From contig JAZKAT010000034.1 of the NCBI GenBank assembly GCA_040389045.1, forward strand, positions 5,323 through 69,322: 64,000 nt of DNA. Direction: 5' to 3'. The position numbers and the translations under genes were made by a program. This DNA is from Pseudomonadota bacterium (GTDB lineage Bacteria > Pseudomonadota > Gammaproteobacteria > DSM-16500). Each line of letters opens with the position of its first letter. Positions within the stretch are counted from its first letter, which is position 1. A model generated the notes under the pieces. That model saw only the letters and a program-made list of their open reading frames with translations, ran no database searches and was not told the DNA's origin. Of the stretch, positions 1 through 64,000 are shown piece after piece.

Positions 1-1126
1 TGCGTTCATGCGCCGCCGACATTTGCGTGCGAATACGCGCCTGCCCATGGGGCACCACGGGATAAGAAAATCCAATCACATAAATTCCTTCCTCAAGCAG
101 CGCGTCAGCCATGGTTTTCGCCAGCTTCGCATCGCCCAGCATCACCGGAATAATCGGATGTTCACCGGGTATTAATTGGAAACCTAATTGCGTCAACCCG
201 TGACGAAAATATTCACTGTTATCATGCACACGCTGGATTAAATCATGCGACGACTCCAGCATGTCCAACACTTTGATGGAGGTTGCGGTAATCACCGGCG
301 CGAGTGAATTCGAAAATAAATAAGGTCGTGAACGCTGACGCAACCAGCTGATTATTTCCCGCTTGCCACTAGTATAACCGCCCGAGGCACCGCCCAACGC
401 TTTACCTAGTGTGCCAGTAATAATATCAATCCGGTCTTGCACATTGTGATACTCGGGTGTACCGCGGCCATTCTTGCCCATGAAACCTACGGCATGCGAA
501 TCATCTACCATGACCATCGCGTTATATTTATCGGCTAAATCACAAATCGCTGGCAAGTTGGCGAGTATGCCATCCATGGAAAATACGCCGTCAGTGGCGA
601 TTAAGCGAAAGCGGCAATTTTTGCTTTCTTTTAATTTGCTTTCAAGGTCTGCCATATCGTTATTCTGGTAACGGAAACGCTGCGCTTTGCATAAGCGTAT
701 ACCATCGATAATACTCGCGTGATTTAATGCGTCACTAATCACAGCATCTTCTGGCCCCAACAGTGTTTCAAACAAACCGCCGTTCGCGTCAAAACATGAT
801 GAATACAGTATGGTGTCTTCCATACCTAAGAATTTACTGAGCCTGTTCTCTAATTCTTTATGATCGGTTTGGGTGCCACAAATAAACCGCACGGATGACA
901 TGCCGAATCCGTATTTATCCAGGGATTGTTTTGCAGTTTCGATTAAAGTTTTATTGTTCGATAAGCCTAGATAATTATTGGCACAAAAATTCAGTACTTC
1001 TTCACCATCGTTTACGGAAATTTCTGCTTGCTGCGGAGAAGTGATAACACGTTCATTTTTATACAACCCGGTTTGTTTTAAATTTTCAATTTCACCGGCA
1101 AGAAATTGTAGAAAATCATTAGTCAT
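1..1126 (-). CDS. kbl: 2-amino-3-ketobutyrate CoA ligase (glycine C-acetyltransferase); C-terminal end runs off the window start
   Basis: Absent from the ORF track because there is no stop in the window. Reverse-strand reading from ATG 1126..1124 gives [32 protein letters not shown]...[10 protein letters not shown]...[12 protein letters not shown]...[15 protein letters not shown] (PLP-Lys motif). This is the alpha-oxoamine synthase pattern typical of Kbl. Confidence 0.85.
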
Positions 1127-1221
1127 AAATAACGAGCGTCCTTAGGTTACTTTGTGGGGGAGATTATGGAGGAGAATTTGCAAGAGTTCAAATTACGTTA
1201 ACTTTCATTACTACTGCTACT

Positions 1222-1313
1222 CTGTCATTCCCGCGCAGGCGGGAATCCATTGTGAGCCGGTCGGGTGTTTTGAGCTTACCAGGAATGGATTCCCGCCTGC
1301 GCGGGAATGACAG
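1222..1313. repeat. REP/MITE-like palindromic element made of two inverted ATTCCC-N8-GGGAAT hairpin units around a ~35-nt spacer
   Basis: CTGTCATTCCCGCGCAGGCGGGAATCCAT...ATGGATTCCCGCCTGCGCGGGAATGACAG. The same architecture recurs at 22956..23047 and 47308..47393, with half copies at 50750..50778 and 60967..60992. Confidence 0.9.
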
Positions 1314-1325
1314 CAGTGGGTGGAT

Positions 1326-1613
1326 TTAACGACGGCGGTGTTTATGCGACCTTCTAGATTCTTCTTCTATCCTGTTGCAAACTGCGCATAAGGGCATGAT
1401 CTTGACATGCTTAGGATCGGCTTTTTTAATTTCAGGCATGAAGAAATAGAGTAGTTCAACCAAGCCTGCGATTTTCATCGCGAATTCTACTGTATCTAAA
1501 ATCTTTTTTCGGTAATATATGCCTCTGAGTTCACCGAGAAGTACTTTATCATTTTTATTGGCGTCTTTTTTGGCCACGGTGAGATACTTCAAGAATTCGT
1601 CTTTTAATCCCAT
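1326..1613 (-). CDS. hypothetical small protein with a basic C-terminal tail (RRSHKHRRR)
   Basis: 95-aa ORF with a GAGGT Shine-Dalgarno 5-9 nt upstream of the ATG. I recognise no family motif. Confidence 0.45.
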   Translation of the reverse strand: MGLKDEFLKYLTVAKKDANKNDKVLLGELRGIYYRKKILDTVEFAMKIAGLVELLYFFMPEIKKADPKHVKIMPLCAVCNRIEEESRRSHKHRRR

Positions 1614-1684
1614 ATAGCTACCTCTGTGATGACAAAAACCATCCCTTGGTAAACTTTAAACTCTTAATTCAAGTATATCCCAAT

Positions 1685-1954
1685 ATGGATAAAAACATGC
1701 CAGATAGCCCAATACTTTCAAAATTACGCTGGGCCTGCCGCCGCGGCATGCTGGAACTTGATGTTTTGCTTGGTAATTTTCTGGAAGAAGCCTTTGCTAC
1801 CGCCTCCACTACCGATCAAGCGTTGTTTGTTCAGCTGTTAGACAACAATGATCAAGATTTGTTTACTTGGTTGACCGGCAGAGCAACCCCCGAAAACGAG
1901 AAAAATGCGATAATTGTTGCTAAAATCCGCGATCATGCCTTTAACAGACATTAA
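1685..1954 (+). CDS. sdhE: FAD assembly factor SdhE (YgfY/CptB family)
   Basis: LSKLRWACRRGMLELDVLLGNF...LFVQLL...DQDLFTWL matches the SdhE RGxxE core. The track ORF starts at a TTG (1646); I prefer the in-frame ATG at 1685, which gives the usual ~89 aa. Confidence 0.85.
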   Translation: MDKNMPDSPILSKLRWACRRGMLELDVLLGNFLEEAFATASTTDQALFVQLLDNNDQDLFTWLTGRATPENEKNAIIVAKIRDHAFNRH

Positions 1955-2396
1955 AATCCGTGTTTCTGCCTCCTTCACCACGCTGCTGATAGTCATTCTT
2001 TGCGCCAGTCTACTCATTATTGGGTCCTTATCGATTGCACTGGCTTGGAAGGTGCTGCTGATTTCAGTGGCACTTTTTTATGGATTGCACATTTTATGGA
2101 AAGATTGTTTACTGCTCAGCAGGCACTCTATCACTGAACTCATATTAAGCCCATCCAGCTGGAAGTTAATAACAGCCCACCAGACATGGGAAGGCGAATT
2201 ATCCGGTGATAGCACATTGAGTGTTATAGCAAGCGTATTGCGCTTCAAGGTAGCAGGCCGCAAACGCAAACTGTCTTGTGTCATTTGCGCCGATGCCACA
2301 GACCGTGATACTTACCGTCAGTTACTCGTCTTATTACGCACCACGCAGGCGCGGGAAGCTGAACTAGTACGCCGTAACCGCCATGAAATCCATTGA
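1935..2396 (+). CDS. ygfX: YgfX/CptA-like inner-membrane protein (two TM helices)
   Basis: It lies immediately downstream of and overlapping sdhE, as in E. coli ygfY-ygfX. Two hydrophobic helices (LLIVILCASLLIIGSL, VLLISVALFYGLHILW) are followed by a soluble tail with LRF..GR. Confidence 0.6.
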   Translation: MPLTDIKIRVSASFTTLLIVILCASLLIIGSLSIALAWKVLLISVALFYGLHILWKDCLLLSRHSITELILSPSSWKLITAHQTWEGELSGDSTLSVIASVLRFKVAGRKRKLSCVICADATDRDTYRQLLVLLRTTQAREAELVRRNRHEIH

Positions 2397-2478
2397 CTGG
2401 CAGCAGGGTTTTGATTGGTGGTATCGTCGGCCAAAATGCGCTACTATCTGCACCTTTATTCGATACTAAAATATAACT

Positions 2479-4275
2479 ATGCAACATATCCGAAACTTTT
2501 CGATTATTGCCCATATTGATCATGGTAAATCGACGCTAGCCGACCGACTCATTCAACTTTGTGGCGGCTTGGCCGAACGCGAAATGGCTGAGCAAGTGCT
2601 CGATTCCATGGCCTTAGAACGCGAACGCGGCATCACCATTAAAGCGCATAGCGTCACTTTGTATTACGTGGCCGCGGATGGCATCAAATACCAATTAAAT
2701 TTCATTGATACACCCGGTCATGTCGATTTCTCTTATGAAGTTTCACGTTCTTTAGCGGCTTGTGAAGGTGCATTACTGGTAGTTGACGCGGGACAAGGCG
2801 TGGAAGCACAAACCCTGGCGGTTTGTTACATGGCGCTGGAAGAAGGCCTGGAAGTGATTCCCGTTTTGAATAAAATTGATTTGCCACAAGCTGATGCTGA
2901 CCGTGTCATTAAGGAAATCGAGGAAATCATCGGTCTGGAAGCGCAAAACGCCGTGCGCGTCAGCGCGAAAATGGGCATAGGCATAGCGGAAATGCTGGAA
3001 CGCTTGATTGCCGATGTACCCGCGCCAAAAGGTGATCCCGACGCACCCCTGCAAGCATTAATCATTGATTCCTGGTTTGATAGTTATCTTGGCGTAGTTT
3101 CTTTAGTGCGGGTGAAAAACGGTACGCTAAAAGTCGGCGACAAAATGCAAGTCATGTCCACCGGACGTAACCATGAAGTAAATGACCTTGGTGTATTCAC
3201 ACCTAAGCGTTTTTCAACAGGCAAGTTGAGCGCGGGTGAAGTTGGCTACGTAGTCGCAGGCATCAAGGAAATTAATGGCGCGCCGGTGGGTGACACCTTA
3301 ACGCATACGCACAAACCCGCTGCTGAGCAATTACCGGGTTTCAAAAAAGTAAAGCCACAGGTTTACGCGGGTTTATTTCCAATTAGCTCTGATGACTTTC
3401 CAGCGTTTCGCGAAGCACTGTCAAAACTTTGTTTGAACGATGCCGCGTTGTTTTTTGAACCTGAATCCTCTGAAGCGCTGGGGTTTGGTTTCCGCTGTGG
3501 ATTTTTGGGCTTGTTGCACATGGAAATCGTGCAAGAACGCCTGGAGCGTGAATATAATCTGTCGCTGATAACTACCGCGCCTACGGTTATATACGAAATC
3601 ATTACCACCAAAAACGAAACATTATATGTGGATAACCCGGCGAAATTACCCGTTATTAATCACATCAGTGAAATCCGGGAACCCATCGCCAAGGTAAACA
3701 TATTGGTCCCGCAGCAATATTTAGGTAACGTAATCACTTTATGTATAGAAAAACGTGGCGTCCAAAAAAATCTGTTATATCTTGGTAATCAAGTTTCTTT
3801 AACTTATGAAATACCAATGAATGAAGTCGTACTGGATTTCTTTGACCGCTTAAAATCCGTTAGCCGTGGTTACGCTTCACTGGATTATAGTTTTTCCTAC
3901 TTTCAGATTGCTGACCTGGTTAAACTGGATATACTAATTAATTCTGAAAAAGTGGATGCGTTAACATTGATAGTGCATCGCGATCAGTCAGTTTACAAAG
4001 GACGGCTAATTGCGGAAAAAATGCGGGAATTGATTCCCCGCCAAATGTACGATGTGGCGATTCAAGCCGCTATCGGCGCGAATGTAATCGCACGCACTAC
4101 CGTCAAAGCCTTACGCAAAAATGTCACCGCCAAATGTTACGGCGGCGATATATCACGTAAACGCAAGTTACTTGAAAAGCAGAAAGAAGGTAAGAAACGC
4201 ATGAAACAAGTGGGTAATGTGGAAATCCCACAAGAAGCATTTTTAGCTGTGTTAAAGCTTGATAATAAAAAGTAA
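2479..4275 (+). CDS. lepA: translation elongation factor 4 (LepA)
   Basis: [29 protein letters not shown] and NKIDL GTPase motifs in a 598-aa protein, directly upstream of lepB. Confidence 0.97.
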
Positions 4276-4284
4276 TTTTACTAG

Positions 4285-5109
4285 GTGAGCAAACTCATGA
4301 ACTTCAATTTTGAATTAATCCTTTTCTACGCAGTTGTCGTCAGCGGCATAATCGCTTTATTTGATTTGATTTTTCTGGCGAAAAAACGCAAAGAAAGTTA
4401 CGCGTTAACAACTCAGGGCGTAAGCAACCCGCCGGAAATGAAATTACCGCTGATTATTGAGTACGCCTGGTCTTTCTTTCCCATATTACTGCTGGTGTTC
4501 TTACTGCGTTCATTTTTATATGAACCGTTCCGTATTCCATCCGGTTCACTGGAACCCACTTTACAAGTCGGCGATTTTGTCCTCGTCAACAAATATGATT
4601 ATGGCGTGCGTCTGCCGGTAGTCCATCACAAATTATCTCAGTATGGCGAACCTAAGCGTGGCGATATTTTCGTGTTCCGTTATCCGCCCGATCCTTCGGT
4701 TAATTTCATCAAGCGCGTTATCGGTTTGCCTGGCGATCACATCAAATATGTTGATAAAATTTTATATATTAACGGCAAGGAAATTCCACAAACTTTAACC
4801 GAAAATACTTCTCGCATTAACGAAGACGGACGCAAAGTCGCGATCGCCATTAAAGAAGAAGATTTATTAGGCGTCAAACACAAGATTTATCAAAATATTG
4901 ATGAACACAGCGAAGACTTCAACGATATCGTCGTACCTGACAATATGTATTTCGCCATGGGTGACAATCGCGATGACAGCGCTGACAGCCGCTATTGGGG
5001 CTTTGTGCCAGAAAACAATATCGTCGGCAAAGCTGTGTTAGTATGGATGAGCTGGGATTCAACCGATCATAAAGTCCGTTGGCAACGGCTGATTAAACGC
5101 ATTGATTGA
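4285..5109 (+). CDS. lepB: signal peptidase I
   Basis: PFRIPSGSLEPTL (catalytic Ser box), GDFVLVNK, IKRVIGLPGD, GDNRDDSADSRYWGFV. GTG start at 4285; the alternative ATG at 4297 is equally plausible. Confidence 0.95.
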   Translation: MSKLMNFNFELILFYAVVVSGIIALFDLIFLAKKRKESYALTTQGVSNPPEMKLPLIIEYAWSFFPILLLVFLLRSFLYEPFRIPSGSLEPTLQVGDFVLVNKYDYGVRLPVVHHKLSQYGEPKRGDIFVFRYPPDPSVNFIKRVIGLPGDHIKYVDKILYINGKEIPQTLTENTSRINEDGRKVAIAIKEEDLLGVKHKIYQNIDEHSEDFNDIVVPDNMYFAMGDNRDDSADSRYWGFVPENNIVGKAVLVWMSWDSTDHKVRWQRLIKRID

Positions 5110-5119
5110 GAGCGCAACC

Positions 5120-5785
5120 ATGAGTGATGAATTAGCCCGCAAATTAGGTTATACATTTAACGATGGCAATAGCCTGAAAATTGCGTTAACGCATCGCAGC
5201 AGTCATGAAAAAAATAATGAACGAATGGAATTTCTCGGTGATTCTATCGTTAATTTTATTATTGCCGAAGCGCTCTTTGAACAATTTCCCGAAGCCCAGG
5301 AAGGCGAGTTAAGTCGCTGGCGCGCCACCCTGATTAACCGTGACACTTTGGCTGATATCGCGCGTGACTTTGATGTAGGGCGTTTTTTGTATTTAGGGCC
5401 CGGCGAATTAAAAAGCGGCGGCAGTGAGCGTAAATCTATTTTATCTTGCGCCATGGAAGCGATTATTGGCGCGATTTATCTGGATAGTGATTTTATCACG
5501 GTAAAAGAATGTGTCTTGTCATGGTATGAACCTTTACTGAATTCATTATCCAGTTCAGGCAGTCACAAAGATCCAAAAACCGTGTTACAGGAATATTTAC
5601 AAGGTTCACGCAAACCGTTGCCGGTTTATCTGGTAGACACCATTGAAGGGGAAGCACACCAGCAAGTATTTATTGTGAGCTGCCAAATTAGCGGACTCGA
5701 AGAAAAATCAATTGGACGCGGCACCAGCCGTAGGCGTGCGGAACAAAATGCCGCCGAAAATATGTTAAGGATTATTCGAAAATGA
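5120..5785 (+). CDS. rnc: ribonuclease III
   Basis: NERMEFLGDSIVNFIIAEALF (RNase III signature) plus a C-terminal dsRBD (KDPKTVLQEYLQ...GRGTSRRRAEQNAA). ATG 5120 is chosen over the upstream TTG at 5102. Confidence 0.95.
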   Translation: MSDELARKLGYTFNDGNSLKIALTHRSSHEKNNERMEFLGDSIVNFIIAEALFEQFPEAQEGELSRWRATLINRDTLADIARDFDVGRFLYLGPGELKSGGSERKSILSCAMEAIIGAIYLDSDFITVKECVLSWYEPLLNSLSSSGSHKDPKTVLQEYLQGSRKPLPVYLVDTIEGEAHQQVFIVSCQISGLEEKSIGRGTSRRRAEQNAAENMLRIIRK

Positions 5786-6672
5786 CTACTCCATCACGTT
5801 GTGGCTATATCGCTATTATTGGACGACCGAATGTCGGCAAGTCAACCTTGCTGAATTGTATTTTGCGCAGAAAAGTCAGCATCACCACAGAAAAACCGCA
5901 AACGACTCGCACCCAGATTCTCGGCATCCAAACCAAAGGTGCTGATCAATATGTTTATATCGACACACCTGGCTTGCATGAAGCGGGTAAGCTCGCTATG
6001 AACCGTTACATGAACCGGATGGCAACTTCAGTCATTGGCGATGCTGACGTAATTCTATTTATGATTGAAGCAGGGCGCTTTGGCCGCGAAGATGCGCAAG
6101 CCTTGGAAAAATTACAACATGTAACCAAACCGGTTATTTTAGTCATCAATAAAATCGACAAGCTGAAAGACAAAGCATTGCTATTACCTTTTATCGAAAA
6201 AGTATCAATTAAATTCCCCTTCGCTGACGTGGTACCGCTGTCAGCAAAAAATGCCGATAACGTAGATGCATTAGAAACTGTTATCGCGAAATTTTTACCG
6301 GAGAACCCGCATTTTTTCCCGGATGACCAAATTACTGATAAGCCCATCAATTTTCAAATCGGGGAGCTAATCCGCGAAAAATTGATTCAAGCGACCGAAC
6401 AGGAATTGCCTTACAGCACAATTGTTGAAATTGAAAATATGGAAGATAAAACTAAATTTATCGAAATCAACGCGATTATCTGGGTAGAACGCGATGGTCA
6501 AAAACCCATAGTCATAGGCAAAGATGGCGAACGCTTAAAAAAAATCGGTACGCGCGCGCGTAAGGATATTGAAACACTGTTGGAACGCAAAGTTTTTTTA
6601 CGGTTGTGGGTCAAGGTCAAAGCCAGTTGGACTGACAACGAACGGGCATTGAAGAATTTTGGTTATGAGTAA
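5782..6672 (+). CDS. era: GTPase Era
   Basis: GRPNVGKSTLLN, DTPG and NKID motifs with a KH domain at the C-terminus. ATGA overlap with rnc. Confidence 0.95.
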   Translation: MTTPSRCGYIAIIGRPNVGKSTLLNCILRRKVSITTEKPQTTRTQILGIQTKGADQYVYIDTPGLHEAGKLAMNRYMNRMATSVIGDADVILFMIEAGRFGREDAQALEKLQHVTKPVILVINKIDKLKDKALLLPFIEKVSIKFPFADVVPLSAKNADNVDALETVIAKFLPENPHFFPDDQITDKPINFQIGELIREKLIQATEQELPYSTIVEIENMEDKTKFIEINAIIWVERDGQKPIVIGKDGERLKKIGTRARKDIETLLERKVFLRLWVKVKASWTDNERALKNFGYE

Positions 6673-6677
6673 TCAAC

Positions 6678-7391
6678 ATGCGTATCACCCTGCAGCCAGC
6701 GTTTGTTTTACATCATCGCGCCTATCGCGAAACTAGCGTTATCCTGGATTTGCTGACGGAAGATCATGGCCGTATCAGCGCGGTAGTCCGCGGTGTGCGC
6801 CAGCCTAAATCGAATTTAAAATCCCTGTTACAACCCTTTATTCCATTGTTAATTTCCTGGCAAGGCAGATCCGAGTTGATGACGCTGCTGGCGGTGGAAG
6901 CCAATGGTTATACGCAAGGCTTGGCTGGTGCCAGTCTGTTAAGCGGGTTGTATGTCAATGAATTGCTGATGCGGGTGCTGCCCAAATACGATGCGCACCC
7001 AGGACTTTATACCATTTATCAGCAGACTTTGTTAGAATTAGGCAATCCGGATTTACTGCAAAAATCACTGCGATTATTTGAAAAAAACCTGCTGGAAGCA
7101 TTAGGTTATGGCCTGCAACTAAAGTATGACATTCACCGCCAGCCCATTGTCGCAGAGCATTTTTATCGTTATCACGCTGAGCTTGGGTTTGAAGCATACC
7201 CCGCCACGGCAAATTCCGCATTATTTTCTGGAACGAGTTTATTGGCACTCGCGGCAGGTCAATTGCACGAAGCCAGTATTTTACTGGAAATTAAGCATTT
7301 AATGCGTTTAGCGTTAGCGCCGTTGTTAGGACAATATCCAATACGAAGCCGTCAATTGTATGCATCACGTAAAGAGGTAGAAAAAAAATGA
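6678..7391 (+). CDS. recO: DNA repair protein RecO
   Basis: The N-terminal AFVLHHRAYRETSVILDLLT OB-fold pattern, plus its position between era and pdxJ. Confidence 0.85.
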   Translation: MRITLQPAFVLHHRAYRETSVILDLLTEDHGRISAVVRGVRQPKSNLKSLLQPFIPLLISWQGRSELMTLLAVEANGYTQGLAGASLLSGLYVNELLMRVLPKYDAHPGLYTIYQQTLLELGNPDLLQKSLRLFEKNLLEALGYGLQLKYDIHRQPIVAEHFYRYHAELGFEAYPATANSALFSGTSLLALAAGQLHEASILLEIKHLMRLALAPLLGQYPIRSRQLYASRKEVEKK

Positions 7392-8131
7392 ACAAATTAC
7401 CTATATTGCTGGGCGTTAACATCGACCATGTCGCCACTTTGCGGCAAGCCCGCCATACCCGTTACCCAGACCCCGTTGAAGCGGTGTATGCCGCGGAAAA
7501 AGGCGGAGCGGATGGTATTACTATCCATTTACGCGAAGACCGCCGCCACATTCAGGAACGCGATGTTGATTTAATCAAGCATGTATTATTAAGCCGTTTG
7601 AACCTGGAAATGGCGGTCACCCCAACCATGGTTAAATTCGCTGAAAATCTGGCGGCAAAGCATTGCTGTTTTGTGCCGGAAAAACGTGAAGAATTAACCA
7701 CGGAAGGCGGTTTGAATGTAATCGCGGATGAAAAAAATATCCACGATGCTTGTCAGCGTCTGGCGGCGGTGGGTAGCGAAGTGTCATTATTTATTGATCC
7801 TGATATAAAACAAATTGAAGCTGCTTTACGTTGCGGCGCGCCGGCCATTGAAATTCACACCGGTCAATACGCAGATGCCAAAAACAAGATTGAGCGTGAC
7901 CTTGAATTAAAACGGGTAGTTGAAGCAGCCAAATTTGCTTATCAAGCGGGATTGGTGGTGAATGCTGGCCATGGTTTGAATTATCAAAACACGGAAGCGA
8001 TTGCAAGCATCCCGGAAATTAATGAATTAAATATCGGTCACGGTATTGTAAGCCATGCTATTTTTGTAGGTTTGCAAAACGCGGTACGCGAAATGAAAAA
8101 TTTAATGCTGGCGGCACGACATCATTCTTAA
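7388..8131 (+). CDS. pdxJ: pyridoxine 5'-phosphate synthase
   Basis: LGVNIDHVATLRQAR, GITIHLREDRRHI, HTGQYA, NAGHGLNY. Confidence 0.95.
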   Translation: MNKLPILLGVNIDHVATLRQARHTRYPDPVEAVYAAEKGGADGITIHLREDRRHIQERDVDLIKHVLLSRLNLEMAVTPTMVKFAENLAAKHCCFVPEKREELTTEGGLNVIADEKNIHDACQRLAAVGSEVSLFIDPDIKQIEAALRCGAPAIEIHTGQYADAKNKIERDLELKRVVEAAKFAYQAGLVVNAGHGLNYQNTEAIASIPEINELNIGHGIVSHAIFVGLQNAVREMKNLMLAARHHS

Positions 8132-8143
8132 AGGAAGTTATCC

Positions 8144-9556
8144 ATGATAAAAACCCGATTTTCACCAAGCCCTACGGGAATGCTGCATTTAGGCAATGTG
8201 CGCGCGGCATTGTTTAGCGCTTTGTATGCCACCCAAAACACTGGCCATTTCATTTTGCGTATCGAAGACACGGATGCCTTGCGCTCTGAACATACCTACG
8301 CCGAGCTGTTGCAGGATGATTTAAAATGGTTAGGCTTAAACTGGCAGGAAGGCCCCGGTGTAGGCGGCCCGCAAGGACCGTACTGGCAATCCGAGCGTAG
8401 GGAAGTCTATGCACAATATTATCAGCGTCTTGAAGACAATAATCAGGCCTATCCTTGTTTTTGCAGTGAGCAGGAATTAGCATTGAGCCGTAAGCTCCAA
8501 CTTTCCCGTGGCAAACCGCCGCGCTATGCCGGCACTTGCAGCGCGCTAGACAAAGCCGAAGTTATTAATCGTATTAATGACGGTAAAAAACCGGCGCTGC
8601 GTTTTCGTGTACCTACCAACAAAGTTATTGAATTCGTTGATCTTGCCAAAGGCCTACAGCATTTTAATAGTGATGATATTGGTGATTTTATTATTCGGCG
8701 CGCGGAAGGCACAGCTTCGTTCATGTTTTGTAACGCGATTGATGATTCGCTGATGCAAGTCACTCATGTATTGCGCGGCGAAGACCATTTAACCAATACC
8801 CCGCGGCAGTTAATGATTTTACAAGCCTTAAGTATGACGACGCCACAATACGGACATTTATCATTAATTCTGGGTGATGATGGCGCGCCCTTGTCAAAGC
8901 GCCATGGCAGTTTCAGTTTGCATGATTTGCGGGAACAAGGGTATCTGCCAACCGCGATATTAAATTATCTGTCACGGTTAAGCCACACCTTTGACGAACA
9001 AAAACTCATGGATTACGCGACCCTCGCCGCCAATTTTAATCTGGAAAGAATGAGCCGCGCCGCCGCGCGTTTTGACCGAAGTCAGTTATTACATTGGCAA
9101 AAAGAAGCAATAATGGCGCTGAACCATGAACAATTATGGCAATGGCTAGGCGAAGACGTACAGAAGTCAGTTCCTCCGCAATTCAAAGATTTATTTATTG
9201 AAACAGTACGGCCTAATGTTTATTTCCCTTTTGAAGCGGAAGACTGGGCGCGTATTTTCTTTAACAATGGTCTTGAAATTGATACGGAAAAATTAGCCGT
9301 CTTAAAAGACGCCGGTGAAAAATTTTTTACGACCGCCGAACTTGCCGTTGCGACCCATGGCGCGGACTTGAAAATGATTTTAGAAAATTTGAAAGAGCAA
9401 TTAAATATTTCGGGCAAACGTTTATTTATGCCGGTGCGCATCGCGCTGACCGGTCAATTACACGGACCGGAACTTTTACAAATTGTGGGCTTGTTAGGTA
9501 AAGATAAAATGCAGCAGCGTTTTGCTCACGCATTATCGTTAGTAAGGAATTCATAA
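8144..9556 (+). CDS. gltX: glutamate--tRNA ligase
   Basis: RFSPSPTGMLHLGNVR (HIGH) and PLSKRHG (KMSKS) in a 470-aa protein. Confidence 0.95.
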   Translation: MIKTRFSPSPTGMLHLGNVRAALFSALYATQNTGHFILRIEDTDALRSEHTYAELLQDDLKWLGLNWQEGPGVGGPQGPYWQSERREVYAQYYQRLEDNNQAYPCFCSEQELALSRKLQLSRGKPPRYAGTCSALDKAEVINRINDGKKPALRFRVPTNKVIEFVDLAKGLQHFNSDDIGDFIIRRAEGTASFMFCNAIDDSLMQVTHVLRGEDHLTNTPRQLMILQALSMTTPQYGHLSLILGDDGAPLSKRHGSFSLHDLREQGYLPTAILNYLSRLSHTFDEQKLMDYATLAANFNLERMSRAAARFDRSQLLHWQKEAIMALNHEQLWQWLGEDVQKSVPPQFKDLFIETVRPNVYFPFEAEDWARIFFNNGLEIDTEKLAVLKDAGEKFFTTAELAVATHGADLKMILENLKEQLNISGKRLFMPVRIALTGQLHGPELLQIVGLLGKDKMQQRFAHALSLVRNS

Positions 9557-10929
9557 TGTTAATGATTTATAACAGTCTCACGCAGCAGAAAGAAACTTTC
9601 CAGCCAATTACACCGGGCAAAGTTAAAATATATGTCTGCGGCGTCACTGTTTATGATTATTGCCATATTGGCAACGCGCGTACTTACACCGGGTTTGATG
9701 TGATTATCCGCTACTTGCGTTGGCGCGGACTGGAAGTTACCTATGTGCGCAATATCACCGATATCGATGATAAAATTATTGAGCGGGCGAAGGAACGCAA
9801 GGAAGACTTTACCGCTATTGTGGAACAGTTTACCCAAGCCATGCATGAAGATTTAACGGCGATAGGCTTGGCAACACCCAATGAAGAACCACGCGCCACT
9901 GCTTTTATTCCACAAATTATTACCATGATAGAAACACTGATCGCCAAGGGTTATGCCTATGTCGCAGAAAATGGCGATGTTTATTATGAAGTACGTAAAT
10001 TTAAAAATTATGGTTGTCTTGCTCACCGCGACATAGACAAACTGGAAAGTGGGGCGCGGGTTGAAATTAATGATGTTAAGCGTGACCCATTGGATTTTGT
10101 TTTATGGAAACTGGCTAAACCACTTGAACCCAAATGGCCATCGCCCTGGGGTGAGGGCAGGCCAGGCTGGCATATCGAATGTTCGGCGATGTCAGTCAAT
10201 CTGCTGGGCGCGAATTTTGATCTGCACGGTGGCGGCAAAGATTTAATTTTTCCGCACCATGAAAATGAAGTGGCGCAGTCAGAAGCGGCCACCGATACAA
10301 AATTTGTTAATGTCTGGATGCATGCGGGATTTCTGCAATTTGACAAAGAAAAAATGTCAAAATCACTTGGCAATTTTTTTACGGTGCGCGATTTATTAAA
10401 AGTGCATGCGCCGGAAGTGCTACGATATTTTCTTATTACCAGCCATTATCGCAGTCCTTTGCAATATTCCGAGTCCACCATAGTCCAGGCCCGCAATGCG
10501 CTTGAACGTTTTTATACGGCATTAAAAAATTTACCGGCTGTTGCCGCGATAGAAAACAGTGATTATGAACAACAATTTATTGTAGCGATGGATGATGATT
10601 TTAATACGCCTATTGCGCTGTCTGTTTTATTTGAGTTAAGCCATGAAGTGCAACGATTACGTGATAAAGACCCGGAGGCCGCAGCCGCTCATGCCGGTTT
10701 GTTAAAGAAGTTAGGCGGTGTACTGGGGATATTACAGGATGATCCCGTGACATTTTTACAAGCAGGTTCCAAAGTGGATGCGGATAAAATTGAAGCGCTC
10801 ATTTTGGCGCGAAATAAAGCCCGCACTGAAAAAAATTGGGCGGAAGCGGATAAGGTACGTGATGAACTGGCGGCACTATCTGTTATTTTAGAAGATGGTC
10901 CTGACGGTACTTCCTGGAAAATTGGCTGA
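9556..10929 (+). CDS. cysS: cysteine--tRNA ligase
   Basis: YVCGVTVYDYCHIGNAR (HIGH), GWHIECSAM and KMSKSLGN. Its start overlaps the gltX stop (TAATG). Confidence 0.95.
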   Translation: MLMIYNSLTQQKETFQPITPGKVKIYVCGVTVYDYCHIGNARTYTGFDVIIRYLRWRGLEVTYVRNITDIDDKIIERAKERKEDFTAIVEQFTQAMHEDLTAIGLATPNEEPRATAFIPQIITMIETLIAKGYAYVAENGDVYYEVRKFKNYGCLAHRDIDKLESGARVEINDVKRDPLDFVLWKLAKPLEPKWPSPWGEGRPGWHIECSAMSVNLLGANFDLHGGGKDLIFPHHENEVAQSEAATDTKFVNVWMHAGFLQFDKEKMSKSLGNFFTVRDLLKVHAPEVLRYFLITSHYRSPLQYSESTIVQARNALERFYTALKNLPAVAAIENSDYEQQFIVAMDDDFNTPIALSVLFELSHEVQRLRDKDPEAAAAHAGLLKKLGGVLGILQDDPVTFLQAGSKVDADKIEALILARNKARTEKNWAEADKVRDELAALSVILEDGPDGTSWKIG

Positions 10930-10935
10930 GGTAAT

Positions 10936-11853
10936 ATGGATAAAATCGACGTCACGGAAGCGGTCATTGAAGTAAAAAATTTCCTGCATAATTTGCAAAA
11001 TCGTATTTGTTCGATTTTGGAAATGGAAGATGGGCAGGGTAAATTTATTGAAGATATGTGGGCGCATGGTGAAGGTGGTGGTGGACGAACGCGGGCGTTG
11101 GCGCAAGGCAAGGTTATCGAAAAAGCCGGTGTGAATTTTTCTCATGTGCATGGTTTGGAACTACCCCCAGCAGCGACTGCCAAGCGGCCTGATTTGCAGG
11201 GACGGCGTTTTCAAGCGCTAGGGGTCTCGGCCATCATTCACCCGTTAAACCCTTACGCACCGACTTCTCATTTGAATGTGCGCTTCCTGGTAGCTGAGAA
11301 GCCTGATGCTGAGCCGGTGTGGTGGTTTGGCGGCGGTTTTGATTTGACGCCTTTTTATGGGTTTACCGAGGACTGTGAACTTTGGCACGCTAATGCCAAA
11401 AAAGCCTGTGAACCTTTCGGTAAAGACATTTATCCTCGTTATAAAAAATGGTGCGATGAATATTTTTATTTAAAACACCGAGCTGAGCCGCGGGGGATTG
11501 GTGGTTTATTTTTTGATGATTTAAATGAGGGGAAGTTTGAGCATTGTTTTGCCTTCATGAGAAATGTTGGCGATTATTTTATTGAAGCCTACCAGCCGAT
11601 TTTAGCACGACGCAAAGATATTCCTTACACGCAGCGGGAACGGGATTTCCAGTGTTACCGACGGGGCCGGTATGTGGAGTTTAATCTATTGTATGATAGA
11701 GGGACTTTATTTGGGATTCAGTCGGGAGGCCGGACAGAATCAATCTTATTATCGTTGCCGCCGGTGGTGATGTGGGAATATCAGAATGCAGTTGAACCGG
11801 GAAGCCCTGAAGCAGAGTTATACGATAAGTTTTTAATTGCCAAGGATTGGTAG
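10936..11853 (+). CDS. hemF: oxygen-dependent coproporphyrinogen III oxidase
   Basis: [58 protein letters not shown]. Confidence 0.93.
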
Positions 11854-11905
11854 ATTCTTTTCTCGCCTCTTACCTAAAACTTTATAAAGCGCCAACTGAA
11901 CGCTC

Positions 11906-11964
11906 TTCACCTCTCCCCTTGTGGGAGAGGTCGGCGCCGAAGGCGACGGGTGAGGGGTGGGGTG
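11906..11964. repeat. GC-rich REP-like hairpin element between convergent hemF and the carrier-protein gene
   Basis: TTCACCTCTCCCCTTGTGGGAGAGGTCGGCGCCGAAGGCGACGGGTGAGGGG. It contains CCTCTCCC/GGGAGAGG and GTCGGCGCC/GGCGACGGG stems and differs from the local AT-rich context. Confidence 0.6.
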
Positions 11965-11967
11965 TAT

Positions 11968-12201
11968 TCACGATATTTTATCTTCAACCAGCTTCAAAAT
12001 CGAATTAACCGAATCAAAATCCTTCACATGAAAAGTATGCGCGTAAAAATCAATATGGTATTTTTCCTCTAGCCAGGTCGCCAGCTCAATTACTTTAACT
12101 GAACTTAACCGCCCACTCACCACTAGCGAATCATCGTCGCCAAGCTGCTGATTATCCGAGCCTAACAGTGATAAAACACGTTCACGTATTTCATTCTTCA
12201 T
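11968..12201 (-). CDS. DltC-like aminoacyl/acyl carrier protein
   Basis: 77 aa. SGRLSSVKVIELATWLE aligns with DltC GLLDSFGTVELLLAIE, so the phosphopantetheine Ser is conserved. Only 3 nt lie downstream of the MBOAT stop. Confidence 0.65.
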   Translation of the reverse strand: MKNEIRERVLSLLGSDNQQLGDDDSLVVSGRLSSVKVIELATWLEEKYHIDFYAHTFHVKDFDSVNSILKLVEDKIS

Positions 12202-12204
12202 AAC

Positions 12205-13656
12205 TTACCACTTAAATCCAAACAAACTGCCAAAAAATTTAAAATTATTCATGATACTGATATCCTGATAGGGAGAATTAAACAAACACAACACACAATA
12301 AAACAATAATACAGAAATTGAAGACATTAAACTAGTTACAGCTTTATCTTGCGCTTTATTTTCCTCCAAGCTCCGCAACTGAGAAAAACCAATACTGATT
12401 CCCAAAATCACAGCATATAATATATAAGGTAGAAATCCTCGATAAGCTCTGCCCAAACCAAGAGACATCATCACCGGCGTCAACAACAAAAAATGGAAAA
12501 TAATATTTCCAAAAGTCGCCGCGCTCAATGTCGTGCAGAACATTCTTAACTTTGGCATTTTCTTAAAAAATTTAAAGAACGTTGGATAAAAGAAAAATTC
12601 AACCAGTAATTCTTTAAAATAATAATTATAACGGTTCCAATATTCGGCAATAGTACGCGCCTGCAAGGGCTTATAAGTATTACGCAATATCCGAAAACCA
12701 CACATTCGACAACAAGCTACAAAAAAATGCCCCGTCACTGTCAACTCTAACATCATTCGAAAAAATCTATCAATCAAACAAGTCCAAGCCTTCCAGATAG
12801 GATAATGCAACCCTTGATTATAATCGTGTAATGCCTCCATTAATTTAGGCATTTTAAAACCGTCTTCGAATTGATAATACAAATGTAAAAGACAATATAA
12901 AATAAAAGCCCACCAAATCAGCTTGATGCCTTTTAATTGCGTCACCGCAAATTCTTCACTGTTTTTTGCTTCCACTTGCTGCAAATAAATCGAACCCTTC
13001 CCATAAGGCAGCGCGGTAAAACCCCATACCGGCAAATAACGCGCATAATCCAATAAAAAATTGCGCTTATTCGTGAAACGGCTTTCATGCAGCGTGTAAC
13101 CGACAAACCAAAAATAATGATTCATTACCGCAATATAGGACCATAATAAAAACCCTTGCATTTTGGTTAACGGAGCCAAGGCAGCAACCAAAATTAAAGA
13201 GAAAATTAAACAAATATAAAGCGTAATAGGATAACGGAATATTCGGAAGCGGTTATAATAGGTAACTAAAAAAATTAGCGTTTCAGAAATTACTATCATC
13301 AATGCCAAGTCTATATATTTAATCACTGCAGTACCAAAATAATTGTCCGAATTATTTCTGAAAATTTCAAATAAATAATTCGCCCTAAATAATACCCAGT
13401 CAGGTTGTTCTTTAATTAGAAGGTTATTTAGCAACAAACAGAACATACCACAGAATAAAATTATGTAACGATACTTCGGTAAAAATGTTATAACCGCCAC
13501 CGTGGCAATGGCGACATTCCGCCAGAGCACCGGAAAAATATTCGTATTAGCCATGAAAAATGCAAAGATCAACACCAAAATAATTTTAAAAAATGGCCGC
13601 TGCGCAAAATAAATTATGGTGGGGTTCTGATCGATGGGAAATATATTTTTTAGCAC
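12205..13656 (-). CDS. MBOAT-family (DltB/AlgI-like) polytopic membrane acyltransferase
   Basis: 483 aa and highly hydrophobic. MCGFRILRNTYKPLQARTIAEYWNRYNYYF...ATFGNIIFHF aligns with AlgI [30 protein letters not shown]...LLGGLWHGA. The predicted GTG start overlaps the adenylase stop. Confidence 0.72.
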   Translation of the reverse strand: MLKNIFPIDQNPTIIYFAQRPFFKIILVLIFAFFMANTNIFPVLWRNVAIATVAVITFLPKYRYIILFCGMFCLLLNNLLIKEQPDWVLFRANYLFEIFRNNSDNYFGTAVIKYIDLALMIVISETLIFLVTYYNRFRIFRYPITLYICLIFSLILVAALAPLTKMQGFLLWSYIAVMNHYFWFVGYTLHESRFTNKRNFLLDYARYLPVWGFTALPYGKGSIYLQQVEAKNSEEFAVTQLKGIKLIWWAFILYCLLHLYYQFEDGFKMPKLMEALHDYNQGLHYPIWKAWTCLIDRFFRMMLELTVTGHFFVACCRMCGFRILRNTYKPLQARTIAEYWNRYNYYFKELLVEFFFYPTFFKFFKKMPKLRMFCTTLSAATFGNIIFHFLLLTPVMMSLGLGRAYRGFLPYILYAVILGISIGFSQLRSLEENKAQDKAVTSLMSSISVLLFYCVLCLFNSPYQDISIMNNFKFFGSLFGFKW

Positions 13657-15236
13657 GCGGACTCTCCCGTGCTGCTCTCAATACTTTTTACCCACTCAGC
13701 CAAAGCGGTCCTATCCAATTTACCGTTTGTATTATAAATTAAAGCATCTCGATAAAGCATACGCGCGGGCAACATATACTTCGGCAAACGTTCCGCCAAT
13801 TGCGCGACTAGCGCACTGAAATCCAATTTGCTGAAATTGGTAACCACCACAATTTCTGGGTTATCGCCCACCGTAACAATACATGCAGCGACTTCATTGC
13901 ACTCGGTGATGGCCCGGAAATAAAATTCAATTTCCTCCAATTCCACGCGGTTCCCTAAAATTTTAGCTTGGCTATCCAGCCTGTTTATATAATGAAAAAC
14001 GGCATGACTATCTTGATAACAATAATCACCGGTCAAAAACCAGCCCTGCATACCCCAATCTGGATGAGTTAATTTTTTAAATTTTTGCGCTGACAAATTA
14101 TTATCGTGCCAGTAACCTTCAGCTACTTGTGGGCCTGCAATGACTAATTGCCCTTTTTGTCCTGGCGGTAAAAATTTTTCGTTAACATCAATGAGAGCAG
14201 CAATCATTTTTGCAAAGGGTTTACCGATTGCTACCTGGTCGCGATAAAAATTCTCATTAGGCTCATAAATTTGTCCCAGGCAATCTATAGTCACTTCGGT
14301 AGGGCCATATAAATTTTCCAGTTGACTAGCCGGGGCCGCCACGGCCCACGCTTGTGCTTGTGCCAAAGTCAAAGCTTCACCGGTGAATAAACTATATTTT
14401 AACGTGGGAAAACCATTGGGCCTTAATATTTTTAATCTTGCCATATTATTTATAACACTAGGTACCGACAACCACACGCTAAGTTGATTTTCATAAATGA
14501 ATTTTGCTGGGGCCATCTGGGTATCGTCAGGCACCACATACAAGGCAGCGCCAGCGCCAAAAGCCAGACCCATATCAAATACCGAAACATCAAATGATAA
14601 AGTGGAAAATTGCGACACTCGGTCCTTAGCTGTCAATGGATAGCGAGCACTCACAGCCTTGATGAAACTACCCAAATTTCCAAATGAAATAGGTACACCT
14701 TTAGGCTCGCCTGACGATCCAGAGGTAAATATAATGTAGGCTAAATCCGTTGCTTCAACCTTGCTTGCAGCTAGGGATATCGTGTCTTCAGCCTGGATAT
14801 CTTCTAATGTTATTTTTTTAAATGGTGTTGCCGAGGAAGTTAAAACAAAATTTTCCACCATGGGTTTTCGTAAGGCATCCACAATATAGCCATCTAACTG
14901 GGCGCTTTCGATAATTTTTTTCAAACGTGATAAGGGATAGCGCGGATTTAATGGCACATACGCGCAACCAAGCCAATGCGCGGCGAGCACACCCAAATAC
15001 GCTTCAAGACTTTTCGATGCCAGGATACCTAACCGCTGAATATTATTTTTCTTCAATACGCTGGCAAGCTGGCGGGTTTTTTTTATCAAGTCGCCGTAAC
15101 TTATCGTCTTATTATCTATGACTAGAGCGGATAAATTCGGGTGCGACAAACCGTGCGCACTGACCAGTTGAGCAAGACTAATCGCATCTTGGGTGAGAGG
15201 GGATAATACTGGATCAGCATCGGTATGATTCGCCAT
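13650..15236 (-). CDS. stand-alone adenylation enzyme (DltA-like / NRPS A-domain, AMP-binding family)
   Basis: All A-domain cores were read directly: LAYIIFTSGSSGEPKGV (A3), FDVSV (A4), NLYGPTE (A5), GQLVIAGPQVAEGYW (A6), FLTGDY (A7), LGNRVELEEIE (A8), LPKYMLP (A9), NGKLDR (A10). Confidence 0.88.
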   Translation of the reverse strand: MANHTDADPVLSPLTQDAISLAQLVSAHGLSHPNLSALVIDNKTISYGDLIKKTRQLASVLKKNNIQRLGILASKSLEAYLGVLAAHWLGCAYVPLNPRYPLSRLKKIIESAQLDGYIVDALRKPMVENFVLTSSATPFKKITLEDIQAEDTISLAASKVEATDLAYIIFTSGSSGEPKGVPISFGNLGSFIKAVSARYPLTAKDRVSQFSTLSFDVSVFDMGLAFGAGAALYVVPDDTQMAPAKFIYENQLSVWLSVPSVINNMARLKILRPNGFPTLKYSLFTGEALTLAQAQAWAVAAPASQLENLYGPTEVTIDCLGQIYEPNENFYRDQVAIGKPFAKMIAALIDVNEKFLPPGQKGQLVIAGPQVAEGYWHDNNLSAQKFKKLTHPDWGMQGWFLTGDYCYQDSHAVFHYINRLDSQAKILGNRVELEEIEFYFRAITECNEVAACIVTVGDNPEIVVVTNFSKLDFSALVAQLAERLPKYMLPARMLYRDALIYNTNGKLDRTALAEWVKSIESSTGESAC

Positions 15237-15311
15237 ATATCCTTATGTCATATCCTATGTAAGATGCCAGCCACCCATGGTAATATTATTGATAAAACCA
15301 GGGCCTGCCAT

Positions 15312-16169
15312 ATGTTTTTTATCACTTTGATAATGGGTGTTCTCGCCGGGCTGATTGCCATCACGGTTATCAGCCGTTACACCAAAAATCAAACTATAAT
15401 CAGCGCGCTCACTGTGTCCATCATCGTAGCTACTATGAGTCTTGCTAAAGTTTATGTGGTCACCTACGTCCATGCCGCCACATATGAATATTATTTAAAA
15501 AAAGATGATCCAGTTTGTCTATTAATAGCCACTACCTATCCAGACAGGTTTAAAAGCTATATAAAGAATATAAAACAAATCATCCGTAAAAATGAAGGAA
15601 AAGATACGCAACTTTTTTCTAAAATCGAATTATTAAATACTATTTTTAACCTCACCGCTTCAAAAGCATCTAATGATAGTATTTATGCCTATTATCAAAG
15701 CGAACTGGCCCTCTACAAAGCCTTATATCTTATCGATCCAGATTTGGTATTATTCATGGAATATACATCAAAATTCAAGAAAAAGCTGAACCCCGGACTG
15801 GCGGTCTTGCTAAGTGGAGAACTACGGGTAAATGATATTACCGAGAAAAAAGAAGCTGTCATTTTATCTGCAATTAAAACACCCCAGCCCCCATTAACCA
15901 CTCAAGAGAAAGAGCACGCTACTGAATTATTACATAACATACTGGTGGGTCTTGCCCATCAATTCGGCGAGAAAACAGTAGTAGCAATGACAACAAATCC
16001 CACTGATTCGCCGATTGACAAAGCTAGCGCGGCATTATTTATCATCACTTTTTACCAAAATATACTGACCTTAGGTAAAGATGACGTGGGCACTATTTTC
16101 AGATACTTCTATAACGGTCAATCCGCCAGTGAAAGTCTGGATGACACGACTGCCAATAATAGAACTTAG
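15312..16169 (+). CDS. hypothetical membrane protein (two N-terminal TM helices), family unknown
   Basis: ORF 15225..16169. The ATG at 15312 (MFFITLIMGVLAGLIAITVI) avoids overlap with the divergent adenylase gene. No motif recognised. Confidence 0.5.
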   Translation: MFFITLIMGVLAGLIAITVISRYTKNQTIISALTVSIIVATMSLAKVYVVTYVHAATYEYYLKKDDPVCLLIATTYPDRFKSYIKNIKQIIRKNEGKDTQLFSKIELLNTIFNLTASKASNDSIYAYYQSELALYKALYLIDPDLVLFMEYTSKFKKKLNPGLAVLLSGELRVNDITEKKEAVILSAIKTPQPPLTTQEKEHATELLHNILVGLAHQFGEKTVVAMTTNPTDSPIDKASAALFIITFYQNILTLGKDDVGTIFRYFYNGQSASESLDDTTANNRT

Positions 16170-17524
16170 TTGCCCGTATCGGTTTGCAAATCAAAGACAC
16201 TCCCTACGTGTTGTCTTTTCGTAACTTCTTCATGTGATTCGCAATAAGTTTCTTTCAAAAAGAATGTCATCACTATCGCTAACATTAAGCCAATCGGCAC
16301 TACACTTAACGCATAAGTATAATCCGCGGGAGCATAATTCGGGATAGCACCAGCCAAATTGGTACTCGTAGTATGATAATCCAATAATTTCCCGACCACA
16401 GGCTGGAAAATCGCACCACCGATCATAATTAAAGTATTGGTCACCGCAACTGCCGTACCCGAAATATAATTAGGATTGTTTTCTTTACCCAGGGCGAAAC
16501 ATAAGGGATGCGCACCACAAAAAATACCGATAAAGAAAAAGAGTACATACAAATAAAACAATGAAATATTTGGCACATAAAACACAATGGACAGCAACAC
16601 CGCCGCCATAACCGCGCAAATCATCAAAGGCAAGCGTCTACGTTTATAATAGTCAGACAACATTCCAATAGATGGGCCCGCGATAATCCAGCCGATAAAC
16701 GTCATACTTACCACATAAGCCGCGACTTCAGGCGTAAGATTGTGCACGGTTTTGAGATAGGGAATTGCCCACAAATCTAAAAAGACCGAAGCTGGCAGAT
16801 AAAAAAGACAGCCGATCACACCAATCAACCACATTTGTGGCTTTAACAAAACAATTTGCAATGAATGTAACAAATCACGAAACGCCAGCGGCGCTCGATT
16901 CGCGCCGGGTTGTGATAAAGCAACTTTCGGCTTATTGCGCATGAATAACAAGATAAAAACACTTAATACCACACCTACCAGCAGCGCCGTGTATAACGCA
17001 TTTTTGTAACCTAATAACTGCACGAACTTAGTCAGATAAATATCCGAAAAAATTGCCGAAGCCATGCCAAAAGCCGTAGTCAATCCCGCAATAGTCGCAA
17101 ACCGATTAGGTGCCAGCCATAAAGACGCCAGCTTTAACACGCCAATGTAAGCAAACGCCGTACCAAAGCCAATCATGAAACGACCCAGACTCGCCATGCC
17201 CAGACTATTAGCGCCGATAAAAATGCTCAAACCGATAATCGCAATCAAACACGCAAAAAACAATACGATGCGCGCACCAAACCGGTCGTAAATCATGCCG
17301 ATAGGGACTTGCATAGGAGTGTAAGCGTAATAATAAAAAGCGGCGAGATTTCCAAATTGATACGCGGTGATATGAAGGCTTTGCATTAAATCGTTTTGCA
17401 TGACACTGGGGGAAACACGAAGAAAATAATTATAACAATAAAATAACATCCCCAAACTACAAATCAACCACGGTAAAACAGATCTATCAAAAAAGCTAAC
17501 CGCGGTACTATTTTCTGCTTTCAT
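16166..17524 (-). CDS. MFS transporter
   Basis: 452 aa with about 12 TM segments. The MFS loop motif GMIYDRFGAR lies between TM2 and TM3. Confidence 0.85.
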   Translation of the reverse strand: MKAENSTAVSFFDRSVLPWLICSLGMLFYCYNYFLRVSPSVMQNDLMQSLHITAYQFGNLAAFYYYAYTPMQVPIGMIYDRFGARIVLFFACLIAIIGLSIFIGANSLGMASLGRFMIGFGTAFAYIGVLKLASLWLAPNRFATIAGLTTAFGMASAIFSDIYLTKFVQLLGYKNALYTALLVGVVLSVFILLFMRNKPKVALSQPGANRAPLAFRDLLHSLQIVLLKPQMWLIGVIGCLFYLPASVFLDLWAIPYLKTVHNLTPEVAAYVVSMTFIGWIIAGPSIGMLSDYYKRRRLPLMICAVMAAVLLSIVFYVPNISLFYLYVLFFFIGIFCGAHPLCFALGKENNPNYISGTAVAVTNTLIMIGGAIFQPVVGKLLDYHTTSTNLAGAIPNYAPADYTYALSVVPIGLMLAIVMTFFLKETYCESHEEVTKRQHVGSVFDLQTDTGN

Positions 17525-17725
17525 GCGTCTTGTATCCTCTCGTAAAAACTATTATTAGAGTAATATTTGTGGATAAATCTAAGAGCCTGAGTGTCAACGT
17601 CATGATAGCCTAAAGTACTTAGATTATGCCGCTATTTGTGTGGGATGAAATTTATACCAGATGAACATACAAAATTCCAGTTTTTTCGAGTAAGGGGGAC
17701 GGTGAGTTAAAAATTAGCCTATTCT

Positions 17726-18694
17726 TTAGGCACAAAGTATGTTATTCAAATCAACAATTTCCTTGCTGGTTATGATTCTTGGGCCAGCCGTAGGGTCTGG
17801 AATAGGCTGTAATGACAATTGATCGCGTAGCATACTAGCCATCTTGTGCGTAGCGCCCGAGAGCAAGCCTTTGACCGCCAGGTAACCCATATTAGATGCG
17901 ACATTGCGGTCTAACAGAGTAGGCGAACCACCACGTTGAATATGCCCCAGGATACAAACTCGATAAGGAAAGCCGGTTAATTTTTCCAATTCTTCCGCAA
18001 TTTTTATCGTCCTGCCTGGTTGATTGGCTTCGGCCACCACAATGATGGAACTTTGTTTTTTACGCCGTGGCGCTTGAATCGCCGTCGCGAAGTCGGTCAT
18101 GGTAATGGGAAATTCGGGCAATAAAATAAACTCGGCGCCACCTGCCAGTCCAACATCCAAGGCCAGAAAACCAGAACTGCGTCCCATGACTTCGACCAGG
18201 AAATGCCGGTCATGACTGGAAGCCGTATCCCGCACCTTATCAATCGCTGACAGTGCGGTATTGCGCGCCGTATCAAAACCAATCGTGTAATCCGTATTGA
18301 GAATATCATTATCGATGGTACCCGGGATGCCAATAACGGCGGGGCCACCCTCGGAAGATAATAAGGCCGCACCTTTGAAACTGCCGTTACCGCCTATGAC
18401 CACCATCCCATCAACCTGTTGTTCTTTTAAAAATTCACGGCAAGTATCTCGGGTAGTTTTTTCAAGAAAAGCCGTGGTACGGCCCGCTTTTAAAATCGTG
18501 CCCCCCAATTGAATACAATTGGCCACGCTTTCTGGCTCAAGGGGAAATAATTCTCTATCAATCAAACCCTGAAACCCTTGCCTGCAACCGAAGGTTTTTA
18601 CCCCATAATGATGCGCCGTTCTTACCACAGCGCGAATTGCCGCATTCATTCCGGGGGCATCACCGCCCGAAGTCAAAACTATGATCTTTTTCAT
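17726..18694 (-). CDS. pfkA: ATP-dependent 6-phosphofructokinase
   Basis: VLTSGGDAPGMNAAIR, PGTIDNDILNTDYTIGFDTA, VEVMGR, LGHIQRGGSPT. Colinear with E. coli PfkA. Confidence 0.92.
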   Translation of the reverse strand: MKKIIVLTSGGDAPGMNAAIRAVVRTAHHYGVKTFGCRQGFQGLIDRELFPLEPESVANCIQLGGTILKAGRTTAFLEKTTRDTCREFLKEQQVDGMVVIGGNGSFKGAALLSSEGGPAVIGIPGTIDNDILNTDYTIGFDTARNTALSAIDKVRDTASSHDRHFLVEVMGRSSGFLALDVGLAGGAEFILLPEFPITMTDFATAIQAPRRKKQSSIIVVAEANQPGRTIKIAEELEKLTGFPYRVCILGHIQRGGSPTLLDRNVASNMGYLAVKGLLSGATHKMASMLRDQLSLQPIPDPTAGPRIITSKEIVDLNNILCA

Positions 18695-18822
18695 AAGCCG
18701 GTTCCATTTACGTAAAGTTTCAGCGGGGGCCGCTGTCCATTTTTAAAAAAGGATAGCACAAACCAGAATTTAGTATTAAATTATAACGTCAATCTTAAGA
18801 TTATTCTCAAGGAGAATGAAAT

Positions 18823-19134
18823 ATGAAATTTAAAACATTAGCCATTATGGCTGCCGCAGCACTGCTTACTGCACCACTTGCTTATGCTGCTCCAACCACA
18901 CTTGCAGCTGATGATATGGGCGCTACGAGCCCATCGGCAGATATGGGTAACGTTGGTGCTCCAAACAGTAGTGAAATGTCTACCACTACCGGCGGACCAC
19001 AAGCCAGCAATGATATGATGCCAGGCTCACCTACCGTCATGGGCGCCAATCAAGGCAGCCAAACACCTACCGATTCCAGCAACAGTAATGATGATATGAG
19101 CGCCGATACCGCAACCGGCGATGATGATTATTAA
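18823..19134 (+). CDS. secreted acidic, Met/Asp/Ser-rich low-complexity protein
   Basis: AAGGAG RBS and a signal peptide MKFKTLAIMAAAALLTAPLAYA|AP. The mature part is disordered-looking, with repeated D/E-M motifs. A strong terminator follows. Confidence 0.7.
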   Translation: MKFKTLAIMAAAALLTAPLAYAAPTTLAADDMGATSPSADMGNVGAPNSSEMSTTTGGPQASNDMMPGSPTVMGANQGSQTPTDSSNSNDDMSADTATGDDDY

Positions 19135-19157
19135 TTCATTAGCCTGAAATCCCATCT

Positions 19158-19193
19158 TCCTTCTCCCCTCGGGAGAAGGAGTTTTTCTTTTTT
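19158..19193 (+). terminator. rho-independent terminator
   Basis: A 10-bp stem TCCTTCTCCC / GGGAGAAGGA is followed by GTTTTTCTTTTTT. Confidence 0.8.
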
Positions 19194-19293
19194 AATCAAA
19201 ACCTTACAAATATCTAGCATAAATGCTTAGTTGACTAGTTTATAATAATTAGTACAGCTTCTTTTTTCATCGCTATTTAAATAAGGGAAAGAT

Positions 19294-19818
19294 ATGGACA
19301 AGTTTATTGGCGATTACAGAATACTCGTGGTGGATGATGTTAAAGATATCCATACTATCTTTAACCGGATTTTGACTTATCAACCACAAATTAAAGCTGG
19401 GCAGTCAACTCCGATCCTGCAAACTCTACCGACTTTTAAAATTGATGACGCGTTCCAGGGCGAAGACGCATTAAATCTGGTAAAACAAGCATTAGCGGAC
19501 AATAAACCTTATGCCTTAGCATTTGTCGACATTCGCATGCCACCCGGCTGGGATGGCATAAAAACCATTCAGCAAATCTGGGATGTAGACAAAGACATCC
19601 AGATAGTCATTTGTACGGGGGGTTCGGATTATTCATGGGAAGAAACCGTAGTAAAACTCGATAACATTGAAAATTTTCTCATCTTGAAAAAACCCTTTGA
19701 TGCCGTAACTGTGCGGCAAATAGCCTGTGCTCTGACCACCAAATGGCGGCTCACTCAACAAGCGCGTCTGTATACGGAAAAGCTCGAGAAACTAGTGGCT
19801 GAGATAAAACCCTCTTAA
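19294..19818 (+). CDS. stand-alone response-regulator receiver (REC) protein
   Basis: ILVVDD, the phospho-acceptor context LAFVDIRMPPGWDG, VICTGG (Thr) and LKKPF (Lys). It is about 70% identical to the N-terminus of the next gene. Confidence 0.85.
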   Translation: MDKFIGDYRILVVDDVKDIHTIFNRILTYQPQIKAGQSTPILQTLPTFKIDDAFQGEDALNLVKQALADNKPYALAFVDIRMPPGWDGIKTIQQIWDVDKDIQIVICTGGSDYSWEETVVKLDNIENFLILKKPFDAVTVRQIACALTTKWRLTQQARLYTEKLEKLVAEIKPS

Positions 19819-19936
19819 ATAAGCCAGGCAATTTTTGTAAATAAAATAATGTCTTACGAATAACTTGGCCAACCACTAAGCTGGCTAGTTTATAATAAAA
19901 GGATTACTAACTCACGCTTTCGAGTAGGTAGCAGAT

Positions 19937-21766
19937 ATGGATAAACAATCCGGGGAATTCCGTATATTGATAGTGGATGACAGCCCGGATATCCATACTG
20001 TTTTCAGGCAAATTCTCAGCTATCAAACCCAAGTGGAACACGAAGGCGCCGCTATTTTAGCGGAACTGCCTACATTCGCGATCAATTATGCGTTTCAAGG
20101 CGAAGAAGCGGTGGAACTGGTAGAACAAGCCCTGGCGGAGGGCGCGCCATACGCACTCGCTTTTGTTGATATACGCATGCCACCCGGTTGGGACGGCATG
20201 AAAACCATACAACAAATCTGGGAACTCGACAAAGATATTCAAATGGTAATTTGCACGGGTGGCTCAGATTATTCATGGGAAGATACTATCATCAACCTGG
20301 GTGGGGCATTTGATAATTTTCTTATTTTAAAAAAACCTTTCGATTCCATGACGGTGCGCCAAATCGCCTGCGCGCTAACCAGCAAATGGCAACTCGCGCG
20401 CGTCGCGCGTAAACATACAGAAAACCTGGAAAAACAAGTTGCGGAACGCACCGCGCAATTGCAATTACAAGCGGCGCAAGATCCATTGACCAAATTACCG
20501 AACCGAACTTCGTTTATCGAACATCTTTATAAACTTATACACACTCCTATGCAACCAACATTTAGCGTATTCTTTTTTGATCTGGATAGGTTTAAATTAA
20601 TTAATGATAGTTTGACTCATGCTATAGGCGATCAATTGCTAAAACTGGTTGCTGAACGATTAAACCTGGTGGTGGGCTTACATGAAAAAATTATCGCGCG
20701 CTTTGGTGGCGATGAATTTGCGATTGCGGTAAACAATATTAAAAATCCTGAGGAAGCCACCCATATCGCGGAAAACTTTTTGAATGCGCTAGCACAACCA
20801 TTTTATATTGGCCAACGTGAGTTATTGATTACCTCAAGCCTGGGCATTAGTTTATATCCGCAGGATGGTGAAGACCCTGAATCCTTATGCCGTAACGCTG
20901 ATACCGCCATGTATAAAGCAAAAGAGCGTGGCCCCAATAATTTTCAATTCTTTGAATTCCGCTTGAATCAAAATACGCTGGAAAGATTGGAATTGGAAAA
21001 TCAATTATTCCGCGCCATCAAAAACCATGAATTTATTTTGCATTATCAACCCGAGTTCAATTTGCAAACCGGCAAAATCGAGGGTGTGGAAGCATTAATA
21101 CGCTGGCAACATCCGGAACGCGGCTTGATTGCACCGTTAGAATTTATTCCCGTAGCGGAAGAGAGCGGGCAAATTTTGCAGATTGGTGAATGGGTGTTAC
21201 GTAAAGCCTGCAAACAAAACAAATTATGGCAGGATAGCGGCTTACCAAAATTTCGTATTGCCGTTAATATTGCCAGACACCAGATCGAACAACACGAAGA
21301 ATTAGTTGCCATCGTGCAAAATTCTTTGGAAGAATCCGGCCTGGCCCCGCAATTTTTGGAAATTGAATTAAGTGAAAATATTATTATTCAGAGCAGTGAA
21401 ATAATTGAGACCGTCGGCGCCTTGAAAAATCTTGGCTTATCAATAGCGCTTGATGATTTCGGTATCGGCTATTCTAATTTAAGCTACTTAAAAAAATTAC
21501 CCATCGATAGACTCAAAATCGATAGAGTTTTTACTGATAACATTGATTCAGATGAAGATGATGAAGCTATCGTCCGCGCCATACTGGCGGTGGCGAACAG
21601 TCTTGATATAGGCGTCATTGCCGAAGGCATTGAAACCCGTGGCCAATTAAATTTTTTAAAAAAAGAAGGTTGCCACGAAGGGCAGGGGTTTTACTTTTGC
21701 AAACCTTTACCGGGCCGTGATTTTGAAGAATTTTTGAAGAAATATGAACCGGGTTCGATTAAATGA
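19937..21766 (+). CDS. REC-GGDEF-EAL c-di-GMP turnover response regulator
   Basis: The REC domain is as above. The GGDEF domain has RFGGDEFAI. The EAL domain has EALIRW, EIELSE, LDDFGIGYS, LKIDR, AEGIET and GQGF. No RxxD I-site lies 5 residues before GGDEF. Confidence 0.92.
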   Translation: MDKQSGEFRILIVDDSPDIHTVFRQILSYQTQVEHEGAAILAELPTFAINYAFQGEEAVELVEQALAEGAPYALAFVDIRMPPGWDGMKTIQQIWELDKDIQMVICTGGSDYSWEDTIINLGGAFDNFLILKKPFDSMTVRQIACALTSKWQLARVARKHTENLEKQVAERTAQLQLQAAQDPLTKLPNRTSFIEHLYKLIHTPMQPTFSVFFFDLDRFKLINDSLTHAIGDQLLKLVAERLNLVVGLHEKIIARFGGDEFAIAVNNIKNPEEATHIAENFLNALAQPFYIGQRELLITSSLGISLYPQDGEDPESLCRNADTAMYKAKERGPNNFQFFEFRLNQNTLERLELENQLFRAIKNHEFILHYQPEFNLQTGKIEGVEALIRWQHPERGLIAPLEFIPVAEESGQILQIGEWVLRKACKQNKLWQDSGLPKFRIAVNIARHQIEQHEELVAIVQNSLEESGLAPQFLEIELSENIIIQSSEIIETVGALKNLGLSIALDDFGIGYSNLSYLKKLPIDRLKIDRVFTDNIDSDEDDEAIVRAILAVANSLDIGVIAEGIETRGQLNFLKKEGCHEGQGFYFCKPLPGRDFEEFLKKYEPGSIK

Positions 21767-21839
21767 GTTGCCCGAAAAGCATTGTTAGTTATAATTCCCG
21801 CGAGAGTATACCCATGACAAATCAAGGTCTATCGTCCTA

Positions 21840-22925
21840 ATGACCCCTATCGAATACTACCAGACCCAAGCGGCCCTAGGCGTCATTGTACCTGACCTCG
21901 AACAAGAGCGTGTGCTGCAATATTTGCAACGCCTGCAAGAAAATTTGTTAAAAGAAGAACGACGTCGTGCCAGCTTATTCGCTTTTTTGCAAAAACCCCA
22001 TATTGAAAAAGGGGTTTATTTATGGGGCGGCGTAGGCATAGGAAAAACATTTTTGATGGATTGTTTTTTCCATACTCTCCCATTCACTAACAAATTACGC
22101 ATGCATTTTCATCGCTTCATGCAAATGGTCCATGAAAAATTAACTGCGCATCAGGGTGAAAAAGACCCGCTTAGCATTATTGCCGAGGAGTTAGCGCGCG
22201 ATGCGATTGTATTATGTTTTGATGAATTATTAGTTTCTGATATCACCGATGCCATGTTACTTGGCCGACTGTTTAAATCACTGTTTGATAATGGCGTTTC
22301 ATTAGTGGCTACTTCAAACGTGGCACCCGATGATTTATATAAGAATGGTTTACAGCGTTCGCAATTTTTACCCGCTATCGCACTCCTCAAGAAAAATAAT
22401 GATGTCATTCACATTCCCTCGGATATTGATTATCGATTAAGGCATTTACAACAAGCCGGCGTATTTTACACACCGCTTGATCGCAAATCGGCGCGCAATA
22501 TGGAAGAAAGCTTTAAACAGTTAACGGCAGGGAAAAAAATAAGTCATGAGCCGGTAATTATCAACGATAGACCGATAAAAGTGTATCAACGCAGCGACGA
22601 TGTGATTTGGTTTGACTTCAAAGACATTTGCACCACCCCGCGCAGTCAATACGATTATCTGACGATTGCTAAGTTATACCGCACTGTGTTTATCAGTAAT
22701 ATTCCAGTAATCAAAGAAAATGAAAAAGATACCATTTGCCTGTTTATCGGTCTGGTTGACGTTTTATATGATGCTCGCGTACGTTTAGTCATTTCCGCAG
22801 CCGAACCCGTAGAACAAATCTATAACCGCGGCTACATGATCATGGAATACAACCGCACCAATTCCAGACTCATTGAAATGCAATCTCAGGATTACTTCGC
22901 GAATGATCCGGTGGGTAACTCGTAA
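21840..22925 (+). CDS. zapE: cell division protein ZapE (AFG1-family ATPase)
   Basis: GVYLWGGVGIGKTFLMD (Walker A) and VLCFDELLVSDITDA (Walker B), in a protein of about 360 aa. Confidence 0.88.
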   Translation: MTPIEYYQTQAALGVIVPDLEQERVLQYLQRLQENLLKEERRRASLFAFLQKPHIEKGVYLWGGVGIGKTFLMDCFFHTLPFTNKLRMHFHRFMQMVHEKLTAHQGEKDPLSIIAEELARDAIVLCFDELLVSDITDAMLLGRLFKSLFDNGVSLVATSNVAPDDLYKNGLQRSQFLPAIALLKKNNDVIHIPSDIDYRLRHLQQAGVFYTPLDRKSARNMEESFKQLTAGKKISHEPVIINDRPIKVYQRSDDVIWFDFKDICTTPRSQYDYLTIAKLYRTVFISNIPVIKENEKDTICLFIGLVDVLYDARVRLVISAAEPVEQIYNRGYMIMEYNRTNSRLIEMQSQDYFANDPVGNS

Positions 22926-22955
22926 TTGGTCAGCCAGGTTTCGCTGCGCCCACAT

Positions 22956-23047
22956 CTGTCATTCCCGCGCAGGCGGGAATCCATTCATTGAAACTTTAGA
23001 AGCAAGAGTAAACTCACAATGGATTCCCGCCTGCGCGGGAATGACAG
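22956..23047. repeat. REP/MITE-like palindromic element (two inverted ATTCCC-N8-GGGAAT units)
   Basis: CTGTCATTCCCGCGCAGGCGGGAATCCAT...ATGGATTCCCGCCTGCGCGGGAATGACAG. Confidence 0.9.
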
Positions 23048-23189
23048 CTAGAGAGTATAGTGTTCGTTTAACTCTCGAATTAAAACAACCTGCTCAAAAC
23101 CCACCCACCAAATTTAATCTGCATAAAATGTAGCAAATTTCCCGTAATTGTTAGAAAATAAGAAACCTTTTCATTAAGCGTTTCATACT

Positions 23190-24185
23190 ATGGATAGTAT
23201 TAAATACCTCAAGGACAAGCTTATCTTGTTTTCGCAGCAGACATTTAAACGTCGCCTGCAGGCTAGAGATGCATTATTTTGTATTGAATTTGGGACCAAT
23301 TCATTTTCAGCCGCTTATATTCGTTCCGATGCAGGGCGCCCAGAATTGGAGTTGATAGAATCCGTACCCTGCGATATTACCAAGCCGCTGCCCGCGCTCA
23401 CAGAATTTGTCAAAAAAAACCAACTGGAAGGTGTCAACTGTTCCTGGTTATTAAAAGCTGATAAATACCAGCTAATAACCCTGGATGAATTACCCGTCAA
23501 ACCTGAAGAATTTCAATCCGCTATTCGCTGGCAAATCAAAAAATTATTAACTTTTTCCGTCGACGATGCTTTCATTGACAGTTTTCAAATACCGCCGCCG
23601 GAAATTCCTAACCCTAAAAAAATGATTACCGTGGTCGCCGCGCAAGCCAGCTATATCCAACCTATCGCTGAACAAATTGCCGAAAGCGGTTTGAATTTAA
23701 CGACGATTGATATTCAGGAATTAGCACTGCGTAACGTCATGACCATGTTTGAAACGAATGAAATGGGCACAGCCCTAGTCTATTTGCAGGAAAAAAGCAG
23801 TGATATTATTTTTTCGCGCCAGCACCAGTTTTATTACTTACGACGTCTGGATTGGAGTTTTGAAAAACTAGCGAATAATTATCAAAGCCAGGATGTCATC
23901 AATCAATATTTGCAAAAATTAGCACTGGAAGTCCAACGTTCTTTTGATTATTTCCAAAGTCAATGGCGGCTGCCCGCTCCCAATCATGTGTTAATGGTGT
24001 CACTAAACCCCAAATTATTGGATATCGCGGCTTACATGACGCAACGTCTGCGCTTTCCGGTGGAAGATATCAATTTAAATAAAGTTCTATTAAGTAAAGT
24101 TGAATTGACCAGTAATCTTGAATCACAGTTTTTATCAGTCATCGGCGGCGCGTTAAGAGAAGAGACTAGTCATGCAACAAATTAA
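23190..24185 (+). CDS. mshI: MSHA-type pilus biogenesis protein MshI (PilM-like actin-fold component)
   Basis: It is the first gene of the I-J-K-L-M-N-E-G block. Its 331-aa size and position match PilM/MshI. The call rests mainly on context. Confidence 0.6.
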   Translation: MDSIKYLKDKLILFSQQTFKRRLQARDALFCIEFGTNSFSAAYIRSDAGRPELELIESVPCDITKPLPALTEFVKKNQLEGVNCSWLLKADKYQLITLDELPVKPEEFQSAIRWQIKKLLTFSVDDAFIDSFQIPPPEIPNPKKMITVVAAQASYIQPIAEQIAESGLNLTTIDIQELALRNVMTMFETNEMGTALVYLQEKSSDIIFSRQHQFYYLRRLDWSFEKLANNYQSQDVINQYLQKLALEVQRSFDYFQSQWRLPAPNHVLMVSLNPKLLDIAAYMTQRLRFPVEDINLNKVLLSKVELTSNLESQFLSVIGGALREETSHATN

Positions 24186-24705
24186 TCTCTTTAAATTTGT
24201 AAAACTGCCCATTAAATCGGTGATCGATGGTAAATTACTTTTAAGCTTATATGGCATTTTTTTTGGGTTCTTAATGCTGGTGTTTTTAATTTCGATTTTT
24301 CAAAATCACCGTCTTAGAGTAGCGGAAACCAACCTAAAAGACAGCGTGGAAGCAAAACGTAAAGAATTAGTCAGCCTCGCAACGCTTTATCCAACCAGCA
24401 TCCCCACGCAAATTTTGGATGCGACCCGATTACCGCTGTGTAACATAAAATTTTCAAATTATTTGGCAAGTTTTTCCCAGGCTTATGTTTCTGGAATTTG
24501 GTTAACCAATATTTCTATTTCCAAAAACGGCGAAGAAATTTCACTAAAAGGCCATGCGTTGCGCGCGTTGGAAGTTCACCAGTTTTTGTTGCAATTGAAA
24601 CAACAAAATCTGTTTGCCAATTTATCGTTTGACATATTACAGATGAAAGACCAGCCACCCCCACTCAGTTTTGAAATAGTAGGGAGGTCAGCCGCGCATG
24701 GATAA
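24172..24705 (+). CDS. PilN-like bitopic component (second half of a split MshI)
   Basis: It starts MQQINLF (PilN INLLP-type start) and has a single TM helix, LLLSLYGIFFGFLMLVFLISIF. It overlaps the preceding gene. Confidence 0.6.
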   Translation: MQQINLFKFVKLPIKSVIDGKLLLSLYGIFFGFLMLVFLISIFQNHRLRVAETNLKDSVEAKRKELVSLATLYPTSIPTQILDATRLPLCNIKFSNYLASFSQAYVSGIWLTNISISKNGEEISLKGHALRALEVHQFLLQLKQQNLFANLSFDILQMKDQPPPLSFEIVGRSAAHG

Positions 24706-25294
24706 CGCTAAAATTAAAGAGTTTTATGCTGTTTTTGACAATTGGCTAAACCAACATTCGCACCGTGATCGCTTATTTATACTAATAGCGGGCTGGATAA
24801 TTATTTACTTACTGTGGTATCAATCCTTTGAAAAATCGGTGCTTGCAGAAATCGATCAACACCATACTGTGATTGCTGCACACCAAAAAGAATATCAGGT
24901 TTTTCAAGATGAAATTCAGCAAATCACCGCCAAAGGCAAGTCCGTGGCGGAGCAAAAAAAACGTGAAGCCGTGGCCCTTAAAAATGATGATCAATCCAAG
25001 ATACCCCTGGCTTCGCAAAAGGATATCGATGTAATAGTCCAGGCTATTTTGACACCGCAGGAAAATGTGCGTTTCCTTAGTCTGGACAATACTTCTGCTA
25101 ATCCGGAGACTGGCAAATTGTCAGTTAAAAATAATGTCCAGCTTTCATTCAGCAGTGATTATTTTGGGACTATTAATTATCTAACACAGCTTGAAAAACT
25201 CCCATGGTGTTTGTCCTGGGATAGTTTAGAATACAAGGTGGCCAATTACCCGGAAGCGGTGGTAGTTATCAATCTACATATTGTGAATAGTTGA
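24698..25294 (+). CDS. mshJ: MshJ (PilO-like) bitopic pilus assembly protein
   Basis: One TM helix (LFILIAGWIIIYLLWY) followed by a coiled-coil segment. Called by position. Confidence 0.55.
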   Translation: MDNAKIKEFYAVFDNWLNQHSHRDRLFILIAGWIIIYLLWYQSFEKSVLAEIDQHHTVIAAHQKEYQVFQDEIQQITAKGKSVAEQKKREAVALKNDDQSKIPLASQKDIDVIVQAILTPQENVRFLSLDNTSANPETGKLSVKNNVQLSFSSDYFGTINYLTQLEKLPWCLSWDSLEYKVANYPEAVVVINLHIVNS

Positions 25295-25295
25295 T

Positions 25296-25610
25296 ATGAT
25301 TAAATGCCAATGGAAGGCAGTCTTGTTAACGATCATGATTAATATATTGCCTGCAACTGGCTATGCTGACTTAATTGATCCAACAAAACCGCCAGATATT
25401 TCGCAAAGCGGTAGTTTGGTCTTGAGTGCAATTATGATTTCACCCGAACATAAGCTGGCTGTCATCAACGGCAAGATTTTACATGAAGGTGATATGATCA
25501 ACGGACTGAAGATAATTAGCATTACCACTAACAGTGTGGACTTGGCCAGTCCCCAGGAAAAATTAACTTTAGTGTTATTGACGAGTCCAGTTAAAAACGT
25601 TAACTATTAA
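25296..25610 (+). CDS. mshK: MshK-like small periplasmic pilus protein
   Basis: 104 aa with a signal peptide and then DLIDPTKPP. It lies directly upstream of the secretin. Confidence 0.5.
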   Translation: MIKCQWKAVLLTIMINILPATGYADLIDPTKPPDISQSGSLVLSAIMISPEHKLAVINGKILHEGDMINGLKIISITTNSVDLASPQEKLTLVLLTSPVKNVNY

Positions 25611-25636
25611 ATGAATCTTGAGAGAGACAGGTCAAC

Positions 25637-27454
25637 ATGGATGGTTTGAATAAAAAATTTTCACAATTTACTTTGTTGTTACTAATTACTGTTATATTCA
25701 TTTCTAGTTGCAACGTGTTGGCGCCAAAACATGCCACCTCAATGATGCAAACTCACGCTACCCTGCAAGAAGCGATAAACATCGACAAATCATTAGACCG
25801 AAAGCCGCCACAACAACGTTTACCCAAATCCGTCGTGGATGCGCTATTGCCGCCAGTCACTGATAGCGCGCATCCTGAAAACCAGCTGACGCAACGACGC
25901 TTCAACGTCAATGCGGATAAAATGCCTGCTAAAGTGTTTTTTACCGGTTTGGTGGATGGCACCCAGTATAACATGGTGGTTGATCCCAGCATTGAGGGTA
26001 CGATTACGCTCAGCTTGAAAAACGTCACCATAGAAGAAGCCATGAATGCCGTACGCGATATCTACGGCTATGAATACCATAAAACCACTTACGGCTACGA
26101 AGTCCTGCCACCTGAATTGGAAACCCAGCTTTTTAACGTCAATTACCTGGATGTAACCCGCATCGGTAAATCCACGACTGAAATGGTCTCGGGTCAAATT
26201 ACCGACGTGGGTACCATTAGTGTGGGCAATGGCAGTGGTGGTGGTGGTTCTAGTGGTAGCGCCCCAACCGCTCCAACTGGCCCCGCGGCAAGTCCTACTA
26301 CCAGTACGTCCAATAGTGTTTCCAGCAGCACAGTAAACACTAACTCGGAAATGGATTTCTGGAAAGAATTGGAAAAAACCCTTAAACAAATGGTGTCTGC
26401 CGATAAAGGCCGCTCCGTAGTCGTCAATTCCCAGGCCGGTGTCGTCATCGTGCATGCGTTTCCTTTTGAGCTGCATCAAGTAGCGCGTTATCTTGACCGT
26501 ATCCAAACCAATTTACAGCGGCAAATTGTCATCGAAGCCAAAGTATTGGAAGTTAATTTGAGTGATGGTTTTGAATCGGGCGTAGATTGGAGTTTGCTGG
26601 GTAATCCGTTAGACGCGGATGCGCTTATCAGCCAGTCGGGTAATGGCCCCAACGCGACTGGCGTTTCCGGCAGCGGCGCATTTAGTGGTACTCACCTGCA
26701 AAATTTTGATCCTATTTTCACAATTAATATCAAAGGCAGTTTCCGGGCCCTCATTAACTTTTTACAAACCCAAGGTAATGTGCAAACGCTGTCAAGCCCG
26801 CGAATTTCAACTGTGAATAATCAGAAAGCCGTCATCAAAGTCGGCCAGGACCAATTCTTTGTGACTGGCGTCTCAACTACCAATGCGGTAGTAGGTACTA
26901 ATACGTTGCCTTCACAAAATGTCAGTCTGACGCCGTTCTTTTCGGGTGTCACTATGGATGTCACACCGCAAATAGGCAAAGATGGCACCGTCTTGCTGCA
27001 CATCCATCCCGCGGTAAGCGTGGTCTCGGAACAAAATCAAACTATCGTACTGGGTAGTACCGGCAGCGCCCCGAATACCTTATCACTGCCACTGGCGCTC
27101 AGCACCATACGTGAATCGGATAACATTGTCCGTGCCAAGAATGGTCAAATTGTCGTAATTGGTGGTCTAATGCAGAATAGCACCGCGGAAACTATTGCCG
27201 GTACGCCGTTCCTGTCACGTATTCCTTTCATAGGTGCGTTATTCCGCCGCACCAGCCAGACGGCCACGCGTTCGGAATTAGTTATTCTGTTGCGCCCAGT
27301 GCTGGTCAGCAATCACGTCTGGACCAAAACGTTAGAACGCACGGATAATGATTTCCATCGTGATAACCGTGATTTCCATCTCGGCGGCTTGCCCGATGAC
27401 TTTGGCACCCGCGGTGAATTAACCGATGCGGCGGGTCATGTCAATGACTATTAA
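25637..27454 (+). CDS. mshL: MSHA-type pilus secretin MshL (probable lipoprotein)
   Basis: Lipobox-like FISSC. The secretin C-domain reads LSSPRISTVNNQKAVIKVGQDQFFV...VRAKNGQIVVIGGLMQ...PFLSRIPFIGALFR...ELVILLRP. Confidence 0.9.
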   Translation: MDGLNKKFSQFTLLLLITVIFISSCNVLAPKHATSMMQTHATLQEAINIDKSLDRKPPQQRLPKSVVDALLPPVTDSAHPENQLTQRRFNVNADKMPAKVFFTGLVDGTQYNMVVDPSIEGTITLSLKNVTIEEAMNAVRDIYGYEYHKTTYGYEVLPPELETQLFNVNYLDVTRIGKSTTEMVSGQITDVGTISVGNGSGGGGSSGSAPTAPTGPAASPTTSTSNSVSSSTVNTNSEMDFWKELEKTLKQMVSADKGRSVVVNSQAGVVIVHAFPFELHQVARYLDRIQTNLQRQIVIEAKVLEVNLSDGFESGVDWSLLGNPLDADALISQSGNGPNATGVSGSGAFSGTHLQNFDPIFTINIKGSFRALINFLQTQGNVQTLSSPRISTVNNQKAVIKVGQDQFFVTGVSTTNAVVGTNTLPSQNVSLTPFFSGVTMDVTPQIGKDGTVLLHIHPAVSVVSEQNQTIVLGSTGSAPNTLSLPLALSTIRESDNIVRAKNGQIVVIGGLMQNSTAETIAGTPFLSRIPFIGALFRRTSQTATRSELVILLRPVLVSNHVWTKTLERTDNDFHRDNRDFHLGGLPDDFGTRGELTDAAGHVNDY

Positions 27455-27464
27455 GGATAAGCAA

Positions 27465-28367
27465 ATGTACCTAGACCATTTTAAACTTAAGGAATTGCCG
27501 TTCACCATCACGCCCAACGTTGGCTATTTTTGCAATTTAAAAGGCCATCAAGAAGCGTTCAACACTTTGCTTTTTAGTTTGAGAACCGGTGAAGGGTTTA
27601 TTAAAATTGTGGGGGAGGTAGGATCGGGCAAAACCTTACTCTGCCGCAAATTACTCAGCAGTCTTGATAGCCATTATTTCTCGGCCTACATTCCCAATCC
27701 GGATTTAAATCCTATTGAATTACGCAAAGCGCTGGCCATTGAATTAGGTTTGGAATCAACTTCGCTACAAGATCAACATGAATTGTTATTGCTAATCAAC
27801 AATCGTTTATTGGAGTTGCACGGCTCTGGTAAACAAGTGGTTTTATTGATAGACGAAGCCCAGGCATTGCCCGCGGCCAGCCTGGAAACGCTGCGTTTAT
27901 TAACTAACCTGGAAACTGAGACCACCAAACTTTTGCAAGTCGTTTTATTCGGACAACCGGAATTAGATGACCGTCTCAACCAGCCTTCATTTCGTCAACT
28001 CAAACAGCGCATCAGTTTTTCTTATTATTTGCCGTTGATGTCCCGTGAAGACCTAGATAGTTACTTATTCCACCGACTTGCCACAGCAGGCCACACCTTA
28101 AGTACGCTATTTACCAAAAAAGCGCGCGACATACTCTATCAAGCCAGTAATGGTGTGCCCCGAATTGTTAATATTCTGTGTCATAAAGCATTAATGGCAG
28201 CTTATGGGCGGGGTGATAAAAATATTACGCCGAAAACCATGCGTCTGGCGGTACGGGATACTGAAATTGCACTGATTTCTCATAAACGCTTATTATTAAT
28301 TATAGCTCTGCTCAGTAGTGCGGTTATTATTGTGTTGGGGTTCTATATCCGCAAAGGAATCATCTAA
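27465..28367 (+). CDS. mshM: MshM (ExeA-type AAA+ ATPase)
   Basis: MYLDHFKLKELPF start, GEVGSGKTLLCR (Walker A) and VLLIDEAQ (Walker B). The ATG at 27465 has an AAGGA RBS and avoids overlap with mshL. Confidence 0.8.
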   Translation: MYLDHFKLKELPFTITPNVGYFCNLKGHQEAFNTLLFSLRTGEGFIKIVGEVGSGKTLLCRKLLSSLDSHYFSAYIPNPDLNPIELRKALAIELGLESTSLQDQHELLLLINNRLLELHGSGKQVVLLIDEAQALPAASLETLRLLTNLETETTKLLQVVLFGQPELDDRLNQPSFRQLKQRISFSYYLPLMSREDLDSYLFHRLATAGHTLSTLFTKKARDILYQASNGVPRIVNILCHKALMAAYGRGDKNITPKTMRLAVRDTEIALISHKRLLLIIALLSSAVIIVLGFYIRKGII

Positions 28368-29584
28368 TGAGCTTGATTAATGACATGTTAAAAGACCTGG
28401 AACAACGGCCTTCGCACGTGTCGGGAAACTCGATTCTTCACGGTATAAAAACCGATATTTCCACTCAGTTACATCAGCACAGAATTTATTATTTTGTGAT
28501 AGCCATGCTGACAGTCCTGTTAATCTTTTTTGGAATTTTATTCCTACTTCATCATCATCAGAATAACCCTGCAGCAACCATTACCCAACTCGCTGCACAA
28601 ACACCGTCAGGAACACCGGCCGTGGCGGCACCCGCGAATTTAACCCGCTTATCCAGTATCGCGTTGCAGGTACAACAAGACACCGCGTTTTTGCGTTTTC
28701 TGTTGAATCAAGTGCCGCTTTATCAAGTAAGCAGTGAAACGGCGAACCATGAATTAACTATCACCTTTCAAAATACGCATTTGATGGCGGCACTGCCGAA
28801 AATTGATTACTCCGGCAGCGGCGTTGAAAATATTACCGCGGTGGATGACAGCAATAATAATTTAAAATTAATTTTAAAATTAAATCCGGATGCCGATGTG
28901 AAGCGACTTGAGCTCAACCAGGATGGCAATGCTCCGGAATTGCAGATGGAAATTACTTATCATCCATCACAAACCGCGAACTCTAATTCTTACTCCGTAA
29001 AAAAAGCCATTACTGAAAGTCCAGCGGATCAGCAATATCAACATGCCCTGACGCTGGCTACTGCAGAAAAAACTCAGGATGCCATCACCCTCTTGCAAGG
29101 CTTAATCATTGAATTTCCCAATCACAATAAAGCACGCGAATATTTAGCCAGCTTATTGCTGGCACAAAATAATTCGCTGGCGGCGGAACAAATAATTTCA
29201 ACGGGTTTAAAGCTTAACCCCGACTATCCGCCCTTTGTAAAACTGGAAGCACGCTTGTTAATGGATAGAAATGAATTGAAGGAAGCCATCAACATCATGG
29301 AAAAAAAACCGCCGACCATCGCGGAATATCCTGACTATCACGCGTTACTTGCCGCGCTTTATCAACGCACCAATCAAACTTTATTAGCTGCTAATCTTTA
29401 CAAACAATTATTAGCGCTAGAACCAAGTAATGCCAAATGGTGGGTAGGGCTGGGAGTTGCCCTGGAAGGTAATAACGACCCTAGCCAGGCACTGGAAGCC
29501 TTTATGACAGCGAATAACATTGGTGGATTAAGCCCTACACTCAAAGCATATCTGGATATTCAGTTAAATACGCTTTCATCATGA
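28367..29584 (+). CDS. mshN: MshN (TM + TPR-repeat pilus biogenesis protein)
   Basis: An N-terminal TM helix (YYFVIAMLTVLLIFFGILFLL) and C-terminal TPR-like repeats (YQHALTLATAEKTQDAITLL..., WWVGLGVALEGNNDPSQALEAF). Confidence 0.6.
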   Translation: MSLINDMLKDLEQRPSHVSGNSILHGIKTDISTQLHQHRIYYFVIAMLTVLLIFFGILFLLHHHQNNPAATITQLAAQTPSGTPAVAAPANLTRLSSIALQVQQDTAFLRFLLNQVPLYQVSSETANHELTITFQNTHLMAALPKIDYSGSGVENITAVDDSNNNLKLILKLNPDADVKRLELNQDGNAPELQMEITYHPSQTANSNSYSVKKAITESPADQQYQHALTLATAEKTQDAITLLQGLIIEFPNHNKAREYLASLLLAQNNSLAAEQIISTGLKLNPDYPPFVKLEARLLMDRNELKEAINIMEKKPPTIAEYPDYHALLAALYQRTNQTLLAANLYKQLLALEPSNAKWWVGLGVALEGNNDPSQALEAFMTANNIGGLSPTLKAYLDIQLNTLSS

Positions 29585-29597
29585 CAAGGTGGGCATT

Positions 29598-31340
29598 ATG
29601 CAACTGCAAAAACTTCATATTGGCAAAATACTTGTTGAACAAAAGCTAATTACTCAAGAACAATTAGACAAAGCTATTACCCAGCAAAAAGTTACCGGCC
29701 AGCGGCTGGGTCAGGTATTAGTCGACTTGAAATATATTGAAGAAGAGAAAATGTTTGAACTGCTCGCCGAGCAATTAAAACTTACTTATGTCAATTTGAA
29801 AGATTATCCCCTGAAAGCCGATATAGTTACACTGCTGCCTGAATTTTACGCCCGCCAATATCGCGCCATTGTGTTATCTAATGAAAATGACGATTACCTG
29901 GTTGGCATGGTAGACCCGCAAGACCTGGTGGCCAGCGATGAACTTTCACGCTTGCTTAAACATCCTATTCAACCCGCATTAATTCGTGAAGATGATTTAT
30001 TAAAAGTTATTGACTTAATGTATAGACGTACCAGTGAAATTTCTTCGTTCGCTGAAGAATTATCCGATGAATTGAATGAAAATAATTACAATGTTACCCA
30101 GCTAGGGCAGGGACTTTCCGCCTCTGACGCCCCAGTCGCCAAATTACTGGAATCCATTTTTGAAGACGCTGTGCAAATGAAAGCGTCTGATATTCACATA
30201 GAACCCGATGAACATGTGCTGCGCATACGCCAGCGCGTCGATGGCATTTTGCATGAACAAATTATCAAGGAAAAACAAATTGTTCACGCACTTATTTTAC
30301 GCTTGAAATTAATGGCAGGCATTAACATCACTGAAAAACGTGTACCCCAAGACGGTCGCTTCACCATACGCGTCAAAGACAAAAATTATGATGTACGACT
30401 ATCAACTCTACCGATTCAATTTGGTGAATCCGTGGTAATGCGTTTACTAAATCAATCCGACGGTCTATTAGGATTGGAACAAATCGGTATGCCAGCCAAA
30501 GTGCTGGAAGTATTTCGCCAGCTGATTTCATTACCTAACGGTTTGATTTTGATTACCGGGCCCACCGGTAGCGGCAAAACCACCACACTGTATTGCGCGT
30601 TGAATGAGTTAAATGACGCCGATAAAAAAATTATTACCGTTGAAGACCCGGTGGAATACCGCATGTCACGCATCAATCAAGTGCAAATCTCCCCCGCGGT
30701 AGATTTAACTTTCGCGCGCGCATTGCGCTCGATTTTGCGGCAAGATCCCGACATTATTCTGGTCGGAGAACTACGTGACCAGGAAACTGCGGTCATCGCC
30801 ATACGCGCCGCCATGACCGGTCACTTAGTCTTATCCACTTTACACACCAACGATGCCATCAGTACGACGATGCGATTATTAGATATGGGTGTGGAAAGTT
30901 ACCTGGTTGCGGCAGTATTGCGCGGTATCATGGCCCAGCGTTTAGTGCGCCGCAATTGCGTAAAATGTCTGGTACCCGCCAAGTTAAGCATACAGGAAAC
31001 CGTTTGGTTAACCGCCATCGCGGGTGAGAAAGCATTGAAATTACCGTTTAAACAAGGCAAAGGCTGCAATTATTGTAATGGTACAGGTTACAAAGGCCAG
31101 ATTGGTGTTTATGAATTACTGGAATGGACCGCTGAACTCGCCGAATTACTCCGTCAAAACGACATGAAAAAATTTGCTGAAACAGCAAAAAGCCAATCTA
31201 CGTTCCGTCCCTTAGTATTAAGTGGTTTGGATTTTGCTATCGAAGGCATTACTACCATCAGTGAAGTGATGCGTATTTCTGATTTAGGTTTTCAGGATAA
31301 ACCCGATCAAGTTGAATTAATGTCCGAGCCAACAGGATAA
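29598..31340 (+). CDS. mshE: MshE, GspE/PilB-family pilus extension ATPase with an N-terminal MshEN-type c-di-GMP motif
   Basis: GPTGSGKTT (Walker A), PDIILVGELRD (Walker B), LVLSTLHTND (His box) and the tetracysteine CVKC...CNYCNGTG. The N-terminal motif pair is described in the findings. Confidence 0.9.
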   Translation: MQLQKLHIGKILVEQKLITQEQLDKAITQQKVTGQRLGQVLVDLKYIEEEKMFELLAEQLKLTYVNLKDYPLKADIVTLLPEFYARQYRAIVLSNENDDYLVGMVDPQDLVASDELSRLLKHPIQPALIREDDLLKVIDLMYRRTSEISSFAEELSDELNENNYNVTQLGQGLSASDAPVAKLLESIFEDAVQMKASDIHIEPDEHVLRIRQRVDGILHEQIIKEKQIVHALILRLKLMAGINITEKRVPQDGRFTIRVKDKNYDVRLSTLPIQFGESVVMRLLNQSDGLLGLEQIGMPAKVLEVFRQLISLPNGLILITGPTGSGKTTTLYCALNELNDADKKIITVEDPVEYRMSRINQVQISPAVDLTFARALRSILRQDPDIILVGELRDQETAVIAIRAAMTGHLVLSTLHTNDAISTTMRLLDMGVESYLVAAVLRGIMAQRLVRRNCVKCLVPAKLSIQETVWLTAIAGEKALKLPFKQGKGCNYCNGTGYKGQIGVYELLEWTAELAELLRQNDMKKFAETAKSQSTFRPLVLSGLDFAIEGITTISEVMRISDLGFQDKPDQVELMSEPTG

Positions 31341-31344
31341 CGGC

Positions 31345-32565
31345 ATGCCAATATTTACTTTTCATGGCCGTAACACTACCGGAGAAGCAGTCTCCGGCAA
31401 GCGCATGGCGCAAAGCCAGGATGCCTTGAGTGTACAGTTAGTCAAAGAAGGCATTATCCCCATCAACATTTCCTCTGACGATTCAAAAACGGATTGGCAG
31501 GCCATCAAAGACAAATTATTCGCAAAACCAATTTCACAAGATGAAATGAGTGTTTTTGCCAGGCAAATGTATACCTTGGTAAAAACTGGTGTGCCACTAG
31601 GCTCCGCGTTAAAAAACCTTGCCGCCAACATGAAAAACCCCACCATGCGTAATACCTTATACGGTATAGTCGAACACTTGGAAAGCGGTCAGGATTTAGC
31701 AAACGCCATGCAAAGCTATAGCGTATTTCCTCCTATCGTGGTGAGCATGGTACGCGTAGGGCAGAGCAGTGGTAACCTCGCGGAAGCATTTTTACGTATC
31801 AATCAATATATCGAGCAGGAAGGTAGCGCGCTTAAAAAACTTCGCACTGCGATGCGTTATCCGGCGTTTGTTTTGGTTTCAGTGTTTACAGCGATGATTG
31901 TCATTAATATCTTTGTTATACCCGCATTTTCAAATGTATTCTCACAAGCAAAAATAGAATTGCCGTTGATTACCCGTTTATTTATTGGCTTATCTAATTT
32001 CTTTGTACACTACTGGATTTTGTTATCGATTGCAGTTGTTGCACTTGGGCTCGCTTTTTTTTATTACATAAATACTCCTCAGGGCAGATTGAAATGGGAT
32101 AAACTTCTCTTACACATCCCCATCATCGGCCTTATGTTACAGCGCATTGTATTACTCCGGTTCGCACAATCATTCGCGATTACCATTAATTCCGGGATCC
32201 CATTAATAGAAGGCATAGAATTGATTGCCCAATCCGTTAATAACACTTACGCCAGCGAACGTATTTTATTGATGCGCGGCGCCATTGAGCGGGGTAACAA
32301 TCTGGCGCAAGCCGCTGCCATCACCGAATTATTTACGCCGCTTGAATTACAGGTTTTGAGTGTTAGTGAACAAACGGGTGAACTTGGTGAAATGCTTGAA
32401 CAAATCGCAATCTATTATAGACGTGAAGTTGATTATGATTTGAAACGATTAAGCGATATTGTGGAACCATTGCTTATCCTCGCGTTAGCAGGGTTTATCT
32501 TAATGTTAGCATTGGCAGTCTATGTGCCAATCTGGAATATGGCAAAACTAGCGCATATGAATTAA
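31345..32565 (+). CDS. mshG: MshG, GspF/PilC-family inner-membrane platform protein
   Basis: 406 aa with duplicated GspF domains (FARQMYTLVKTGVPL... and FAQSFAITINSGIPL...) and three TM segments. Confidence 0.88.
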   Translation: MPIFTFHGRNTTGEAVSGKRMAQSQDALSVQLVKEGIIPINISSDDSKTDWQAIKDKLFAKPISQDEMSVFARQMYTLVKTGVPLGSALKNLAANMKNPTMRNTLYGIVEHLESGQDLANAMQSYSVFPPIVVSMVRVGQSSGNLAEAFLRINQYIEQEGSALKKLRTAMRYPAFVLVSVFTAMIVINIFVIPAFSNVFSQAKIELPLITRLFIGLSNFFVHYWILLSIAVVALGLAFFYYINTPQGRLKWDKLLLHIPIIGLMLQRIVLLRFAQSFAITINSGIPLIEGIELIAQSVNNTYASERILLMRGAIERGNNLAQAAAITELFTPLELQVLSVSEQTGELGEMLEQIAIYYRREVDYDLKRLSDIVEPLLILALAGFILMLALAVYVPIWNMAKLAHMN

Positions 32566-32646
32566 AAAAGCTTGCTGCACAATTGTAAACTCATGTTACA
32601 ATTGGCATTATTTATATGGATTTTACAATTACAAGGACGATTAAAC

Positions 32647-33030
32647 ATGGTAGCAGTTAACAGACGCAATGGAAGTTCTGGTTTCACTTTAATTGAATTA
32701 GTAATAGTTATCGCCATTCTCGGCATTCTCGCGGCAGTCGCAATCCCAAAACTTTTCAACATTACTGGCGACGCGCAAGCGGCCGCTACTGCTGGAGTGG
32801 CTGGCGCGCTCAGCGCCGCTAACGCGGAAAATTACGCAGTCAGAACGGAAAAATCTACTAACGGTCAAACTGTTGCAAATTGCACGGATGTAGGTAGTTT
32901 GCTGCAAGGCGGCTTGCCTTCCGGTTATACCATTACTACCGGTACGGCCGCTGTTAACGTAACCGTTACCTGCACAGTGACTGGGTTAAATAGCACTACG
33001 GCAAGTTTTACGGCAACCGGAATTAATTAA
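32647..33030 (+). CDS. type IVa (MshA-like) major pilin, copy 1
   Basis: Leader [12 protein letters not shown]|[22 protein letters not shown], with G-1, F+1 and E+5, and a C-terminal Cys pair (NCTD...VTCTV). The ATG at 32647 has an AAGGA RBS; the longer track ORF from TTG 32572 is rejected. Confidence 0.9.
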
Positions 33031-33052
33031 TTTTTAACTAGGGATAATACTT

Positions 33053-33421
33053 ATGAAACGTACCAATCAGGGTTTCACTTTAATTGAATTAGTTATCGTT
33101 ATTGCCATCTTGGGTATTCTAGCTGCGGTTGCTATTCCAAAACTTTTCAACATTACTGGCGATGCTCAATCGGCTGCTACTTCGGGTGTTGCCGGTGCAC
33201 TTGCGGCCGCCAATGCGGAAAACTACGCTGTCCGAACTGAAAAAACCACCAACGGTCAATCCGTAGCAAACTGTACGGATGTAGGCTCTCTGCTGCAGGG
33301 TGGTCTGCCTTCTGGTTACACTATTACCGGTGCGGCAGTTGGCGTTGGTGTTACTGTTACTTGTACGGTTACTGGCTTAAACAGCACTACCGCAACTTTT
33401 ACAGCAACCGGCATTAGCTGA
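33053..33421 (+). CDS. type IVa (MshA-like) major pilin, copy 2
   Basis: MKRTNQG|[22 protein letters not shown]. It has the same architecture as copy 1. Confidence 0.9.
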
Positions 33422-33464
33422 TTTAATAGCTTTGGTTAAACACAGACAGAGCGGAGCTTATTGA

Positions 33465-33845
33465 ATGGCTGTGCAAACCAGACATTTAGCGACAGGATTT
33501 ACATTAATCGAATTAGTTATCGTAATTGCGGTCTTGGGAATATTAGCCGCAGTTGCCATCCCTAAATTGTTTAATATTACCGGTGACGCGCAAAGCTCTG
33601 CTGTCAAAGGCGTGGCTGGCGCTTTATCCGCTGCAAATGCGGAAAACTATGCTGTGCGAACGGAAAAATCCACGAATGGCGCCGCCGTGGCGAATTGTAC
33701 TGATGTAGGTAACTTATTACAGGGTGGCTTACCAAGCGGGTATACCATCACCAGCGCCGCCGTCAGTGTTAACGTAACGTTAACTTGCACCGTCAATGGC
33801 TTAAACAGCAATACCGCCACCTTCAACGCCACCGGCATATCGTAG
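33465..33845 (+). CDS. type IVa (MshA-like) major pilin, copy 3
   Basis: [11 protein letters not shown]|[22 protein letters not shown]. It has the same architecture as copy 1. Confidence 0.9.
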
Positions 33846-33864
33846 CCCGACCTACGGGGAAACC

Positions 33865-34920
33865 TTAACCAGAACCTCGATGTTTCACCCCTAACGCCAA
33901 CTGTTCCAACAGCGGCAACGTTTCCCGCCACGATAAACATGCATCCGTGATACTCTGCCCATAGACCAGCGGTTTATTAGCATTAACCTGTTGCTTCCCC
34001 GCCACCAGATTACTCTCTAACATCACACCTAAAATACTCGTAGCACCTTCCTGAAGTTGTTCCACCAGCGCACTAATCACTTTGGGTTGTTGCTGAAAAT
34101 CTCTCATGCTATTGCCATGGCTGCAATCTACCATCAACCGTTGGGTAAGCCCGGCATCCGCCAGTGCGTTCACCGCTTTTTTAATATCAACATTCGTGTA
34201 ATTAACCGCATCATGCGAACCACGCAACACAATATGACCAGCATTATTGCCCGGAGTGCGCGTGACTGCGACTTCACCTGTCGTTGAAATTCCTAAAAAA
34301 CAATGGGAGTGACGCGCCGCATTCACCGCATCCACAGCAACTTGAACATTGCCAGCCGTCGTATTTTTAAAACCAACTGGCATTGCTAGACCAGAAGCCA
34401 ATTCCCTATGCAATTGACTTTCCGCAGTGCGCGCACCAATAGCACTCCAGGTAATTAAATCCTGTAAATACTGCGGAATAATGTTATCGAGAAATTCAGT
34501 GGCAGCAGGAACACCCCGTTTTGCTAATTGTAATAAAATTTTACGCGCCAATTGCAAACCATGGTTAATATCAAAACTCTCATCTAACCAGGGATCGCTA
34601 ATCAATCCTTTCCACCCCAGCAGGGTCCGCGGTTTTTCAAAGTAAACACGCATCACTATTAACAATTCATCCGCGAACTGCAGTGCCGCGTTTGATAATA
34701 ATTCCGCATATTCCAAAGTAATATTTTCATCATGGATAGAGCAGGGGCCGACGATGACGAGTAAGCGCTGATCGCGCCCTTGGATAATATTGGTGGTAGC
34801 TGCCCTGGCCGCCTTAATGAAAGAAGTGCTACCCACGGAACATGGCATCGCTTGAAGTAACTCACGGGGCTTGATAAGCGGGGGCTGCGCAATACAAAAA
34901 TCATTCAATAGTTCGGACAT
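33865..34920 (-). CDS. aroG: 3-deoxy-7-phosphoheptulonate (DAHP) synthase, class I; the isozyme cannot be assigned from sequence alone
   Basis: LLVIVGPCSIHD, MRVYFEKPRTLLGWKGLISDP, GARTAESQLHRELASGL, PVGFKN. Colinear with E. coli AroG. Confidence 0.92.
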   Translation of the reverse strand: MSELLNDFCIAQPPLIKPRELLQAMPCSVGSTSFIKAARAATTNIIQGRDQRLLVIVGPCSIHDENITLEYAELLSNAALQFADELLIVMRVYFEKPRTLLGWKGLISDPWLDESFDINHGLQLARKILLQLAKRGVPAATEFLDNIIPQYLQDLITWSAIGARTAESQLHRELASGLAMPVGFKNTTAGNVQVAVDAVNAARHSHCFLGISTTGEVAVTRTPGNNAGHIVLRGSHDAVNYTNVDIKKAVNALADAGLTQRLMVDCSHGNSMRDFQQQPKVISALVEQLQEGATSILGVMLESNLVAGKQQVNANKPLVYGQSITDACLSWRETLPLLEQLALGVKHRGSG

Positions 34921-35041
34921 AATAGGGTGTGCATTTTAAGGAGTGACTTAGTATAAATGAAAGGAGTAGAAACCACTGCTTTTTTTTCTTAATTTACTAC
35001 GCTATATTGTTACCCTTTGTTTGAATGAAAAAGGAACTAGC

Positions 35042-35929
35042 ATGTCAGTTGCAGGTCTATCCATTCACTTTGTGGGCTCAGCCTCCGGTATTGCCGCGGA
35101 AGATCCCGGTTGCGCGGACGGTCCAAAAACCTTGCAGGATTCCAAATTATTTCAGCAAGCCTTGCAACAAGCTTCGCTGCTGTTTCAATGGGAAAGCATT
35201 TTGACACCAGGCACTACAACTTCCCCGTTGGAAAATGTGACTGAACATTGCCAAAAATTAGCAACGCAAGTTGCTAACCTGGTACATGACCAAAAACCCT
35301 TTATGGTTTTTGGCGGTGACCATTCTTGCGCGATTGGCACCTGGAGTGGCGCCTATAGTGAAATAGCCAAACACGGCGACCTGGGACTTATCTGGATTGA
35401 CGCCCACATGGATAGCCACACTCCAGCAACTACACCCTCTGGGAATATTCACGGTATGCCTTTGGCTTGTTTATTAGGTGATGGCTATCCACAACTCACG
35501 ACTATTTTAAATAAAGCTCCCAAAATCAAACCCGAAAATCTTTGCCTAATCGGTATCCGCAGTTTTGAAACAGGCGAAGCGGAATTGTTAAAAAGTTTAA
35601 AAGTGCGTATCTATGACATGGCTGAAGTCAAACAGCGCGGCCTGGCGATCATCATCAAGGAAGCAATCGCCCACGTCACCACCAATACCGTAGCCTACGG
35701 CGTCACCATTGATATAGACAGCATTGATCCTAATGATGCACCCGCTACCGGTGTCAGCGAACCAGACGGGCTGTCAGGGCGTGAATTGTGCAACGCAGCA
35801 AAACAATTTGCTTATGATAAGCGCTTAATTGGCAGTGAAATAGTTGAATTTGATCCACACCGTGATCAAAATAAAATTACCGAAAAATTGATCGCCAATC
35901 TCGTCGTCGCTCTCCTGTCAGGGGCGTGA
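35042..35929 (+). CDS. rocF: arginase (ureohydrolase family)
   Basis: GGDHSCAIG, WIDAHMDSHTP, SGNIHGMPLACLLG, TIDIDSIDPNDAPATGV, PDGLSGRE. The SGNxHGMP and APATG motifs favour arginase over agmatinase. Confidence 0.8.
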   Translation: MSVAGLSIHFVGSASGIAAEDPGCADGPKTLQDSKLFQQALQQASLLFQWESILTPGTTTSPLENVTEHCQKLATQVANLVHDQKPFMVFGGDHSCAIGTWSGAYSEIAKHGDLGLIWIDAHMDSHTPATTPSGNIHGMPLACLLGDGYPQLTTILNKAPKIKPENLCLIGIRSFETGEAELLKSLKVRIYDMAEVKQRGLAIIIKEAIAHVTTNTVAYGVTIDIDSIDPNDAPATGVSEPDGLSGRELCNAAKQFAYDKRLIGSEIVEFDPHRDQNKITEKLIANLVVALLSGA

Positions 35930-36039
35930 ATAAGCCGTTAATAATCCATTACATCGCAACCTGTAAAGCATTCTAATGTGTAACAATTTTATCCAATTTT
36001 CGCTGATTTTATGCTATTCTGATAAAAAGGAGGACAATA

Positions 36040-36630
36040 ATGCCAGATAAAGTCCATGCCTTATTAGATTTTTGGTTCGGTGATTTGGGGATGGCCGACT
36101 TACCCTCAAGTGACCGAACTAATTTATGGTTTGGAGAAAGTGAAAAACTAAAACAAATGATCACCGAATCTTTTGGTGACATTTACCAAGCCGCGGTAAC
36201 GGGTCAACACGATGAGTGGGCTGAAACACCGCGCGGGCGTTTGGCATTAATCATTTTACTGGATCAGTTTTCACGCTACTTATACCGCAATTCTCCCCAG
36301 GCATTTGATTATGACAAATTAGCCCAGTCACTTTCCATTGAAGGGTTACGTAATGAAATGGACCATTCGTTAACTTTAATTGAACGGGTATTTTTCTACA
36401 TGCCTTTGGTTCATGCCGAAGACGTTGCCATACAAGAACAATCGATTCGCTTATTTCAAAGTTTAGTCGGTTTATCCATGTCAGAAACCACTCAGGTTTA
36501 CCAATTATTTCTTGCTTATGCGTATGCGCATTTCCGCGTGATTAAAGAATTTGGTCGTTTTCCACAACGCAACAATGTACTCGGTCGCCCTTCAACTGAT
36601 GCGGAAGTTGCTTTTCTTAAAAGCGCATAA
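36040..36630 (+). CDS. DUF924-family protein
   Basis: LDFWFGD...WFG...RGRLALIILLDQFSRYLYR...AF..D is the pattern I associate with DUF924. Confidence 0.6.
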   Translation: MPDKVHALLDFWFGDLGMADLPSSDRTNLWFGESEKLKQMITESFGDIYQAAVTGQHDEWAETPRGRLALIILLDQFSRYLYRNSPQAFDYDKLAQSLSIEGLRNEMDHSLTLIERVFFYMPLVHAEDVAIQEQSIRLFQSLVGLSMSETTQVYQLFLAYAYAHFRVIKEFGRFPQRNNVLGRPSTDAEVAFLKSA

Positions 36631-36674
36631 TCTAACTTGCCTCTTAACAAAAAACTTGCTATCAATCTGGCATC

Positions 36675-36747
36675 GGGGTCGTAGCTCAGTTGGTAGAGCG
36701 CTACGTTCGCAACGTAGAGGTCGGGAGTTCGACTCTCCTCGGCTCCA
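36675..36747 (+). tRNA. tRNA-Ala (anticodon CGC); no encoded CCA
   Basis: Hand-folded cloverleaf. The acceptor GGGGTCG/CGGCTCC has the G3:U70 Ala identity pair. D arm GCTC/GAGC, anticodon arm CTACG-TTCGCAA-CGTAG, T arm GGGAG-TTCGACT-CTCCT. Confidence 0.9.
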
Positions 36748-36748
36748 A

Positions 36749-37099
36749 TCACTTGACCAATTGCTGTTGTTTCTCTTGGTCAATTTGCTGCTGAGTCACT
36801 GGCGTGCTGGGCCCTATAGGCGGCGCATAAGAGGGTGTACCTGGCGTGGCAGGCACTGCATTATTCTGTTGCGCCTGCGCTGAATTTGATGCCGTGGGCG
36901 CCGCACTCGTTGATGTTGGACTTGGAGCAGTTTGCGTAGCACCATTTGGAGTCACAGCGGTTGGTGCGGTCGGCGTGGCCAGCGGAGCTGGAAGATTACT
37001 GCCCCCAGTTGGACTTGGGCTACTTCCATTCATATCAGCAAACACTGGCGAAGCTGCGAGCAATGTTGCAAAACATAGTACAAATTTTAAAGTGTTCAT
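36749..37099 (-). CDS. secreted Pro/Thr/Ala-rich low-complexity protein
   Basis: AAGGA RBS and signal peptide MNTLKFVLCFATLLAASPVFA|DM. The mature part is PT-rich. Its stop lies 1 nt from the tRNA-Ala 3' end. The opposite-strand ORF 36846..37136 lacks an RBS and signal peptide. Confidence 0.6.
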   Translation of the reverse strand: MNTLKFVLCFATLLAASPVFADMNGSSPSPTGGSNLPAPLATPTAPTAVTPNGATQTAPSPTSTSAAPTASNSAQAQQNNAVPATPGTPSYAPPIGPSTPVTQQQIDQEKQQQLVK

Positions 37100-37338
37100 A
37101 TTAGAGTCCTTTTCATTAAGAATACTAATATTTTAACACTATTATTTGTCGTAAACCTATTTTGATCCTGCTTGTTTTTTCGCAATAGTTTCTATTTTTC
37201 AGCTGGCTAGCGGCTTTTAACATTGAATCAATTACCTACGTCACGCTAATTATTTGATTCATTATTTCACTTAACAAAATTTGATGAAAAAGCCATTTTC
37301 AGGCATAATTCAGCTTACTTAATAAGATGGATCTTGTA

Positions 37339-38283
37339 ATGAAAAGCTTTAAAAAACCGCTCACGCTGCTGCATATATTTTTTAAAACGATGTTACCGGT
37401 TACCGCTAGTTTATCTCTCTTCGTGAGCACTTGCGGTTTTAGCGATGCGGCCACCACCAAACATCATCACCACCATCCTTTGGCACAACCGAAACTAGTC
37501 CATCATGTCGCGCATAGGCACGGGACCCATAGGCTCACTCAGCATAAACGCAGCAGGATACATCATTCGCCTACTACCGTTTCGGATGATTCTCCAGCTT
37601 TATTTGCCGCCGCGGTACCCGCTTATTACAATAAGCCCGATTATACAATTCCGGTGCCGGTTACCGTTAGCCAAAAACATTTAGTCAATTTTGTTGATAA
37701 AACCGTTTCAACTTTACAATACAGTGATTACAAACTGGGTGGCACGAAATTTGATCCCTCGCATGGCGTGTACGTGTTGGATTGTTCTAACTTCGTTGAT
37801 CATATCCTGCAAACCGCTTCACCCCTTGCTTATTCAAGATTGGTGAGCGCGACAGGTGCGGTGGCGCCGTCTACTCAACACTATTACGATTTCTTTAAAG
37901 ATCTGGAAGCGGATCAGGGAAATTTTTGGCAGGGAGTTAACTCCGTTGAACAGTTACGCCCCGGTGATATTTTAGTTTTTCGTTATAAACATTCGCACGG
38001 TGGTAGCACTGGCGGCGGCCATGTGATGGTAGTAATGGACACCCCAAAACGCAATACCAATGTATTCTTGGTCCGCGTCGCTGACTCAGCTCCTAGTCGT
38101 CACAGCCTGGATACGCGCCAAATACACGAAGGTGGTATTGGCATTGGTACATTATTATTAAAAGTAAATCCTCTTACAGGATCTCCGAATGCTTATGCCT
38201 GGGTCATGGGGGGTTACTGGAATAAAAACGTGAATTTTGCCATGGCCAGACCGTTGGACAATGCTGAGATAACCGGCGTATAA
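37339..38283 (+). CDS. secreted NlpC/P60-superfamily-like cysteine peptidase/amidase with an N-terminal His-rich tract
   Basis: Signal/TM segment LLHIFFKTMLPVTASLSLFVSTCGF, then the His-rich TTKHHHHHPLAQPKLVHHVAHRHGTHRLTQH. Cys box YVLDCSNFVDHI and His box GGGHVMVVMD occur in the canonical Cys-then-His order. Confidence 0.5.
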   Translation: MKSFKKPLTLLHIFFKTMLPVTASLSLFVSTCGFSDAATTKHHHHHPLAQPKLVHHVAHRHGTHRLTQHKRSRIHHSPTTVSDDSPALFAAAVPAYYNKPDYTIPVPVTVSQKHLVNFVDKTVSTLQYSDYKLGGTKFDPSHGVYVLDCSNFVDHILQTASPLAYSRLVSATGAVAPSTQHYYDFFKDLEADQGNFWQGVNSVEQLRPGDILVFRYKHSHGGSTGGGHVMVVMDTPKRNTNVFLVRVADSAPSRHSLDTRQIHEGGIGIGTLLLKVNPLTGSPNAYAWVMGGYWNKNVNFAMARPLDNAEITGV

Positions 38284-38353
38284 TTTTCTTGCAATAAACT
38301 TCATTCTATTATAAACATATTCTTATAATTCATATAATTAGATAGGAAGTTTA

Positions 38354-40126
38354 ATGTCGAACACACGCTTTGACTCTGCTTTAAATAAAATCAATTCATT
38401 CCATAATATTCGATTCTCTGCTGAAATTGCTCCCGGCTTCTGTGGCATGTGGAGCAACATTAATTTTTACCAGGTAGAAGGGGTAACGTTTACTATCGAA
38501 CGCCAAAACCCACGCACTTTGGTGGAAACTACCACTTTAAAAGTAGCAATTTCAACATTGAAAGATCCTAAGGAATTATTTAAATCGGAGGCGAGAGAAC
38601 AAAAACTAATAGAAGAAGGAGAAGATAACGAATCGAATAGAGCAATAGATATAAAAACACCTGATCAAGACATTCTTGAGAATTACGCCCAACAGATCGA
38701 ATTAAAAAAACGAGATATGTTTATCAGCATGCAAAATCTCGTTTCCAGTTATGTGTTAACTCGTTTTAATTTATCTTATCTGGCATACAATTCCGCAGCT
38801 CAAAAAATATCATTAAAAGGCGAGTGTGATTTATACAATTTCGTTTTCGAAAATTATCCGGCGAATGCGAATTACTTTACCATGCCCGCGGTGAAACGCT
38901 TAATTGGCCAAATGGTGTTGGCGGTGGATGATTTAGAAGGTTTATTGCACCGCGATATTAAATTGGAAAATTTCATCGTGTTTTGTTATGACAAAAATAA
39001 ATACGATCTTATTTTCCAATTAGGCGACCACAATGATATCAAAAATAACTTTCAGCGAATCACAACATTTGCCGGCACCCCAGACCATATAGCACCTGAA
39101 TTAAAAGTTTGTATTGAGCATAATGATTATATAGCTTATAAAAAGTTAAATAAGCATGCCATTGATTGCTATGCCTTAGGTTGCGCATTGGAACAGATAT
39201 TAGTTAAAGTGTTTTATTTTAAGGAAAGTATAGACTATGAAACAACAACGCAAACCCAAATAAATGAGTATTTAAGGGCGCACGGCGGCCTTGAAATCCG
39301 TAAACTACTTGCGCTGATAGCAGGCCTGCTTGATAAAAACCCCACCAAGCGATATACGCTACAAGAGGTAAAAAATCAGGCTTTTTTTGGGGCGGATGAA
39401 GTGTCCAGGCAAGCTTTTTTTAACACCTTGATAGCCGAAATAGAAAATTATTCTTTGAAAATTGATGGTTACCTGCAATCCCCGTATTACAAAACCAAAC
39501 TTGATAATTATTATTTACTCTTAGACATCCATACCAAATGTGTTCTTACCATGGGCAAGGTGATATCTGAAAAAATAACAGCAAGCGCCAAAGTAGTTCA
39601 ACTGGATAAAGAATCAATCCACTATCAGACGCGTCGATTAGAGTTTCTTACTAATGAATTGAAACATTTTATGAATATGTTACAGCAGATTATTGAAGAA
39701 CGTTCTGCCAATGAGGATTATATCGAGCTTAAAAAAGTTGCCGTCGAGGAATTACAAAAGGTTGAACAACAAACAGAACAATTAAGAATTACCAAACTAT
39801 TATATATTACTTCGAGCACACTGGCGCAATTTCCAACTACAATAGGTATTCTTTACAGAATATTTTATAAACACGACGAGATTAACGTTTTCAGGCAGTT
39901 TGAAACTGAATTGAAAACAAAAGCGAGCAGGGGGGATCACTACACTAATTTAATTAACGATATCAGCCAATTTCTCGGTGAAGAAAGCGATTTACCTGAA
40001 GGTTCCATTAAAGCAAAATATCATAACGAATTAACCAAAATGCTAGGTCAATCGATTTATACTATAAAAGAAACTGTAGTTAATGTGAATATTCCGAACG
40101 GACATGTAGTGAAGGCGGTAGCTTAG
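38354..40126 (+). CDS. eukaryotic-like (Hanks-type) Ser/Thr protein kinase with a long helical C-terminal extension; effector-like
   Basis: Catalytic loop LHRDIKLENF, activation segment GDHN...GTPDHIAPE, subdomain IX DCYALGCALEQIL, subdomain XI NPTKRYTLQEV. AGGAAG RBS. Confidence 0.85.
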   Translation: MSNTRFDSALNKINSFHNIRFSAEIAPGFCGMWSNINFYQVEGVTFTIERQNPRTLVETTTLKVAISTLKDPKELFKSEAREQKLIEEGEDNESNRAIDIKTPDQDILENYAQQIELKKRDMFISMQNLVSSYVLTRFNLSYLAYNSAAQKISLKGECDLYNFVFENYPANANYFTMPAVKRLIGQMVLAVDDLEGLLHRDIKLENFIVFCYDKNKYDLIFQLGDHNDIKNNFQRITTFAGTPDHIAPELKVCIEHNDYIAYKKLNKHAIDCYALGCALEQILVKVFYFKESIDYETTTQTQINEYLRAHGGLEIRKLLALIAGLLDKNPTKRYTLQEVKNQAFFGADEVSRQAFFNTLIAEIENYSLKIDGYLQSPYYKTKLDNYYLLLDIHTKCVLTMGKVISEKITASAKVVQLDKESIHYQTRRLEFLTNELKHFMNMLQQIIEERSANEDYIELKKVAVEELQKVEQQTEQLRITKLLYITSSTLAQFPTTIGILYRIFYKHDEINVFRQFETELKTKASRGDHYTNLINDISQFLGEESDLPEGSIKAKYHNELTKMLGQSIYTIKETVVNVNIPNGHVVKAVA

Positions 40127-40132
40127 TGATGG

Positions 40133-40903
40133 TTAAACAGGCTGTCTGCTTTCCGGTAAATCATCATGAAATTTTTTAATTTCGGCGTGCAATTTATCAA
40201 ATTCCTGTGAAATTTTAAATAATTCCTCATTGCAGGAATTTTTTAAGATTCTCAAAACCATGTCGCTAACCACTTCACCAAAGTGACTCATGGCTTGGGG
40301 ATATTTGCTATCACAATCCATAATATGATTGCGGATACGCGTTTTTTCTTCGGCGGCATATAAACTTGCTATTTTATTTTTTATTTTAGGGTGCTCATCA
40401 TTACTCAACAAATGTTTGGTTAATTTATCCGATAATAAAAGCTGAAAGCAATTGTCTTTATTTTCAAAATATTTCAAGTTGGTAAAATCCACAAATCCCT
40501 TATCCGCTGTTTCAAACAAAGCGCTATTTTTAAAATTCAAGTAAAGCATATTATTCGCTTTATCCATAGTGATGCTCAGGCTGTTTTCTGGAAACATTTT
40601 TAAAATAATATCGTGGAGTTTATCTTTTAAATTATCGGTTTCCGCTAAAAATAATTTTTCGATATTTTCATGGGTACGCAAGGCAAGCTGATCACGTTCA
40701 TTAAATTTTTTATTGGTATAAGGATTTACCCATAAACCAGCACCTTTAAAATGCTCGCATAGTTCATCGATATGAAAAACATAAATGCGATTTAGAAAAT
40801 CATCATTGGCGATAAAACGTTTTTCCGGAGGAATTAATTGGGTGGGAATTTTACGTAAAAAAGTATTTTCATTAAATACTTTTTTGGCCGGGTTGTTATT
40901 CAT
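40133..40903 (-). CDS. hypothetical protein (orphan, AT-rich, effector-like)
   Basis: 256-aa ORF with a GAGGAG RBS. It is convergent with the kinase gene, with 6 nt between the stops. Confidence 0.6.
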   Translation of the reverse strand: MNNNPAKKVFNENTFLRKIPTQLIPPEKRFIANDDFLNRIYVFHIDELCEHFKGAGLWVNPYTNKKFNERDQLALRTHENIEKLFLAETDNLKDKLHDIILKMFPENSLSITMDKANNMLYLNFKNSALFETADKGFVDFTNLKYFENKDNCFQLLLSDKLTKHLLSNDEHPKIKNKIASLYAAEEKTRIRNHIMDCDSKYPQAMSHFGEVVSDMVLRILKNSCNEELFKISQEFDKLHAEIKKFHDDLPESRQPV

Positions 40904-41028
40904 ACAACAATAAACTCCTCACTGTGAAAGTTCAGGAATTATGGGTATATAACTAAAGTATAGTTCATAACATGATAAATGCTTGATAAATTTTGCGAAA
41001 TAAGCGCTTAACTATCAGGGGCTTAAAC

Positions 41029-42750
41029 TCATGCGTGGGTAGGAATGACTAAGCGGTCACCTTCATGTACTGCATTTTCTGCAATCAAATTCGCAATGCG
41101 AATTTCGGGGGGAGTGGTATGAAATTTTCTGGCGATTTTATCCATAGTATCACCCGCTCTTACCATGTAAATGGTATCACCGGGGGTTAACTGGTAGTGC
41201 TGTTGTTTATGCGATCGTGCCAGATGGGTAGGAATAACCATACGTTCATCCGCCTGTAAATCCCGAGTTCCGGCCATTGGATTGGCCGCCAGCAAATCCG
41301 CCGCGGTAATATGGAAATGTTCTGCGACGCGCGCCAGGGTATCGCCATTACGCGTCATATAAATCGTATCACCCGGCTGAATGAAATAGCTGCCGACCGG
41401 TACTTCGGGAGGCGCTGGGTTGTTTGTTTGAACTACCGCTGTCGCCAACTGGACTGGGGCAGGTTTAACGGCGGGAACCTCATCGACAAATTCACGCGCT
41501 GGCGGTAAAGCTCTTTTAACTGGCACGCGCGGGCTGGGAGTATTCTCGGCCAATATATCTTGGTCCTCTTCACTCACTTGCTCTTGCAACGCGCCATGCA
41601 CCGCTTTTGGAATCACCAAATTAGTACCCGCTGCCAAGCGATTACTGCTTAACTGATTCATTTTGCGTAAAATTGAAGGTGAAGTGTTATAACGTTTAGC
41701 CAATACCACCAGACTGTCGCCTGACCGGGTTTTGTAATGTTCCCACCTGACCGGCAATTGATATAACGAAGTCTGCGCGAGGTTATCGGTAAATTGCGCG
41801 ACATTTTCAATCGGCAATACTAATTTGTTAGGGCCATGCGGATCGGTAATAGCGCGATTATAGCCAGGATTCAATTGCATTAATTTTCTTAAACTGATAC
41901 CGGCAAATCCGGCGGCCTGTTGCAAATTAATTTGGGAACCCACATCAACCTGCGCAAGATAGGGTGCGTTACGCACCGGTGGAAAATAAACTGGATATTT
42001 TTCCGGATGCGCGATAATCGCGGCTAGGGCCAATAACCTTGGCACATAAATCCGGGTTTCACGCGCCAATGGCAACGACCAATAATCCGTATTGGAACCA
42101 TCGCGTATATTTTTATTGATAGCCGACATGACATTACCTTCACCCGTGTCATAGGCGGCAAAAGCCAATAACCAGTTACGATCAAAAAAATTCGCCAGGT
42201 AACTCAAATGCGTCAGCGCCGCTTTCGTTGAGGCGATAACATCCCGTCTGCCGTCATACCACCAATTTTGTTTGACACCATAGCCTGAGGCGGTGCCTGG
42301 CATCATTTGCCAAATTCCCGCCGCTCCGGCGGAAGAATAAGCAAATGGGTTATAGGCACTTTCAAATATAGGCAACAGCACAACTTCAGCCGGCAAATGG
42401 CGTTTATGGACTTGTTGTAAAATATAATACAAATAAGGTGCCGCGTGACTGGCCGAATTTAACAGAAAATCCTGGTGCTGCATAAACCAGGAAATCTGGT
42501 CTTGTACTCTAGGGTCTTCTTCATAATGCTGTAAGGAAAATTCCTGACGCAACACATCCCACATATCATCCGCGCTATGGTAACGGTCAATTTGATCAGC
42601 GAGTAATTGTCTTTGTTCAGAAAGTTGAAGCGTTTGTTTTTGGAAGACTTGAATACCTTCCTGGTCTTGAGAAGCGAATAAGGTCGCACTCATTACGGCA
42701 CAGAGCAAACCGAGAAAACCCCCGAATTTATTTTTGTATCGTTCCATCAT
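41029..42750 (-). CDS. mltD: membrane-bound lytic murein transglycosylase D with three LysM domains
   Basis: SLT domain FESAYNPFAYSSAGAAGIWQMMPGTA. LysM repeats YKTRSGDSLVVLAKRY..., YFIQPGDTIYMTRNGDTLARVAEHF... and YQLTPGDTIYMVRAGDTMDKIARKF... Confidence 0.92.
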   Translation of the reverse strand: MMERYKNKFGGFLGLLCAVMSATLFASQDQEGIQVFQKQTLQLSEQRQLLADQIDRYHSADDMWDVLRQEFSLQHYEEDPRVQDQISWFMQHQDFLLNSASHAAPYLYYILQQVHKRHLPAEVVLLPIFESAYNPFAYSSAGAAGIWQMMPGTASGYGVKQNWWYDGRRDVIASTKAALTHLSYLANFFDRNWLLAFAAYDTGEGNVMSAINKNIRDGSNTDYWSLPLARETRIYVPRLLALAAIIAHPEKYPVYFPPVRNAPYLAQVDVGSQINLQQAAGFAGISLRKLMQLNPGYNRAITDPHGPNKLVLPIENVAQFTDNLAQTSLYQLPVRWEHYKTRSGDSLVVLAKRYNTSPSILRKMNQLSSNRLAAGTNLVIPKAVHGALQEQVSEEDQDILAENTPSPRVPVKRALPPAREFVDEVPAVKPAPVQLATAVVQTNNPAPPEVPVGSYFIQPGDTIYMTRNGDTLARVAEHFHITAADLLAANPMAGTRDLQADERMVIPTHLARSHKQQHYQLTPGDTIYMVRAGDTMDKIARKFHTTPPEIRIANLIAENAVHEGDRLVIPTHA

Positions 42751-42762
42751 GTAGGCTCGAAA

Positions 42763-43539
42763 TTACCTAAAATTATCTTTCCATATGCGGAGTGCTTGAA
42801 AAATACTTACCAGATCAGTCGATGCTACGTCTTGATTATCACGAACGGAGTTTACCACAGAATTTATATCACAGCGTAAAAAAGGATTCGTTAATTTTTC
42901 AATAGACATCAGACTGGGAAGTGTGACTGCATTATTTTCTCGCAAATTATTTATTTCAGCAGCGCGTTTTGCAATATCTTCATTATCAGGTTCAACCACG
43001 GCAGCAAAACGTAAATTGGCAGCGGTATATTCATGGGCGCAATAAACCCGCGTATCAACCGGCAGCTTAGCTAACTTGCCTAGCGATTCAACCATTTGTT
43101 GTGCCGTTCCCTCAAATAAGCGCCCACAACCCGCAGCAAACAGGGTATCGCCACAAAACAACATATCATCACCGTAATACGCGATATGTCCTCGTGTATG
43201 CCCGGGTATATCTATCACTCTAAATTCAATATCCAGGGTAACCAGCGACACCCTATCGCCTTCGCCTAACTTATAATCAATATTAGCCACCGCATCATAC
43301 TTTGGGCCATAAACGACTAATTCAGGAAATTTTTCACAAAGCGCTGGAATACCGCCAGTATGGTCATGGTGGTGATGGGTAATTAATATGGCGCAAGGGG
43401 TTAATTTTTGATTAATGAGATATTCTATGACGGGTGCGGCATCACCCGGATCAACAATAGCACAAATATGATTACTGGGATTGACCAGTAACCAAATATA
43501 ATTATCTTTAAATGCCGGTATGGGAATGACTTTTAACAT
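42763..43539 (-). CDS. gloB: hydroxyacylglutathione hydrolase (glyoxalase II)
   Basis: AILITHHHHDHTGG, PGHTRGHIAY and CAHEYT. It occupies the mltD-gloB-yafS-rnhA-dnaQ position. Confidence 0.92.
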   Translation of the reverse strand: MLKVIPIPAFKDNYIWLLVNPSNHICAIVDPGDAAPVIEYLINQKLTPCAILITHHHHDHTGGIPALCEKFPELVVYGPKYDAVANIDYKLGEGDRVSLVTLDIEFRVIDIPGHTRGHIAYYGDDMLFCGDTLFAAGCGRLFEGTAQQMVESLGKLAKLPVDTRVYCAHEYTAANLRFAAVVEPDNEDIAKRAAEINNLRENNAVTLPSLMSIEKLTNPFLRCDINSVVNSVRDNQDVASTDLVSIFQALRIWKDNFR

Positions 43540-43638
43540 ATTTACATACTACTGATAAACAGTTTCAGGTCAAGAAAGTTAGACGTTTAATATTTTATGC
43601 TATAGTAATTCCCGCAACACCAACAAGGAAGCATATGC

Positions 43639-44403
43639 TTGGCCAAAATATTTCGCAAAATACAACAATTGGACCGTTGGCTTGGGAGTTTTCCAGGACT
43701 ATGTATTCTTGATGTTGAAAAGAAGATTTTGCCGTCCTTGTTAGCAAGTTACTATGGCAATCAAATAGTATTGATTGGGACACCGCACCAGCAACCTCTC
43801 ATCAAATCCAATACCATTCCAAACCGCATTTTATTAAGTCCGTTATTTAATAAACACACCCAGGATACTATTCACAACGTTGAAAGCGATTTAACTGAAC
43901 TGCCTATCGCCTCTGGCAGTGTTGACCTGGTTTTATTACCGCATATCCTGGAATATTTAGATAATCCTCGCCAATTATTTGGTGAAGCGTGCCGTATCGT
44001 AAAACCGGAAGGACATATCATTATTTGCGGATTCAATCCTTATAGTATGTGGGGCTTACGTAAATGGTATTCCAAACACGATAAAATCCCCTGGTCAGGA
44101 AATTTTATCAAAGCGGGCATTGTGAAAAAATGGTTAGCCCTGGCCGATTTCAAAATTACCCGACAAACCAGAATATTGTATAGACCGCCCATTTTTTATG
44201 AAAAAATTTATCACCATTTAAAATTTCTGGAATGGTTAGGCCCAAAATGTTATGCGCCGCTAGGTGGAATTTACATTTTAATCGCCCAGGCAAAAGTGAT
44301 ACCCTTAACACCCATTAAACTCAGTTGGAAACAGAAAATTTCTGATGTCCGCTTACCCGTAATCGGCATACCCCGACCCACCATTCGGAACCATCCGCTA
44401 TGA
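43639..44403 (+). CDS. yafS: class I SAM-dependent methyltransferase (YafS-like)
   Basis: [12 protein letters not shown]...[18 protein letters not shown]. Its position between gloB and rnhA matches E. coli. The TTG start has an AAGGAAG RBS, and the nearby ATG is out of frame. Confidence 0.7.
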
Positions 44404-44837
44404 AACATGTAGAAATTTACACGGACGGCGCTTGCCGTGGCAATCCTGGCCCAGGCGGGTGGGGTGTATTGTTACGTTATCAGGGCCGCGAAAAAAAACT
44501 GAAAGGTTTTGAAGCCGATACCACCAATAACCGCATGGAATTGACCGCGGCTATTAAAGCGTTGGCTAGTTTAAAAGAACCTTGCCGTATTGATTTACAC
44601 ACCGATTCACAATACGTGCAAAAAGGCATAACATTATGGTTGCCGGACTGGAAAAAAAAACATTGGAAAAAAGCCGACAAGAAACCGGTTAAAAATGCTG
44701 ATTTATGGCAAAACCTGGACGCTGAGACCCACCGCCATCAAATTAACTGGCATTGGGTTAAAGGGCATAGCGATCACCCTGAGAATGACATAGCGGATAG
44801 CTTGGCTAATCAGGCAATTGATGAAATGACTAAGTAG
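44400..44837 (+). CDS. rnhA: ribonuclease HI
   Basis: [50 protein letters not shown]. Confidence 0.95.
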
Positions 44838-44850
44838 TACAGACAACATT

Positions 44851-45555
44851 ATGCGACAAATTATTTTAGATACTGAAACGACCGGCTTATTCGTAGACCA
44901 AAACCACCGCATTATTGAAATCGGTTGTATTGAACTCATCAACCGCAAATTTACCGGTAAACATTTTCATTATTACCTTAATCCGGAACGCGCCATTGAT
45001 GAAGGCGCGCAGGCTATACATGGCATCACCACGGATTTTCTGGCAAATAAACCTTTGTTTGCGCACATTGCGCAAGAGTTAATGGATTTTTTATCGGGTG
45101 CGGAATTAGTTATTCATAATGCGCCGTTCGACGTAGGCTTTATTAATTATGAACTCAAATTATTGAATCAAGCCTGGCAACCGTTAAATGAATATTGTCG
45201 AATCGTTGACACACTGTTGATGGCGCGTCAAATGCATGTAGGCCAACGTAATAATCTTGACGCGTTGTGCAAGCGCTACAGTGTTGATAATTCACAGCGT
45301 GAATATCACGGCGCATTGTTAGACGCACATTTGCTAGGTCGCGTATATCTGGCCATGACGGGTGGCCAAGCCACCTTATTTACCGAAACCGAAAATGTCG
45401 AAATTGCTTCCCAACAACAATCGGTCTTGGAAATCACCCAACAAAAACACAAACGCAAACTCCCCATCATCCTGGCCACTGAAGAAGAATTAGCTGCACA
45501 TGAACTCTATTTGAGTCATTTAGCGGAAAACGGCAAATGCGTCTGGGAATCATAA
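44851..45555 (+). CDS. dnaQ: DNA polymerase III epsilon subunit (proofreading exonuclease)
   Basis: ILDTETTGL (Exo I), VIHNAPFDVGF (Exo II), HGALLDAHLLGRVY (Exo III epsilon). Confidence 0.93.
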   Translation: MRQIILDTETTGLFVDQNHRIIEIGCIELINRKFTGKHFHYYLNPERAIDEGAQAIHGITTDFLANKPLFAHIAQELMDFLSGAELVIHNAPFDVGFINYELKLLNQAWQPLNEYCRIVDTLLMARQMHVGQRNNLDALCKRYSVDNSQREYHGALLDAHLLGRVYLAMTGGQATLFTETENVEIASQQQSVLEITQQKHKRKLPIILATEEELAAHELYLSHLAENGKCVWES

Positions 45556-45582
45556 CTAATAAGAATTGTTGCTCGAACGCAG

Positions 45583-45612
45583 GGTGGATTAGCGCGCAGC
45601 GCGTAATCCACC
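45583..45612. terminator. GC-rich hairpin (REP-like) between convergent dnaQ and the BI-1 gene; candidate bidirectional terminator
   Basis: GGTGGATTAGCGCG-CAG-CGCGTAATCCACC is a near-perfect inverted repeat with one bulge. There is no clear U-tract. Confidence 0.4.
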
Positions 45613-45628
45613 AATCAAACTTCTAACA

Positions 45629-46306
45629 TTAATCTCGGCTATTCCCCGACAATGCACCCAGCAAAATCAACAAATTCTGGAACAACATTAAAATATCAAT
45701 AAACAATGCTACCGTCGCCATGATGTAATTAGTTTCACCGCCATTAATAATTCGGCTGGTATCAAACATCATTAACATCGTAGCAAGAAAAACCAGCATG
45801 GAAGAAAGCGCTAACTGCACCGCGGGCATTTTGAAAAAGAGATTCCCGATACCGGCAATCAAACAAACTACCAGCCCTATCATTAAAAATTTTCCCCAAC
45901 TACTTAAATCTTTTTTCGTTGTAAGCAAATAAGCAGAAGATAAAAAGAACGTCAAACCCGTACCGGCTAAAGCGGTAACTATCAATTGGCCACCATTTGA
46001 GTAACCACGGATAAAATGATTGAGCAGAGGGCCCATGGAATAACCCATGCAACCGGTGAAAGCAAAAACCGCGACAATTCCCCAACCACTATTGCGAACC
46101 ATGTTAATGACGAACAATAAGCCAAATGCCACCAGTGACGTGACCAGGGAGGAACTAAAGCTGGCATTGCTGACCACTGCATAATAAGCCGTGGCGGCGC
46201 TAAACAATAAAGTGAGGCTTAGCAACAGGTAAGTGTTGCGTATTACGGAATGCAGGGCGAGGGAGGAAGTATCTTGTCTGACTCGATTAATATCACTAAA
46301 TGACAT
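45629..46306 (-). CDS. BAX inhibitor-1 / YccA-family membrane protein
   Basis: Seven hydrophobic segments and the start pattern MSFSDINRV....LHSVIRNTYLLLSLTLLFSA, typical of the YccA/YbhL family. ATG 46306 has an AGGAGA RBS; the longer track ORF is rejected. Confidence 0.8.
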   Translation of the reverse strand: MSFSDINRVRQDTSSLALHSVIRNTYLLLSLTLLFSAATAYYAVVSNASFSSSLVTSLVAFGLLFVINMVRNSGWGIVAVFAFTGCMGYSMGPLLNHFIRGYSNGGQLIVTALAGTGLTFFLSSAYLLTTKKDLSSWGKFLMIGLVVCLIAGIGNLFFKMPAVQLALSSMLVFLATMLMMFDTSRIINGGETNYIMATVALFIDILMLFQNLLILLGALSGNSRD

Positions 46307-46473
46307 ACGGTTTCTCCTAATAAACCAAGGTTCACAGCATATCACAATGGGGAAAAACAATAAAACTGAAAATAAATGACCCACTGATACCCTTTACCTA
46401 CACTTTTAGGTTGAATAATCCTACATAATAACGGTAATATGTGCCCTAATTAATATCCTGATAAATGTCAGTT

Positions 46474-46563
<90 letters not shown>

Positions 46564-46587
46564 TGTCTGTAACTATGGGGAATTCTA

Positions 46588-47253
46588 GTGATAAAAGTGT
46601 TGTTAGTTGATGATCATGAGCTGGTGCGCATGGGAATCCGGCGTCTATTACAAGACGTCAACGGCATTAAAGTTGTCGGTGAAGTAGGCACCGGCGAAGA
46701 TGCTATTAAGCTGGCCAAAGAATTAATACCTGATGTGGTGTTGATGGACGTGCAAATGCCAGGCATTGGTGGGTTGGAAGCAACTCGCAAAATGACCCGT
46801 CATAATAGCGACATTAAAATTTTAGCACTCACCGTCTGTGATGATGAACCTTATCCTTCGCGCTTATTACAAGCTGGCGCCGCCGGCTATATCACTAAAG
46901 GTTGTGATCCTGATGAAATGATTCGCGCCATTCGAATTGTTCATTCCGGACAACGTTATATCAGCTCTGAGATCGCCCAACAATTAGCATTGAAACGTTT
47001 CACCAAAGCAGAAGAATCACCGTTGGATATTCTTTCTGAACGTGAACTGCAAATCATGCTGATGATAACCAGCGGCCAGAAAGTCCAGGAAATTTCTCTC
47101 AAATTGCATCTTAGTCCCAAAACCGTCAACAGTTACCGCTATCGTATTTTTGAAAAACTTAACATCAATAGTGATGTGGAATTGACCTTGCTAGCCATGC
47201 GCCTGGGCTTAGTCGAAGGCAAAAAAATCCCGACGGACGACTCAGTAGAATAA
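46588..47253 (+). CDS. uvrY: GacA/UvrY(LetA)-type response regulator (REC + LuxR HTH)
   Basis: MIKVLLVDDHELVR, VVLMDVQMPG and LSERELQIMLMITSGQKVQEISLKLHLSPKTVNSYRYRIFEKL. It lies immediately upstream of uvrC-pgsA, as in E. coli. Confidence 0.9.
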   Translation: MIKVLLVDDHELVRMGIRRLLQDVNGIKVVGEVGTGEDAIKLAKELIPDVVLMDVQMPGIGGLEATRKMTRHNSDIKILALTVCDDEPYPSRLLQAGAAGYITKGCDPDEMIRAIRIVHSGQRYISSEIAQQLALKRFTKAEESPLDILSERELQIMLMITSGQKVQEISLKLHLSPKTVNSYRYRIFEKLNINSDVELTLLAMRLGLVEGKKIPTDDSVE

Positions 47254-47307
47254 TTCATGGCTGCCTCACAGGGGCGGCACCTCAGCTTGCATCCAGCCCA
47301 ACCAGTA

Positions 47308-47393
47308 CTGTCATTCCCGCGCAGGCGGGAATCCATTCCTGGCAGAACTTGTGTTCTATTCACACTGGATTCCCTCCTGCGCGGGAATGACAG
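47308..47393. repeat. REP/MITE-like palindromic element (two inverted ATTCCC-N8-GGGAAT units; the right unit has one mismatch)
   Basis: CTGTCATTCCCGCGCAGGCGGGAATCCAT...CTGGATTCCCTCCTGCGCGGGAATGACAG. Confidence 0.9.
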
Positions 47394-47494
47394 TATTGGT
47401 AAGTTTGGCATTTACTAAACTCAAGTATTTCACAGTTTTTATAGTATAATTTCAATAGCCAATTCTTTTTCACCTTTGGGTTATTAAAACTTAT

Positions 47495-49312
47495 ATGTTT
47501 GATATTAAAGCTTTTCTCGCCAATCTGCCGAATTCTCCGGGCATTTATCAAATGCTGGATGCCAACAATGAAGTCCTTTATGTAGGCAAAGCAAAAAACC
47601 TGAAAAAACGCATACCTTCGTATTTTAGCGCGGCGCAACGCGACACCAAAACGCTGGCTTTGATACGTCATGTCACTAACATTGATATCACCATTACCCG
47701 TAATGAAAATGAAGCACTGCTGTTAGAATGTAACCTCATTAAAAAAAATCACCCGCGCTATAATGTTTTATTTCGCGATGATAAAAGTTATCCCTACATT
47801 GTCATCACTAATGAACAACCTTATCCACGCATTGATTTTTACCGCGGTCCGTTAAAAAAAGACTTGCGCTATTTTGGCCCTTATCCCAGTGCCGCCGCCG
47901 TGCGTGAAACGATTCACCTCATTCAGAAAGTATTTCAACTGCGTACTTGCAGCGATAATTTCTTCGCCAGCAGAACGCGGGCTTGTTTACACCATCAAAT
48001 AGGACTGTGTTCCGGTTCGTGCGCCGGTTTGATTTCTACTGAAGATTATCAACAAAATGTACGTCATGCGATTATGTTTCTGTCCGGTAAAAATGAATTG
48101 ATTGTAAATGAACTCACTAAACAAATGGAAAAAGCGGCCGCTGAATTAAATTTTGAGTTAGCCGCCAGAGTCCGTGACCAACTCGCCAAAATCCGGGAAA
48201 TTCAAAAACGTCAGTATGTCAGCGGCGGCAAAGGGGATGCCGACATGATTGGCCTGGCACAACATGAGGGCATAGTTTGCATACAATTGTTATCGATTCG
48301 CGGTGGCAGGATTTTAGGTAGCCGGGCTTATTTTCCCCGCGTACCACTCAATGCCAGCAGCGAGGAAATTTTAACGGCATTCATTACCCAGCATTATCTA
48401 GGCCAAACCCATGAATTCCCCAAGGAAATTATTATTGACCTGGCGTTGCCCGAAAAAACCTGGCTGGAAAATGCTTTAAGTGAACAAGCCTCTCATCCCC
48501 TGACTATCGCCGCCAAGGTCCGCGGTGAGCGTAAAAAATGGCTGGAAATGGCCACCACTACCGCCAAACAATCTGTAGTCACTCACGTGATTAGCAAGTC
48601 CAACATCAAGGAACGATTGGTCGCATTGCAGGAAACATTAGGCTTGGCCAAGATACCCAACCGGATAGAGTGTTTCGATATTAGTCATACGATGGGTGAA
48701 GCGACGGTAGCGTCCTGTGTGGTTTTCGATGGTGAAGGGGCGGTTAAAAGTGATTATCGACGCTTTAACATAACCGATACCACGCCTGGAGATGATATTG
48801 CCGCAATGACGCAAGCATTAACCCGTCGTTATCAGCGTTTGCAACGAGAAGTCGCCAAATTGCCTGAGTTATTAATTATTGATGGCGGCATTCCGCAATT
48901 ACACGCCGCGGAACATGTGCTGGCTATGCTGGATATCAAAAATATTTTATTAGTCGGTGTGGCAAAAGGTGCTACCCGCAAAGCAGGTTATGAAACCCTG
49001 CATATCCCCGGCCATCCCCCCATATACCTGCAGGCAGATTCCATTGCCTTGCACATGATCCAGCAAATCCGTGATGAAGCCCATCGCTTTGCCATCACCG
49101 GCCACCGCAACCGTCGCGCCAAAACCCGGCGCACCTCGACCCTGGAATCCATTCCCGGGATAGGGGCCAAACGCCGCCGCGAATTATTGCGCTACTTTGG
49201 TGGAATTCAAGCCCTCAATCGTGCTAATCTTGACGACTTAGCGAAGGTACCTGGTATTAGCCAGTCACTGGCGCAACGGATTTTTGAGGCGTTAGGCTCT
49301 GCGAATAAATAA
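47495..49312 (+). CDS. uvrC: excinuclease ABC subunit C
   Basis: GIY-YIG domain (PGIYQMLDANNEVLYVGKAKNLKKR), UVR domain (FELAARVRDQL) and a C-terminal (HhH)2 (IPGIGAKRRRELL). Confidence 0.95.
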   Translation: MFDIKAFLANLPNSPGIYQMLDANNEVLYVGKAKNLKKRIPSYFSAAQRDTKTLALIRHVTNIDITITRNENEALLLECNLIKKNHPRYNVLFRDDKSYPYIVITNEQPYPRIDFYRGPLKKDLRYFGPYPSAAAVRETIHLIQKVFQLRTCSDNFFASRTRACLHHQIGLCSGSCAGLISTEDYQQNVRHAIMFLSGKNELIVNELTKQMEKAAAELNFELAARVRDQLAKIREIQKRQYVSGGKGDADMIGLAQHEGIVCIQLLSIRGGRILGSRAYFPRVPLNASSEEILTAFITQHYLGQTHEFPKEIIIDLALPEKTWLENALSEQASHPLTIAAKVRGERKKWLEMATTTAKQSVVTHVISKSNIKERLVALQETLGLAKIPNRIECFDISHTMGEATVASCVVFDGEGAVKSDYRRFNITDTTPGDDIAAMTQALTRRYQRLQREVAKLPELLIIDGGIPQLHAAEHVLAMLDIKNILLVGVAKGATRKAGYETLHIPGHPPIYLQADSIALHMIQQIRDEAHRFAITGHRNRRAKTRRTSTLESIPGIGAKRRRELLRYFGGIQALNRANLDDLAKVPGISQSLAQRIFEALGSANK

Positions 49313-49328
49313 TGTAGCGGTGTAATGT

Positions 49329-49925
49329 ATGCTGAATCTCCCTAATATTCTTACACTGGTGCGGATATTAGTAATTCCAATATTCGTATTAGTTTTCTAT
49401 CTCCCCATCACCTGGGGGCATACCGGTGCCGCGGTGATTTTTGGTCTGGCCTGCATGACTGACTGGTTAGATGGTTATCTTGCGCGCAGCCTGCAACAAG
49501 CCACCCGTTTCGGCGCTTTCCTTGATCCTGTCGCTGACAAGCTGATGGTATCCATCGCACTCATCATGATAGTTGCCGAAGCACAATTCAAATTCGTCAG
49601 CGGTAAAACGGTGATGTACGCATTGCCGCCGTTTTTGATTACCATACCCTCAGCCATTATTGTCAGTCGCGAAATCATCGTGTCCGCGCTACGCGAATGG
49701 ATGGCGGAAATTGGCAAACGCACCAGCATAGTCGTTTCCAGTCTAGGGAAAATTAAAACCACTCTGCAAATGCTGGCTTTAATCGTCTTAATTTACTGCA
49801 CGCCAACCACTAGCGCTTCCTTGATTGCTGTGGGCTATGTTTTACTCTACGCGGCGGCAATTTTGACAATTTGGTCTATGGTCATTTACTTGAAAACAGC
49901 GTGGCCAGAGTTTCAAATAAATTGA
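49329..49925 (+). CDS. pgsA: CDP-diacylglycerol--glycerol-3-phosphate 3-phosphatidyltransferase
   Basis: NILTLVRI..., DWLDGYLAR....T.FGAFLDPVADKL (CDP-alcohol phosphatidyltransferase motif). Confidence 0.93.
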   Translation: MLNLPNILTLVRILVIPIFVLVFYLPITWGHTGAAVIFGLACMTDWLDGYLARSLQQATRFGAFLDPVADKLMVSIALIMIVAEAQFKFVSGKTVMYALPPFLITIPSAIIVSREIIVSALREWMAEIGKRTSIVVSSLGKIKTTLQMLALIVLIYCTPTTSASLIAVGYVLLYAAAILTIWSMVIYLKTAWPEFQIN

Positions 49926-50000
49926 TAAATTTCCGTTAATTTATCAATTCAAGCTTGACACTGTTAAGTCCTCATATAGAATTACGCCTCTGGATGCAGC

Positions 50001-50076
<76 letters not shown>

Positions 50077-50148
50077 AACATGTAACAAAACTGATTTTTG
50101 CATGTTTCAACGTAGGCAATCACATAGTTTAGCCTAAAAAAGTTTTAT

Positions 50149-50219
50149 GGCTGGGTGGCAGAGTGGTTATGCAGCGGCCTGCAAAGCCGCGGACGCCGGT
50201 TCGATTCCGACCCTAGCCT
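50149..50219 (+). tRNA. cysT: tRNA-Cys (anticodon GCA), no encoded CCA
   Basis: Acceptor GGCTGGG/CCTAGCC with the U73 discriminator, and anticodon arm GCGGC-CTGCAAA-GCCGC. There is one C-A mismatch in the T stem. Confidence 0.85.
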
Positions 50220-50239
50220 TTATATTATATACACCACTT

Positions 50240-50326
50240 GCCCGGGTGGCGGAATTGGTAGACGCAAGGGACTTAAAATCCCTCGGAGGTAACTCCGTGC
50301 CGGTTCGATTCCGGCCTCGGGCACCA
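50240..50326 (+). tRNA. leuZ: tRNA-Leu (anticodon UAA), long variable arm, CCA encoded
   Basis: GCCCGGGTGGCGGAATTGGTAGACGC, anticodon arm AGGGA-CTTAAAA-TCCCT, variable arm CGGAGGTAACTCCG. The order pgsA-Gly-Cys-Leu matches E. coli. Confidence 0.92.
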
Positions 50327-50376
50327 ACACAAACGATCTCACAGTCGACGCAAATGACGAATGAGGTGTTATCAAG

Positions 50377-50706
50377 ATGACTTTTGTTGTAACCGAACAA
50401 TGTATCCGGTGCAAGTACACAGATTGCGTTGAAGTCTGTCCCGTTGATTGTTTTTACGAAGGCCCAAATTTTCTAGCGATTAATCCCGACGAATGTATTG
50501 ATTGCGCATTATGCGAACCCGAATGTCCCGTCAACGCCATTTATTCAGAAGACGACTTACCCGAAAAATATAAAAATTTTTTGCAAATCAATAAAGAGCT
50601 AGCGGAAAAATGGCCCGTCATCACTCGCATCAAAGACGCTCCCCCCGACGCGGATGACTGGAAAAACGTAGATGATAAGTTGAAATATTTAGATAAAGGT
50701 GAGTAG
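50377..50706 (+). CDS. fdxA: 7Fe ferredoxin (Azotobacter FdxA type, 3Fe-4S + 4Fe-4S)
   Basis: [55 protein letters not shown]. Confidence 0.93.
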
Positions 50707-50717
50707 GGTGACTCTGT

Positions 50718-50828
50718 TATTCCGCACAGGAATGTAGGTTGCATCATCCCTGTCATTCCCGCGCAGGCGGGAATCCATTTATAGCTGAGCGCAGTATGTA
50801 GGTTGGGCTGAGTGCAGCGAAGCCCAAC
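50718..50828. repeat. composite REP cluster: short ATTCC/GGAAT hairpin, half ATTCCC-N8-GGGAAT unit (50750..50778), and a GTTGGGCT/AGCCCAAC hairpin (50802..50828)
   Basis: Read directly. The 10-nt direct repeat ATGTAGGTTG occurs at 50732..50741 and 50796..50805, flanking the half unit. Confidence 0.75.
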
Positions 50829-50901
50829 AGCTTTACCCACGGAGTTTTTTGCTTTACCCAATTTGTTGGGCGATGCTGACAGATAACAACGAGACTATCT
50901 C

Positions 50902-52857
50902 TTGCCAACCGAATCCAGCACCGACATCCTGCGCGCAGGCGGCTTACTAAGCCAGGCCATCCACGGTTTCACACCCCGCATCGCCCAGCAGGAAATGGCC
51001 GATGCAATCGATCAGGCCATCCAACACAATGCCCAATTAATCATTGAAGCGGGCACCGGCACCGGCAAAACTTTTGGTTATCTGGTCCCCATTTTGCTAG
51101 CCGAAAAAAAAACCATCATCTCCACTGGCACGAAAAATCTGCAAGATCAGTTATTTTTTATTGATATCCCCGTCATCAAAACCATCATGGCCAATGAATT
51201 TGGTATTAAACCCAAAGTTGTTTTATTAAAAGGTCGCGCGAATTATCTATGCCTGCACCGCCTTGAAAGCGCCCGCCAGGATGGACGGTTTGCCTCCCGC
51301 GAATTAGTCAGTGAATTACACACCGTGTATGACTGGTCAACCATGACCGAGCAGGGTGATATCGCGGAGTTATCAACCATCTCCGAAGATTCACCGGTCT
51401 GGTCTTACGTTACCAGCACCACTGAAAATTGTCTCAATCAGGATTGTGAATTTTATCAAGCATGCCATGTCATGCAAGCGCGTCAACAAGCCCTGGCCGC
51501 CGACATTGTTATTGTCAATCACCATTTATTTTTTGCTGATCTCGCGTTACAGGAAGAAGGTTTTGGCGAATTACTGCCGGGCACAGATGTCGTTATTTTT
51601 GATGAAGCGCATCATTTACCGGATGTGGCGTCCTATTTTTTTAGCACCGTTTTGTCTAGCCGGCAACTCACCGAATTAGCGCACGACTGCGAAGCCGAAA
51701 GCGCGGCTGGCGCGCAAGATATCCCGCAAATTAACCCACTCTCAGCGGAATTACAACGCGCCGTCATCGCCATGCGCAGCGCGCTAGGCATGGAGCAGCG
51801 TTCACAACCCTGGCCCGAAGTTTTATCTCAACCTATGCAAACCGCAATCTGTAACATCAAAGATATTTTAAAAGATTTTGGCGCCGTGTTAAAAGAAGCC
51901 GCCGTGCGCAGCAAAGGCCTGGAAAGTTGCTACCGCCGCACCCTGGCAATTATGGAAAATTTCGATAAATTAACCACCGGTGCACCGATTAATACAGTGC
52001 ATTGGTATGAAATTCATACCCAAACTTTTACCCTGCATTTAACCCCACTGATTGTCGCCGAGTATTTCAAAAAATATCTGCGTGATCGTAACCGCGCCTG
52101 GATTTTTACTTCCGCCACCCTCACGGTAAAAAATAATTTTAATTTATTCACCGACACGCTAGGCTTGGAAAATACTCGGCAACTACAATTAAAAAGTCCT
52201 TTTAATTATGCGCAGCAAGCCTTGTTGTACGCACCCCGCGGCATGCCTGACACGCACGCGGAAAATTATATTGAAGCCGTAATCGACGCCGCCTTGCCAG
52301 TGTTACAGGCTACCGAGGGCAAGGCGTTTTTATTATTTACCAGCCATCGCGCTTTAGAGCGGGCCGCGGCTTATCTCGCGAACCGCGTGCCTTATCCCTT
52401 ACTCAGACAAGGCACGAAACCAAAACGCCAATTAATTGATGAATTTAAAACCCTGGGCAATGCGATTTTGCTTGGCACCAGTAGTTTCTGGTATGGTGTG
52501 GATGTGCGTGGTGACGCATTATCCTGCGTAGTCATCGATAAATTACCGTTCGCCGCGCCAGAAGATCCTATTTTGCGCGCTAAAATTAAAATGTATCGCG
52601 AACAAGGCATAGACCCATTCTGGAATTTTCAATTACCTCAGGCCGTGTTAACGTTAAAACAAGGCGCCGGCAGATTGATCCGCGATATTACTGACCGGGG
52701 TGTGTTAATGATTTGTGATCCGCGTCTGGTAGGCAGTCGCTATGGCGAAGTATTTTTGCAAAGTTTACCCGGCATGACAAGGACGCGTGACCTTGACCGG
52801 GTGCGAGATTTTTTTAAGGTAACCAAGCCCAATGAACTTGAAATTATTAGCGATTGA
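50902..52857 (+). CDS. yoaA: DinG-family ATP-dependent DNA helicase (YoaA-like, Fe-S type)
   Basis: EAGTGTGKTFGYL (Walker A), IFDEAHHL (DEAH) and the Cys cluster CLHR...CLNQDCEFYQAC. Its size (~650 aa) and adjacency to tsaB (yeaZ) match E. coli yoaA. The start is a TTG. Confidence 0.82.
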   Translation: MPTESSTDILRAGGLLSQAIHGFTPRIAQQEMADAIDQAIQHNAQLIIEAGTGTGKTFGYLVPILLAEKKTIISTGTKNLQDQLFFIDIPVIKTIMANEFGIKPKVVLLKGRANYLCLHRLESARQDGRFASRELVSELHTVYDWSTMTEQGDIAELSTISEDSPVWSYVTSTTENCLNQDCEFYQACHVMQARQQALAADIVIVNHHLFFADLALQEEGFGELLPGTDVVIFDEAHHLPDVASYFFSTVLSSRQLTELAHDCEAESAAGAQDIPQINPLSAELQRAVIAMRSALGMEQRSQPWPEVLSQPMQTAICNIKDILKDFGAVLKEAAVRSKGLESCYRRTLAIMENFDKLTTGAPINTVHWYEIHTQTFTLHLTPLIVAEYFKKYLRDRNRAWIFTSATLTVKNNFNLFTDTLGLENTRQLQLKSPFNYAQQALLYAPRGMPDTHAENYIEAVIDAALPVLQATEGKAFLLFTSHRALERAAAYLANRVPYPLLRQGTKPKRQLIDEFKTLGNAILLGTSSFWYGVDVRGDALSCVVIDKLPFAAPEDPILRAKIKMYREQGIDPFWNFQLPQAVLTLKQGAGRLIRDITDRGVLMICDPRLVGSRYGEVFLQSLPGMTRTRDLDRVRDFFKVTKPNELEIISD

Positions 52858-53506
52858 AACTTCAGCTTCTGCTTGTTCAGTTGCGCTGCTAATCAATGAT
52901 GAAATTAAAACCCTGCACGAAATTATCCCTATGCAACAAGCACAGCGGATTTTAACTATGATTGATCAATTGCTCAGTGACAATGGCTGCCAGGTGAATG
53001 AATTATCCGCGCTGGCTTTTGGTTGCGGCCCAGGCAGTTTCACTGGCGTGCGCATTGCGACTAGCGTCATTCAAGGTCTGGCTTATGCGAGCGGGTTACC
53101 CGTGATTAGTGTTTCATCGCTGGCTGCCGTCGCGCAAACCGCTTATGAAGAATTGCATTGGCCCAAAATTATGGTGGCGATGGATGCGCGTATGAATGAA
53201 GTTTACTTTGGTGCTTACCAAGTCAATGCGCAAGGCTTGATGGAATTGCAAAACAAAGAAATGGTTTGTCGCCCTAAAGATATTCCACTGCCAGCAACGC
53301 CGGATTGGTATGGCGCGGGTAATGGCTGGGCGGTGTATCAAGACGCGTTACCGTGCCAACCGACTGCCGTAGCGGCTGAACAATTACCTACCGCTTTTGG
53401 TGTCAGTTTGCTGGCAAAAGCCAAATATTTACGCCATGAATGGCAGCCCGCGGCTGAGGTCATGCCCGTATATTTACGGGATGATGTAGCTGAAAAAGGC
53501 AGATAA
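52832..53506 (+). CDS. tsaB: tRNA t6A biosynthesis protein TsaB (YeaZ)
   Basis: LLAIETSASACSVALL, GCGPGSFTGVRIATSVIQGLA. Confidence 0.9.
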   Translation: MNLKLLAIETSASACSVALLINDEIKTLHEIIPMQQAQRILTMIDQLLSDNGCQVNELSALAFGCGPGSFTGVRIATSVIQGLAYASGLPVISVSSLAAVAQTAYEELHWPKIMVAMDARMNEVYFGAYQVNAQGLMELQNKEMVCRPKDIPLPATPDWYGAGNGWAVYQDALPCQPTAVAAEQLPTAFGVSLLAKAKYLRHEWQPAAEVMPVYLRDDVAEKGR

Positions 53507-53662
53507 AGCTCCAGCTGTTATTAAATTAAGGTATTTTGCCCTGAAATCTCCATGAAAAACACAAATGCTAATTGAGTTTTACCCCCTAAAAGAGCTAAAA
53601 TTCTAACCATATAGATATATTTAGAACAAACACGCATAACGCTCCGGAGGCAAGGTACTTTT

Positions 53663-56600
53663 ATGGCAGGTCAAGTCGGCAGTCGCCGCCAGGAAGTAAT
53701 TAACGAAATACTCACACATGTTAAAAATCGTGTTCCCGAAAAACAGTTTAAAATTATTGAAGTGTATGCTCAGCGTTATTACGCATCCAGCGCGCTCGCC
53801 GATTTAGGCGAACATTCACTGGAAGATTTATGCGGCGCATTTTTATCGCATTGGAATTATATCTATCAACGCGCGCCGGGCGAATCCAAGGTTCGGGTAT
53901 TTAATCCCACGATTGAAAATGATGGCTGGCAATCCACGCACACCATCATTGAAATTTCGCATGATGATATTCCATTCCTGGTTGATTCAACGCGTATGGA
54001 AATTAATAAGCATGATTTGCAAATTCATTTTATTATTCACTTTGGTGGCTTAAAAGTAAAACGCGATGCTGAAAATCGTATCATCGATGTATTACCCCCC
54101 GGTGCTACGGATCCCAATGAACGCTCTGAAGCACCTATTTACATTGAAATCGATAGACAAACCGATCCTGTCGCCATGGAAACATTATGCAGCGGCATTC
54201 AACATTCTTTAGCTGACGTGCGTGTGGCGGTTGCCGACTGGCGCAAAATCATGGAACGCGTAGAAGAATCCCTGCTTGAGCTTGAGCAGAACCCACCGCC
54301 ACTCGATCCTGCGGAAATCGCCGAATCGAAAGATTTTTTACGCTGGCTAATCAATAATAATTTTACTTTCCTGGGTTCGCGTGATTATAAATTAATAGGC
54401 AATGAAACCAACCGCGCGCTGCAAATGATCCCGGGGACAGGCCTTGGTGTATTGCGCGATGAATCGTCGAGCACGGTTTCCCGACGTTATACGGAATTGC
54501 CGCCCCAGGCGCGCAAACTGGCGCTGTCAAAAAATATTTTAATTATCGCCAAAACCAATACTCGCTCCACGGTACACCGCGAAGCTTACACCGATTATAT
54601 CGGGGTGAAACGTTTCAATGATAAAGGCGAAATCATCGGTGAACGTCGCTTCATAGGTCTTTACACGTCAACCGCGTATCATTCAAGTCCGCGCTATATT
54701 CCCTTTTTACGACTCAAAGTCGCGAAAATCATGCAGGAATTACATTTTCCACCCGACAGTCATAATGGCAAAGAAGCCATGCATATTTTGGAAACCTTGC
54801 CGCGGGATGACTTGTTTCAAGCAACTCAGGATGAACTCGTCAAATTAACCATGGGCATTTTACATTTGCAGGAACGCAAACGGGTGCGTTTATTTATCCG
54901 CAAAGATTCCTATGGTCGTTATTTTTCCTGCCTGATCTTTGTGCCACGCGAAATTTTTAATACTGAACTCACGCTGGCAATGCAAGAAGTGTTGATGGAA
55001 TCACTGGAAGGTATTGAATGTACTTTTACCACTTATTTTTCTGACTCCGTGCTGGCGCGTTTACATTTCTTATTGCGGGTAAATCCCCGTTCTAATGTGG
55101 AATATGATGTACCGATTATTGAACAGAAATTAATTGACGTGGCACGCTCCTGGACCGATGAATTAAAAACCCATTTAGTGATTCAATTTGGTGAAGCAGA
55201 TGGTTTGCGCTATTACGCCAAATACGCCAAAGCTTTCCCGATCAGTTACACGGAATATTACCGACCCCAAACCGCGTTAAACGACATCACCCAAATGGAA
55301 GTGTTATCCAAAGAAAATCCTTTGGGCATGGTCTTTTACAAGCGCATCGATAAAACTCCTGAAACGTTACGTTTCAAATTATTTCACGCCGAGCATCCGG
55401 TCGCGCTCTCTGATGTATTGCCAACACTTGAAAACATGGGTTTGCGCGTCATCGGCGAACGCCCGCACGAAATTATTTTTAAAGATGGCAAAATCATCTG
55501 GATTAATGATTTTGATGTAGTCTATGTGCGTGACAAGGAAATTCCCGTCGAAAATGTCCGGGAAATTTTTCAAGAAGCTTTTGCAAAAATCTGGTTTCGT
55601 TTTGCGGAAGATGATGGTTTTAATCGGCTGGTACTGGAAGCGCAATTGACTTGGCGCGAAGTAGCGGTGTTACGCGCTTATACCAAATATTTACGCCAGA
55701 CGGGTTTTACTTTCAGCCAAAATTATGTCGAAAAAGCGCTGATTAACAATCCCGATATCACTAAAAACCTGATTAACTTATTTAAACTACGCTTCACTCC
55801 AAACAATCATCAGCAACATCCGGACACCACGCCTATCGTTTCAGAGATTGAAAAAGCGCTGGAAGATGTGGCCAGCCTTGATGAAGACCGGATACTACGC
55901 CGCATTTTGGAAGTGATTCTAGCCACTATGCGCACCAATTATTTTCAAACTGAAATTGAGGATGAAGATACTTACAAACCTTATATCTCATTTAAACTAG
56001 ATCCTTCCGCCATTTCTGACTTGCCCTTGCCACGACCCATGTATGAAATCTTTGTGTATTCGCCACGGGTGGAAGGCGTGCATCTGCGCGCTGGCAAAGT
56101 CGCGCGCGGCGGCATACGCTGGTCAGACCGCCGCGAAGATTTCCGCACCGAAGTATTGGGATTAATGAAAGCCCAGCAAGTGAAAAATTCAGTGATTGTC
56201 CCGGTAGGCGCCAAAGGTGGCTTCTTCCCAAAACAATTACCCAGCGAAGCCGACCGTGATGAGCGCATGAAAGAAGTTATTTACTGTTATTCAACTTTCA
56301 TTCGCGGCTTGCTCGATCTTACCGACAACATTAAAGACAACAAAGTCGTGCCACCGGTTAATGTAGTGCGTTATGACGAAGATGACACTTATCTGGTGGT
56401 AGCCGCCGACAAGGGCACCGCAACTTTCTCAGACATAGCCAATGGCATTTCCAAAGATTATGATTTTTGGTTAGATGACGCCTTCGCCTCTGGCGGTTCC
56501 GTAGGGTATGACCATAAAAGAATGGGTATTACCGCGCGCGGTACCTGGGAATCGGTAAAACGGCACTTCCGCGAATTTAATATTGATCCTACCCGTGATG

Positions 56601-58501
56601 ATTTTACCGTGGTGGGAATTGGTGATCTGGCTGGCGATGTGTTCGGCAATGGCATGTTGCAATCAGAACACATTAAATTAATTGGCGCTTTTAATCATGC
56701 GCATATTTTTCTGGACCCGGACCCCGATCCAAAAATCAGTTTCGAAGAACGTCAGCGCATGTTTAATTTACCACGCTCTTCGTGGACCGATTACAACCCG
56801 GATTTACTTTCCAAAGGTGGCGGCATCTATAGTCGCGCCGCAAAATCGATAAAACTTTCCGCGGAAATCAAGCAAGCCCTGAACTTAAAAAAAGACAACA
56901 TGGCGCCAAATGATTTGATCCGGGAAATGCTAAAAGCACCGGTGGACTTAATTTTTAACGGCGGTATCGGCACCTTCGTGAAATCCAGTATTGAAACCAA
57001 TACGGATGCTGGCGATCGTACTAACGATAATATCAGAATTGACGGCAATGAATTGACAACGCGGGTAGTAGGCGAGGGTGGTAACCTTGGCTTTACTCAA
57101 TTAGCACGCATTGAATATTCTTTAAATGGCGGCATTATCTATACCGACTTCATTGATAACTCTGCGGGCGTAGATTGTTCCGACCATGAAGTTAATATTA
57201 AAATCCTGCTGAACAAATTGATTGCCGACGGTGAAATGACCCTCACCCAACGCAATAAGCTGCTGGAAAAAATGACGGATGAAGTTGCCGAACTCGTGTT
57301 GCGCGACAACTATGAACAAACGCAAATGCTTAGCCTGGAAGCCTCCGTGGGTCAGGAAACCATGGATTTATTCAAGCGCTATATGGTAGAGCTGGAAAAG
57401 AATGGCCGGCTGCAGCGCAAGCTTGAATCCCTGCCCGATGAAAAAAATCTGTTGGAGCGTATGTCCAACAACAAAGGGTTAACGCGTCCTGAAATCGCCA
57501 TCTTACTGGCTTATTGTAAAATGTATTTAAAACAAGACATTCTTGCCTCCGATGTGCCGGAAGACCCTTATTTTACCAAATTCCTGAAACTTGCTTTCCC
57601 GAAACCCTTACGTAAAAAATACTTTGAACAAATGAAAGACCACCGCTTACGCCGTGAAATTATCGCCACCCATCTTGGGAAATATGTCACCGACCACATG
57701 GGAATTAATTTTGTGGAACGCCTGCAACGGGAAACTGGCGCATCAGTGGCTTTCATCATGCGCGCCTTTGTGATTGCCGAAAATATTTATGGTTTAAATG
57801 AGCTCTGGGCACAGATTGAAGCCCTGGATTATCAAGTACCGACCGCCGTCCAACAAAAAATGATGTTGCAAATGTATTATTTAATCCGGCGCACGACGCG
57901 CTGGTTTTTACGTAATCGCAAACCTGAAATTGACATCCAGGAAACCATTAATAATTTTTCCAATCCAGTTCAGGAATTGATGAAACTCATACCCAGCATA
58001 CTGGCTGAGCCTGATCAAGAACGTATGCATGCTGAAGTTGAAAGTTTCGTCGAAGAAGGTGTACCGCCTGAATTCGCCTTGCAAATGGCTGCCAGCCAAG
58101 CTTTATTTACTTCCCTGGACATTGTTGAAGCCGCGCGTAAATACGATTTTAGAGTTGCTGAAATGGCGCAGGTTTATTATAAACTTGGCAGTGTGCTTGA
58201 ACTTGACTGGTTACGTTTACAATTAACTTCGCACCCTATGGAAAATCAATGGGATGAATTGGCGCGCGCCAGTTATCGCGATGACTTGGATAGTGTGCAA
58301 CGCAAATTGTCCATTAATGTTTTGAAAAAACGCCGCAACAACTCCGTAGATGAATGTGTAGTGGGATGGCTTGAAGAAAACCAGCAATTGATCGAGCGCT
58401 GGCATAACCTGCTTGCGGATATCAAATCGAGTACCAGCGTAGGCATGGTAACGTTTTCAGTAGTCTTGCGGGAATTATTTGATTTTGCGCAAGCGGGCTA
58501 A
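53663..58501 (+). CDS. gdhB: large (~180 kDa) NAD-specific glutamate dehydrogenase
   Basis: 1612 aa. The central catalytic region reads HLRAGKVARGGIRWSDRREDFRTEVLGLMKAQQVKNSVIVPVGAKGGF...VVAADKGTATFSD...GGSVGYDHK, characteristic of the Bac_GDH family. Confidence 0.92.
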   Translation: MAGQVGSRRQEVINEILTHVKNRVPEKQFKIIEVYAQRYYASSALADLGEHSLEDLCGAFLSHWNYIYQRAPGESKVRVFNPTIENDGWQSTHTIIEISHDDIPFLVDSTRMEINKHDLQIHFIIHFGGLKVKRDAENRIIDVLPPGATDPNERSEAPIYIEIDRQTDPVAMETLCSGIQHSLADVRVAVADWRKIMERVEESLLELEQNPPPLDPAEIAESKDFLRWLINNNFTFLGSRDYKLIGNETNRALQMIPGTGLGVLRDESSSTVSRRYTELPPQARKLALSKNILIIAKTNTRSTVHREAYTDYIGVKRFNDKGEIIGERRFIGLYTSTAYHSSPRYIPFLRLKVAKIMQELHFPPDSHNGKEAMHILETLPRDDLFQATQDELVKLTMGILHLQERKRVRLFIRKDSYGRYFSCLIFVPREIFNTELTLAMQEVLMESLEGIECTFTTYFSDSVLARLHFLLRVNPRSNVEYDVPIIEQKLIDVARSWTDELKTHLVIQFGEADGLRYYAKYAKAFPISYTEYYRPQTALNDITQMEVLSKENPLGMVFYKRIDKTPETLRFKLFHAEHPVALSDVLPTLENMGLRVIGERPHEIIFKDGKIIWINDFDVVYVRDKEIPVENVREIFQEAFAKIWFRFAEDDGFNRLVLEAQLTWREVAVLRAYTKYLRQTGFTFSQNYVEKALINNPDITKNLINLFKLRFTPNNHQQHPDTTPIVSEIEKALEDVASLDEDRILRRILEVILATMRTNYFQTEIEDEDTYKPYISFKLDPSAISDLPLPRPMYEIFVYSPRVEGVHLRAGKVARGGIRWSDRREDFRTEVLGLMKAQQVKNSVIVPVGAKGGFFPKQLPSEADRDERMKEVIYCYSTFIRGLLDLTDNIKDNKVVPPVNVVRYDEDDTYLVVAADKGTATFSDIANGISKDYDFWLDDAFASGGSVGYDHKRMGITARGTWESVKRHFREFNIDPTRDDFTVVGIGDLAGDVFGNGMLQSEHIKLIGAFNHAHIFLDPDPDPKISFEERQRMFNLPRSSWTDYNPDLLSKGGGIYSRAAKSIKLSAEIKQALNLKKDNMAPNDLIREMLKAPVDLIFNGGIGTFVKSSIETNTDAGDRTNDNIRIDGNELTTRVVGEGGNLGFTQLARIEYSLNGGIIYTDFIDNSAGVDCSDHEVNIKILLNKLIADGEMTLTQRNKLLEKMTDEVAELVLRDNYEQTQMLSLEASVGQETMDLFKRYMVELEKNGRLQRKLESLPDEKNLLERMSNNKGLTRPEIAILLAYCKMYLKQDILASDVPEDPYFTKFLKLAFPKPLRKKYFEQMKDHRLRREIIATHLGKYVTDHMGINFVERLQRETGASVAFIMRAFVIAENIYGLNELWAQIEALDYQVPTAVQQKMMLQMYYLIRRTTRWFLRNRKPEIDIQETINNFSNPVQELMKLIPSILAEPDQERMHAEVESFVEEGVPPEFALQMAASQALFTSLDIVEAARKYDFRVAEMAQVYYKLGSVLELDWLRLQLTSHPMENQWDELARASYRDDLDSVQRKLSINVLKKRRNNSVDECVVGWLEENQQLIERWHNLLADIKSSTSVGMVTFSVVLRELFDFAQAG

Positions 58502-58521
58502 TTTTTTGGGAGTAGGCAACC

Positions 58522-59409
58522 ATGGTGACAACATTTCCGAATACTTCACACTCGCGTTTTGTTGAAGTTTTTGGCTCTAAAATGCATTTTATTGAAGATG
58601 GCAGCGGTGATCCCATTTTATTTTTACATGGCATACCGACCTCCAGCTATTTATGGCGTAATATTATTCCTTACATCGCTCCACTGGGACGTTGTATCGC
58701 GGTTGATTTAATCGGCATGGGCAAATCCGATAAACCCAATATTGACTACACCATTGAAGACCACATCAAGTATATTGACAAATTTATTGAAACCCTCAAA
58801 TTGAAGCGCCTCACTATCATCATGCATGGCTGGGGTTCCATTATCGGTTTTAATTATGCCATGAATCATGAAGCAAAATGCAAAGGCGTGGTATTTTACG
58901 AAGCTTATTTACGTCCATTCAATGAGGCAGATATTTCATTGCCGTATCAAGAACAAGTTACACTGCTGCAAGCAGAAGAACATAATGCCGAATTCGTCAT
59001 GAATGGCACACATTATGTAGACAAAATTCTCCCCCAAGGCATGATGCGTCCCTTGACCGATGAAGAAATGTCGCATTATCGTGAACCCTTCATGCAAAAA
59101 GGCGCGGAACGGCCGCTGCGTCAATATTTGCAGGAAATACCTTATGGCACAGGTAAAAGTTCAGTGGAAAAATTGATAACGGATTATTCGCAAAAATTAA
59201 CCAAATCAACACTGCCAAAATTAATGCTCTATTCACTGCCCGGATTTATCACTACAATGGCGACCGCGATATGGGCCAAAGAGCATTTACCTAATTTGGA
59301 AATTGTGGAAATCGGCGAAGAATTACATTTTGCGCAAGAAAGTAATCCCAGTTTAATGGGTGAAACAATTAGTGTATGGTTACAAGGCATAGAACAAATA
59401 ACAACATAA
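58522..59409 (+). CDS. haloalkane dehalogenase (HLD-II/DhaA)-like alpha/beta hydrolase lacking the Asp nucleophile
   Basis: Colinear with Rhodococcus DhaA: FLHGIPTSSYLWRNIIP, DLIGMGKSDKP, IIMHGWGSIIGF (DhaA has HDWGS), PLTDEEMSHYREPF, LHFAQESNP. Confidence 0.85.
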   Translation: MVTTFPNTSHSRFVEVFGSKMHFIEDGSGDPILFLHGIPTSSYLWRNIIPYIAPLGRCIAVDLIGMGKSDKPNIDYTIEDHIKYIDKFIETLKLKRLTIIMHGWGSIIGFNYAMNHEAKCKGVVFYEAYLRPFNEADISLPYQEQVTLLQAEEHNAEFVMNGTHYVDKILPQGMMRPLTDEEMSHYREPFMQKGAERPLRQYLQEIPYGTGKSSVEKLITDYSQKLTKSTLPKLMLYSLPGFITTMATAIWAKEHLPNLEIVEIGEELHFAQESNPSLMGETISVWLQGIEQITT

Positions 59410-59437
59410 CAGTTTTTGGTGGAGAATCAGTAGTTTT

Positions 59438-60454
59438 ATGAAAGCTTCTTATAACATAGCAGTAGTCGGCGCCACCGGCGTAGTGGGTAGCACTTTATTA
59501 AGTATTCTGGCGGAACGCGGTTTCCCTATAAAAAAATTATTTTTACTCGCCAGCCATCGTTCAGCGGGCGAAACCATTAAATTTAAAGATGTTGCTTATC
59601 CCATCAGCGACATTACCCACTTTGACTTCAGTCAAAGCGACATTAGTTTTTTCTGTGCTGGCAATGATATTGCCGCCGAATATGCCCCAAAAGCGGTAGC
59701 AGCAGGTAATATCGTATTAGATAAAAGTTCGCATTTCCGTTACGACAAAACCGTGCCGCTCATTGTGCCCGAAGTCAATCAGGCTGACATCGCTAAGTAC
59801 GCCAATCAAAAATTGATTGCCAGCCCTAACTGCAACACCATTCCACTCGTGGTCGCACTGAAACCTATTTATGATGCTGTCGGTATTACTCGTATTAATG
59901 TCGCGACTTATCAATCGGTTTCGGGTACTGGCAAGGCTGCGGTATCAGAATTGCAAGAGCAGAGCGGCCAAATTTTAAATGGAGAACCTATAGACCCCAA
60001 AGTTTATCCGCAACAAATCGCGTTTAATGTATTACCTCACATCGATGCATTTGAAGAAAATGGCTATACCCGCGAAGAAATGAAAATCGTCTGGGAAACC
60101 CAAAAAATCTTCAATGATGACACCATCGCCATCAATCCTACCGCCGTCCGGGTACCCGTTTATTGTGGGCATTCGGCAGCAGTCCATATTGAAACCCGTG
60201 AAAAAATTACCCTTAAACAAGCCTTAGACCTTTTATCCAGTGCCATCGGGGTAAAATTAATTACCGGCCAATACCCTTATCCAACCCCAGCTTTAGATGC
60301 GGCAGGCAAAGACCCGGTCTATGTAGGACGCGTTAGAGAAGATTTTTCTTGCGCTAAGGGCTTGAATTTATGGGTAGTTGCCGATAATTTGCGTAAAGGC
60401 GCCGCCCTCAATGCCATACAAGTCGCTGAAAGCATGGTAGGTTTTTCGCCCTAG
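59438..60454 (+). CDS. asd: aspartate-semialdehyde dehydrogenase (short ~340-aa type, in the usg position upstream of truA)
   Basis: IAVVGATGVVGS (NADP site), the active-site Cys in IASPNCNTIPL, and the His in YCGHSAAVHIE. E. coli Usg lacks this Cys. Confidence 0.82.
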   Translation: MKASYNIAVVGATGVVGSTLLSILAERGFPIKKLFLLASHRSAGETIKFKDVAYPISDITHFDFSQSDISFFCAGNDIAAEYAPKAVAAGNIVLDKSSHFRYDKTVPLIVPEVNQADIAKYANQKLIASPNCNTIPLVVALKPIYDAVGITRINVATYQSVSGTGKAAVSELQEQSGQILNGEPIDPKVYPQQIAFNVLPHIDAFEENGYTREEMKIVWETQKIFNDDTIAINPTAVRVPVYCGHSAAVHIETREKITLKQALDLLSSAIGVKLITGQYPYPTPALDAAGKDPVYVGRVREDFSCAKGLNLWVVADNLRKGAALNAIQVAESMVGFSP

Positions 60455-60583
60455 TCTAATAGGGCGAATATCTCACAAAAATAATATTCTTTAAGGCAAC
60501 TTTAAGATAGACTTGTTATATTAATATTATAAATAGTTACTCCAAAGGCACGGAATCGCTTTAACCCACACGAGGGGGACGGC

Positions 60584-60964
60584 ATGTCACACAAGAGTCG
60601 CACAAATTCAGTCAATACCCCCGATGACTCGGACAGTCATTACGATGATTCTCGCCCGACAAAAACCCAAAAGGACCTGGACTATAAAGCTTTTCAAGCT
60701 TTCATGGTTCAATATGAAACGTTAATTCCCGAACTCGTTGACTCCAGTTACCTGTTAGCGGATAGAATTTCAGCGCTGAAAGAATTATTAAAGCAGAATA
60801 GTGAATTACTAGCCGCCGCTACCAATCCCCACTTTATTCCCAAAGAAATGGTCGCCACCGCCAGACCTATTGAAGAAGTAAAAGCAATTTTAACGAATAG
60901 CGATGAACTGCTAAATGATATTTTATTTAACCTGCAACCAAGATCCAAATTTCAATATCGTTAA
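60584..60964 (+). CDS. hypothetical protein (orphan)
   Basis: 126-aa ORF with a GAGGGGGA RBS. No motif recognised. A half REP unit starts 3 nt after its stop. Confidence 0.45.
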   Translation: MSHKSRTNSVNTPDDSDSHYDDSRPTKTQKDLDYKAFQAFMVQYETLIPELVDSSYLLADRISALKELLKQNSELLAAATNPHFIPKEMVATARPIEEVKAILTNSDELLNDILFNLQPRSKFQYR

Positions 60965-60966
60965 TA

Positions 60967-60992
60967 CTGTCATTCCCACGCAGGCGGGAATC
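60967..60992. repeat. single (half) ATTCCC-N8-GGGAAT REP unit
   Basis: CTGTCATTCCCACGCAGGCGGGAATC. Confidence 0.8.
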
Positions 60993-61068
60993 GTAAATAA
61001 ATCCTTCACTTAACCTTTTAACTACTTTATGATTATCCCCCGCCAGGCTTTATCATCCCGAGGCTTTC

Positions 61069-61404
61069 ATGCACACCGTTAACCAATTTCTTGATACCGT
61101 ACAACCGGCGATTACCTTTTTGACTACGCACGCAATTCTGCGCTACTCGTTGATAGTCAGCATACTGATTCTGCTCGGCGTATTTTTTTATTTATACTAT
61201 GCCCAGCAACAAAAAACCACTGAACCCATTATTGATTTTCAAGCGATAGCAGGTGACGACGTCAACGCGACCCAGCTTGATCTTGCCAAAGCTTATCTGG
61301 AAATGGGTCAAAAAACTCAGGCCAAAACGATTTTACGCCAGACCGTGAAACAGGGCAGCAAGCCCCATAAAAACCGCGCGCGTCAATTGTTGAAATCACT
61401 TTAA
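61069..61404 (+). CDS. small membrane protein carrying only a FimV C-terminal-type motif (mini-FimV)
   Basis: A TM helix (YSLIVSILILLGVFFYLYY) is followed by DDVNATQLDLAKAYLEMGQKTQAKTILRQTVKQGSKPHKNRARQLLKSL, which resembles the FimV C-terminal repeat. It sits in the asd-fimV-truA position known from Pseudomonas. Confidence 0.6.
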   Translation: MHTVNQFLDTVQPAITFLTTHAILRYSLIVSILILLGVFFYLYYAQQQKTTEPIIDFQAIAGDDVNATQLDLAKAYLEMGQKTQAKTILRQTVKQGSKPHKNRARQLLKSL

Positions 61405-62187
61405 ATGCGTATTGCTCTCGGTATTGAATACGATGGCCATGATCTTTATGGCTGGCAGGCGCAAAGCGGTCTGCCCACCGTCCAGCAACACCTGGAAGAT
61501 GCCTTAACGAAAATAGCCAATCATCCCGTTAAATTATTTTGTGCCGGCCGCACCGACGCGGGTGTACACGCCACCGGCCAAGTCAGCCATTTTGAAACGA
61601 CTAACGTGCGCCATTTACATGCTTATACCTTAGGCGCGAATACGCATTTACCGCCTGGCATAGCCGTGCGCTGGGCGCAGCAAGTGGATGAACAATTCCA
61701 CGCGCGCTTTAGCGCTCGCGCCCGAACGTATCATTACATTATTTACAACCATCCCATCCGCTCGGCAATCATGTGCAAGCGTGCCACCTGGTGCCAACAC
61801 GAACTTGATATCACGCCTATGCAAGAGGCTGCTAACGCACTGCTAGGCGAACAGGATTTTTCTTCTTTTCGGTCAGCGCAATGCGAATCACACTCACCTA
61901 CGCGCAATGTGCACTTGGTTACCGTATCGCGTCAGCAACGCTATGTGATTATCACGCTCACCGCCAATGCGTTTTTACATCACATGGTGCGCAACATAGC
62001 GGGTGTGCTGATTCGTATCGGTAGCGGACGCCTGCGGGCGGCGCAAATGCAGGAAATACTGGCCGCCAAAGACCGCAGTGTTGCCTTTGAAACCGCCAGC
62101 GCCGCCGGTTTATACCTGGCGAAAGTCACTTATCCCGAACCCTATATATTCCCAAAGACGGAAAATTTACCGTTATTTTTGCTCTAA
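61405..62187 (+). CDS. truA: tRNA pseudouridine(38-40) synthase
   Basis: MRIALGIEYDGHDLYGWQ, the catalytic Asp in CAGRTDAGVHATGQV, and FLHHMVRNIAG. Confidence 0.95.
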   Translation: MRIALGIEYDGHDLYGWQAQSGLPTVQQHLEDALTKIANHPVKLFCAGRTDAGVHATGQVSHFETTNVRHLHAYTLGANTHLPPGIAVRWAQQVDEQFHARFSARARTYHYIIYNHPIRSAIMCKRATWCQHELDITPMQEAANALLGEQDFSSFRSAQCESHSPTRNVHLVTVSRQQRYVIITLTANAFLHHMVRNIAGVLIRIGSGRLRAAQMQEILAAKDRSVAFETASAAGLYLAKVTYPEPYIFPKTENLPLFLL

Positions 62188-62252
62188 AAGCTATTTTTAA
62201 CGTGAAATTACTTTTATAATCCAATAACTTTTTAGTAATCTGAGTAGTGTGC

Positions 62253-63104
62253 ATGAGTTGGTTAAAGAAATTATTACCCTCACGAATTCGCACCGATGCG
62301 ACCACCAAAAAAGGCGTTCCTGAAGGGCTCTGGTCGAAATGCGATAAATGCGGGGCAGTACTATATCGATCTGAATTGGAACGTAACCTCGAGGTTTGTC
62401 CCAAGTGCAGTCATCATATGCGCTTGTCTGCCCGTAAACGCCTGGAATACTTCCTGGATAATGGCTCTGAAGTCGAAATTGGCGCGGAAGTCCTGCCCGT
62501 AGACAAACTCAAATTCCGGGATTTAAAAAAATATAAAGATCGTTTATCAGCCGCACAAAAATCAACCAATGAAAAAGAAGCCCTGGTGGTGCTACAGGGA
62601 CGGGTGCTAGGCAAGCCCCTGGTAGCCGCCGCGTTTGAATATGGATTTATTGGTGGCTCTATGGGCGCGGTAGTGGGCGAACGCTTTGTTCGTGGCGCGC
62701 ATGCTGCCCTGGAAGCGAGAATTCCATTTGTCTGTTTTTCAGCGAGTGGGGGAGCGCGCATGCAGGAAGCATTAATTTCTTTAATGCAAATGGCAAAAAC
62801 CAGCGCCGCGCTTGCGCAACTGGCCGAACAAGGAATACCCTATATCTCGGTGTTAACGGATCCAACCATGGGTGGGGTATCAGCGAGTCTGGCCATGCTA
62901 GGTGATATTAATATTGCTGAACCCAAGGCCTTGATTGGATTTGCTGGCCCCAGGGTCATTGAACAAACAGTAAGAGAAAAACTGCCGGAAGGATTTCAAC
63001 GCAGTGAATTTTTATTGAAACACGGTGCAATCGATATGATTGTTAATCGTGCTGATATGCGCGAGACTATTGCCAGGCTACTGTCAAAATTATCGCGTGA
63101 ATAG
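62253..63104 (+). CDS. accD: acetyl-CoA carboxylase carboxyltransferase beta subunit
   Basis: MSWLKKLL start, Zn ribbon [28 protein letters not shown], and GGSMG...[11 protein letters not shown] 62253 is preferred over the upstream GTG at 62247. Confidence 0.95.
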
Positions 63105-63137
63105 AACCATTTTATAAACTTGTTGAGGTGTCATCTT

Positions 63138-64000
63138 ATGGAAAAGAAAACAACACGCAGAATCATTGGGGTTCTGGTCGTCATTGCGCTGGTCATCATC
63201 TTGTTACCGCTTATGTTTAACGGTCCTGAAGACCAATCGCCGATTCAAACCAGCGAAGCCAAAGCACCAGCATTCCCCGGCACGGAAGTAGAAGCGAATG
63301 CCGCCAGCACCGAAAATACCAATATGATTCCACCTAGCCAAAGCGGCGCGTTGATCAACCGCATTGTTGCTCCTAGCGCACAACAAAAAGTGCCATCACC
63401 TGCGTCTGCCGAAACGGTTGCCAGCACTACTTCACAAAACTTGAGCCAGCCTGGAGTCGATAATGGGAATCCCATTCCAGAAAATATGAACATGCTCTCA
63501 GCGGATTTAACTGCGCCTATGTCATCAGCAGGCGAAGCGCCGATGATAAAACCCATCAACGAACTCACCGCAACCAATACCGCCGCTGAAAATGTGATTG
63601 TTATTGATTCTGACGGCGATGGTTCCACCACCACGTTAACTAAAGCGCTGGCGCAAGCTGACCTGGGCAAATCCGAAATGCAGGTAGCACCAATTCAAAC
63701 CGAAGTTTCTCCCGTTCAGGCTAGAACCACGGTCGTTCAAGCACAACCAGCACCTGCCAGAGTACAACCCACACCCGTTGTTACGGCACAAGCCGCACCA
63801 GCACCGACTATTTCTCCCACTCCGGTAATAACCAAGAGCATTGTCGCCGCCATTAGCAAGACGCCAACGATTGTTGCTACCGCCAAAAAACCTGCTCATG
63901 CTGCAAAGAAGACGGTAGCTTCTGCGGCGACAACAGCGCCTGTTAAAACCGTTGCTAGTAATAATGCGGAAATTTCGGCGAAAACGGTAGCTGACCTGAA
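63138..64000 (+). CDS. bitopic membrane protein with a long Ala/Pro/Thr-rich linker (possibly DedD/SPOR-type); 3' end outside the window
   Basis: Not in the ORF track because it is open at the window end. GAGGTG RBS, MEKKTTRRIIGVLVVIALVIILLPLMF (TM helix), then low complexity. Its position after accD resembles E. coli accD-folC-dedD. No SPOR domain is visible in the window. Confidence 0.6.
   Translation, partial: MEKKTTRRIIGVLVVIALVIILLPLMFNGPEDQSPIQTSEAKAPAFPGTEVEANAASTENTNMIPPSQSGALINRIVAPSAQQKVPSPASAETVASTTSQNLSQPGVDNGNPIPENMNMLSADLTAPMSSAGEAPMIKPINELTATNTAAENVIVIDSDGDGSTTTLTKALAQADLGKSEMQVAPIQTEVSPVQARTTVVQAQPAPARVQPTPVVTAQAAPAPTISPTPVITKSIVAAISKTPTIVATAKKPAHAAKKTVASAATTAPVKTVASNNAEISAKTVADL

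Follow-up and report, generated by a model that had tools for sequence, protein, structure and literature searches.

D-alanylation of teichoic acids in Gram-positive bacteria is carried out by the DltXABCD system, in which an A-domain ligase and a carrier protein of ~80 amino acids are combined with an MBOAT-fold protein; to our knowledge, diderms lack teichoic acids. Comparable machineries are encoded by Gram-negative hosts: the Bordetella dra locus has a dltD homologue among its genes, whilst the AlmEFG system of Vibrio cholerae, which glycinylates lipid A, combines an NRPS-like adenylase and a small carrier with AlmG, an LpxL-type acyltransferase of the cytoplasmic face and not an MBOAT. 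Amino acids are also esterified to membrane lipids by the tRNA-dependent MprF/aaPGS enzymes, which alters surface charge. Loci from Dickeya, Pectobacterium and Photorhabdus have been described as homologues of the Gram-positive dlt genes that retain dltD, with the Dickeya locus contributing to polymyxin resistance (PMC3544676). In the bacterial MBOAT-SGNH systems (PatA/PatB, AlgI/AlgJ/AlgX and WssH, among others), the MBOAT moves an acyl group across the diderm inner membrane (PMC12148441). Here we describe a triad of adenylase, MBOAT-fold protein and carrier that is an uncharacterised module in hundreds of Gram-negative-type species.

The triad was found in a stretch of 64,000 nucleotides (the window), which also encodes a secretin, T2SS/pilus genes and MltD, in agreement with the diderm host assumed in the preliminary description. 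Three genes are packed on the minus strand, exactly as had been described: the adenylase gene (13650..15236) encodes a stand-alone NRPS-type amino-acid adenylation enzyme of 528 amino acids; the membrane-protein gene (12205..13656) encodes, from a GTG start, a polytopic protein of 483 amino acids with an MBOAT fold; and the carrier gene (11968..12201) encodes a protein of 77 amino acids in which Ser34 is predicted to bear the phosphopantetheine. As read from the sequence, the adenylase stop and the start of the membrane-protein gene share 7 nt (GTGCTAA, 13650..13656, minus strand), and a spacer of 3 nt (12202..12204, minus strand; TAA-gtt-ATG) lies between the stop of the membrane-protein gene and the carrier ATG, with no room for DltX at either junction. 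The overlap is compatible with translational coupling of the adenylase and membrane-protein genes, and overlaps between these two genes are seen again in the gene calls of relatives (loci L001, L004, L006, L088 and L089). Between the convergent hemF and carrier genes lies a structured intergenic region (11856..11967, assigned to neither strand) with three stem-loops (MFE -38.5 kcal/mol, z -2.3) and a perfect inverted repeat, CCTCTCCC-ACAA-GGGGAGAGG, at 11910-11930. The repeat occurs once in the window, so that the supposed REP beside hemF is better described as a hairpin cluster that is single-copy within the window; its region is a plausible bidirectional terminator ending the operon. The neighbour on the other flank, taken previously for an unknown 2-TM protein, starts at 15312 and not at 15225: its 285 amino acids (15312-16169) form an all-alpha orphan with only 6 homologs and no SGNH fold match. 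The greater AT-richness of the membrane-protein gene, noted by eye, is real (GC 0.348 vs 0.437 for the window) and has a compositional cause: its GC3 (0.380) is near that of its operon partners (0.397-0.403) and the drop sits in codon position 1 (0.345), which indicates amino-acid composition rather than foreign origin.

The adenylase matches Pfam AMP-binding (5.6e-62) and its cores A3 to A10 are legible in the translation, which bears out its assignment as an NRPS-type enzyme; against the amino-acid adenylation domain model TIGR01733 it scores 299.3 bits, just below the cut-off of 317.4. Its best solved relatives are NRPS A domains, namely LgrA (280 bits), 4oxi (225 bits), which we take to be AlmE, and DltA 3e7w (167 bits). 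It is not an orthologue of DltA, with the TIGR01734 and NF003417 models giving 222 and 238 bits against cut-offs of 560 and 476, and its specificity code, DVFLLTLIDK, is unlike those of the real DltA sequences 3e7w and 3dhv (DltA pocket DLMT[ML]CTVAK). Of 68 family-linked adenylases, 67 retain equivalents of GrsA Asp235 and Lys517, and the remaining one has a gap at the Lys column; four divergent adenylases of Alphaproteobacteria retain both as well. With the Asp that binds the alpha-amino group and the catalytic Lys kept in virtually all linked enzymes, the earlier proposal of an amino-acid cargo is supported. From the code of the window enzyme, which has no confident match, we would guess at a small neutral amino acid as the probable cargo. 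The pockets differ widely from lineage to lineage, and the cargo probably does too. An NRPS-type methyltransferase adjoins the triad in 12 loci (E 4.3e-61 to 5wmm) and is fused to the adenylase in one, from Bradyrhizobium; both arrangements support an aminoacyl-S-carrier intermediate, and the cargo is probably methylated in some lineages, most likely at the alpha-amine.

The predicted substrate of the adenylase for loading is the 77-residue protein, whose carrier identity was confirmed by a match to Pfam PP-binding (1.4e-6; 28.9 bits, over the gathering score of 20.8). Its closest solved relative is DltC 1dv5 (E 7.5e-4), with Ser34 lining up with the phosphopantetheinyl Ser of DltC and being invariant in all 78 family-linked carriers. 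As an orthologue of DltC it fails, with 19.1 bits against a cut-off of 68 for the equivalog model NF003464.

In case of the 483-residue protein, the preliminary description had staked the MBOAT assignment on a match to MBOAT profiles, and here the literal outcome goes against it: no Pfam or NCBIfam model was matched, including the MBOAT models (PF03062, PF13813 MBOAT_2 and those of NCBIfam), even at E<=10, and a profile of the membrane-protein family found no PDB sequence at E<=10. The MBOAT identity itself is nonetheless backed by a fold search and by profile-profile alignment rather than by curated profiles. With an AF2 model (pLDDT 88.8, pTM 0.87) as query, the top 28 Foldseek matches in the PDB are all MBOATs, the best being DltB (8jem/6bug; E 1.8e-6, TM 0.51/0.58), whilst non-MBOAT matches begin at E 0.29. 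Alignment by hhalign of the membrane-protein family with a DltB profile gave a probability of 92.9% and E 3.7e-7 (E 6.7e-5 with a single DltB), and a search of 9,720 ORFs with a fragment of DltB gave 20 matches, 19 of them at the positions of family genes. On the basis of the model and these alignments, the protein is an MBOAT-fold member of an unannotated DltB-like family, and is predicted to be an aminoacyl transferase. Judged from sequence, none of the three proteins is orthologous to DltA, DltB or DltC, since all score far under the NCBIfam cut-offs.

The membrane-protein family is discrete, comprises 1,028 clusters at 50% identity and is present in at least 426 species, essentially all of them diderms, with a spread over environmental Acidobacteriota, Proteobacteria, Desulfobulbia, Nitrospirota and others. 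A neighbourhood survey of 83 loci with ~7 kb flanks revealed that, among 61 loci with good flanks, from seven or more phyla, 51 keep all three genes within 4 kb; around 10 of the 61 were without a strong adenylase or carrier nearby. Gene order is shuffled among triad loci (AMC, MCA, ACM, MAC) and the flanks differ, and the retention of the triad in spite of this speaks for functional coupling. The earlier reading of the three genes as a Dlt-like operon is strengthened by this conservation across phyla. Apart from the triad and methyltransferase-type genes, no cluster of neighbours exceeds 10 of the 83 loci. The preliminary description was also correct in seeing no DltD or DltX: DltD/GDSL, LpxL-type and DltX-like genes are absent from the flanking genes and from the 30 other genes of the window that were scanned. 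Across the 83 surveyed loci, neither an SGNH gene nor a DltX-like one is linked to the triad; the small ORFs lying up to 4.5 kb from triads, 9,447 in number, yielded a single, spurious DltX-like candidate; and no LpxL-type lipid A acyltransferase recurs in the related loci. The FxYxxF acyl-shuttle motif is missing as well, with no example among the C-termini of 87 members, whose consensus reads F-x-F-L-x-x-L-F.

The core motif of the window protein, GFRILRNTYKPLQARTIAEYWNRY, aligns without gaps with that of real DltB, GIKSPINFDKPFISRDMKEFWNRWH, over the block from DltB G265 to H289. The residue-for-residue correspondence claimed earlier stands as a gapless alignment but breaks down at the final His. 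Opposite H289, the second active-site His of DltB at the tip of helix HC, the window protein has Asn344 in this ungapped alignment, and of 323 family members 227 have Tyr, 31 Asn and 23 Phe; the motif WNRYYYYFKE replaces the WNRWH of DltB. Asn344 is placed where partner-less eukaryotic MBOATs have Asn or Asp. Two residues past the H289-equivalent position lies Tyr346, which is invariant (323/323); almost as strongly conserved are R317, G320, R342, K348 and G383 (322 each), R371 (321) and H388 (316). Around 40 positions, including His388, Tyr346 and several Arg, Lys and Glu residues clustered in the MBOAT core motif, are kept in >=93% of the 323 members. His388 lies near the end of a predicted helix (368-390) that has R371 at its start, with a spacing of 17 residues between the two, compared to 19 between R317 and H336 of DltB. 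The position of H336, the canonical catalytic His, which MBOATs carry on the transmembrane helix following helix HC, depends on the alignment: hhalign places it opposite a variable column (R403 in the window protein), pairwise alignment 2 residues from H388.

We consider it probable, though by no great measure, that the membrane protein is an enzyme of MBOAT fold which takes an amino acid from the carrier and transfers it straight to an acceptor in the membrane or envelope, without helper proteins. The three genes would then form a self-contained aminoacyl-transfer module resembling the first half of the Dlt pathway, with the second half missing. The adenylase would activate an alpha-amino acid with ATP and thioesterify it onto the phosphopantetheine arm at Ser34 of the carrier, as family membership and the conserved residues suggest. 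By analogy with DltB-DltC, the loaded carrier would dock on the cytoplasmic face of the MBOAT-fold protein, with a likely docking site formed by the counterpart of DltB helix HC (residues 345-362) and the basic turn after it (K365/R369/R371). The aminoacyl group would travel along the MBOAT tunnel to an active site of the conserved His388 and the invariant Tyr346, from which it would be passed, with no further step, to a hydroxyl on an acceptor that is either embedded in the membrane or periplasmic; that neither a DltX-type tyrosine shuttle nor an SGNH transferase would be needed is suggested by the consistent absence of both from the surveyed loci. The most economical guess for the acceptor, drawn from partner-less eukaryotic MBOATs, is a lipid or lipid-linked molecule entering via a lateral cleft. 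A more specific form of this proposal, which we put forward tentatively as possible rather than probable, is a self-sufficient, carrier-dependent MBOAT of diderms that would aminoacylate a membrane lipid, or a lipid-linked molecule of the envelope, independently of tRNA, and in which Tyr346 replaces the shuttle Tyr of DltX or of the C-terminus together with the SGNH partner. If Tyr346 is indeed such a built-in shuttle, the family would stand as a third class of bacterial MBOATs by mechanism, and the modification that it makes to the envelope or to lipids, with N-methylation in some lineages, would be one not seen before and spread broadly over the phylogeny.

An alternative that we regard as unlikely is a minimal pathway of NRPS-like type for a small molecule or lipid. 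The MBOAT-fold protein would then be a membrane-bound off-loading enzyme that joins the amino acid, N-methylated in some cases, by an ester or amide bond to a membrane lipid or an alcohol at the cytoplasmic side, to yield a new amino lipid. Of the 83 loci, 19 have NRPS-type tailoring methyltransferases, FkbM methyltransferases or B12-radical-SAM enzymes next to the triad, and the variation of adenylase pockets among lineages is as in secondary metabolism; partner-less lipid-acylating MBOATs (DGAT1, ACAT, LPCAT3) are among the fold matches, and the best NCBIfam match of the carrier is a lipid-pathway ACP, albeit under the cut-off of that model. However, DltB, a transmembrane aminoacyl transferase, is the nearest match to the membrane protein in fold and its sole relative at the level of sequence, and the conserved core holds no condensation, thioesterase or lipid-synthesis genes. 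This pathway overlaps strongly with direct transfer by a carrier-dependent MBOAT, the main differences being the acceptor and the membrane face.

We find it rather improbable that the triad belongs to a conventional Dlt/dra-type pathway, in which a DltD-like SGNH transferase and a shuttle microprotein would be encoded elsewhere in the genome and the MBOAT-fold protein would hand the aminoacyl group to a partner that modifies LPS or a polymer of the periplasm. In its favour, every bacterial MBOAT whose mechanism has been studied uses an SGNH partner and a Tyr shuttle (PMC12148441), dltD of Dickeya (pbpG) is located apart from dltBAC (PMC3544676), and our survey covered flanks of ~7 kb. Against this stand the lack of any linked SGNH or DltX-like gene in the 83 loci, the complete absence of FxYxxF from the membrane-protein family, the missing H289, which makes the active site unlike that of shuttle-using MBOATs, and the movement of the three genes as a unit across many phyla. 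A reading of the membrane protein as an MBOAT relic that has lost catalysis and acts as a transporter, scaffold or sensor, with adenylase and carrier serving another enzyme, would fit the lack of a Pfam MBOAT match, the variable H336 column in the profile-profile alignment and the loss of H289, but is highly improbable given a conservation pattern typical of an active enzyme, the tight coupling of the gene to adenylase and carrier in synteny and probably in translation, and the lack of another candidate transferase in the loci.

Comparison with the DltXABCD system reveals the same logic and gene order, with DltB as the best structural match and only sequence-level relative of the membrane protein and DltC as the best solved relative of the carrier; the present family differs in missing the DltA, DltB and DltC cut-offs, in being without DltD, DltX and FxYxxF, in the exchange of H289 for Tyr or Asn, in an adenylase pocket that is lineage-variable and not that of DltA, and in its diderm hosts. 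The dlt-like loci of Dickeya, Pectobacterium and Photorhabdus (dltBAC and dltD) and Bordetella dra share the use of carrier-dependent aminoacylation machinery in a diderm, but keep dltD, whereas the present family lacks DltD, is unseen by MBOAT profiles and is spread over environmental phyla. PatA/PatB, AlgI/AlgJ/AlgX and WssH share the MBOAT fold but depend on acyl-CoA donors and on an SGNH partner, and have a C-terminal FxYxxF shuttle borne by two additional helices; the present family is predicted to use a carrier protein, and has neither the motif (0/87) nor an SGNH neighbour. AlmEFG is alike in its NRPS-like adenylase, small carrier, envelope lipid and Gram-negative host, but an AlmG-like LpxL-type gene was not found among the window genes scanned. 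The partner-less eukaryotic MBOATs (DGAT1, ACAT1/2, LPCAT3, MBOAT7, HHAT and PORCN; Foldseek ranks 4 to 28) have the same fold and deliver their cargo to a lipid or protein themselves, with no SGNH partner, although the cargo is a fatty-acyl group drawn from acyl-CoA and the structural match is far weaker than that of DltB. MprF/aaPGS, finally, is unrelated in chemistry and protein families (an aminoacyl-tRNA donor and a GNAT-like fold, compared to a triad without tRNA involvement), but its outcome, an amino acid on a membrane lipid, could match that predicted for the present triad.

The triad of adenylase (A), membrane protein (M) and carrier (C) was found on the minus strand exactly where the preliminary description had placed its three open reading frames: the adenylase at 13650..15236 (528 aa), the membrane protein at 12205..13656 (483 aa, GTG start) and the carrier at 11968..12201 (77 aa). 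The tight packing described for these genes is also confirmed in the sequence, with the adenylase stop and the GTG of the membrane gene overlapping over 7 nt (GTGCTAA) and a 3-nt spacer between the membrane and carrier genes (TAA-gtt-ATG), whilst a promoter scan returned consensus-level sites only. A hairpin-rich region of 115 nt (MFE -38.5 kcal/mol, z -2.3) separates the carrier gene from hemF, which is convergent with it, and includes a perfect 8-bp inverted repeat at 11910-11930, 3' of the carrier gene. This repeat had been read as a REP element, a label that the window does not bear out: it is present as one copy in the window and no repeat family was seen there, and as a single-copy element within a structured spacer it looks like a terminator. 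The plus strand across the spacer (11847-12008) also reads as a 53-aa ORF containing PLPLWERSAPKATGEGWG. The AT-richness of the membrane gene, previously judged by eye, is real (GC 0.348 versus 0.437) and originates in composition at codon position 1 (GC 0.345), with a GC3 of 0.380 that is similar to the operon partners; in relatives, hemF, the triad, a 284-aa orphan, an MFS gene and pfkA are syntenic at 55-72% identity. Thus, the AT-richness is compositional and not a sign of recent transfer, and horizontal acquisition as its cause was ruled out by the codon-position-1 effect together with the synteny of the locus.

The assignment of the host as a diderm is borne out by genes of the window, which encode a secretin with T2SS/MSHA-type pilus genes, MltD and PgsA. 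A eukaryotic-type Ser/Thr kinase is also encoded (38354-40126, plus strand), and in related loci ankyrin-repeat and Ntox17 toxin-domain proteins adjoin the triad (L006:12497-15264; L089:3034-4641; L-numbers denote fetched loci carrying a related membrane-protein gene, with coordinates within the locus), the ankyrin protein of L089 being inserted between hemF and the carrier gene. Together, the kinase, ankyrin and Ntox17 genes hint that this clade may be host-associated, with a lifestyle like that of Legionellales. A stand-alone response regulator (19294-19818, plus strand) and the receiver domain of a REC-GGDEF-EAL protein (19937-21766, plus strand) closely resemble each other in N-terminal sequence and have the look of tandem paralogues, an arrangement kept in the relatives L088 and L090; the window also holds a very large ORF of 1,612 aa (53663-58501, plus strand).

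The adenylase matches Pfam AMP-binding (5.6e-62) and scores 299 bits against the NCBIfam amino-acid-adenylation domain model, slightly below the cut-off of 317, and 222-238 bits against two DltA models, far below their cut-offs of 476-560. Among solved structures, NRPS A domains come closest to it (LgrA, 280 bits; 4oxi, 225 bits), with DltA (167 bits) behind. Read at the GrsA positions, the specificity code is DVFLLTLIDK, compared with D-L-M-T-[M/L]-C-T-V-A for the first nine positions of the PDB DltA sequences, the tenth (Lys517) being assumed as it lies outside the retrieved DltA fragment. The alpha-amino-binding Asp and the catalytic Lys are both kept in 67 of 68 family-linked adenylases, the exception showing a gap at the Lys column, as they are in four alphaproteobacterial adenylases of greater divergence; variation is wide at the eight inner pocket positions (DIFFFALVVK, DHFFLALVDK, DFHNVGLVFK, DNFFMGCCIK and others), and one subgroup, DLFFLCLVAK, agrees with DltA at 6/9 confirmed positions, including the Cys at position 301. 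The conserved Asp and Lys residues uphold the earlier proposal of an amino-acid cargo: it is predicted to be an alpha-amino acid, although, with pockets this variable, probably not the same one in all lineages, and in the window the bulky hydrophobic pocket lining suggests a small neutral residue. The carrier, likewise, is a PP-binding protein as proposed (28.9 bits, gathering score 20.8). Its closest solved relative is DltC (1dv5, E 7.5e-4), with Ser34, invariant in all 78 linked carriers, falling on the DltC attachment serine; with 19 bits against a cut-off of 68 it does not reach DltC equivalog status, and its best NCBIfam match, a lipid-pathway ACP, is also below cut-off.

The 483-aa membrane protein had been described as an MBOAT, and here the sequence searches were empty: no Pfam or NCBIfam model matched even at E<=10, nor did a 41-sequence family profile find any PDB sequence at that threshold. 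Taken literally, the absence of profile matches is an outcome that the preliminary description had itself named as refuting the assignment; fold and profile-profile evidence overturns this refutation, so that the call rests on structural and profile-profile methods. An AF2 model built on the family alignment (pLDDT 88.8, pTM 0.87) gave 28 best PDB fold matches that were all MBOAT-superfamily structures: DltB was clearly at the top (E 1.8e-6, TM 0.51/0.58, 14% identity), followed by HHAT, PORCN, DGAT1, ACAT, LPCAT3 and MBOAT7, with unrelated folds beginning at E 0.29. S. thermophilus DltB aligns without gaps to the membrane protein over GIKSPINFDKPFISRDMKEFWNRWH against GFRILRNTYKPLQARTIAEYWNRYN, and hhalign placed the family against a single S. 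thermophilus DltB fragment at E 6.7e-5 and against a 17-member profile of partial, C-terminal DltB sequences at 92.9% probability (E 3.7e-7). Furthermore, a phmmer search with the DltB fragment across all 9,720 ORFs from the fetched loci gave 20 matches, 19 of them at family-gene positions. Thus, on its predicted structure and these alignments, the membrane protein is an MBOAT-fold enzyme with DltB as nearest relative, belonging to a separate family that has no model of its own.

The active residues of DltB are the invariant His336 and the conserved His289, and DltC docks on helix HC and forms salt bridges with K312 and R317 (PMC11035591). In the ungapped alignment the H289 column corresponds to Asn344 in the window protein and to Tyr in 70% of 323 members. 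The core block aligns well in both hhalign runs, with the single DltB fragment and with the 17-sequence profile, but the His region is ambiguous: profile-profile alignment, anchored on G400, sets H336 opposite a variable column (R403 in the window), whereas pairwise alignment (DltB G333 on family G383) places it two residues from His388. Of 323 members, 316 retain this histidine, set in G-N-x-x-[FY]-H-F, and it lies near the end of a predicted helix (368-390) that begins with the invariant R371, a spacing of 17 residues compared with 19 in DltB (R317 to H336); from its conservation, helix position and spacing we take His388 as the likely catalytic histidine. Tyr346, two residues past the DltB H289 position, is invariant (323/323) within WNRY-x-YYFKE (residues 340-349, WNRYNYYFKE, in the window) and could be a built-in nucleophile or thioester-binding residue.

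Among 1.84 billion representatives the family stands out as a discrete group of 1,028 clusters at 50% identity (E<=1e-3), or 424 at <=1e-30, and members are encoded in no fewer than 426 GTDB species genomes. Almost every named member is called "hypothetical protein", and none carries a Pfam domain; the exception, the JGI record P0010, is labelled "Ca2+/Na+ antiporter" by its source, which, with all other named members hypothetical, is probably a misannotated polytopic membrane protein. The motif G-F-x-x-L-R-N-T-x-x-P-L...E-F-W-N-R-Y-x-Y-Y-F-K-E...G-N-x-x-F-H-F provides a concrete definition usable by annotation pipelines. Virtually all hosts are diderms (Acidobacteriota, Alpha-, Beta- and Gammaproteobacteria, Desulfobulbia, Nitrospirota, Methylomirabilis, Gemmatimonadota, Verrucomicrobiota), amongst them the isolates Variovorax humicola KACC 18501, Mesorhizobium sp. 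KR2-14, Bradyrhizobium sp. S69 and Dechloromonas sp. Dech2017; a search of a plasmid collection returned no member. Counting only non-redundant loci flanked by 3 kb or more on each side (61), the family gene has both a carrier and a strong adenylase within 4 kb in 51; four of the apparent exceptions do have an adenylase, albeit a more divergent one. The A-M-C order of the window occurs in 40 of the 51 triad loci, the others being MCA, ACM or MAC, and flanks beyond the triad are otherwise unrelated between loci: conserved content with shuffled order argues strongly that the triad is a functional unit. Some loci contain two adenylase genes, among them a Desulfuromonas MAG with the order C-A-A-M (L044:3170-8134) and a Bryobacteraceae MAG with adenylases on both sides of M (L040:1549-7583), and these may handle two different amino acids. 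A few members (L026, L041, L066) show no adenylase or carrier within 7 kb, and L026, on a 6.6-Mb acidobacteriotal contig, has only an NRPS-type methyltransferase beside the family gene; here either the partners are unlinked or the membrane protein can use another donor.

Each bacterial MBOAT whose mechanism has been worked out relies on an SGNH transferase plus a tyrosine "acyl shuttle", FxYxxF, which is supplied by the microprotein DltX or by two extra C-terminal helices of the MBOAT (PMC12148441). No DltD/GDSL or LpxL-type domain was detected among the flanking genes and 30 further window genes scanned, FxYxxF is present in the last 40 residues of none of 87 members (the family C-terminal consensus is F-x-F-L-x-x-L-F), and 9,447 small ORFs within 4.5 kb of triads yielded one spurious DltX-like candidate only. 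Apart from methyltransferase-type genes, the 83 loci revealed no conserved neighbour, the commonest cluster occurring in at most 10. The initial impression that DltD and DltX are missing from the locus holds across the scanned window genes, neighbours and small ORFs. The divergent orphan neighbour (15312-16169, plus strand, 285 aa from the deposited start at 15312; the mechanically called ORF begins at 15225 and would overlap the start of the adenylase gene) is clade-restricted, and its position beside the triad is shared by close relatives only. Two hydrophobic helices lie at its N-terminus and its predicted structure is all-alpha (pLDDT 69); its identity as a hidden DltD was ruled out by this prediction, by only six homologues among 5.8 billion proteins and by a fold search without significant match. 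We lean, with slightly better than even confidence, towards direct carrier-dependent aminoacyl transfer by the triad. The adenylase would load an amino acid onto the holo-carrier, which would then dock on the cytoplasmic face of the MBOAT-fold protein, and the aminoacyl group would pass, at a site formed by His388 and Tyr346, straight to a hydroxyl on an acceptor that is periplasmic or embedded in the membrane; this final transfer would need neither shuttle nor SGNH enzyme, as in partner-less eukaryotic MBOATs that acylate lipids or proteins directly.

The donor side of this scheme is touched by a sporadic partner, an NRPS-type methyltransferase of ~520 aa encoded on the strand of the family gene and no more than ~1.6 kb from it in 12 of 83 loci, most of them acidobacteriotal; in 10 of these 12 it lies within ~350 bp. 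It is stand-alone in, for example, L064:4870-6444, L025:8307-9914, L036:8701-10278 and L026:8402-10051, and fused to the adenylase N-terminus in Bradyrhizobium sp. S69 (L065:3716-6817, 1,033 aa). In the ~520-aa protein, an A8-region piece of AMP-binding_C precedes a methyltransferase core of the class I SAM type; the protein matches residues 449-801 of the NRPS chain 5wmm (E 4.3e-61), in which an embedded backbone N-methyltransferase interrupts the adenylation domain. This partner lends independent support to an aminoacyl-S-carrier intermediate with a free alpha-amine, and suggests that in some lineages the carrier-bound amino acid is methylated, most likely N-methylated. FkbM-type methyltransferases (6 loci), B12-binding radical-SAM enzymes (4 loci) and an adjacent GT4 glycosyltransferase (4 loci) recur beside the triad in some of the lineages and may be tailoring enzymes or acceptor-related (L001:9824-10651; L013:8691-9476; L040:7603-9126; L023:8662-10197; L079:10161-11435; others). 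Overall, a methyltransferase-type gene (NRPS-type, FkbM or B12/radical-SAM) lies within 4.5 kb in 19 of 83 loci, with none adjacent to the triad in the window. An NRPS-like setting of this kind also has a place in the foremost alternative, a cytoplasmic-face amino-lipid or small-molecule pathway with the MBOAT as NRPS off-loading enzyme: it overlaps direct transfer, differing in acceptor and membrane face, and we consider it possible but improbable. Ranking below it, and doubtful, is a DltD/DltX-type partner encoded elsewhere in the genome, which would restore the arrangement of the characterised bacterial enzymes in a family whose members lack the C-terminal shuttle motif. To a non-catalytic relic we give very little credence in a family with an invariant tyrosine and a near-invariant histidine.

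If direct transfer is correct and the system truly partner-less, MBOAT enzymes would be able to finish aminoacyl transfer unaided, and the triad would point to a so far undiscovered modification of a Gram-negative lipid or envelope component with an amino acid, which would bear on surface charge, cationic-peptide resistance and environmental stress tolerance. The family, invisible to Pfam and NCBIfam, is nevertheless present in cultivable Variovorax, Mesorhizobium, Bradyrhizobium and Dechloromonas as well as in dominant soil Acidobacteriota. Its anatomy is solid and surprising to envelope specialists, while function, cargo and acceptor are what we infer from it.

To our knowledge, carrier-dependent transmembrane aminoacylation is known essentially from the Dlt pathway only. 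This pathway is a validated anti-virulence target, the mechanism of which has been solved recently and needs DltX and DltD; in Vibrio, AlmEFG uses an LpxL-type transferase, in place of which the triad has an MBOAT-fold protein. The dlt loci of Dickeya, Pectobacterium and Photorhabdus have been described as homologues of the Gram-positive dlt genes, dltD included (PMC3544676), and in keeping dltD they differ from the triad. No description of a characterised equivalent was found in the literature searched, and we rate the triad as a widespread and hitherto overlooked branch, lacking partners, of carrier-dependent MBOAT aminoacyl transfer: it would work like DltABC, but is set apart from the Dlt pathway by having no orthologous model matches, no DltD, no DltX and no teichoic-acid host.
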